Shown here: positions 1 through 28,929 of the stretch, piece by piece | Position numbering within the stretch: position 1 is the first letter of the stretch | How the letters are laid out: each line of letters begins with the position of its first letter | The notes under the pieces: model-generated | Seen by the model: only the letters and a program-made list of their open reading frames with translations | What the model was told of the DNA's origin: nothing | Databases searched by the model: none | DNA from: a virus | Taxonomy: Duplodnaviria > Caudoviricetes | Strand: one strand, 5' to 3' | Length of the DNA stretch: 28,929 nucleotides | Virus record (IMG/VR): IMGVR_UViG_3300025398_000067 | Span: 1-28,929 of that record | Position numbers and translations under genes: made by a program

Positions 1-19
1 GAACGAACTCGACAATGAA

Positions 20-52
20 ATTGTACCATCACGCTTGCTTCGACTTTGTCAA
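20..52 (-). promoter_or_regulatory. Putative late promoter reading out of the window (extended -10 TGnTACAAT, with TTGACA 21 bp upstream)
   Basis: Minus strand reads TTGACA(52-47)-N21-TACAAT(25-20), with TGG immediately before TACAAT. It sits just past the stop of the last early gene, where packaging genes would follow in a circular map. Confidence 0.5.
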
Positions 53-58
53 ATCGTT

Positions 59-805
59 TCAACGCTTGGCTTGAAAGTCTATGAGGTCATAGGAGGACAT
101 CATCTTCTTGACCTTGTGACGGCGAGCGAATTGATGGACTGCCTTCACCGTCATTCTGAAATAGATTGCTATCGCCTCGGCATCTAGCCACACCTCTTGG
201 CGAGAAGACATGGCAACCGCCATCAGGCGAATGGTGTTCCATTGATTGCCACACTTTCGGCAGTCGAAGAGGTCTAGTGGATCATCATGGTTGATTGTCA
301 GGAAGTTGCCACAGATGGAATCTGGCATCTCGGTCGGACAGGCAATCTTGTGCTTCTTCTCGACAAAGGAGCGAGATGCTGCAATTCCTGTCGAATGAAG
401 CTCTCGAACCTCTCGGGCGAACTCGCCAATCCAATCCTGCTTTCCTGACCATGACAGATGGGTCTGGTGAAACTTGATGGTTGCCTGAATCTTCTTCTCA
501 AGGGCAGATGGTGGAATGAAGGCTGGTGGAACCAATTTGCGATCTGCTCGGATGAGTTTTTCCCACTCATGCAGAATCCCGAGGATGTCATCTCCTGCGA
601 TGAAGGAGAGGGCATTGACATTGACTCCGATGGTGCGCTCGCTACTTCTAGCCCCCGACCCACTTCGACCGGGTAGGAGTTCAGAGTGAGCGCCTTTCCA
701 GAATTCCATCAAGTCATCGAGCTGAGAGTGAATCTTGGTGTGACATCGCTGGCAGATGCCGTCGTGCTGGATGGCTCGGTTACAGAGTCGGCATTGGTTA
801 TCCAT
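59..805 (-). CDS. Zn-binding protein with C-terminal HTH-like segment; possible late transcription regulator
   Basis: 248 aa. N-terminal CxxC..CxxC, internal CP..C..CxxC, C-terminal WLDAEAIAIYFRMTVKAVHQFARRH resembling an HTH. Start overlaps the upstream stop. Confidence 0.7.
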   Translation of the reverse strand: MDNQCRLCNRAIQHDGICQRCHTKIHSQLDDLMEFWKGAHSELLPGRSGSGARSSERTIGVNVNALSFIAGDDILGILHEWEKLIRADRKLVPPAFIPPSALEKKIQATIKFHQTHLSWSGKQDWIGEFAREVRELHSTGIAASRSFVEKKHKIACPTEMPDSICGNFLTINHDDPLDLFDCRKCGNQWNTIRLMAVAMSSRQEVWLDAEAIAIYFRMTVKAVHQFARRHKVKKMMSSYDLIDFQAKR

Positions 806-1146
806 CAGAATGGGAATCCTTCGCTTGAGTAGGTGACGGGTTCAGGTTTGCGAAATAGTTCATGCGGGATGGTGAAGTCGAGCTGGTCGCATTCATGAGC
901 AGCGAGAACGATTTCTGATCCATCCGACTTCTCAATCTCGGCCAGCCCCCGCATCTTGACCAGTTGCTCCCTGGTCGTCTGGAAGATGCGAACCCCTCTG
1001 CCCCTTGCTAGGAACTCGGCCTCAAAGTTGAGTGGAGTTGGCGCAAGTTTGACGGCGAAGCCGATGACATGGCACGACCAGATCGCCGACTTGCACTTGG
1101 CACAGAAGTCAGGAATTGGGGATGTTGAGATGAAACTTTTATTCAT
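805..1146 (-). CDS. Hypothetical protein (CxxC ... HxC)
   Basis: 113 aa, translationally coupled to 59..805 (TGATG overlap). Confidence 0.7.
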   Translation of the reverse strand: MNKSFISTSPIPDFCAKCKSAIWSCHVIGFAVKLAPTPLNFEAEFLARGRGVRIFQTTREQLVKMRGLAEIEKSDGSEIVLAAHECDQLDFTIPHELFRKPEPVTYSSEGFPF

Positions 1147-1162
1147 TCAACACCCACCCCAC

Positions 1163-1347
1163 CCCTTCCCTTTCCCCCTATAGAGGGGGGAAAGAGGGAA
1201 AGGGTCATGGGAAATTTTGCCATTTGACCCTTTCCCGCTTTTGGGAAAGGGTGGGAAAGGGTCAAATTGAGCGTGAATTTTGGGAAAGGGTGGGAAAGGG
1301 TCGTTGGCAGAATGACCAAATCCTCGGGAAAGGGTCGGGAAAGGGTC
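1163..1347. repeat. GGGAAAGGGT(C) repeat array; putative replication origin (iterons)
   Basis: Seven direct copies at 1196, 1243, 1253, 1282, 1292, 1326 and 1337, one inverted copy at 1226-1236, and an inverted partial copy at 1163-1176. Directly downstream of the primase-helicase gene. Confidence 0.8.
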
Positions 1348-1359
1348 GTTTTTGGACAC

Positions 1360-3465
1360 TTATGCATTGTCAGCTTCTTGCCAATCAAAGGAGCGAATGC
1401 CCCCGACCTTGTCTTCTGCCTCCCGATATGAGCGAAGCAATTTGAGATTGAGTGAATTGCGAGCGCCATGCTCTATGACCACGAACTTCTCATCAATGAG
1501 ATTCTGGATCGCAACCATTACCCACTCTGCCTTGCCCTTGACATCCTTGATAACTGCCGATTTCGACAATGGCGTGGATGCCCCTTCAAGGAGTCTGCTG
1601 ACCGATTCCATGAGATGAGTAGGTCTGGTCTTATCGGTGTTCATCATCGGAGCTTCAATCTTCATTGTCACCGATCCATCAGCTGTGGATGTCAGCAAGA
1701 CCATTCCAGCAATCTTGGCTTCCTTGGAATTGGCTCTGACATGACCCGGGCGGTCTTTCGTCACCTTCAGATTCAATTCTCCCGACATTCCTCGACCGAA
1801 TGGCATGACCACTTCCACCGAGATTGCCACGCCATTGATGTCAGCTCTTTTGGCTTGAGCGCCGATGGCGTAGTTGCCCCGACCCTCTTTGCTCTTGGTG
1901 ACATGGTCAATGGTGCAGACCGCTGCCCCAGAGTTTGCCAATGGTCGAAGGAGTTGCTGGCTGAAGTAGGTGGCATCCTTGTTGGAGGTCAAATCTAGCC
2001 CTAGAAGGGTCATGGCAGCGTTCACGCCATCAACGATGACCAGTTCAGGCTTGAATGCGACAAGTCCATCCACAAGGTCTCCTCGCGCCTCTGGTGACAA
2101 GTCTTGGTCAGGGTTGGCATATTGGAATGAGGCGAATTGAATGTCTGTGACTCCGAGAGAACGAAGTCTGGAAAGAATGCCTCGCCCCGAATCCTCAAAG
2201 TCCAAATATATGACCTTCTGCTCTACTTCCAACGCTTGCTTGACGGCGAGCAGCGCCACCCAAGTCTTGCCCGATTCTGATTCGCCCAGGAGTGCATTGA
2301 TTTTGCCCCGATAGAACAATCGATGTCCATCGCTTCGAGATAGGAATTCGGGCGCTGGCTCCTCTTGCGTGTTGTCGAGGTCAAGTGGCTTTGGGAACCA
2401 ACTGGTGCGCTCTCTTGGAATCTCGATGTGATCTGAATCAAGGTCGGGAACTAGCGCCAAATTTGGAGTTGAATTTGGAGCAAGCAATTCGCCCAGAGTC
2501 GGCATCGGCGATGCTTTGCCATAGCCCAAGCCTTTCAATGCGCGAGCAGCCTCAGAGAAGTCATCGCCATGATTGAGATGGGCGAATGCTGCGAATTTGG
2601 AATACGCCTTCTCCTGCTCGAATGTCGTCGAGGTGGTGAAGACATAGAGATTGCCCGTTGAAACTTTTGTGGTCGCTGAGATTCCGAACTTCTTGCCTGG
2701 TCGTGTCCAGTAGGTCGTGTCACCCGATGTGAATGCAACCTTCCAGCCAACTGGCTCGAGGATTTCCTTCCAAGTCGCTCTTGCGTTGAAGTCATCACCC
2801 GGGCGCGATCCATCGTGAGTTGCTGGCTCTGATAACGAGCTGACGACTGCTTCCTTCTTGGGCATGGAATCAAAGGCTGAGAAGACCGAAAGGATTGCCT
2901 CATTCTCTTCACCCGAAAGCATCGGAATTGTCGCTGGCGATCCTTTGAGCAATTGCCAACTCTTGCCCGACGGATGCACCGAACCATGAGAAGGAGATGT
3001 GACAACGAAGCCACCTTCACCTCTTGTCTCTGCCAAGACTTCAACTGTGTCATTCGCACCAGGTCTCCGAGCAAGTTTGGTGTTGCCCGGAACTGGCTCA
3101 TCTGCCAATCGCCATAGCCAATGCAGACCGCCCGTTGGAGTTATCTCGACATAACCATTGGAGATGATTGTCCAGAGTTCACCGAGTCCAGAGCTGAAGG
3201 CCATCTCTCTGGCTTGCTCCAAGATGCCACCTTCAACGGCGCGACCTTCCAGTTCTACCATCAAGAGATTGCCAGAGACCAGACCTGTGATGATGCCGAT
3301 TCCTTGGCCGTCACCGCTGAACCATTCGATGACTTGCTCTCGGCTTGGGCGAGTGACTTGATATTGCTTCCACGATCCGATGGGAGATTTTGACCCGTCA
3401 GCCTTTGCAGGGATGACACAGACACCAGCATCGTGGAAGTCGAGTGCTGCTTGAAGAAGACTCAT
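1360..3465 (-). CDS. Bifunctional primase-polymerase fused to AAA/RecA-like helicase
   Basis: N-terminal prim-pol motifs (VIPAKADGSKSP, GIGIITG, EITPTGGLHW, ETRGEGGFVV). Walker A GESESGKT, Walker B LVIVDG, IDHVTK and GAQAK motifs. Confidence 0.9.
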   Translation of the reverse strand: MSLLQAALDFHDAGVCVIPAKADGSKSPIGSWKQYQVTRPSREQVIEWFSGDGQGIGIITGLVSGNLLMVELEGRAVEGGILEQAREMAFSSGLGELWTIISNGYVEITPTGGLHWLWRLADEPVPGNTKLARRPGANDTVEVLAETRGEGGFVVTSPSHGSVHPSGKSWQLLKGSPATIPMLSGEENEAILSVFSAFDSMPKKEAVVSSLSEPATHDGSRPGDDFNARATWKEILEPVGWKVAFTSGDTTYWTRPGKKFGISATTKVSTGNLYVFTTSTTFEQEKAYSKFAAFAHLNHGDDFSEAARALKGLGYGKASPMPTLGELLAPNSTPNLALVPDLDSDHIEIPRERTSWFPKPLDLDNTQEEPAPEFLSRSDGHRLFYRGKINALLGESESGKTWVALLAVKQALEVEQKVIYLDFEDSGRGILSRLRSLGVTDIQFASFQYANPDQDLSPEARGDLVDGLVAFKPELVIVDGVNAAMTLLGLDLTSNKDATYFSQQLLRPLANSGAAVCTIDHVTKSKEGRGNYAIGAQAKRADINGVAISVEVVMPFGRGMSGELNLKVTKDRPGHVRANSKEAKIAGMVLLTSTADGSVTMKIEAPMMNTDKTRPTHLMESVSRLLEGASTPLSKSAVIKDVKGKAEWVMVAIQNLIDEKFVVIEHGARNSLNLKLLRSYREAEDKVGGIRSFDWQEADNA

Positions 3466-4733
3466 TCTGATTCTTTCATTGCAAAATCAATCCGCGCTCT
3501 AGCAATCTCGACATATTCTGCCGACTGCTCGATTCCGATGAAGTTGAAACCCTCATAAGCACACGCCTTGCCAGTTGAGCCTGACCCCATGAATGGGTCG
3601 AGGACTGTGCCGTTTGGCGGTGTGATGAGCTTGACGAGGTATTGCATCAACGAGGTCGGCTTGACGGTTGGGTGGTGGTTCACCTTCAGCGTGTTCGAGC
3701 GATTCCGAGGATTGGAACCCCCTTTCTTCCCCTCTGCTCTTCCATCGTGTTCGCGAACTGCCTCAAATCCATCCAGCCCCTCATTGCGATCGCGTTTGGA
3801 GGTCTTGGCGCAATAGAAGAATCGAGCTGCGCTGCCAGAGTCATCAAATCCTCGAACTGTGTCAAAGTCGGGATTGCCGTCACCGAATACCTCTGACCCA
3901 TTGAATCCAACACCGCGATTTGATTTCTGCGACTTCGTATCAGGAAACAACGCCACAACCTCATCGCTGCCATCGTGAATGAAGTTGGCAGGGAAGCGGC
4001 CTGCGGAATTATCAGGTCGCGCAAGTTCTTTGCGCCCACCATCTTCAACATCAGGCATATTGCCCACATTGTTTACTGTAACTTTGCCTTGTGGGGTTGC
4101 GCTTGCTTTATCAACTTCAGATTGAAATTCAACCCGCGACCCATCAATGTTCAACCCACCCACGCCATAGGTCAGCACATTGTTGGCAACAGTTCCGACA
4201 ATCGGTTTGCGAGCAAGCACCATCGGCTCGTGCGCTGGCTTGAGCGCCGTTCCCCAGCCTTGCCATTGCTTTGCTGAGTCGGTGATTGCAACATCATCTG
4301 CAACCATCGCCATTTCTCCACCTTTTGCACCGCCACCATAATTTCCACTGCCTGATGCAATAGCAACCCATTTCAAATCCCTGTTGCGCTCCGCACCTGC
4401 CGACTTGTCAATCGCCTTTGAGATATCCAGCGACTTCGGGAATCCCGATCCATAGACCCACATAATCTGGTCGCGGATTTGAAAACCTGCATCTTCAATC
4501 GCAACTGCCATGCGGTGATAAGTGCGAGAGCCAGAGAAGGCGATGAGATGACCGCCCGGCTTCAAGACTCGAAGCGCCTCGCGCCAGACCTCGACATTGA
4601 AGGCGATGCCAGATGCATCCCATGACTTGCCCATGAATCCGAGTTCGTAGGGAGGATCGGTGACGATGGAATCCACCGAGTTGTCGGGCATCTCCTTCAT
4701 TGCTGCGATGCAGTCATTGTTGATGAGCTTCAT
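3462..4733 (-). CDS. DNA methyltransferase, N6-adenine/N4-cytosine family (beta class)
   Basis: TDPPY catalytic motif near the N-terminus; HPTVKP and DPFMGSGSTG SAM-binding motif near the C-terminus. Confidence 0.93.
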   Translation of the reverse strand: MKLINNDCIAAMKEMPDNSVDSIVTDPPYELGFMGKSWDASGIAFNVEVWREALRVLKPGGHLIAFSGSRTYHRMAVAIEDAGFQIRDQIMWVYGSGFPKSLDISKAIDKSAGAERNRDLKWVAIASGSGNYGGGAKGGEMAMVADDVAITDSAKQWQGWGTALKPAHEPMVLARKPIVGTVANNVLTYGVGGLNIDGSRVEFQSEVDKASATPQGKVTVNNVGNMPDVEDGGRKELARPDNSAGRFPANFIHDGSDEVVALFPDTKSQKSNRGVGFNGSEVFGDGNPDFDTVRGFDDSGSAARFFYCAKTSKRDRNEGLDGFEAVREHDGRAEGKKGGSNPRNRSNTLKVNHHPTVKPTSLMQYLVKLITPPNGTVLDPFMGSGSTGKACAYEGFNFIGIEQSAEYVEIARARIDFAMKESE

Positions 4734-4906
4734 TTCTTTCCCCCTGCTTTCATTTTCATTCGGCGCTTGCTGATGGTGAATCCGTTGTCATTCAATTCCT
4801 TGAGCATTGCTCTGGTCACTCTGATTGGCGTGTCTGGAAGGTGGAACTGAAACTGCTTCCACAATCGGCTGGCAATCAATCGTTCGGCTTCCTCAACCTC
4901 GGTCAC
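4730..4906 (-). CDS. Hypothetical protein (~58 aa)
   Basis: GTG start overlaps the upstream TGA (GTGA) with GGGAG upstream. Stop overlaps the methyltransferase ATG. Confidence 0.55.
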   Translation of the reverse strand: MTEVEEAERLIASRLWKQFQFHLPDTPIRVTRAMLKELNDNGFTISKRRMKMKAGGKK

Positions 4907-5034
4907 ATCACTCCCTGCCATGCTTCTCTGATGTGGTCATCACACCATTGGCGAGTGTCGGGATAGGAGCAGCCATCGGTGTGACCTTCGACAATGACCT
5001 TGACAACTAGCTCTGGCTCATTTTCTTCATTCAT
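4903..5034 (-). CDS. Hypothetical protein (43 aa)
   Basis: ATGA overlap with the upstream gene; fills the gap in a coupled gene chain. Confidence 0.5.
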   Translation of the reverse strand: MNEENEPELVVKVIVEGHTDGCSYPDTRQWCDDHIREAWQGVM

Positions 5035-5252
5035 TCCCCTGCCTCCATAGTCCATTGATTCTCTTGCCATCGCGTGTGGTAATGGCACAAGTTGATGATG
5101 CCAAGACCCGAAGTGTTATAGTCGAAATAGAGAGCGAAGTCTGACTTCTCATCGCATCGCTCAATCATCCCTTCGGCATTCTCGAACATGAATCCGCAAG
5201 CAGGTTGGAATGGCATGGTGCGCTTCCAATGTGCTGGTCTGACCTTTGCCAT
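5031..5252 (-). CDS. Hypothetical protein (73 aa, C..C..CxxH)
   Basis: Start re-called at MAKVRP behind CAGGGGATGAG RBS; the longer ORF call runs through the tRNA-like element. Confidence 0.6.
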   Translation of the reverse strand: MAKVRPAHWKRTMPFQPACGFMFENAEGMIERCDEKSDFALYFDYNTSGLGIINLCHYHTRWQENQWTMEAGE

Positions 5253-5276
5253 CTCATCCCCTGCCTGTTGTTGTTG

Positions 5277-5334
5277 TGCGGTGTCGGGAGTTGAACCCGA
5301 ATCGCTTCCCCACGATCGCGAACCTGCCACCGCT
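5277..5334 (-). ncRNA. tRNA-like mini-RNA (acceptor-like stem plus canonical T-arm, no D-arm stem)
   Basis: GCGGTG...CACCGC 6-bp stem, TCGGG-TTCAACT-CCCGA T-arm, central ATCGT-GGGGAA-GCGAT hairpin. Lies in an intergenic gap. Confidence 0.55.
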
Positions 5335-5335
5335 A

Positions 5336-5367
5336 TCATCACCGACTTTCCCCAAAGTCAGCAACGA
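5336..5367 (-). other. Stem-loop directly upstream of the tRNA-like element
   Basis: TCGTTGCTGACTTT-GGGG-AAAGTCGGTGATGA pairs over 14 bp using G-U wobbles, on the minus strand only. Confidence 0.55.
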
Positions 5368-5373
5368 ATGTCT

Positions 5374-5841
5374 TTATCCCTGGATGGGAGTTGCTCCGAG
5401 CTTTGCAAGCAATGCCAACTGCTCGGCATTGAGTGTTGCAGCCGTAGGCGCTGGCGCTGCCTGTGGCGTTGCTGGTGCAAGTGATCCTGCAAGATATGCA
5501 GTCGCCTTGGCTACTGCATCAGCATCGCCTGTCGCATCGACAAGAATCCAAGGTGCGCTCTTGCCCGGCTTTGCTACTCCCTGACCGATTCGAGCGAGAA
5601 CGGACTTGCCGATGTTTGGCTTGAGTGCCGAACGGAGTGCGACATTGAAGAAGAGAACTGAGTTGTGTTCAGTTCCTGCATCCAAGTCCACCAAATCAAC
5701 CTCGATTGCCTCTGCCTCGCCAAGAGAGGTTGTGATGCCTGTCTTGTATTCAACAGGCTTGATGATCAACAGATGACCTTGAAGGTCTGCTGGCTTTACG
5801 GATTCGCCTGATGTTGCTGGCGATGAGAATGGATTTGTCAT
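5374..5841 (-). CDS. Putative ssDNA-binding protein (actinophage type)
   Basis: 155 aa beta-rich core (DLQGHLLIIKP, VLARIGQG, APWIL) with Ala/Pro-rich tail. Lies downstream of the exonuclease in the recombination/replication arm. Confidence 0.55.
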   Translation of the reverse strand: MTNPFSSPATSGESVKPADLQGHLLIIKPVEYKTGITTSLGEAEAIEVDLVDLDAGTEHNSVLFFNVALRSALKPNIGKSVLARIGQGVAKPGKSAPWILVDATGDADAVAKATAYLAGSLAPATPQAAPAPTAATLNAEQLALLAKLGATPIQG

Positions 5842-5898
5842 CTGACAATCCCCTTTTCTTTGTGTTTGGGTGGTGCAATCCCAACGGCGTTGGGAAAT

Positions 5899-6018
5899 CT
5901 ATTTTGTGCCGAATCGCTTGTCTTGGCATTGCTTGCAATAGAAGGTGAGGCCGATGATGTAGGTGATCGGCTTGACCTCTTTGCATCCTGAGCAAGTGTT
6001 CTCATAAACCATTGTCAT
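5899..6018 (-). CDS. Small Zn-finger protein (39 aa)
   Basis: MTMVYENTCSGC...YCKQC behind GAGGGGA RBS. Confidence 0.55.
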   Translation of the reverse strand: MTMVYENTCSGCKEVKPITYIIGLTFYCKQCQDKRFGTK

Positions 6019-6020
6019 GG

Positions 6021-6206
6021 CTATCCCCTCGAGTCTGTCTTGTAGAATCCCGACCCCTTGAAGTGGATTGGGGTTGCTGAGAATAGTCTTTCCATCTCGA
6101 CAAGACAATCCCCACAGGTGGGATTCTTGGCGGTGTCTGAGATACGGCGCGAGACCTCGATGCGAGCTGAGCAGCGTGGGCATCGGAATTCATATGTTGG
6201 ACTCAT
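6021..6206 (-). CDS. FmdB-family zinc-ribbon protein
   Basis: MSPTYEFRCPRC...CGDC...IHFKGSGFYKTD matches the family signature; ATGA overlap at the start. Confidence 0.88.
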   Translation of the reverse strand: MSPTYEFRCPRCSARIEVSRRISDTAKNPTCGDCLVEMERLFSATPIHFKGSGFYKTDSRG

Positions 6207-6427
6207 CCGAGTGCCTCCACAATGGCTTGAATGGTTGGGCAAGGATAAGACAGCTGATAAGGACCTATATTTGTCCACTCTTCGCAAGCGGAGCAGACAA
6301 TTTCCCCAACACCAAACAGATGTGGTTGATGCAATTTCACTACTGCACGAAGGGCTGAAAGACTCGCCATTGTTTGGATGAAGGTGTGACCGTTTTCAAT
6401 CCTTGCCAGCAATTCATCGTGGTTCAT
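6203..6427 (-). CDS. Hypothetical phage protein (H..CxxC..YPCPT)
   Basis: 74 aa from MNHDEL; ATGA overlaps at both ends. Confidence 0.7.
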   Translation of the reverse strand: MNHDELLARIENGHTFIQTMASLSALRAVVKLHQPHLFGVGEIVCSACEEWTNIGPYQLSYPCPTIQAIVEALG

Positions 6428-6603
6428 TCTTCCCATCCTCCATCTCGAATGAATTGAGCAATCCCCTTGAGGTCTGCCACTTGGTAGGGAGAACCATCAA
6501 CATCTTTCACGGTCTGACCACGCCACTTGGAGAGCTGAGTGGCAAGGCGTTCGCGATCTGCTTGGACTGCTTCCTTGACGATGATTTCGATTGTCTTCTC
6601 CAT
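6424..6603 (-). CDS. Hypothetical protein (59 aa)
   Basis: Start MEKTIE overlaps the exonuclease stop (TGATG). Confidence 0.6.
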   Translation of the reverse strand: MEKTIEIIVKEAVQADRERLATQLSKWRGQTVKDVDGSPYQVADLKGIAQFIRDGGWEE

Positions 6604-7340
6604 CACGCAACTTCCTTTTCGCCCGGGCATCCAAAGAATGCATCTGTTGAATTTGGCAAGAACCAAGGACAATAGATGCAGTTCCGAGATGGCGCTGCTG
6701 GTATCAAATTCCAATGATTCGGATTGGCTTCTGGGTCGAGCTGCCAAAGCAAGACTTTGGTGTCCTCAAGGCGTTCAATCGCATCGAGTGCGAGTTGGCG
6801 ATTGTATGGCTCGACGATGGTGTGAAGCCCGTCAAGGCGACCGCCGAGTGGATAGCAAGCAAGGGCAACGCTCTTGACTTCATATCCTTGGCGCTCCATC
6901 CCGAGGCCATACAAGTTCACCTGGACTCGCTGCTGGTGAGTCATGCCATCACGCTTTCGTGATTTCATGGAGGTTGCCCCCATGCACTTGTGGTCAATCA
7001 CCATGCCGAGCTGAATGTCGAAGAGGTCAGATGTGCCACCGAGTTCATCGGTGACATTGACTGGATGCTCGACCAGATACCGATCAGGAAACTCACCGAA
7101 TGCTTCAGCAAGCCAGGAATGGATGGCAGTTCCAGAGATGGATGCCCAAGGGTCAGATTGCTGGTTGGTTGTGTTCCAGTCGAGCATCTTGTAGATATGC
7201 TTCCGAACGCATACTTCGCCGACCTCGCTCAAGCCAATGCGCTTCTGTTTGGATCGTGGAGCATTGCTTGCCCGATTGTTCACGACATTCTGAATTCGGA
7301 TTGCAAGACTGGTGGCTTCATCGCCAATCGGTGTGAACAT
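6603..7340 (-). CDS. Cas4-like / RecB-type PD-(D/E)xK exonuclease
   Basis: SEVGEVC, GTAIH, GTSD..VIDHK, QVNLYG and C-terminal CxxC....C (four Cys, Fe-S type). Confidence 0.85.
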   Translation of the reverse strand: MFTPIGDEATSLAIRIQNVVNNRASNAPRSKQKRIGLSEVGEVCVRKHIYKMLDWNTTNQQSDPWASISGTAIHSWLAEAFGEFPDRYLVEHPVNVTDELGGTSDLFDIQLGMVIDHKCMGATSMKSRKRDGMTHQQRVQVNLYGLGMERQGYEVKSVALACYPLGGRLDGLHTIVEPYNRQLALDAIERLEDTKVLLWQLDPEANPNHWNLIPAAPSRNCIYCPWFLPNSTDAFFGCPGEKEVA

Positions 7341-7654
7341 TACGCCTCATCCACGATGGAGAATCGGCGAGTGATTTGCTCGGTCTCAAGGATTGCCAAC
7401 AGTTCGGGAAGCAGGATTTCTCTTGCTCTCTTTGTATCGATGCGAGTGCTTTTCACTGTTGTCCAGCGAACTGCTTCCCGACCATTGACAAGACCAATTT
7501 CGTGTTCCCCGAGTGCTGCCTCGACTTGTTGGCGAGCGATGTCGGCCTTCTCCGACCATTCCTTCACCTTTGCCTTGGCCTCAATATATGCGGCAAGGAA
7601 GGCGCTGGCGGTTGGGTCGAGATCGACCATCGCTAGATTGATTTCTGTGGACAT
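7340..7654 (-). CDS. Hypothetical protein, coiled-coil, exonuclease-associated
   Basis: 104 aa, strong CAGGGGGAA RBS, TAATG overlap with the exonuclease. Confidence 0.75.
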   Translation of the reverse strand: MSTEINLAMVDLDPTASAFLAAYIEAKAKVKEWSEKADIARQQVEAALGEHEIGLVNGREAVRWTTVKSTRIDTKRAREILLPELLAILETEQITRRFSIVDEA

Positions 7655-7681
7655 TGTTTCCCCCTGTTGTTGTGTGTTGGC

Positions 7682-8131
7682 TTACCAGTAGTAGTGCTTT
7701 TGCCAGAATGCTTTGGCAGCGCAAGCGCCGTCGGAACCATAGTGGCGTGAAATGTAGGCGATTGCTGCGACAACCTGAGCCATCGGATCGGCAGAATGCT
7801 TGAGGCCGATGTTGGCATAAGTTGAAGCCAAGAGCTGACCGATACCGCGAGCCGAAGAAGTTGGGTTCTTGGCATAAGGGTCGGTATGGCTTTCCTTCTC
7901 GAATATCCAGAGCAAGCAACTGGCTTGGCGCTTGGTCATCAATTCATTGACGAACTTGATGACGACGGCCTTGTCTGTGGTCACAGTTGATGGCTTGATG
8001 GTGACTGTATGGACGACGATTGGAGTGTCAATGATTTTCTGCTCGGATTGGTAGGTCTTGACGCAACCGACGAGCAAGCCAGCCGAAAGGATGGCGCTAG
8101 TGAACGCGATGAAGATTCTTTTCTGACTCAT
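7682..8131 (-). CDS. Lytic transglycosylase (SLT/Rpf-like), predicted lipoprotein
   Basis: KES catalytic Glu, NPTSSARGIGQ, YISRHYGS. Basic-hydrophobic N-terminus ending in lipobox LVG-C. Confidence 0.85.
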   Translation of the reverse strand: MSQKRIFIAFTSAILSAGLLVGCVKTYQSEQKIIDTPIVVHTVTIKPSTVTTDKAVVIKFVNELMTKRQASCLLWIFEKESHTDPYAKNPTSSARGIGQLLASTYANIGLKHSADPMAQVVAAIAYISRHYGSDGACAAKAFWQKHYYW

Positions 8132-8526
8132 AGTGTGATGCCTTTCTTCTTGGCACGAAGGATGATGCGATCTACCGAATCAACTTGAATGCCAAGTTGG
8201 TCGGCAATTTCTTCCCTGGTCATGCCAGTCTTGAGATAGCCTTGAATTTCCCTGAATCGAACGCTTCCTTCTTCCTTCCTGTTTGTCATCATGTGCTTGC
8301 GTTGGAAAGGAGTTGTTCCTCCCCAATAGCCTTCGGTTTCATTGTTCTTGATTGCAAATTGCAAGCAATCAATCTTGTGAATGCAACTGTCGCAAATTGC
8401 AGCAAGTGTCTGCTCTCGCTCGCTCATAACCAAGCGAGATTCCGGGAAGAAGAAGTCTGGGTCAATCTCTGGGGAGTGACACTTGGCTTTTGAGAATCTA
8501 GGAATGGAAAGAGATGTGAGGTTCAC
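8128..8526 (-). CDS. whiB: WhiB-family Fe-S transcription factor with extra C-terminal HTH
   Basis: C-(DPDFFFP)-CxxC-x5-C, GYWGG turn, then MTREEIADQLGIQVDSVDR HTH. Confidence 0.92.
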   Translation of the reverse strand: MNLTSLSIPRFSKAKCHSPEIDPDFFFPESRLVMSEREQTLAAICDSCIHKIDCLQFAIKNNETEGYWGGTTPFQRKHMMTNRKEEGSVRFREIQGYLKTGMTREEIADQLGIQVDSVDRIILRAKKKGITL

Positions 8527-8876
8527 AACGGATCTCCATATCCTGCTTCACGCAATAGCCTGACCATATCTTCCACAGGTAGAACTGCCCACCAATCGCT
8601 GACGGATGAAACCCCTATCCCCACAGGCTTCACGATGAGTGGGCAGTAGTCTGCCCCTGCGTTCTTTCTCTCCTGCTTGGATTCTTTGATCCATTCAGGA
8701 AACTTGTAGGACTTGTGATTCTTGACCTCGAATGTCAAAGCAGGAGTTCCTGTGATGTCACCCTTGTCGAGTTCACCAGCCAATGCCCGGCGCTCTGCGC
8801 CAGGAAACCCGTGTGCTTGGAGATACTTGACGAAGGCTGACTCGGCGAGAGTTCCCTTCTGCTTTGACTTTGACAT
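8523..8876 (-). CDS. Holliday junction resolvase (Hjc-like PD-(D/E)xK)
   Basis: KQKGTLAE...DKGDI...FEVKN motif pattern. Confidence 0.82.
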   Translation of the reverse strand: MSKSKQKGTLAESAFVKYLQAHGFPGAERRALAGELDKGDITGTPALTFEVKNHKSYKFPEWIKESKQERKNAGADYCPLIVKPVGIGVSSVSDWWAVLPVEDMVRLLREAGYGDPL

Positions 8877-8878
8877 TT

Positions 8879-9049
8879 TTATCGTTTCACGATCTGATTG
8901 AGGCGAGTGATTTCCTCAAGCAATTCCTCTTGATAGACGAATTCGGCGACGAGTCGTTCATATGAGCGACTATATTCAAGGAATCCACCGATGATGATGC
9001 CAATGGACAAGCCAAGACCGAGAGCGAGCAAGAAGATTGGAAGCAACAT
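8879..9049 (-). CDS. Small membrane protein (56 aa), not in ORF track
   Basis: MLLPIFLLALGLGLSIGIIIGGFLEY...IVKR*; AGGGGGAA RBS; abuts both neighbours. Confidence 0.7.
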   Translation of the reverse strand: MLLPIFLLALGLGLSIGIIIGGFLEYSRSYERLVAEFVYQEELLEEITRLNQIVKR

Positions 9050-9208
9050 TTATTTTCCCCCTTGGGACTTGTCGAGTGTATTTCGGAAATTGTGCCAATC
9101 TTTGACTGCGAAGAATTCGTCATTCTTGTTCATGGCATCTTCAATCAAGACGATGAGGAAGAAGACGGAGAGAACCACGAAGATTCCACCAATGATGAGG
9201 AGTGACAT
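9050..9208 (-). CDS. Small membrane protein (52 aa), not in ORF track
   Basis: MSLLIIGGIFVVLSVFFLIVLIED...QGGK*; ATG directly follows the upstream TAA. Confidence 0.7.
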   Translation of the reverse strand: MSLLIIGGIFVVLSVFFLIVLIEDAMNKNDEFFAVKDWHNFRNTLDKSQGGK

Positions 9209-9382
9209 TTATGCACCGACCTTCTCGCGAAGCGTGATGAGTTCCAATTTCCATTCGCGGATGTTTGAGTTGATTGCGAAGATAAGTTGGCGATTTGCCT
9301 TGAGATTATTGGCTAGTGTGCGCTGCGCGTAAGCCTTTGAGAGCATCTGTTCAAGCTCTTCAATTCGTGTTGCTGTTGTCAT
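9209..9382 (-). CDS. First early gene, hypothetical (57 aa)
   Basis: MTTATRIEEL behind AAGGAG RBS, downstream of the putative promoter. Confidence 0.7.
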   Translation of the reverse strand: MTTATRIEELEQMLSKAYAQRTLANNLKANRQLIFAINSNIREWKLELITLREKVGA

Positions 9383-9432
9383 TTCTGACTCCTTGCCTTG
9401 GCGCTGAACCCCTAGTTCAGCTCGTTGGTATA

Positions 9433-9500
9433 AAGATAGACCCATTTCCCCCTTGGCTGTCAAGATGGCGCAAGTGTCGCGAATATTTTTTTTGTGTCGC
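9433..9500 (-). promoter_or_regulatory. Putative early promoter with upstream GCGACAC direct repeats and A-tract
   Basis: TTGACA(9463-9458)-N19-TATCTT(9438-9433). GCGACAC at 9480-9474 and 9500-9494, separated by an AT-rich tract. Confidence 0.55.
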
Positions 9501-9506
9501 AATGGC

Positions 9507-9546
9507 GAAAGACCCCCCACCAGAGTGATCTGATGAGGGGTCTTTC
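9507..9546 (-). terminator. Intrinsic terminator-like hairpin ending the late operon
   Basis: GAAAGACCCC...GGGGTCTTTC perfect 10-bp arms with further internal pairing, 37 bp after the epimerase stop. Confidence 0.75.
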
Positions 9547-9583
9547 TTCTATGCCAGCGAGCGCATGGCGAGGGATGTATGCG

Positions 9584-10450
9584 CTACAAGCCAGCAAAGG
9601 CGCGTTCTATGCCTTCTCTGAGGCTGATTTGGGGTTTGTAGAAGGTCTCCATATAGATTGGGTCGCCCACACGGTAGAAGACCCCTACAGGCTCGGATTC
9701 GAGGTGTTCAATCTTTGGCTCATAGCCAGCGACCTCGGCAACCAAGCGAGCCAAGTCATTGAAGGAGGTCGGGATTCCTGTGCAGAGATTGGCGACTTCG
9801 ATTCCTGCCTCACAACCTGCCAGCGCCCCATTGACCACATCATCGATGTGGATGAAGTCGCGAATCTGATTTCCATCTCCCCAAATCTGGAAAGGGTCAG
9901 CCTTGCGCTTGCCTCGGTCGATGAAGGATGGGAATGGATAATCAAGTGCTTGGTCTGATCCATAGCCCGAGAATGGTCGGAAGATGTGAACCTCGATGCC
10001 AGCCTTGCGAGCAAATCCTGCCAGCATCTCACCCGTCAGCTTCGACCAGCCGTAAGTGAAATCAGGATTCGAGATGCAATCTAGATTGATGTCATCTTCC
10101 TGCAAGTGAAAGCATTCTTCTTTGGTCTGCAATTTGATGGGATAGGCAGCAGAGGATGAGAAGTAAGTGATGCACCCCGGCTTGGTTCGCATTGCCCACG
10201 AGAAGAGAGCTGCATCGATTTCCAAATCTACGGCGAGCGCCAGAGGTTCGCCTTCAATCATCTTGCGACCTCCGACAACTGCTGCAAGGTGAATGACCTT
10301 GTCAAAGTGTTCATTGTTGGTGCGGAAGAAGTCTCTGGCATCTGTGCCATTCAAGATGTCGATGCCATGCAGTTCGTGACCTTGCGCTTTCAGCTTGTTC
10401 CAGAAGTGTCTGCCAACGAAGCCTTCGTTGCCTGTGATGAGAATTTTCAC
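9584..10450 (-). CDS. NAD-dependent NDP-sugar epimerase/dehydratase (extended SDR)
   Basis: TGNEGFVG Rossmann motif, HLAA, FSSSAAY, YGWSK catalytic YxxxK, RDFIHIDD. Confidence 0.93.
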   Translation of the reverse strand: MKILITGNEGFVGRHFWNKLKAQGHELHGIDILNGTDARDFFRTNNEHFDKVIHLAAVVGGRKMIEGEPLALAVDLEIDAALFSWAMRTKPGCITYFSSSAAYPIKLQTKEECFHLQEDDINLDCISNPDFTYGWSKLTGEMLAGFARKAGIEVHIFRPFSGYGSDQALDYPFPSFIDRGKRKADPFQIWGDGNQIRDFIHIDDVVNGALAGCEAGIEVANLCTGIPTSFNDLARLVAEVAGYEPKIEHLESEPVGVFYRVGDPIYMETFYKPQISLREGIERAFAGL

Positions 10451-11118
10451 TCGCCCCTCAATTCTGTAAGGAGTTGAATATATGCTGGACTTGCAAGATA
10501 GGCATTCATCGCCTCAAAATCGGCTGAATAGACCTCTTGCGCGTTCACCGCAAGGTAACCCTCATCCCACTCGGCCTTGCCAGCGACCGGGTGCAGATGC
10601 TCCACAATCACCTCTGGCATATAGCGAAGAGCGCCAAGGTCTTGCCCGAGCTTCATCCAGAAGTTGTCGAGGTAGAGGTGAATCATTCCTTGCGGAACCA
10701 TTCCCCCAAGTGCCTTGACAATGTCACCTGTCATGGCGATTGCCGTTGGCAAGTTCTCGCCTTGGAATAAGTCATTGCCATAGACCAAGCCTGTGCCGAG
10801 TTCATCGAGAGCGTTCAAGAAGTGAACATCCCAATTCATCGTTCGTGGGCGGTGGTCATCGCCAATGAATGCGAAGTGGCGGTATTTGTCTTTCATCAAG
10901 TTGGCGGTGAAGTTCAATGGCTTTGCCATTCCCTTGCCATCCTTCTTGACGATGAAGATGTCTGCCCCGGTGTCGAGGTAGGCATCAAGAGTTGGATCGT
11001 CATCATCTACAACAACGAGCAAATCAGATTCGGTCTTGGTCTCATCGAATGACTTGAGCAATTCCTTGATGGAGTCGGGTCTTCCCCGAGATGGCACGAT
11101 TACGACGAGATTTCTCAT
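10447..11118 (-). CDS. Glycosyltransferase, GT-A fold (GT2-like)
   Basis: VIVPSRGRP start, VVVDDDD, FIGDDH metal-binding motif, C-terminal EHLHP. Confidence 0.85.
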   Translation of the reverse strand: MRNLVVIVPSRGRPDSIKELLKSFDETKTESDLLVVVDDDDPTLDAYLDTGADIFIVKKDGKGMAKPLNFTANLMKDKYRHFAFIGDDHRPRTMNWDVHFLNALDELGTGLVYGNDLFQGENLPTAIAMTGDIVKALGGMVPQGMIHLYLDNFWMKLGQDLGALRYMPEVIVEHLHPVAGKAEWDEGYLAVNAQEVYSADFEAMNAYLASPAYIQLLTELRGE

Positions 11119-11405
11119 TCGCTCACCAAGATTCCGAGAACATCTTTGCTGGTCAGGATGATGAGAGCCTTGCCCTCAACTGTGACCTCGGTTGCGCCGT
11201 ACTTGGAGAAGAGGACTGTGTCTCCGACCTTCACATCCATCGGGATGCGAATGCCGTTCTCGTAGCGACCAGCACCGACGGCGATGACAATGCCCTCTTG
11301 TGGCTTCTGTTGTGCCTGATCGGGAATGATGAGACCCGAGACTGTGACTTCCTCTGCTTGCTTTTGCTGGATGACGATGCGGTCATCGATTGGTTGGATT
11401 GGCAT
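11115..11405 (-). CDS. groES: Co-chaperonin GroES (Cpn10)
   Basis: PIDDRIVI, SGLIIPD mobile loop, KPQEGIVIAVGAG, VKVGDTVLFSKY. Confidence 0.97.
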   Translation of the reverse strand: MPIQPIDDRIVIQQKQAEEVTVSGLIIPDQAQQKPQEGIVIAVGAGRYENGIRIPMDVKVGDTVLFSKYGATEVTVEGKALIILTSKDVLGILVSE

Positions 11406-11676
11406 TGCTTTCCCCCTGTGGATTGACGATTTCCCCTGCGATTGCTAAATAGGCAGCACCATCGATGAATGAATCATCGAGTGGATTGTGAGCAAGGCGA
11501 GCAAGTTTCAGCCCTGCCATGCACAATGCGACTTGATATGGCTCGACTGGAATGCCAAGAACGACCGACCAGATGGTCGCAATTCTTTGATGATTCTCCC
11601 TCGGGTCGCCATTTTGTTCATTGCGATCGCCCATTGTCAGGTCAATCGCGGTCTGAAGTATTTCCTCGCGATGCAT
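11383..11676 (-). CDS. DUF6378-like all-alpha protein (putative nucleotide pyrophosphohydrolase-related)
   Basis: GDR...GDP..N..RIA..WS...VALCM..LKLAR...DSFIDGAAY pattern. Confidence 0.75.
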   Translation of the reverse strand: MHREEILQTAIDLTMGDRNEQNGDPRENHQRIATIWSVVLGIPVEPYQVALCMAGLKLARLAHNPLDDSFIDGAAYLAIAGEIVNPQGESNANPTNR

Positions 11677-12208
11677 TGATTTCCCCCATTTGTTCGACTG
11701 GTTTGAGCTGAAATGGCTCGAGTTGGTAATTGTTCACTTCTCTTCCGACAACACCTGTCATCTTCGGAGTCAATCCCTCGACAACTCCGACTTCACACCA
11801 TCCTCTGAATTTGACAGAAGGTGTCTCCGATTCAATGTCGGTGACTGAACACCAGAATATGAAGTCGGCTTTCCTTTTGATGGAACTATACTGCGAAACT
11901 GAGACAGAGCGACCCCATTCATCCCAGAACTTATCATTCCAAGTCTTGACCTCGATGCGCCCGATATTGGTCAGGATGTCGCATTCTTTGTCTTTCGTTG
12001 GATCGCTGAAGTTTGGAACAGGCTCGAATCCATTGTCACGAAACCAGATGAATGCAGCGAACTCGCCGAGATGACCAACCAGATGGGAATTCTCGGTGTT
12101 GCGGTAATGACCGCGCACATTCTTGAATTGCTGGAAGGTCTTCTCGGCGAGAAGGGAAGCTGCTTGCTTTGTTTCAGGGTTGAGGATAAGCCCCTGAATT
12201 GGTTTCAA
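11642..12208 (-). CDS. Putative PD-(D/E)xK endonuclease
   Basis: GHLGEFA helix Glu, ECDI...IEVKT catalytic pattern. Confidence 0.65.
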   Translation of the reverse strand: MKPIQGLILNPETKQAASLLAEKTFQQFKNVRGHYRNTENSHLVGHLGEFAAFIWFRDNGFEPVPNFSDPTKDKECDILTNIGRIEVKTWNDKFWDEWGRSVSVSQYSSIKRKADFIFWCSVTDIESETPSVKFRGWCEVGVVEGLTPKMTGVVGREVNNYQLEPFQLKPVEQMGEINASRGNTSDRD

Positions 12209-12211
12209 GGT

Positions 12212-12403
12212 TTATCCTTGCGCTTTCTGCTTGAGCTTGTCATATCCTGCTTTGATGACAGGAGCGAAGGTTGCAATTCCAGCAGCCTTTGCAATGTCTG
12301 CAATGTTGTGAGTGCCTGAATGGGCATACTCGACGACAATCGCAACCACGAATGCTGATGCATAATGCTCAACAAGTGCCTTGGTCTTTTCTGTGAGTTT
12401 CAT
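12212..12403 (-). CDS. Putative holin (63 aa)
   Basis: Two hydrophobic segments and a basic C-terminus, directly after the endolysin; TAAGGA RBS. Confidence 0.55.
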   Translation of the reverse strand: MKLTEKTKALVEHYASAFVVAIVVEYAHSGTHNIADIAKAAGIATFAPVIKAGYDKLKQKAQG

Positions 12404-12413
12404 TACCATTTCC

Positions 12414-12932
12414 TTACTTGATAGTTGGATAGGAAGGTCGTGCAATTCCTGCAATGGTCTTGCCGAAGTAGCGCTTGCGACGATAGACACCGCCACCATT
12501 CTGCTGACTTCCTGTTGCTCCTTCTGGACTTGTGTTGCCCTCGATGGTGATGAGGTAGGTGAGATGATTCTCTGCAACGATGCCGACATGATCGGCAACG
12601 CCATCTTCAGCCCAATCGAAGAAGACGATGTCCCCGGGCTGAGACTTGCTTGGGTCAATCATTTGATTCTTGTGCTTGAAGTAGTTGAGACCTGTTGGGC
12701 AATAGATGAATCCTGCTGGATTCTCTGCTGCAATCAGCGAGGAAGCATTGTTCTGGTCAAAGCACCAGGAGACGAAGCAAGCGCACCAGCTCGCGCCTTG
12801 GTCATTCTTGCCAGTCTTCTGCTTCCACCAATCCCAATACTTTGTGATATTTCCTGACTTGCCATCTGCCCCACCTTGCTCGACATAGCCAATCTGTGAG
12901 GTTGCGGTGGCGACAACTGATGCTGCTGTCAT
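12414..12932 (-). CDS. Endolysin, CHAP domain
   Basis: SQIGYVE, WCACFVSWC catalytic Cys, PGDIVFF, DHVGIV catalytic His, TIEGNT. Confidence 0.92.
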   Translation of the reverse strand: MTAASVVATATSQIGYVEQGGADGKSGNITKYWDWWKQKTGKNDQGASWCACFVSWCFDQNNASSLIAAENPAGFIYCPTGLNYFKHKNQMIDPSKSQPGDIVFFDWAEDGVADHVGIVAENHLTYLITIEGNTSPEGATGSQQNGGGVYRRKRYFGKTIAGIARPSYPTIK

Positions 12933-13231
12933 GGCTTCTCCTTTGTGAGATGAAGGTGAATCTCTTCAATCAATTTGTGTGTCTGACCATCAAGATGCAA
13001 ATCCTTCTCGATGATGTCTCGGTCTTTGGCTCCGCTTCGATTGGTCGCATTGAGAATCAATCCTGAGAGAAGGATGGATTCCAATGAGACTGTCAAGGTC
13101 AGCAAGCCGAAAGGGAAAGGTTCAATCGAGAAGGCAATCCAGAATCCCCACCATGCGAGATGGAAGAAGAAGAACCATTGCGATCCGAATGCCTCTGCTG
13201 CCCAATCGGAGATTCGATGAAACAGTTTCAA
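12929..13231 (-). CDS. DUF1003-like two-TM membrane protein
   Basis: FGSQWFFFFH..W, PFPFGLLTL.VSLE.I.LS..IL...NR...DR. TTG start behind GGAGAG. Confidence 0.78.
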   Translation of the reverse strand: MKLFHRISDWAAEAFGSQWFFFFHLAWWGFWIAFSIEPFPFGLLTLTVSLESILLSGLILNATNRSGAKDRDIIEKDLHLDGQTHKLIEEIHLHLTKEKP

Positions 13232-13241
13232 TGTTCTCTCC

Positions 13242-13727
13242 TTATTGGTATATGAGGCGTTCGGCAAGGTCTCCTGGTGTCACCAGATCGCAAGCCTTTG
13301 GTGATAGTTCAACGCCAGCCTTGTGATAGGACTCTGCGACGAGTTCGGAACAGATGTAGGAATTGGTTTGGGCGAGTTTCATCATCAGCCGAGTTCTTGC
13401 CAGCATCTTGAGGCCGACAACTCGAAGCAGGATGTTCCCGATGAGAATGAAATTGTAAGGTTTGCCGAACTGAATTCGGGCATAAGACACGATGAAATCG
13501 CGCTGAGATGGCGTGATGTCTTCGTGTCGATTCCAGGCAATCTTGGGATATTTGGAGAGAGGAGAGAATTCCACGCCTTTGGGATTGGCCTCGATGATGA
13601 GGGAATTTCCAGCATAGATGAAGGCGTGATTCCAGCGAGATACTGTAAAGAGCTGAATCAGGCGAGCGATGATGCCGTTGGTCTTTACGACCCCATAATC
13701 ACCCTTCTGGGGAATGTAGTCGCTCAT
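13242..13727 (-). CDS. Permuted papain-like NlpC/P60 enzyme (YiiX/YebB-like)
   Basis: GD..., SRWNHAFIY (His first), GKPYNF, YICSELV (Cys last), VTPGDL. Confidence 0.85.
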   Translation of the reverse strand: MSDYIPQKGDYGVVKTNGIIARLIQLFTVSRWNHAFIYAGNSLIIEANPKGVEFSPLSKYPKIAWNRHEDITPSQRDFIVSYARIQFGKPYNFILIGNILLRVVGLKMLARTRLMMKLAQTNSYICSELVAESYHKAGVELSPKACDLVTPGDLAERLIYQ

Positions 13728-13987
13728 TTGCTTGCCCGAACTTTCCTCGCCTTGAGCAGTTCAACATCAATCTTGATTTCTTGTTGATTTTCCAGCAAGG
13801 AATCAACTTTGTTCACGAGACCAGTTTTCCCTTCGTTGTAAAGGGTATAAATAATGCGATCCAACTTGTCGCCCATGTCTTCGGTGTGCTTTGCGATGTA
13901 ATGCTTGGCGATGTAGCCAAGACCTGCGAACGCCGCAACGAATACGAAGAAATATGAATAAACGATTGTCGCCGTGTCGGATGTCAT
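13724..13987 (-). CDS. Single-TM membrane protein with coiled-coil tail (lysis-associated)
   Basis: N-terminal TM (IVYSYFFVFVAAFAGLGYIA); position at the head of the lysis cassette. Confidence 0.7.
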   Translation of the reverse strand: MTSDTATIVYSYFFVFVAAFAGLGYIAKHYIAKHTEDMGDKLDRIIYTLYNEGKTGLVNKVDSLLENQQEIKIDVELLKARKVRASK

Positions 13988-14235
13988 TTCGTCACAACCA
14001 TGACTGAAACTGTTGTCGTTCCCGATCCTGTGACTGCATAGATGCTGGTCTCATGTGTCTCAAAGACCAATTTGTCTCCATTGTCCACGATGTAACCCGT
14101 TGAAGATGTGACTGTTGAGTCTCCAAGATAAAGAGTTCCCGAAGCGGTGTGCAGGTGAACTGTTGTCGCTCCGTCGCCCAAGTAAATTGTTGAAGGCGTT
14201 GTCGTGATTGTGTATTGAGCTGTCAAGATTGCCAA
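13984..14235 (-). CDS. Small beta-rich virion-associated protein
   Basis: 83 aa, Thr-rich, TTG start behind TAGGAG. Confidence 0.65.
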   Translation of the reverse strand: MAILTAQYTITTTPSTIYLGDGATTVHLHTASGTLYLGDSTVTSSTGYIVDNGDKLVFETHETSIYAVTGSGTTTVSVMVVTK

Positions 14236-14268
14236 TTGAATCTCCTAGGGAATGAGAAGGTCGGGAAT

Positions 14269-14529
14269 TTACGCAGAAGGAGCAGAATCCGGGGCTGTGA
14301 ACTCATCTTTGATTGGATCGTATTTCATTCCAATTCCAGCGAAGGAACCTCGGAAGTTTCCATTGTAGGAAGTCTGCTTCCAATCTGTGTTATCGCCAAA
14401 GAGCGATTTGCAGAATGCCACGCCAATCGCCTCTGAGTCAGGAAAGTCCTTGTTCTCAAGAGTTTCATTGTTCACGACAATAACTTGCTCGACGATGTTC
14501 TCTGAATTGATTTTTGCAAAGTGTCCCAT
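14269..14529 (-). CDS. Small protein following the Gly-rich fibre (possible fibre chaperone)
   Basis: MGHFAKI...WKQTSYN...FAGIG..YD...D.F pattern typical of genes next to Gly-rich tail fibres. Confidence 0.7.
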   Translation of the reverse strand: MGHFAKINSENIVEQVIVVNNETLENKDFPDSEAIGVAFCKSLFGDNTDWKQTSYNGNFRGSFAGIGMKYDPIKDEFTAPDSAPSA

Positions 14530-14533
14530 TGAA

Positions 14534-15370
14534 TTATCCAATCACGATAACGACATAACCTGAACCGCCTGAATAGGCGGTTCCACTTGCGTACTTTCCT
14601 CCGCCACCATTTCCTGAATTTGTTGCACCAGCAGAGCCGCCTGTGCCTGTGGATTGGTTGTCGCCATTTCCGCCATTTGCGCCAGTTCCGCCAAGTCCTC
14701 CGGTGGTAGTTCCGTTCTGAGCAGCGCCTCCGCCGCCTCCACTATAAACAATGGCCGTTCCAGTAATGGAATTCGAGATTCCAGCACCACCATTGCCACC
14801 ATAATTGGAAGTGCTATTTGTCGCGGCTGCACCGCCAGCGCCACCCCCCCCTCCTCCACCGGTGTATAGTCCACCAGTAGTAGATCCGCCGTTATTTCCA
14901 TGCGCTCCCGAATAAAGAGCAGAACCTCCAGAATATCCAGTTGCAGTGCTTCCACCAGCGCCACCACCAGAGTCGCCAGTTGCACCAGCAGAGCCGCCTG
15001 TGCCGCCGTAGCCACCACCGCCTGAGATGTATTTATCGAATTGAGAATAATTTCCAACAGTTAGGCCAGCACCGCCGGCTCCTGCAACCACAGTCAAAGT
15101 TCCTGCGGCGACTAGATAAGTGACATTGTAATAATAACCACCACCACCGCCACCACCGCCACCATTTGCACCACCTCCACCGCCACCAGCAACAACCAAC
15201 AATTCGCAAGTTCCAGAAACACCAATTGTGATGGAACCCGATCCCGTGTACTTGATGATTGTCTTTCCAGCGCGAGAGGAGGTGTCAATCGTTGGAGATC
15301 CTGTTGTGCCTGTATAAGTAGCCTTTGAGATTCCGCCTCCGAAAGCAAAGCCAGTAAGTAATGGACTCAT
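14534..15370 (-). CDS. Glycine-rich tail fibre / receptor-binding protein
   Basis: LVVAGGGGGG, GGGGGAGG repeats, C-terminal GGSGYVVI. Confidence 0.8.
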   Translation of the reverse strand: MSPLLTGFAFGGGISKATYTGTTGSPTIDTSSRAGKTIIKYTGSGSITIGVSGTCELLVVAGGGGGGANGGGGGGGGGYYYNVTYLVAAGTLTVVAGAGGAGLTVGNYSQFDKYISGGGGYGGTGGSAGATGDSGGGAGGSTATGYSGGSALYSGAHGNNGGSTTGGLYTGGGGGGGAGGAAATNSTSNYGGNGGAGISNSITGTAIVYSGGGGGAAQNGTTTGGLGGTGANGGNGDNQSTGTGGSAGATNSGNGGGGKYASGTAYSGGSGYVVIVIG

Positions 15371-15897
15371 GCGAACTTCACCGCCCCTCCTGCTAGAACT
15401 GTGTAAGTTGGTGTCGCCGCCGTTTTGATAATAGTGAAGGAATATGCATCCAAGGCGCTTGGATTTCCAAGAGCAGGGGCGCTACCTCCCGACCATTTTG
15501 GGATGACTGCGTTGCCGTCAATTTGGAATGCGCTTGGATAATAACCAGTCGTTCCGTTGGTATTGAGGAAGACAATGGAAATCGATTGCCCTACCGAAAG
15601 CAGGGAATTGAGTGTTGTTCCCGAGTTTCCTCGGAAGTTGAGAGTCCAGTTGGCGCTTGCGTTGCTGGTGTAGAACCAAAGGGTTGAGGTTTTGCAATCA
15701 ATGTTGATTGTTCCAGTCGCCGATGAAGCCACGACATTTGCAGTCTCAATCGCTCCAAGAACAGCAGGGTTTCCCGTGTAATAAGCTGCAAGAAGATTGA
15801 GGGTTCCGCCCAAATCGTTCAATGTAGAGGCTGGTAAAGCGTTGCCATTGACGAAGACTGTTCCGCCAGTTCCCGGCGCTGGAAATCCTACTGCCAT
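15367..15897 (-). CDS. Minor tail protein / fibre base
   Basis: N-terminal F..G..L.A..LN anchor-like motif, beta-rich; lies after the tail hub gene. Confidence 0.7.
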   Translation of the reverse strand: MAVGFPAPGTGGTVFVNGNALPASTLNDLGGTLNLLAAYYTGNPAVLGAIETANVVASSATGTINIDCKTSTLWFYTSNASANWTLNFRGNSGTTLNSLLSVGQSISIVFLNTNGTTGYYPSAFQIDGNAVIPKWSGGSAPALGNPSALDAYSFTIIKTAATPTYTVLAGGAVKFA

Positions 15898-15906
15898 GAT
15901 GTCTCC

Positions 15907-17100
15907 CTAGAATGTAGAAGGTGAAAGGTCAAGACCGATTCGCCATGAGTCTGGGGTGATGTCATGGCTTATCGATTCGATGATGTTGATGAAATTCAAC
16001 GAACGAGAATCGACTGTGGTTCGGACAATTGTGGCACGATCGCCAATGTCTGCTGGCAGAACATTTGCCCAAATTGTACCAAGGCCAATTGCATCGAATT
16101 CGACTCGGTCGATTCGGGTGATTGGATACTGAGTTCTCGTCGCATAGTAACCAGCCATCGTTGAAGCATCTGAGTCATTCAGCAATGGGGCGGTCACATT
16201 TCGAGTGTAAGTGCCAAATCTCGCCGTCACGATTGCATTGGTGGCGGTTTGGACATGGCCTGAATACTGAGTCAGATTGCAGGTGTTTATCATAAACCGA
16301 GCGCCTGGGTCTGTCTGAATGACATCGTATTCAATTGTCCCTGTCGAGCGATCATCGGAAAGGGTGAATCGCATTGTCTGGGTCTTGAGGTTTTCATACG
16401 AAATCAAAGTCGTGACACCAGCACGATTGACGAAGAATGTTCCGAATTCACAAGCTGCTGCCTCTTCGCATAGGGCAAGAACTGTGTTGCCATAAGTGGT
16501 TGGCTGCATCTGGCGCGAACCAGTCAGAGAGGTTGAGAATGTTCCGGGATAGGAGCCGACAGAGAAGTCGCTGATGACTCTGGCAATTCTCGCCGAAGAG
16601 GTATCTCCTGAATAAGAACTGGCAATGGTCGAAAGGGAATTCGCTCCGAAAATAGCGAGCGCATCTGTGGCGACAATTGTGGAAATTGGATCAAGAGACT
16701 GGTCGGCAGTTACCTGCTCAATGAATCCCGTGAATAGATATTCTGTGGTAGCGCCATAGGTTGCCGAGACGCGAATCTTGGTTCCACGCGTGAGAACTGA
16801 ATATCCATTCCAAATATAAATCGAGGAAGAATTTCCAGGGTCATAATTTCCCGAAAGATTATCCAGAACGATGGTCATTTGACCGGGTTGGAAGGTCTGG
16901 TCTTCGCGAGTTCTTCCGCGACGAATACTGACCGAACGGGCATCGGTTGAGGCTATTGTCTGCCAGTTTGTGCCTGAAGTTCCACCGAGAACATCGGTCG
17001 AAGAATTGAGTGAGGAAATCCCAATCGTGAAGATATTTCTCCAACCATAGTCAATCTCAATCAGAAGACTTGGCGCATTTGTGCCATCAAGAAGTGCCAT
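15907..17100 (-). CDS. Minor tail (tail-tip/hub) protein
   Basis: Directly after the tape measure gene; SIRRGR, LDN..G.YDP, IESISHDITP..W motifs. Confidence 0.78.
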   Translation of the reverse strand: MALLDGTNAPSLLIEIDYGWRNIFTIGISSLNSSTDVLGGTSGTNWQTIASTDARSVSIRRGRTREDQTFQPGQMTIVLDNLSGNYDPGNSSSIYIWNGYSVLTRGTKIRVSATYGATTEYLFTGFIEQVTADQSLDPISTIVATDALAIFGANSLSTIASSYSGDTSSARIARVISDFSVGSYPGTFSTSLTGSRQMQPTTYGNTVLALCEEAAACEFGTFFVNRAGVTTLISYENLKTQTMRFTLSDDRSTGTIEYDVIQTDPGARFMINTCNLTQYSGHVQTATNAIVTARFGTYTRNVTAPLLNDSDASTMAGYYATRTQYPITRIDRVEFDAIGLGTIWANVLPADIGDRATIVRTTVDSRSLNFINIIESISHDITPDSWRIGLDLSPSTF

Positions 17101-18900
17101 TTATACCCCCAAGATTGATGGATTGAGTCCACGCCTTCTCATCAATTGTGCAATGTTATCGCGTACTGTGACAGCCAAATCCTTTTCCTGCACGACCGAT
17201 CCAGCAACATTGATGGTGATGTTCATTCCTGAACCCATTCCGCCCATTTGACTGAGAGGAATAACTGCTTCGGGCCCGGCTTCGCCAATCATGGCAAGGG
17301 TCGGAGAATTGACGATTCCACCATTGGCTAGCATGGGAATCTCTGGGAGGTTTATTCCGAACTCATTACCGCCGATAAGAGGAACCCAACTTGGAATCTT
17401 GACATGGATTGAGTCAATGGTACGGATGACAACATTGGCAATCGAGATGATGTCATTGATTGCAGACTTGAGGAGACCCACGAATCCCTTCACGCCATCA
17501 ACGATTCTGCCGATAATTCCTTCGATGAAGTTCCAAGCACCAGAGACGACATCCTTGATTCCGCCCCAAATCTGGCTCCAATGATCGCCGAGCCATTTGA
17601 TAGCAATTCCAAGTGGGGAAGCCTCTGTGAAGAGATGCCAGATAAGTTCGATTTTCGAGCTTATCCAATCCCAAGCATCAGCGATGATTGTCTTGACATC
17701 ATTCCAAATCTGCTTCCAATGGGTTGCCAAATAGATGATTGCTGTCACGATAAGGCCGATGGCGACGCTAATTCCGCCAGTTGCGACATCCACTTCAGCA
17801 CCAGCAGCCGTCACTTCTGCTCCTGCAACTGTGGCTGCTTCTCCAAATCCAACCCATCCAGCAATCATCTCGCCGAAGGAAGAGACCGAAGCCAAAGCCG
17901 CTTTGCCTAGCGTTGCAATGTAAGCGCCAATCGCCGTGACCAATACTCCACCAATAACTGCGGCGAAAGCCTCGGCAATTGCCTTGTGCTTGCCGAACCA
18001 ATCGACAATATCCTTCACAACCCCAATCAATTTCTCGATGATTGGAATCAACATAACGCCGATATTCTTGGCGACATCTTCCGACTGGGCTTTGACCGCT
18101 GCCATCTGGCCTGAGAATGTTTCGGCTTGCTTGGCAGCCTGTCCACCGATTGCATCGGAAAGACCTTTCATAATTTCCGTACCTGCGGAGGCTACGGAAT
18201 TGACCTTTTCCTGAGCATCGTGAACTTTGCCAAGTAGAGCCTCATAAGTTGCATGGCTCTTGTTGTTGGCATCCAAAGCATCAGAATGAGCCTTGAGATA
18301 GGCCGAAGCCGCATCGGTAGCCTTGGAAAGAGCATTGTTGGCAGCCTCAAGTTTGGCTGCCCCTCCTGCGGTAACTGGCAAATCAATTCCAAGTTGCTTG
18401 AGAGCCTTGGTCTGACCTTCTGAAGCGCGAGCAACTGCGGTGGCTGCATCTGCCAAATCTATGTGCTTATATTTCGCGAGATCGGCAGCAAGTCCCAAAT
18501 CGTTCAGAGCCTTTTGAGGGTCTTTGGTTGCAGTCGTCAGATTCGCCAAAGCCTCTTGAGTCTGGGCGTTGGTGTAGCCGAATTGCTCCATCTTCTTCTG
18601 AGCGTCATCGATAGGGGTGGCAAATTGCTCAAAGGAAGCGCCAGCATTCTTGAGTGCGGTCTCCAATTTGGCGTGGGAGGTCTCGAATTTGTCAGCCATC
18701 TCCAATGAGAGACCGCCAACCGAGATTGCTGCTGTGCCAATTCCGAGCAAGGCTGCTTTGCCGAAGGTGGCAAGTTTATCGAATGAGCCAGTTCCCTCGG
18801 TTTCGAGTTTTGCAACTTCACCGCGAGCCTCGCCCATTGCGGTGGTGAATTCTGAGACATTCGCCTTCAGCTCAACGAATACTGGTGGGAGTAGTGACAT
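17101..18900 (-). CDS. Tape measure protein
   Basis: 599 aa, Ala-rich helical, Trp-spaced repeats, C-terminal LANGGIV...MIGEAGPEAVIPL. Confidence 0.9.
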   Translation of the reverse strand: MSLLPPVFVELKANVSEFTTAMGEARGEVAKLETEGTGSFDKLATFGKAALLGIGTAAISVGGLSLEMADKFETSHAKLETALKNAGASFEQFATPIDDAQKKMEQFGYTNAQTQEALANLTTATKDPQKALNDLGLAADLAKYKHIDLADAATAVARASEGQTKALKQLGIDLPVTAGGAAKLEAANNALSKATDAASAYLKAHSDALDANNKSHATYEALLGKVHDAQEKVNSVASAGTEIMKGLSDAIGGQAAKQAETFSGQMAAVKAQSEDVAKNIGVMLIPIIEKLIGVVKDIVDWFGKHKAIAEAFAAVIGGVLVTAIGAYIATLGKAALASVSSFGEMIAGWVGFGEAATVAGAEVTAAGAEVDVATGGISVAIGLIVTAIIYLATHWKQIWNDVKTIIADAWDWISSKIELIWHLFTEASPLGIAIKWLGDHWSQIWGGIKDVVSGAWNFIEGIIGRIVDGVKGFVGLLKSAINDIISIANVVIRTIDSIHVKIPSWVPLIGGNEFGINLPEIPMLANGGIVNSPTLAMIGEAGPEAVIPLSQMGGMGSGMNITINVAGSVVQEKDLAVTVRDNIAQLMRRRGLNPSILGV

Positions 18901-19394
18901 CAGATAATTCCTCCCATTCTATCGACGGCCTTTGACCATGCATTCTCATATATTTTGGATACTTCTGGTTCAACTTTTGCAATTGCTGGTGCGAAATATG
19001 GATACTTCGCCTCGAGCATTCTTTTCTTGACATTGTTCGGAGGTGCGCCGATGCCGACACCTCCAGAGAAGTATCCATTGACTTCTTGAGGTTTCTTCAC
19101 CGATCCAACACCCTTATAGAGAACGCCAGTCATCCGACCCGGGCCACCAGAGCGAGGAAAGTTGTGTTGGCCTGTTGTGCCTGAAACTTGGAAATTGGCT
19201 CCCGTGATTTTGTTGTTTCCCTTTTGAGTCCAGCGAGGATTGCCACGAAGATTGGCGCGAATCGCTGTCTTCATCTTGTTCTGAACAGTTTTCAGGGAAT
19301 TCATAGTCGCACGATCCACGCGACCCTCAATCTCTTGGGTTGCTGAATTGAATTCTTTTACACCCGAGAAAATTGCTTCAATCGCTGATGCCAT
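18900..19394 (-). CDS. HK97 gp10-like neck/tail completion protein
   Basis: P..MTGVLY..., C-terminal YPYFAPA; basic, 164 aa. Confidence 0.65.
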   Translation of the reverse strand: MASAIEAIFSGVKEFNSATQEIEGRVDRATMNSLKTVQNKMKTAIRANLRGNPRWTQKGNNKITGANFQVSGTTGQHNFPRSGGPGRMTGVLYKGVGSVKKPQEVNGYFSGGVGIGAPPNNVKKRMLEAKYPYFAPAIAKVEPEVSKIYENAWSKAVDRMGGII

Positions 19395-19618
19395 TACGCT
19401 TCCCCGTTCTGAATTTTGTTTCGGGTCTCAACCACGACATTGTCAATGGCAAGAATCCAGTCTAGCGTGACTGCAGACTCATTCTCGAGCTGAGAAGGAG
19501 TGCAATGAAGCAGTTTGCAGAGCCGATAGATTTTCCATTCATCGACAAGTGGTTCACGGACAACCCCACCCTCAAGCGCCCTCCCTATTGCTCGGAGAGA
19601 GGCGCTTGGGCTTTTGGG
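19394..19618 (-). CDS. Tail assembly chaperone, -1 frameshift extension (gpGT-like)
   Basis: The -1 frame after slippery C CCA AAA is open to TAA at 19396-19394 and encodes ...YRLCKLLHCTPSQLENESAVTLDWIL... Confidence 0.8.
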   Translation of the reverse strand, partial: PKSPSASLRAIGRALEGGVVREPLVDEWKIYRLCKLLHCTPSQLENESAVTLDWILAIDNVVVETRNKIQNGEA

Positions 19619-19977
19619 TTGTTGCTGAATCCGAAGTTTGGAAGTAGAAGGTTGATGGCAGGAGCCGTCACTTCTTGGAGAGTCTTGTAATCCTCGCCCG
19701 ACAATTGGAGAACATTCTCCAAATTGATTTCCTTCTCAAATGACCAAGACTCGACAAGCGCAACAATGAGCAAGTCGTTCAATTCATAGAATTGGTCAAT
19801 CGTCGAAGGGTCGATATTTGCTGCGACCTCTGAAGGAGCAAGCAGAACATTCTTTGCCTGACTTCTTGCGATGACGAGCAAAGCCTTTTCAACTGGTCGG
19901 CGAAGTTTTACCGAGACGGAGGCTGGATCGCGAAGGATTGCCCAACCTCCGTTGGTGAGTTCAACTTTTTGAGACAT
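19585..19977 (-). CDS. Tail assembly chaperone (gpG-like)
   Basis: 130 aa following the tail tube gene; LVESWSF motif; ends just after the slippery site. Confidence 0.82.
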   Translation of the reverse strand: MSQKVELTNGGWAILRDPASVSVKLRRPVEKALLVIARSQAKNVLLAPSEVAANIDPSTIDQFYELNDLLIVALVESWSFEKEINLENVLQLSGEDYKTLQEVTAPAINLLLPNFGFSNNPKAQAPLSEQ

Positions 19978-19998
19978 TTTTTCCCCTGTTCTTATTGC

Positions 19999-20976
19999 TT
20001 AGAGTGATGAATCTGCGGTCTGGTAAGCGATTGTCAATGGCTGGTTTGTGCCGTCATCATAGGCTTCGTAAGTCATTGAAAGGTCGATGACTCCTGGGCC
20101 TGAAACATTTGGAGTATCAGCATTGAACTTGGCTGCTGGAATTGTGATGACCAACTTCTCGCTCTGACCAAGTGCAATGGTCTGACCTGTGAAGGTCAAG
20201 ACAATCGCTGTTGTCGTATCGGCAAGGAAAGCCGTGAGGAGGGTTGTGTCTGTGAATTCAGCAGTCAGCTTGCCTGAAATCTTGCGGAAGCCATTGATGA
20301 CCTGCTCTGCTTTGATTCCTGCGCCACCAAGGTTGAAGCGATCACCCTTGAGAGTGTTTCCAACTGTAACTGTGAAGTCCTTGATGTTGGCAACTGATGA
20401 GCCAGCGATTGTCAAAGCACCTTGAGAGAAGTTGAAGAGGTTGGAGATTGTGGAATATGAAGCGGTTGCAAGCGAGACACCAGTTGTCAATGAAGCAGCA
20501 TCAACTGTGAACTTTCCTGTTGCGATGCCACCATTGGCAACTGCAAGCTCGAAGCCCTGAATCTTTGCGCCAGCGACAGTCTTTGGTGTAACTGTTCCAC
20601 CATATTGAGGAACGCCAACCTGTGCAGTGAAGGAGCGACCATAGACATCACCAAGTGTGAAAGTGTAGGAATAAACACCTGTCGTTGTGGTGACTGCTGA
20701 TGGTGAAGTTCCCATTGCTTGAGCAAGAAGTAATCCAAGACCGCGAGTTGGCAAGTCGAGGGTGATGTCGCCTGTGACATCTGTTGTGGTTACAACTCGA
20801 CGCTGAGCGCGTGGAAGTTGTCCACCTGCACGAAGACCCATTCCAACTGCAACCTTCTTGTTGTAGTTGAGATTTTCTGAAGTGAATTCATAGAATCGAG
20901 TAACTGTGACAGGTGTATTGAATGTTGTTTCGGCTGCAATCCCTAGTTGCGAACCAATACCTGAACCGATTGCCAT
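19999..20976 (-). CDS. Major tail (tube) protein
   Basis: SQLGIAAETTF N-terminus, beta-rich, 325 aa, TAGGAG RBS, position before the chaperones. Confidence 0.88.
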   Translation of the reverse strand: MAIGSGIGSQLGIAAETTFNTPVTVTRFYEFTSENLNYNKKVAVGMGLRAGGQLPRAQRRVVTTTDVTGDITLDLPTRGLGLLLAQAMGTSPSAVTTTTGVYSYTFTLGDVYGRSFTAQVGVPQYGGTVTPKTVAGAKIQGFELAVANGGIATGKFTVDAASLTTGVSLATASYSTISNLFNFSQGALTIAGSSVANIKDFTVTVGNTLKGDRFNLGGAGIKAEQVINGFRKISGKLTAEFTDTTLLTAFLADTTTAIVLTFTGQTIALGQSEKLVITIPAAKFNADTPNVSGPGVIDLSMTYEAYDDGTNQPLTIAYQTADSSL

Positions 20977-20984
20977 TTTGTCTC

Positions 20985-21209
20985 CTAGTTCTGTGCAGCC
21001 TGAGAATCAGGCGTTGCGGTTGTTGGTGATGGGTCTGTTACTGGCGCGGAAATGGTAGGGGCTACTCCTGACCAATTCTGTGTCTGCTCCAAGAGAGATG
21101 CTGCTGCCTCATCTGAGACTTCAGCACTCTCACCAGCCTTCACGACAAGATTGCCGAGGGCTGGAATAACTAGATCGCCGAGAGGCGAGATGTTTGTGAT
21201 TGTTGCCAT
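20985..21209 (-). CDS. Small virion-region protein (74 aa) with Ser/Thr/Pro-rich tail
   Basis: Start MATITN behind AGGGAG; lies between the tail terminator and tube genes. Confidence 0.7.
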   Translation of the reverse strand: MATITNISPLGDLVIPALGNLVVKAGESAEVSDEAAASLLEQTQNWSGVAPTISAPVTDPSPTTATPDSQAAQN

Positions 21210-21219
21210 TGCTTGCTCC

Positions 21220-21681
21220 CTAGATTCTGCTCTGGTAGGTAATTGTAAAGATAATCCCGACTCCAACCCCATTGGCTGTTTGTCGATAGATGACTTGGCC
21301 TTGCTCCATAGCCGAGAACTGAACAAGACCTCCGAAAGAGACATCTGAACGGACTGCGGTTTCAACTGAGCCAAGAAGAGAGAAGGCTGCTGTTCGGCGA
21401 TCTGTCAATGAAGTGGAGCCATTGGCTGACCAGAGGAAGCAGGTGAGCGAACCCATCTCGAACTTGTTGATTGCTCCGAGTGGGCGGTATTCCTGACGGA
21501 ATGAACCGGGATTGACTTCATCTCCTTCAAGATTGCCATCATGCCCGACGGCGATTGCGTCGCCCGGATATGACATATCGATTTCGATTCCGTCAAAGAT
21601 TCGGATTGAGGAAAGCGATGGAGCCGATTGCAAGGTCGAAATGACGGCCTGAGAGAATGCAGGAAAGGTTGAGGTTGCCAT
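21220..21681 (-). CDS. Putative tail terminator / head-tail joining protein
   Basis: 153 aa, IFDG motif, position between adaptor and tube genes. Confidence 0.65.
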   Translation of the reverse strand: MATSTFPAFSQAVISTLQSAPSLSSIRIFDGIEIDMSYPGDAIAVGHDGNLEGDEVNPGSFRQEYRPLGAINKFEMGSLTCFLWSANGSTSLTDRRTAAFSLLGSVETAVRSDVSFGGLVQFSAMEQGQVIYRQTANGVGVGIIFTITYQSRI

Positions 21682-22533
21682 TTATGCCAACCCTGGGAAA
21701 GAAGTTGGGTCGAGCAGTTCCATTGCTCGGCGAGGAAGGGAATAGGTCGGGGCGTTGTAAAGCTCGTCGCCCGAAAGATTGCGACCCATCACATTGATTG
21801 CGCCACGCTGTGTCTGCCAAAGATGGCGAAGGATTTCAAGGACACCCTGCTTGGCACTCATTGGTGGATTGACATAACCAGCGACATAGGTGATGGAGAC
21901 ATTGTTCATCCCTTGAGTCCAGTATCCATAAGAGTTGGTCGCGTAAAGCGTTCCAGACCCGATTCGGTAGAGGCGTTGGCCTGTGTAATCCAGAACATAA
22001 TTCGAGGATGGGATGAGGATGCCGTTCTCATAGACCGAGGTGATTGAGATTGCCTTTGGGTTACGAATGCGGATGAACTCGGTTCCGCCGTCATAAAGCT
22101 CGCTGGTGAAGGTGCGACGACCGAGAACCTGTCCGACATAAGTTTCGGCAAGGTCGGTTGCTGCGTCGATAAAGCGGCGAACCTCATTTTCGTTGGCTGA
22201 AGCCGAAGGGATGTTCAGATAGTCGAGTGCTTCGTCATAGCCGACAATCCCGATGTCGTTGATGTCGCGAACCTCGAAGATGTCCGAGAATGCCTGTGGA
22301 TAAGCCCCTGTCGCGCTCCAAGAGAGGATATGGCGACCGACTTGGGTGGGAAGGTAGGAGGCGGTATAAGTACCCGTCACAGAGGTCGCTGTGGTCACAG
22401 AAACAGTTGTGGCATCTGGCAAGGTGATGCTCAAGGTGACTGTGCCGGGATTGACCGCTGCGCCATTGGAATCAACTGTGTTCCAAGTCAGATAGACCTT
22501 GTCGCCTAGATCGTAGGAGCCTGAAAGCGCCAT
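21682..22533 (-). CDS. Head-tail adaptor (gp6/gp15-like) with N-terminal Ig-like domain
   Basis: ALDYLNI...FIDAATDLAETYVG, ITYVAGY..PP...KQGVL..LRHLW. First ~90 aa are all-beta. Confidence 0.8.
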   Translation of the reverse strand: MALSGSYDLGDKVYLTWNTVDSNGAAVNPGTVTLSITLPDATTVSVTTATSVTGTYTASYLPTQVGRHILSWSATGAYPQAFSDIFEVRDINDIGIVGYDEALDYLNIPSASANENEVRRFIDAATDLAETYVGQVLGRRTFTSELYDGGTEFIRIRNPKAISITSVYENGILIPSSNYVLDYTGQRLYRIGSGTLYATNSYGYWTQGMNNVSITYVAGYVNPPMSAKQGVLEILRHLWQTQRGAINVMGRNLSGDELYNAPTYSLPRRAMELLDPTSFPGLA

Positions 22534-22554
22534 CGGTTACTCCTTAGAGATAGG

Positions 22555-22596
22555 GCAGGAAGGTTGAAAGTCAGGGGGAACTCTCAACCTTCCTGC
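22555..22596. terminator. Long hairpin at the end of the capsid-linked glycosyltransferase gene
   Basis: GCAGGAAGGTTGA (22555-22567) / TCAACCTTCCTGC (22584-22596) perfect 13-bp arms. Confidence 0.55.
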
Positions 22597-23300
22597 TTTT
22601 GAGATTGTTGGATTGCGAACGACCGCATTGGGTGATGGTGTCGTTCATCGAGCCAGAACTGTTTGTGGTGCGGAAGAATTGCGCCAGTGTGAGCGTAGAT
22701 TGGGAAGCCCATTGATTTGATGCGCTTGGAAAATAACAAATCCTCGCCGAAATAAGTGCCATCGATTGCGCCTTCAACGAACCATGCCCAATCCTTGCCT
22801 TGGTTTGGCGTGGCTTGCTTTTGCATTTCAAGGAGAACGCTGCGGTGAATCAAGAGACATCCAGTTCCTACCGCATCGACTTCAATCAATGAATCTTCTG
22901 GATAAGCATCAATCGCCTGAAGTCCCTTTTCCGAATCCATTGAATAGATTGTTGGAACTGGGCGAAGGCCGTCATTGTCATCGAAGAATGCAGCAAAGAC
23001 TAGACCTGAGACAATCGGGCGGTCTTTGTCGTGGGCTGAATCAATCAGCTTGTGCCAAGTGGAAAGAGATAATCGTTCATCGGAGTCAATCATCAAGAGC
23101 CAGTCGGCATCTGTTGTCTCCAAGAATGTTTTGACAACGACATTTCTCGACCGAGTTGTCAGGCCGACATTGCCGACTTGCACCATATGATCGAAGTGAC
23201 CATTCTTCTCGCGAGCGACATGAATCAAGTCCATCGCAAGGAGGGCATCAATCGTGCCGTTGTTCACCATGCCGATGCAGACTTTGTGTGAAGATTTCAT
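22584..23300 (-). CDS. Glycosyltransferase, GT-A fold, in the head module
   Basis: RSRN, WLLMIDSD (DxD), EVDAVGTGCLLIHRSV, GEDLLFS, H-K C-terminal motif. Confidence 0.85.
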   Translation of the reverse strand: MKSSHKVCIGMVNNGTIDALLAMDLIHVAREKNGHFDHMVQVGNVGLTTRSRNVVVKTFLETTDADWLLMIDSDERLSLSTWHKLIDSAHDKDRPIVSGLVFAAFFDDNDGLRPVPTIYSMDSEKGLQAIDAYPEDSLIEVDAVGTGCLLIHRSVLLEMQKQATPNQGKDWAWFVEGAIDGTYFGEDLLFSKRIKSMGFPIYAHTGAILPHHKQFWLDERHHHPMRSFAIQQSQKQEG

Positions 23301-23443
23301 CGCTTCTCCGCATCTATTGTGACGGAGGTTGTTTCGGGTTGTGCGGATTTCAATTCTGAGATGAGGCTGTCAAGAGCCGCAATGCCTTTGTTCTGAACCA
23401 GCTCCCTCGCTGATTCAAGACCTTCAAGAAATATAGATCGCAA
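23297..23443 (-). CDS. Small protein (48 aa) after the major capsid gene, not in ORF track
   Basis: TTG start behind CAGGGGAG; MRSIFLEGLESARELVQNKGIAALDSLISELKSAQPETTSVTIDAEKR*; ATGA overlap with the GT gene. Confidence 0.7.
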   Translation of the reverse strand: MRSIFLEGLESARELVQNKGIAALDSLISELKSAQPETTSVTIDAEKR

Positions 23444-23475
23444 TTTATTCTCCCCTGTTGATTGTGTTGCGCCGA

Positions 23476-23512
23476 GACGCTGACTCTACCCGTAAAGGAT
23501 AGAGCCAGCGTC
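23476..23512 (-). terminator. 16-bp hairpin after the major capsid gene (terminator or mRNA stabiliser)
   Basis: GACGCTGGCTCTATCC-TTTAC-GGGTAGAGTCAGCGTC, fully paired with two G-U pairs on the minus strand; no U-tract. Confidence 0.7.
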
Positions 23513-23525
23513 AAGGATTTGGCTA

Positions 23526-24875
23526 TTAGTAGCCAGAAGGTGCAACAGTTCCTGTTCCAGAAATTGTTGAGACCGACTTGTTGAAGCGGTGTGCGAGAGC
23601 AGCGTATCCATAGACCTGGAAGCGAACTGTGAGGTTGCTTGAGAGGACATCTGGGAGAACGCGTGTCTTCACGCCTGACTCGAAGAGGTAAGAATCTGAG
23701 AACTTACCGACGAGGATTGGTGAATAGTTGGTGGTTGCGCCGTAGGTCTTTGGAAGTGTTGCATCCAAGAACACAGGAACGCCCTGAATTGTTCCAACTA
23801 GACCAGCAGGTGCGCCTGGATTTGTAACTGTTCCAGCAGCGTTGAATGCCTGTGATGCGCCTGTTACTGGCACAACGAGTGGGCGGTTGCTTCCATCAAC
23901 TTGGCTGGCGAACCAGTACCACATTGAAGGATGCATGACGATGGCTTCTGCTTGCTTGTAACGATTTGTTACAACCTTAGAGATTGCCTGAGCAATTGCC
24001 TTCGCGCCATTGACTGCTGTTGGTGTTGATTCAGTCCATGTTGTTGGGATTCCGTTGGTGGTATCTGCGCCGAGGGTGATGAGACCCTTGAGAGAGCCAG
24101 ATGTTCCATCGCCTGAACCGACAACTGCTGTGTTGAGTTGCAATGCATAGTCAGCCATGAGATCACCGAAGACGAGACGATCGAGACCGCCAGCAAGAGG
24201 AGACTGCTCCACAAGCTGGATTGATACATTCTCATAGCCAGAGATTGTACGAACAGGCGCTGTGACTGTTGATGAGACCATGTCGCGAGTTGTTGTCGTT
24301 GCATTGTCTGCAGACTGGAATGCAGCAAGTGTACCTGTTGTGATCTGTGGGATGTTGATGCTGTCTGTACCAGCAGGCAGAGCCATGTTGGTGACGAGGT
24401 CAGCGGTTACGCGAGCAGCACGAGCGAACTCTGCGTATTCGTTGATGAGGTAGATTGGAGGAACGAAGTCTCCACCAGCGCCATCGGTGCGGGAAATGTC
24501 GCGAGACTCAACTGCGACTTCCTGCTGGTGGCGATAGAGGCGCTCCCATGAAGAGCGATCGTTGCGAAGCTGTGCGCCGATCATGTCGCGGACGAAAGAA
24601 TTCTTTCCATCCTTGTCATAGGTCATTGCCTCTGCGGTGACCTTTGCGCCACCGAATGTTGCAACGCCAGCCTCTTTGCGAGACTCTGCGATTGCTGCTG
24701 TACGTGCTTCTACCTTTTCGGCAGTTGCGATGCGCTCATCGAGCTTTGCAATTTCATCTTGCGCTGCTGATGCTGCATCCAGAGCTTCTGCGCTGACATC
24801 TTCTGCTGCGAGAGTTGTTTCAACCTCGGCAACAAGACCATCGCGCTGCTCCTTGAGCTTTGATGCTAGAGACAT
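23526..24875 (-). CDS. Major capsid protein, HK97 fold, with N-terminal scaffold (delta) domain
   Basis: Coiled-coil N-terminus, GGDFVPP, VSIQLVEQS, GDGT, IVMHP, GTIQGVPV, ILVGKFS. Confidence 0.95.
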   Translation of the reverse strand: MSLASKLKEQRDGLVAEVETTLAAEDVSAEALDAASAAQDEIAKLDERIATAEKVEARTAAIAESRKEAGVATFGGAKVTAEAMTYDKDGKNSFVRDMIGAQLRNDRSSWERLYRHQQEVAVESRDISRTDGAGGDFVPPIYLINEYAEFARAARVTADLVTNMALPAGTDSINIPQITTGTLAAFQSADNATTTTRDMVSSTVTAPVRTISGYENVSIQLVEQSPLAGGLDRLVFGDLMADYALQLNTAVVGSGDGTSGSLKGLITLGADTTNGIPTTWTESTPTAVNGAKAIAQAISKVVTNRYKQAEAIVMHPSMWYWFASQVDGSNRPLVVPVTGASQAFNAAGTVTNPGAPAGLVGTIQGVPVFLDATLPKTYGATTNYSPILVGKFSDSYLFESGVKTRVLPDVLSSNLTVRFQVYGYAALAHRFNKSVSTISGTGTVAPSGY

Positions 24876-24931
24876 TGTTGTCCCTTTCTCTTGGATTGGA
24901 TTGGAACCAGTCGGGGCGAGTGCGCCGAGGG

Positions 24932-27142
24932 TTATGCCTTGCGATTACGCAAGGAATGCTGTTTGACCTTGAGAGCCAACTTCTTCTTTCGGATGTCAAG
25001 GTCTTGTTCTACTGTGGAACGCATTCCAACACTTGTTGAAGAATACGCTGGCAAAGTGACAACCGAGACCTCAAAGAGTCGCTCGATTTGTGTCAATGTG
25101 CGAAGTCCAGCATCGCGAGTCTGTCCATCGGGTGCGACTGTGAATGCGAATGACATCTTGTCCATATCGCCTCGACGAAGTGCCGAGGAAAGTTCCTGAG
25201 CCTTTGGATTTGCAGGGTCAAGTTCTGCCTCAATGTAGAGACCTGTCTTGTCTTGACGAAGTTGCAAGGTTCCTGACTGGCTTGAAGCAAGTGGGATTCC
25301 TTCCATGTCGTGATTGACAAGGAGGAAGACTGGATCGCCAGAAGATAGGGCGCGAGTGAAAGCACCGGGAGCGATGACTTCACGGAAATTCAAGCCATCT
25401 GCTTCCTTGTTGAAGGTTGCAGCGTAGCCAGCAATCCGAAGCGATCCATCGGTTGTATCAACCGCACGAACCTCGGCACTCATTGTGATGCGTTCTGCTG
25501 TTGCCATTGCCTTGCGCTGTTCCATCATTTCGACATCCTCTGCTCTTGGGGCTGGAAGGGCTTTGATAACTGTCAAGATGTCTGGGCGGTGAACCGACAC
25601 GACATCGGTTGGAACCCATCCATTCCCCTGCTCCTTGTAGATACGGACTGCGAATGCTGGCTGGTCTGGTGTTGTCTCTAGGACATAGCCTTCGGATGAC
25701 TTTGCCTGACCCTTGGTGACTACTTTCTCAACCTTGCCCTTGGCGCGACCATTGCTGGTGTTCCAAGAGACGAAAGTTCCTTCTCCGATACGAGCTGCGG
25801 AAGCGCGACCCTCGAATGGAGCCTTGATGGAGTCATCGTTGAAAGCCTTTGCCATCTTTGCATAGTAGGCAGCAACTTTGGTCTTGATTGCATCCTGCTG
25901 ATCGCTTGGGATTTTTACTCCACCGCGAGCGCCGTTCAAGATTCCTGCAACTGCGAAGATTGCTTTTGGAACTGCCTTCAATTCGCCATCGATGATGTCT
26001 GCGAATTGCAACTTGTATGAGCCGAGAAGTTCCTTGTTGGATTCATCGACATAGAAGAATGCTTTGGCGTACTTTGACCAGTCGATTGAATCTCCACCAG
26101 CCCAAGCCTGAACGCGCTTATCGGCTGCTGCTGCATCCCAAGTTGTGTCGCGGTCTGCGAAAGCGAGGTCATCGGAACCAATGACGGCGCGAATTTCTTC
26201 ATCGGTCATCGCCGAATAGGAAATCATCATTGGCATGATGGCTGCATCGAAGTCATCTGGGACATCATCTGCATCGACACCCTGGTCATCGAGGGCATCT
26301 GGTGAAGGTTGGGTGACTTCCTGACCGAGAGATGCGGTCAATTGCCACTTCCAGAACTGATGCTGGTCAATACGACCTGCGAGGAAGTTGGCAACTCCCT
26401 GCTGATTGTAAGCACTAGCGCAATCGAAAGCATCTGACAATTCATCGAGAATAATGTCGTTCGCTGCGAGAAGGTCATTGGCGAGCGCAATTGGGTCTTG
26501 CAAAGTTGTTGAAGCATCTTCGATTGAGCGAAGTGCTAAGAATGAGCCGAGTGTGAATGGTGCAAGAGAGCCGAGCTTGCGAAGGTTCTCCGCAATTGGA
26601 TCGATTGACTCATAAACATCTTCGTAAATCTTCAGGAATAACTTGTGGTATTCGCTGAAGTCTGCGCCTCGGACATTCCAATGAGCGCCGTGAGCGCGGA
26701 AATAGAATGAGACGACATCGGCAAGCAGTTCGGTCAATTCTTCATTCAAGTCTGGAACCTGATTCATGTCTGGCATTTCACTCTCCTTGGATTCCATCAG
26801 GGAAAGCGCCCTTGCGCTTTTCGTGATTTGATTTCTGATTTTTGTTGCCCACTCGAAACCTGGGTCTCCACCCCAAGCCGACCAAGCGACTCTCCCTGCT
26901 GATGGAAAGCCATCTTCCCCTGAATTGAAACCCTCTGCCTTCTTGTCCACTTCGTGCCTCTTGAAGAATGAAAACATTCTCAAGATTGTTTCTGCACTTA
27001 CTGGGTGTCCAGCAGCCAAGTCGCTTGCTCTTTTTTTGCCCACAGGTGTGAAGCCAGAGCCAGCATCACCATCAGCAATCCAACCCAAAGCCATTTTCGC
27101 TTCATCTTGGACTCCTTTGGGAACGCGATATGTTTCAGCCAT
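24932..27142 (-). CDS. Multidomain HK97-type prohead protease: N-terminal domain + Dps/ferritin-like + helical domain + Tudor-like (DUF2945-like) + S78 protease
   Basis: Protease motifs GYAATFN, EVIAPGAF, NHD, KMSFAF and EVSVVTLPAY in aa ~560-708. Dps signature HWNVRG..F..YH..F...Y......D.IAE in aa ~130-272. Lies between portal and capsid genes. Confidence 0.92.
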   Translation of the reverse strand: MAETYRVPKGVQDEAKMALGWIADGDAGSGFTPVGKKRASDLAAGHPVSAETILRMFSFFKRHEVDKKAEGFNSGEDGFPSAGRVAWSAWGGDPGFEWATKIRNQITKSARALSLMESKESEMPDMNQVPDLNEELTELLADVVSFYFRAHGAHWNVRGADFSEYHKLFLKIYEDVYESIDPIAENLRKLGSLAPFTLGSFLALRSIEDASTTLQDPIALANDLLAANDIILDELSDAFDCASAYNQQGVANFLAGRIDQHQFWKWQLTASLGQEVTQPSPDALDDQGVDADDVPDDFDAAIMPMMISYSAMTDEEIRAVIGSDDLAFADRDTTWDAAAADKRVQAWAGGDSIDWSKYAKAFFYVDESNKELLGSYKLQFADIIDGELKAVPKAIFAVAGILNGARGGVKIPSDQQDAIKTKVAAYYAKMAKAFNDDSIKAPFEGRASAARIGEGTFVSWNTSNGRAKGKVEKVVTKGQAKSSEGYVLETTPDQPAFAVRIYKEQGNGWVPTDVVSVHRPDILTVIKALPAPRAEDVEMMEQRKAMATAERITMSAEVRAVDTTDGSLRIAGYAATFNKEADGLNFREVIAPGAFTRALSSGDPVFLLVNHDMEGIPLASSQSGTLQLRQDKTGLYIEAELDPANPKAQELSSALRRGDMDKMSFAFTVAPDGQTRDAGLRTLTQIERLFEVSVVTLPAYSSTSVGMRSTVEQDLDIRKKKLALKVKQHSLRNRKA

Positions 27143-28371
27143 TACTCAAGAACTCCCATCACAGGTGCGGAAGGGTCGGTATCTTCTCCGAGTGAAGGAT
27201 TCTCTCCGCCAGCAGTTACATTGCCAGCAAGAGCCTGATTGAACTTATCTCCGCCCTCGTAAGGTTCCAATCCTTCAATCTGACGAACTTCATTTGGAGT
27301 GCGAGCGCCCATCGAAACATTTATCATGTTCACGCGAGCGCGAGTGATTGCATCTGTACGAAGTAGGGTTGAAGTATCGAATGCGACATCATCTTCAGGG
27401 TCAAGAATGTTTGAGATTGCAATTTCAATTCGACGAAGCCAAGGGGCAATCGTATGAGTGAGGAAATTGAGGGATGCTTGTTCTACATTCTGATAGGTCT
27501 GATTATCGCCAGAGGCCAGGAGTAGGTGCGACGGAATGCGGAAGATGCGAGCGATGTCGCGAATCAACTGCTCGCGAGACTTGATCATCTCTGCGTCGGC
27601 TGCTGAAGTTGTGATTGGCTTGAAGGTCAGGCCATCAGAGAGAACTGCTGGCTTGCGGTGACGGCGATGGGTTGCCTCCCATGTCGCCTGAATGACGCGA
27701 GCCTGTTCCAAATTCAGCTTTTGCGGAGTCTCAAGAACGCCAGAAGGTGTTCCTCCCTCGCCGTAGAACTGGGCAAGGTGGCGATCCATAGCGATGGAAA
27801 GGCCGATGAGATTGCGAGCCTGATTGAGTGGGGAGATACCCACCAAAGATTGAGGCGGTGTGAACCAGCGAAGGTGAAGAATATCCTCACGGTTCATCTC
27901 GTTGCCGAGGTGCAAATAACGGCGACCGGTCATGTCACCTGTTGGAAGCACCTGCATTTGATAAGGGTGCAAAGGAACAAGACCAATCATGTTGCCCAAG
28001 CGATCGCGGTCGATTTTGACATAAGCATTTCCATGCAAAGCCATCGAAGCGACAATCTGGTGAATCAATTCGTAAGTGTTTGATTCTGGGTCAGGGTCGG
28101 CAAGTACATCAGGCAAAGGTCGCATGACTCGCTTGCCATCATTGCCAATGGTGTAGCAGCGAAGTGGCATGGAAGCAACAGAGTCAGCAAGAAGTGAGAC
28201 AGCGCCGAGAACGGATGAGACACCGAGAGCAGTCCATTCATCAATTCGCTCACCAGCAGCCGAGGTCATAGATGTTTGACCATAAAGCTGACTCAATGGG
28301 GAAACATAGTTATTGAATTGAGGGTATCGGCCTACTGTGAAGGATTGGATGCCACGCGAGAAGATGCTCAT
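27142..28371 (-). CDS. Portal protein, HK97 family
   Basis: LHGNAYV, ILHLR, GISPL, IARIFRIP, NVEQ, TPNEVRQIEGL. Confidence 0.96.
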   Translation of the reverse strand: MSIFSRGIQSFTVGRYPQFNNYVSPLSQLYGQTSMTSAAGERIDEWTALGVSSVLGAVSLLADSVASMPLRCYTIGNDGKRVMRPLPDVLADPDPESNTYELIHQIVASMALHGNAYVKIDRDRLGNMIGLVPLHPYQMQVLPTGDMTGRRYLHLGNEMNREDILHLRWFTPPQSLVGISPLNQARNLIGLSIAMDRHLAQFYGEGGTPSGVLETPQKLNLEQARVIQATWEATHRRHRKPAVLSDGLTFKPITTSAADAEMIKSREQLIRDIARIFRIPSHLLLASGDNQTYQNVEQASLNFLTHTIAPWLRRIEIAISNILDPEDDVAFDTSTLLRTDAITRARVNMINVSMGARTPNEVRQIEGLEPYEGGDKFNQALAGNVTAGGENPSLGEDTDPSAPVMGVLE

Positions 28372-28532
28372 TCATTTCCTCCAAAACCAGCGAAGTCTGC
28401 TAATACTGAACCAACGATTGCCAAGATTCCTCCTGCGATGAGTGCTGCGCCAAGTCCAAGGATGATTCCGACACCTGTTGCGATTGATAAAGCACCAACA
28501 ACTTCAACTGCGGTGCTGATTTTTTCACGCAT
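28368..28532 (-). CDS. Small two-TM protein between terminase and portal (54 aa)
   Basis: MREKIST... behind GGAGG; overlaps the TerL stop and the portal start. Confidence 0.75.
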   Translation of the reverse strand: MREKISTAVEVVGALSIATGVGIILGLGAALIAGGILAIVGSVLADFAGFGGNE

Positions 28533-28929
28533 TTGGAACCTCCATTGTGAACGGATCGAATACTTGTGGCAATGAACCACCTTGAGATTGCCACCATGCA
28601 GCTCTTTCGAGCGCCATGACGGATGAGACTGCAAGGTCAATCCTACGCTTTGAGCCTTTCGCTTCTTTGGAAAGTCTCGAACCGCGATTGTCGGTGCGAA
28701 GTTGAGCGTTGCCGATATGTCGTGCAAGTTGAGCGTCACCATTTTGGGTGATTGTCTTATTCATGACCGACTCGAAGAATCGTGTTGTCGCCGGGGTCAT
28801 TCGGCTAGCGGTCTGCGGGAAGGTGACAACAGGCAAGCCTTCATCTTCAAGCACCTGGAATGTTCTTGCCCATCGGTATGGATCGCAAGCAATTTCAAGA
28901 ACTTGCCATCTGGTCGCTGCCTTGCGAAT
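28525..28929 (-). CDS. terL: Terminase large subunit, C-terminal nuclease part (5' truncated by window edge)
   Basis: Frame open to the window end; IACDPYRW, FPQ...M.PAT, HIGNA, RIDLAVSSVMA motifs. Confidence 0.92.
   Translation of the reverse strand: MRKAATRWQVLEIACDPYRWARTFQVLEDEGLPVVTFPQTASRMTPATTRFFESVMNKTITQNGDAQLARHIGNAQLRTDNRGSRLSKEAKGSKRRIDLAVSSVMALERAAWWQSQGGSLPQVFDPFTMEVPNA

Follow-up and report, generated by a model that had tools for sequence, protein, structure and literature searches.

A prohead protease gene carrying four exchangeable modules, predicted cut sites and predicted nested translation starts in a freshwater phage

Related systems and the locus

The closest described systems are the HK97-family prohead proteases (S78, TIGR01543; HK97 gp4 and the phage D3 protease), which share with the gene described here the portal-protease-capsid order, the His/Ser dyad, a delta-domain capsid protein and a basic residue at the predicted sites. 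The present gene differs in its 538 aa of N-terminal modules, in its predicted nested translation starts and in having a predicted Arg at P1 rather than Lys, which we take to be the P1 residue of the HK97 protease. The phage polyvalent proteins treated by Iyer et al. (2017, PMC5512222) that end in an assemblin-like peptidase are likewise multi-domain and virion-linked, and their processing with release of domains has been proposed. The part of that paper covered here names no Dps, Hva1-Tudor, D1 or D3 domain, junction sites or internal starts, and in our case the role of the peptidase falls to the prohead protease of the operon itself. In T4 gp21 and SPN3US gp245, as treated in the covered part of PMC10052503, a single protease likewise processes both itself and many head proteins by way of a short motif; the substrates there are separate genes that lose propeptides after Glu, whereas in the present gene they form one chain with the protease. 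Phage proteins of several domains that end in an assemblin-like peptidase are already on record; the predicted nested Shine-Dalgarno starts are new here. The literature searched, which covers few subscription papers, describes neither this architecture nor the co-variation nor the nested starts.

The window (the whole stretch analysed, 28,929 nucleotides of a freshwater phage) contains the gene between a portal gene, whose stop overlaps the protease start in TAATG, and an HK97-type, delta-domain capsid gene (Table 1). The open reading frame is genuine and not an assembly artefact, since contigs from four runs (one of them possibly the source) have no indel in it; pN is well under pS in every module. 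Internal promoters and terminators were sought in the gene and gave signal only at the level of shuffles, and no RNA holder is listed. The protease scores 131.5 bits against PF04586 (cut-off 21) and 112 bits against TIGR01543 (cut-off 59). H611 is found in 120 of 124 sequences and S664 in 119, the remainder being gaps, so both are kept wherever covered. The basic tail after R708 is presumably capsid-targeting, by analogy with HK97 gp4.

Table 1. Features of the portal-protease-capsid region, in coordinates of the window
Feature	Position	Strand	Evidence
Portal protein	27142..28371	-	Phage_portal match, E 3.8e-79
Protease polyprotein, 736 aa, D1-Dps-D3-Tudor-S78-tail	24932..27142	-	TIGR01543 112 bits, cut-off 59
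D1, aa 1-111, helical module	26810..27142	-	matches part of phrog_2859; AF2 pLDDT 90.6; best PDB Z 5.0
Junction S-A-R111/A112, predicted cut	26807..26818	-	R in 123/124
Internal Shine-Dalgarno AAGGAG (26788-26783) and ATG M123, predicted Dps-led start	26774..26788	-	56/57 ORFs at -6 kcal or better
Dps/ferritin-like domain, aa 123-275, H154, H166, D181, E185	26318..26776	-	PF00210 E 1.9e-12; PDB Dps matches
Acidic, variable linker, its only Arg the end residue R318	26189..26317	-	mean conservation 0.44
Junction E-I-R318/A319, predicted cut	26186..26197	-	relatives usually M-P-R then S
D3 module, aa 319-446, alpha/beta	25805..26188	-	AF2 pLDDT 89.4; best PDB Z 3.9
Junction E-G-R446/A447, predicted cut	25802..25813	-	R in 124/124, E444 in 123/124
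Hva1-type Tudor module, aa 447-533, basic, pI 9.7	25544..25804	-	PF11160 E 3.1e-6
Junction A-P-R533/A534, predicted cut	25541..25552	-	R in 124/124; P1' Ser 121, Ala 3
Internal Shine-Dalgarno GAGGA (25540-25536) and ATG M539, predicted protease-only start, 198 aa	25526..25540	-	47/56 ORFs at -6 kcal or better
S78 protease domain, aa 556-708, H611 and S664	25019..25477	-	PF04586 E 4e-38
E557VR/A560 at start of S78 domain	25474-25463	-	sequence
G-M-R708/S709, predicted self-cut, and basic C-terminal tail	24935..25027	-	xxR/S site common to passenger-free proteases
HK97-type major capsid protein	23526..24875	-	PF05065, TIGR01554; HK97 gp5 match
Predicted delta domain, aa 1-125 of capsid protein	24501-24875	-	HK97 gp5 comparison
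Capsid E123-S-R125/D126, predicted maturation site	24498..24509	-	E-x-R/D in 42/42 scored

Several exchangeable domains followed by a C-terminal peptidase are also a mark of polyvalent proteins, and a Pfam search finds no conflict-effector domain (MPTase, ART, PBECR, 2H and others) in the reading frame and no Pfam name for D1 or the D3 module; 2H occurs in other carriers of the D3 module. D1, estimated to occur in 11,000 viral stretches, is found on portals, on other proteases and as a stand-alone protein. The last is the case in PaBG, there outside any head operon, and the covered part of the PaBG paper makes no mention of gp148. The D3 module has 2,985 representatives (clusters at 50% identity, E<=0.001) and recurs on prohead proteases and head proteins, judging by the Pfam content of 90 carriers; it has no match in Pfam, PHROG or NCBIfam. 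Searching the PDB by sequence with alignments of either domain returned nothing for it, an Atlas search matched only unnamed clusters, and a fold search of 48,161 chains gave no Z>=8 for either, an absence that does not show the folds to be new.

Between these two lies a domain in which the Pfam Ferritin profile spans aa 134-273 and the four residues of the H-H-D-E centre, which we take to be the ferroxidase positions of a Dps-type domain, are invariant in 124 of 124 sequences. The sequence match and these residues liken it to Dps mini-ferritins; it differs in being embedded in a protease precursor, and, with 37.4 bits against an NCBIfam equivalog cut-off of 114, it is classed as Dps-like only. 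The Hva1_TUDOR profile matches aa 455-499 of the fourth module.

Module borders and protease type

An initial annotation had read the gene as a self-processing modular polyprotein with E-x-R/A motifs at its domain junctions, mirroring the capsid site. All the motifs are where it placed them (E316IR/A, E444GR/A, E557VR/A, SAR111/A, APR533/A and GMR708/S, with H611 and S664, and in the capsid protein E123SR/D126, EAR56 and ESR64). Three E-x-R-A are reached in 61 of 20,000 shuffles of the reading frame and its nine R-A in 916 of 20,000, the motif having been picked after the fact. The consensus is another matter: P3 is Glu in just 3 of 89 unique Dps/D3 linkers, and E-x-R-[AS] occurs in 0/33 D1/Dps linkers and 0/58 Tudor/S78 linkers, so that Glu does not mark every junction. 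E-x-R/A is kept at the Tudor junction alone, in 14 of 15 cases and in 14 of 14 where the D3 module is absent. More broadly, E-x-R is confined to the site in the capsid protein and those at Tudor and S78; more distant relatives also have it ahead of Dps. E-x-R/A is thus too narrow, the family consensus being an Arg with a small residue after it. The likeness to the capsid site extends to the Arg and not to P1', which is Asp in the capsid protein and Ser, Ala, Met or Asn at the junctions; the mature start of HK97 projects to about residue 129 of this capsid protein.

The motif at E557, present as described, lies inside the S78 model, which starts at 556. The passenger-free S78 proteases of RHph_Y3_1 and 569R6 carry both EVR/A and xxR/S sites, and we therefore rejected EVR/A at 557 and GMR/S at 708 as evidence of cargo, both being generic to S78 proteases.

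What did hold when homologues were aligned is the exchange of modules at the junctions. Of 195 sequences with hits, a redundant set that includes partials, 136 have the full architecture, 22 lack Tudor, 16 lack the D3 module, 4 have Dps replaced and 1 lacks both D3 and Tudor. The points of module loss or swapping fall exactly on an Arg with a small residue after it. The join is GR/S in 21 of 21 Tudor-less forms; in D3-less forms E-x-R/A stands ahead of Tudor in 16 of 16, with both Arg kept in 12. The 89 unique variants of the Dps/D3 linker hold 89 Arg, all at one offset. Counting against the weight of these borders, most Arg are near invariant across the close family of the polyprotein.

The residue before the D3 module also follows the protease's own predicted C-terminal site. 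Among 44 non-adjacent cases, the pairs are K/K in 32, R/R in 9, R/K in 1, K/other in 2 and K/R in none (Fisher p 2e-8, or 2e-6 with the polyprotein family counted once); both sides of this comparison, like all the junction cuts, are likely sites predicted from sequence. These cases come from 133 D3-module boundaries, after exclusion of 54 without a detectable protease motif and with 35 that are protease-adjacent, hence not independent, set apart. Concordance is 41 of 42; the Arg/Lys use of the individual proteins would predict 21.8, and 20,000 draws gave at most 34. Arg/Lys composition was rejected as the driver (0.50 versus 0.55, p 0.35). The D3-module tree is poorly resolved, and its starred branches force only 2 changes. 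One exception is an XkdF, Lys-type lineage that carries Arg before Tudor (3 loci), and the borders of portal-D1 fusions mix Lys and Arg. Judged by eye, the same borders in cultured phages bear other cognate-looking motifs: Lys in Riverbug and the Limnohabitans phage DC31, Ala in DSL-LC01 and the Streptomyces phage BayC, and Glu-Leu/Met in HGTV-1. The Lys/Arg match across lineages is the strongest support for the predicted cutting and, together with module loss and swapping, supports the earlier reading of the junctions as likely protease sites.

Predicted processing and fate of the modules

We consider it probable, if not strongly so, that the S78 protease, standing behind four swappable modules, cuts at the junction Arg, in its own tail and in the capsid scaffold, freeing the modules in the prohead; that the polyprotein cuts itself is the likelier part. 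Cleavage would fall after R111, R318, R446 and R533, after R708 in the tail and after R125 in the capsid scaffold, and cuts at the junction Arg would therefore leave each module as a folded domain of its own within the prohead, to which the basic tail may recruit all products. The specificity may be Arg at P1 within an accessible linker, and not strictly E-x-R/A. Against such processing speak the predicted helix around R111 and the occurrence of D1 in PaBG as a lone protein away from any head operon. Least certain is that domains of 9-23 kDa would persist in the mature head, the Dps-like one perhaps binding iron or DNA there; on their survival in virions we lean slightly towards doubt.

The modules might instead be cut and discarded, serving only in the cytoplasm or assembly and being absent from virions, with junction cuts the first step of the usual S78 self-destruction. 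In phage D3 the protease band vanishes on maturation and is gone from Prohead 2, only cleaved capsid protein being left, and propeptides in general exit the head; here, five conserved R/A-or-S sites lie inside domains (R38, R149, R205, R466 and R597), and the EVR/A and xxR/S sites are generic. We nevertheless hold this outcome to be unlikely: D1 and the D3 module are predicted compact folds under purifying selection and are seen on head proteins almost exclusively, and precise single-Arg borders fit release better than degradation.

Ejection of the freed modules into the host, there to counter its defences or to protect DNA, is more improbable, since a folded Dps 12-mer would not be expected to pass through a siphovirus tail, D1 and the D3 module have no supporting function or fold match, and the modules are easily lost. 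In its favour, the same slots in other phages hold 2H phosphoesterase, MuF or ChaB domains, a prohead protease is able to trigger CBASS, and such a fate follows the polyvalent-protein model as set out in the covered part of that proposal.

If release within the prohead is right, protease specificity and capsid cut sites would become readable from sequence through module borders; the covered part of an actinophage study states the capsid site to be not predictable (bioRxiv 2022.09.09.507160). It would also indicate that freshwater actinophages may carry oxidative protection in their virions, and suggest a natural way of loading proteins into capsids. The analysis defines two abundant unnamed domains, D1 and the D3 module, and the cultured phages phiPsal1 (Pontimonas), CRP-811 (Roseobacter) and S-CBS3 (Synechococcus) share the design. 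A wider proposal, which we regard as speculative and rather unlikely, is that tailed phages draw on a common, mobile set of small domains carried as head cargo (D1, D3, Tudor, Dps-like and others). These would insert into proteases, portals or scaffolds, have their borders retuned to the specificity of each phage's protease, and be set free, still intact, in the mature virion; here a Dps-like cage in the capsid would shield the packaged DNA, and nested starts would dose cargo against protease.

Predicted nested translation starts

Both internal ATG codons are preceded by a Shine-Dalgarno sequence, and M539 is kept in 123 of 124 sequences. The Glu codons that make up these sequences, at the E119/E120-equivalent and E535 positions, are always GAG (44/44 and 35/35 at the M123 site, 42/42 at the M539 site); elsewhere Glu is GAG in 581 of 2,088, and fourfold sites are merely 0.27-0.69 identical. 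Counting against this, GAG reaches 0.85-0.95 at three other Glu columns within Dps. The codon pattern shows selection on the two Shine-Dalgarno sites at synonymous positions, and the gene likely has two inner starts. Initiation at M123 and M539 would yield products of 614 aa and 198 aa, of 67 and 22 kDa beside a full-length protein of 80 kDa, and these shorter forms would thereby set the ratio of protease to passenger.

Very improbably, and a little more so than ejection, nested translation would be the sole source of separate products, with the long forms left whole and the Arg motifs being relics of ancestral gene starts or structural caps: the two selected starts, the M-E-x-R that comes after the internal start in distant relatives and the place of R111 within a predicted helix (92-120, AF2 model of D1) agree with this, but the D3-module and Tudor borders keep their Arg with no start signal before either (Shine-Dalgarno in 2/47 and 0/14, respectively), and relics would not follow the Lys or Arg type of the protease.

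A maturation protease gene with a further in-frame start inside it, together with self-cleavage, is presumably also found in Mu gpI/gpZ, lambda C/Nu3 and herpesvirus UL26/UL26.5. There we take the inner product to be the scaffold that follows the protease, whereas here it would be the protease itself or the Dps-led form. Neither start appears in the initial annotation.

Gene context and modules of the protease ORF

The 736-residue ORF is a genuine S78 protease polyprotein. The initial annotation had proposed a self-processing polyprotein with E-x-R|A at its domain junctions and release of four passengers inside the head; the S78 polyprotein with Arg borders is broadly upheld and the last of these steps is a tentative reading, whereas the consensus is not supported, although each motif position it listed was confirmed in the sequence.

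Features of the portal–protease–capsid region of the window
Feature	Position	Strand	Basis or location
Portal gene	27142-28371	minus	profile matches
736-aa ORF	24932-27142	minus	between portal and capsid genes
HK97-type capsid gene	23526-24875	minus	profile matches
Hairpin, strong, without a T run	23475-23514	minus	just 3' of capsid stop
Ferritin	aa 134-273 of ORF		Pfam
Hva1_TUDOR	aa 455-499 of ORF		Pfam
Peptidase_S78	aa 556-708 of ORF		Pfam

The IMG/VR record is linear with 89% completeness, and its sequence occurs in freshwater metagenomes; a WhiB gene points to an actinobacterial host. The hairpin is a possible terminator. A glycosyltransferase gene (22584-23300, minus strand) directly follows the capsid gene, and an epimerase, a second glycosyltransferase and GroES lie elsewhere (9584-11405, minus strand), so that the virion is possibly glycosylated. 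The ORF is free of indels across contigs from four runs, one of which may be the window's source, and pN is below pS for all modules.

Pfam and other profile searches found no named family for D1 (residues 1-111) or D3 (319-446); both have confident predicted folds, for which fold searches found no matching solved structure. A prohead protease of ChaoS9 is among the viral matches of D3. D1 occurs on portals, proteases and protease-capsid fusions and by itself, with one instance outside a head operon; PaBG_00148 (L214:5007-5339) is a stand-alone D1 adjoining putative RNA 2'-phosphotransferase and topoisomerase genes. The Dps-like domain scores below equivalog cut-offs and keeps H154, H166, D181 and E185 in 124/124 sequences.

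Polyvalent proteins with an assemblin-like peptidase, C-terminal in every case and likely processing them, have been described (Iyer et al. 2017, PMC5512222, in excerpt); this ORF shares the C-terminal placement, and the figure and FTP files of that work may include such architectures. Excerpts of PMC7824862, PMC7412058, PMC7689252, bioRxiv 2022.09.09.507160 and 10.64898/2026.03.04.709575 contain no description of this protein.

Junctions within the family

The family was sampled as the best 120 of 813 protein matches plus 75 loci. The 195 sequences bearing hits are redundant and include partial ones. Their architecture is full in 136; Tudor is absent in 22, D3 in 16 and both in 1, Dps is replaced in 4, and the rest are partial or differently headed. 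Module losses coincide with the predicted junction Arg, since GR|S stands at the join in 21/21 Tudor-less relatives and D3-less forms end in E-x-R|A in 16/16.

The Dps/D3 linker is the least conserved part of the family (0.44), and has a single Arg at constant offset in 89/89 unique variants. A strict E-x-R|A consensus is ruled out: P3 Glu occurs in 3/89 of these variants, and E-x-R-[AS] was found in 0/33 D1/Dps and 0/58 Tudor/S78 linkers, while preceding Tudor in 14/15. The three E-x-R-A of the ORF were reached in 61/20,000 shuffles, for a motif chosen post hoc. Against the junction reading, near invariance in the close family extends to most Arg of the ORF, among them five R|A/S sites that lie within domains, and R111 lies inside a predicted helix; R318 and R446 are close to lower-confidence ends of the D3 model.

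The capsid site, E-x-R|D, is kept in 42/42 scored; the mature HK97 capsid start maps to about residue 129 of the window's capsid protein, and a second nearby Arg is not invariant. The proposed likeness of this site to the junctions holds for E-x-R, shared with the pre-Tudor border and the S78 start, but not for P1' Asp or the other linkers. Distant relatives carry M-E-x-R|D ahead of Dps, resembling the capsid site. E-x-R near the protease start and x-x-R|S at its end also occur in the passenger-free proteases of RHph_Y3_1 and 569R6, so two of the six predicted sites are generic, without specificity for passengers; first-strand and C-terminal residues agree in 38/39 proteases scored for both (8 more unscored).

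Six relative loci (L052, L070, L072, L094, L101, L139) have a helical acidic module without a Pfam family in the Dps slot, and in L049, L052 and L094 a shorter N-terminal module replaces D1. A separate lineage (L152, L173, L184) has the module order X, D1, a domain with a HAD-like DxD motif (by eye), Dps and S78; Dps is therefore attached to proteases of at least two architectures. Pontimonas phiPsal1 gp6 (L215:784-2238), a 484-residue multi-module Arg-type S78 protease with Cys-rich HiPIP-like and D1-like modules (by eye), comes from a cultured actinophage and offers a bench model for such proteases.

Predicted nested starts and possible fate of the modules

A Shine-Dalgarno sequence precedes Met123 in 56/57 ORFs and Met539 in 47/56, against just 2/47 in the Met-rich Dps/D3 linker. 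In a set of 49 ORFs, one of them with the window's exact sequence, the Glu codons forming these sequences are GAG in 44/44, 35/35 and 42/42 cases versus 581/2,088 elsewhere; fourfold sites across the same ORFs are 0.27-0.69 identical, and three further Glu columns reach 0.85-0.95 GAG. We hold with good confidence that translation would also start at Met123 and Met539. The conserved Shine-Dalgarno and Met pairs thus predict co-terminal products of 80, 67 and 22 kDa, each with the basic tail, which we take to have a prohead-entry role after HK97 gp4.

Most likely, the tail would bring all three products into the prohead, where the protease would cleave C-terminal to exposed Arg residues of the capsid scaffold, the linkers and its own tail, releasing D1, Dps, D3 and Tudor. 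Cutting at the predicted Arg sites is probable; that freed modules persist in virions is a more tentative reading. Their discard after cutting is a live rival because the protease of phage D3 disappears upon maturation (PMC12749128, in excerpt) and propeptides normally leave the head, with clearance sometimes incomplete (PMC10052503, in excerpt). Ejection of freed modules is improbable.

Border residues across lineages

The literature searched contained no report of nested starts or of border co-variation. The D3 family has 2,985 representatives; of the best 150, 90 were given to Pfam, and most of these bear a protease (S78, XkdF, Mu-type or Clp) or capsid domains. In 133 D3 copies, the residue 8 before a conserved Leu is Lys in 88, Arg in 14 and Ala in 14, with Lys plus Arg at most 8% at flanking positions. 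We dropped 54 copies with no detectable protease motif; in 35, D3 abuts the protease and the two sites are therefore shared, leaving 44 independent cases. Comparing D3 border with C-terminal protease site, both predicted, gives K/K 32, R/R 9, R/K 1, K/other 2 and K/R 0. Lys/Arg concordance is thus 41/42 versus 21.8 expected from composition, which is ruled out as the cause.

Arg-bordered D3 are scattered over a quick, weakly supported tree with 10 changes. By eye, cultured phages have Arg (CRP-811, S-CBS3, phiPsal1), Lys (DC31, Riverbug), Ala (BayC, DSL-LC01) or Glu-Leu/Met (HGTV-1) borders. Exceptions to the rule are Arg ahead of Tudor in three XkdF loci and mixed Lys and Arg among portal-D1 fusions; in about 20 loci (L159-L212) the portal C-terminus carries D1 with Lys or Arg borders.

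Actinophage MuF-protease fusions, in loci L081 (BayC gp11) and L078 (DSL-LC01) and protein representatives P0124, P0129, P0163 and P0260, have repeated (L/V)-x-A|A/S borders. These resemble the Ala|Ser specificity of herpesvirus assemblin, and an Ala-specific phage protease class is predicted. Short D1 proteins (P0278, P0280, P0281, P0284; L147-L149, L157) have Glu|Ala borders, suggesting by analogy processing of the T4 gp21 type.

Follow-up and report, generated by a model that had tools for sequence, protein, structure and literature searches.

The window, that is, the whole stretch of 28,929 nucleotides that was analyzed, comes from an uncultured freshwater tailed phage and covers most of a small genome. 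Its genes are all located on the minus strand, in the order terminase, portal, Dps ORF, HK97-type capsid, adaptor, tail tube, tape measure, lysins, WhiB and primase-helicase, the terminase being truncated at the window end. The 24 listed sequencing runs containing the stretch were all freshwater or freshwater-sediment metagenomes, and 10 of them were flagged as its possible sources. The presence of WhiB points to an actinobacterial host (PMC6802176, available text). The promoter and terminator scan of the window performed no better than chance, and the tRNA search found none in it.

The features of the locus are listed in Table 1. The ATG of the polyprotein gene overlaps the stop codon of the portal gene. 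AlphaFold (52 rows) divided the protein into five separate domains with low-confidence linkers between them (aa 111-129, 294-318, 445-450, 534-549, and 696-709; pTM 0.30), and the 538 residues located N-terminal to the plain protease form four folded modules. The protease was assigned by Peptidase_S78 PF04586 (aa 556-708, E 4e-38, 131.5 bits) and by TIGR01543 (score 112 versus a cut-off of 59). Residues H611 and S664, which we take to be catalytic, were kept in 52/52 and 51/52 rows, respectively. The protease sequence gave no match in PDB, the N1 model had no match among PDB folds at E<=0.001, and N1 and M3 matched only unnamed clusters in the ESM Atlas. N1 terminates in a conserved S-A-R-A, a candidate cut site, and the linker after Dps ends in I-R-A in the window and mostly in R-S in relatives, a second candidate. 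No conflict-type effector domains (metallopeptidase, ART, RNase etc.) were detected in the polyprotein by Pfam, PHROGs or NCBIfam. An earlier note on this DNA, made from the sequence alone, had missed N1, M3, the Hva1 Tudor-like module and the internal starts.

Table 1. Features of the polyprotein locus, with positions in the window.
Feature	Position	Strand	Evidence or remark
HK97-type portal	27142..28371	-	profile matches (Pfam, PHROGs)
736-aa head polyprotein N1-Dps-M3-Tudor-S78	24932..27142	-	lies between portal and capsid genes
N1, aa 1-111, helical, pI 9	26810..27142	-	phrog_2859 at aa 7-105
Predicted internal start M123	26774..26788	-	AAGGAG six bases before ATG; 614-aa Dps-first product
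Dps mini-ferritin domain, aa 127-273	26324..26764	-	Pfam, PDB match, AlphaFold/Foldseek
Ferroxidase ligand H154	26681-26683	-
Ferroxidase ligand H166	26645-26647	-
Ferroxidase ligand D181	26600-26602	-
Ferroxidase ligand E185	26588-26590	-
Linker, aa 274-318, acidic	26189..26323	-	low model confidence
M3, aa ~328-445, folded	25808..26161	-	no family; optional among relatives
Hva1 Tudor-like, Pfam aa 455-499, fold to ~526	25646..25780	-	optional among relatives
Predicted internal start M539	25526..25540	-	GAGGA seven bases before ATG; plain ~198-aa protease
S78 HK97-type prohead protease, aa 556-708	25019..25477	-	Pfam
Basic C-terminal helix, aa 709-736, pI 10.6	24935..25018	-	candidate capsid-targeting tail
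HK97-type major capsid protein	23526..24875	-	N-terminal delta-like region ~125 aa
Capsid E-S-R-D junction	24498-24509		E-[TSL]-R-D in 51/51 capsid proteins read
WhiB	8128..8526	-	Pfam; marker of actinobacterial host

The Dps domain

The Dps segment, M123-L272 of the ORF (positions 26327-26776, minus strand), matched Pfam Ferritin PF00210 at aa 134-273 (E 1.9e-12, 47.7 bits, cut-off 24.5). Its best PDB sequence match was P. aeruginosa Dps 8ff9 (E 4e-15); the 48/48 PDB sequence matches were Dps-family chains or chimeras built on one, and identity to P. aeruginosa PA0962 and Listeria innocua Dps was approximately 25-28%. In the AlphaFold model, helices 132-156, 162-189, 198-204, 217-244, and 248-271 made up a four-helix bundle with a short BC helix, which Foldseek aligned to Listeria Dps 6hv1 with a TM of 0.92 (target-normalised) and an rmsd of 1.3 Å. 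The ligands H154, H166, D181, and E185 were present in 77/77 clade rows and in 152/152 domains of a wider set, consisting of the 150 nearest 50%-identity clusters plus the window (42-95% identity), and W155, adjoining H154, was found in 151 of these 152. All this agrees with the earlier note, which had proposed a full-length Dps bundle at aa 123-272 of the S78 protease ORF between portal and capsid, with these four ligands retained and Leu four residues after the second His, and had suggested profile searches and structure prediction as a check. That Leu is residue 170, the accessory acidic position. An acidic residue at this place is common in Dps, not universal. The position was L, Q, N or M across the 77 clade rows and, in the wider clade, Gly in 61/152 and Glu in 31/152 domains; given this variability, Leu170 is no private loss. 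A degenerate domain was ruled out by the intact ligands (77/77, 152/152) and by purifying selection.

A model with two copies of the domain scored 0.57 versus 0.00 for the best control, the mark being reached by 20/30 solved pairs and 1/23 single chains. The runs agreed in at least 97% of contacts, with pLDDT of at least 91. In the predicted dimer, D181 contacts H154 of the partner copy and E185 contacts its W155, which is the known Dps arrangement. It must be noted that the model probably passed the mark by its likeness to solved Dps.

The predicted released Dps fragment is of approximately 23 kDa and pI 4.05, with 39 D/E versus 11 K/R, and Dps with 15-residue flanks was net negative in 150/150 relatives. 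With respect to DNA-binding Dps of the E. coli type, the phage domain has no basic tail and reached 34.5 bits in NCBIfam against a cut-off of 114. DNA coating via a basic tail was thus ruled out by the pI of about 4 and the net negative charge in 150/150. An acidic Dps devoid of a basic tail favors iron/peroxide handling over DNA binding, and iron detoxification is consistent with ligands that do not vary and with a site predicted between subunits.

Internal starts and candidate cut sites

By mean pairing energy, the Shine-Dalgarno-like position of M123 ranked 2 of 712, and ranks 1 and 3 were its neighbors. An ATG was found within 15 codons before Dps in 51/52 rows (rows below 88% identity, which are related, so that these counts and those that follow are not independent trials), and its pairing energy was <= -7 kcal/mol in 39/51 rows versus 39/765 of the other in-frame ATGs. 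The Glu120 codon was GAG in 93% of 29 rows and that of Glu535, before M539, in 97% of 37 rows, compared with 30% gene-wide. These two were the most GAG-biased of the 44 Glu columns, which constitutes synonymous-site evidence for ribosome-binding sites. The pairing energy of M539 was <= -7 in 16/40 rows and <= -6 in 22/40, and of 30 listed plain proteases from cultured phages, the majority begin to align at aa 537-552. Altogether, conservation argues strongly for a ribosome-binding site plus ATG before Dps (M123) and moderately for another before the protease (M539). The starts M1, M123, and M539 are likely to give products of 736, 614, and ~198 aa, each with protease and basic tail, and the single fusion protein implied by the earlier note is probably too simple. 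By analogy with HK97, the C-terminal helix common to all these products is a candidate capsid-targeting tail.

Each linker retains R-[S/A] although the linker sequence varies. The last Arg before Dps was followed by A, D or S in 48/52 rows and the first Arg after Dps in 39/52, the background inside folded domains being S or A after 20-33% of Arg. In the counts per segment, R[SA] dipeptides occurred inside domains as well as in linkers, Dps itself containing R-A (149-150) and R-S (205-206); this makes the motif a loose one, and Dps might share the fate of the HK97 protease, which is degraded. Flanks were also compared between types of carrier, with motifs picked after viewing the flanks and in related rows: R[SAD] was seen 48 times versus 30 expected in Dps-S78 proteins, K[SA] 22 versus 12 in S78-Dps proteins, and [LIV][TVIS]A[ASGD] 23 versus 1.8 in the phrog_859 group. 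Outside its own carrier type, none of the motifs was enriched. Across distant proteins, the motifs flanking Dps thus match the protease type of each carrier, a stronger sign of cutting than the R-[S/A] counts, and represent candidate cuts. We infer that the delta region of the capsid gene is cleavable as well.

Distribution and conservation of the fusion

A total of 397 proteins of 404-1288 aa matched the Dps domain, and S78 was present in 119 of the 120 listed. Among the best 80 of 137 viral loci, Dps and S78 were in one frame in 71 and the other 9 end at a contig edge; among the best 80 of 84 metagenome loci, 65 were fused, 8 were cut by the contig end and 7 were stand-alone. The survey of Dps+S78 fusions suggested in the earlier note gave, over the viral, metagenome and protease searches, 153 complete fused ORFs, corresponding to 94 distinct proteins including that of the window. 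In addition, contigs of two runs not flagged as possible sources of the stretch, X13 (25494-27300) and X16 (25336-26867), span from Dps to the protease start. An assembly chimera, a possibility raised in the same note, was ruled out by these independent contigs across the joint and by the recurrent one-frame fusions (71/80 viral loci).

M3 and Tudor vary among relatives and N1 is shortened in some; Dps and S78 persist. Median dN/dS was 0.084 for Dps (1406 pairs), 0.156 for the protease (1379 pairs) and 0.275 for the linker (77 rows), Dps being under stronger purifying selection than the protease. The protease-side search found Dps in 39/46 close loci with a complete 5' end. It was absent from the other 7/46 (5/41 distinct proteins) and is therefore dispensable; five of these seven loci (L109, L118-120, L125) have another acidic helical module in the Dps slot. 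Dps in the head protease is thus maintained yet optional. The same Dps-S78 layout was present in locus L216, with 29% identity in the portal and 33% in the protease.

The species-genome scan, carried out as a check for cellular contamination, gave one close locus (L223, 71%, on a 4.7-kb contig) and, among 44 pattern matches, five archaeal loci at 33-35%. No Dps-protease fusion was found in the 50,697 records of cultured phages, in which 10 records had weak partial Dps matches and 752 had protease-region matches, none over 80% of the protein. Plain proteases occur in hundreds of cultured phages.

The Dps clade was surveyed in the 50%-identity clusters closest to the query (150, sharing 42-95% identity with it, from 4023 hits); 105 of them were longer than 250 aa and 45 had 250 aa or fewer. 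Pfam, run on 149 clusters with precomputed domains for P0051, revealed 21 clusters with Dps before S78 and 11 with S78 before Dps (one weak), the other partners being 2 XkdF proteases, 1 Mu gpI and 2 MuF (P0150, P0239). PHROGs, applied to 72 long proteins, added 9 with phrog_859/18402 portal/head-protease, 5 with other head proteases and 7 with weak or indirect head labels. A fusion to a head protein was consequently firm in 51/150 clusters, or 58 counting weak labels, and 47 long proteins had no head label. Tail, lysis or replication partners of Dps were absent from the hits shown (best five per protein). Head-protein carriers were scattered over the Dps tree, and Dps-before-S78 as one clade (22 versus 37 rows) was rejected with an AU p of 0.0027, in a test of the 59 head-labelled rows only, with a short alignment and a quick tree, and picked after seeing the scatter. 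Whatever the tree, the opposite domain orders and the MuF cases indicate several fusion events.

Stand-alone relatives are abundant: 8000 candidates yielded 4272 hits with lengths of 74-424 aa. At the level of loci (108), they lay mostly on large viral contigs, and the neighborhoods of eight loci were inspected. The gene was located directly after the portal in L307, in the head module adjoining an N1 gene in L213, upstream of the terminase amid genes for small basic proteins in L229 and L239, between replication and baseplate genes in L245, L260, and L265, and outside any structural module in L222. With respect to prohead cargo, these relatives cut both ways. Related polyproteins also carry kinase/phosphatase-like and zeta-toxin-like domains.

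Possible role and comparison with known systems

We consider it somewhat more probable than not that Dps is loaded into the prohead by the protease, cut free and kept there as an iron/peroxide sink for the packaged DNA. In one reading frame between the portal and capsid genes, a Dps fold with intact ligands is held under purifying selection. The nested starts M1/M123/M539, deduced from sequence conservation, would determine how much cargo is made per protease. If HK97 biology applies, the basic tail would dock on the capsid delta domains, and the cargo forms would be enclosed at assembly. According to the motifs, the protease would cleave R-[S/A/D] sites behind the Arg, both in its own linkers and at the capsid junction, giving the acidic Dps of ~23 kDa. 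This fragment is predicted to pair as in the canonical dimer, whose iron site lies at the subunit interface, and to form an oligomer, probably a 12-mer, too large to exit the shell. Within the head, Dps would oxidize Fe(II) with H2O2 and so limit the damage done by hydroxyl radicals, both while the particle assembles and in sunlit water. Coating of DNA would not be its mode of action. Duda, Oh and Hendrix reportedly observed in 2013 that partners fused to the N-terminus of HK97 gp4 enter proheads by means of its C-terminal part. Prohead loading appears well supported by the repeated fusion, in either order, to head proteins of several kinds and by the carrier-matched flank motifs. The earlier note had proposed that the protease carries Dps into the head, either to protect the packaged DNA or to eject Dps with the genome: the loading is backed by this comparative evidence and iron detoxification fits the ligands, while protection by DNA binding is at odds with the net negative charge. 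In T4, according to the parts of PMC9026906 available, 20-200 fused foreign proteins are packaged per head, and Ca supplied from outside activates a nuclease packaged in the head. Therefore, fused enzymes can be packaged, stay active and be reached by outside ions (PMC9026906).

Other roles must be weighed against this one. Dps could act in the infected cell, where the fusion would provide strong late expression, Dps would buffer iron and peroxide during synthesis and packaging of progeny DNA, and the prohead copies would be degraded together with the protease. The publication of phage ferritins as support against host oxidative stress (PMC6802176, PMC8008677, available text), the many stand-alone relatives outside head modules, the R-A and R-S sites inside Dps and the Dps-first product of M123 are in line with it. 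However, any late gene would give late expression, yet the labelled partners are head proteins (51-58 of the 105 long relatives, and never tail or lysis among the hits shown); the M123 product still ends in protease plus tail, and the head module itself houses some stand-alone copies (L213, and L307 immediately behind the portal). We regard action in the cell as unlikely. Dps might also be mainly structural, its oligomers clustering proteases into a core that nucleates or sizes the prohead, with iron only stabilizing the oligomer. Such a core would suit the predicted dimer interface, the other acidic helical module in the same slot (L109, L118-120, L125) and the lost accessory acidic ligand, but it would hardly explain four iron ligands invariant in 152/152 domains at 42-95% identity; moreover, plain proteases suffice in hundreds of cultured phages and the same Dps clade also stands alone. 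This makes a mainly structural role very unlikely.

A further possibility is that Dps, in the manner of T4 internal proteins or MuF-fused effectors, is packaged and then ejected with the genome, so that peroxide or free iron would decrease in the cell just infected. The Dps fusions to MuF (P0150, P0239) and the kinase/phosphatase-like and zeta-toxin-like domains of related polyproteins speak for it, as do the concept of polyvalent proteins (PMC5512222, available text) and the ejection by T4 of packaged GFP and IPI (PMC9026906, available text). Nevertheless, the iron site of the predicted model needs at least a dimer, an oligomer could traverse a portal of ~30 Å only after dissociating (figure from the available text of PMC9026906), and a few dozen monomers at most would presumably have little effect on a cell, which leaves ejection quite unlikely.

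With regard to cellular Dps (PA0962 8ff9; Listeria 6hv1/1qgh), the phage domain is likewise a four-helix bundle with an inter-subunit His/His/Asp/Glu site and a predicted twofold dimer, whereas it differs in being a domain of a head polyprotein, in the Leu at the accessory position, in the lack of a basic tail and in scoring below the NCBIfam Dps cut-offs. The protease resembles that of HK97 gp4 type in its place between the portal and the delta-bearing capsid gene, its conserved His/Ser and its C-terminal helix, but has 538 extra N-terminal residues and predicted nested starts. An encapsulin is a non-viral shell without DNA packaging, whose cargo is either fused to the shell protein itself or recruited through a short peptide. 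By analogy, the phage fusion would work like an encapsulin cargo; it is not an encapsulin, membership being ruled out by the terminase, portal, tail tube and tape measure genes and by the location of the cargo on the protease. The encapsulin-like function advanced in the earlier note accordingly holds as an analogy and fails as membership. Both systems would share an HK97-fold shell around an iron enzyme of the ferritin superfamily (PMC9321382, PMC6668986, available text), while in the phage the maturation protease would be the loader and the Dps cargo would share the shell with DNA.

Polyvalent proteins and MuF fusions are likewise multi-domain late proteins with a C-terminal assemblin-like peptidase, and are predicted to be packaged and processed (PMC5512222, available text). 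Their described cargo consists of conflict enzymes, in contrast to the redox/iron enzyme found here, which may stay in the head, and the terms 'ferritin', 'dps' and 'tudor' have 0 occurrences in the main text of that paper. The T4 internal proteins and gp21 offer a similar case, with prohead targeting, cutting by the prohead protease, retention in the head and a second start codon in the gene for the protease gp21; however, they involve separate genes, N-terminal targeting peptides and basic proteins, while here the cargo is acidic and covalently joined to the protease (PMC9026906, available text). Stand-alone phage Dps/ferritin genes (phrog_3636; PMC8008677; PMC6802176) are of the same broad family, occur in gut and freshwater phages, 114 phages with PF00210 being included in Table S5 of PMC6802176, and were published as host-support genes. 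No fusion to a head protein is mentioned in the available text of these papers, and 'protease' has 0 occurrences in the main text of PMC6802176. Head polyproteins with a C-terminal assemblin-like peptidase are also in print, lacking ferritin in the available text (PMC5512222; PMC7824862, 0 mentions). Our literature search, of partial coverage in that subscription journals and some supplements could list one, did not find a Dps-head protease fusion. Protease-borne head cargo is of a known kind, and Dps would be an unexpected class of such cargo.

If the proposed role is true, a natural virion would possess an antioxidant enzyme in its interior, which to date has been a function associated with cellular encapsulins. 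Phage decay in fresh waters that are sunlit and contain iron would then become accessible at the molecular level, and a portion of one auxiliary metabolic gene class that is often counted would be reassigned to the particle. The role could tentatively be extended to a large phage Dps clade, as an iron-oxidizing cage in the DNA-filled capsids of many unrelated environmental phages, loaded via any head protein, tuned by nested starts and released by the protease; we hold this extension to be possible, with more doubt than belief. Were it true, much of the 'ferritin auxiliary gene' signal of freshwater viromes would correspond to particle armour and a mobile iron pool, not to host support. A modular protease with nested starts would also offer a natural blueprint for filling HK97-type shells with enzymes. 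Finally, UniProt contains long viral entries automatically named Dps (A0A6J5N5R9, 679 aa; A0A6J5RFH1, 622 aa; A0A6J7WVS4, 498 aa), and sequences of this kind are therefore already public.

Modules and domain make-up of the Dps polyproteins

The N-terminal module of the Dps-bearing protease (N1) was found together with Dps in 19 of the 150 nearest 50%-identity clusters of the Dps domain, and in L213, a related locus, it was encoded by a separate gene neighbouring Dps. A search of N1 against the PDB gave no match at E<=0.001. The related protein P0122 (777 aa) carried the Dps domain twice in tandem, which is a covalent version of the Dps dimer. In the related head polyproteins P0151, P0170, P0244, P0263, P0172, P0159 and P0219, Dps was accompanied by a HAD phosphatase domain, an AAA_33 kinase-like domain or one resembling zeta toxin.

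Features of the window and of related loci
Feature	Location	Strand	Remark
N1 module	window 26810-27142	-	fold predicted with confidence
M3 module (same protease)	window 25808-26161	-	fold predicted with confidence
Glycosyltransferase gene	window 22584-23300	-	immediately after capsid gene
Second glycosyltransferase and nucleotide-sugar epimerase	window 10447-11118, 9584-10450	-	farther along
Stand-alone Dps and adjoining small basic proteins	L229:5239-6426, L239:4920-6426, L245:5992-6735, L260:5902-6916		large phages

Variation of the protease and capsid genes

The close relatives L109:3185-4567, L118-L120 and L125, which lack Dps, had another acidic, helical-looking module at its place in the protease polyprotein. 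Two extra genes were inserted between the portal and the Dps-bearing protease in L214:3441-4624. On two short contigs the reading frame was broken, in Dps (L208:944-1383) and in N1 (L182:436-768), reflecting either assembly error or decay. The capsid match of L178:6623-8185, L188:6216-7799 and L189:2565-4148 was split into two pieces by about 225-280 bases, which suggests an insertion within the capsid gene.

Neighbouring genes

The small basic proteins adjoining stand-alone Dps belonged to phrog_4689, 17747, 14910 and 7595, and members of phrog_7595 also matched weakly a minor head protein family. These proteins possibly form a pool of internal head proteins. Capsid glycosylation is known in actinophages, and the glycosyltransferase and epimerase genes hint that it may possibly occur in the window phage.
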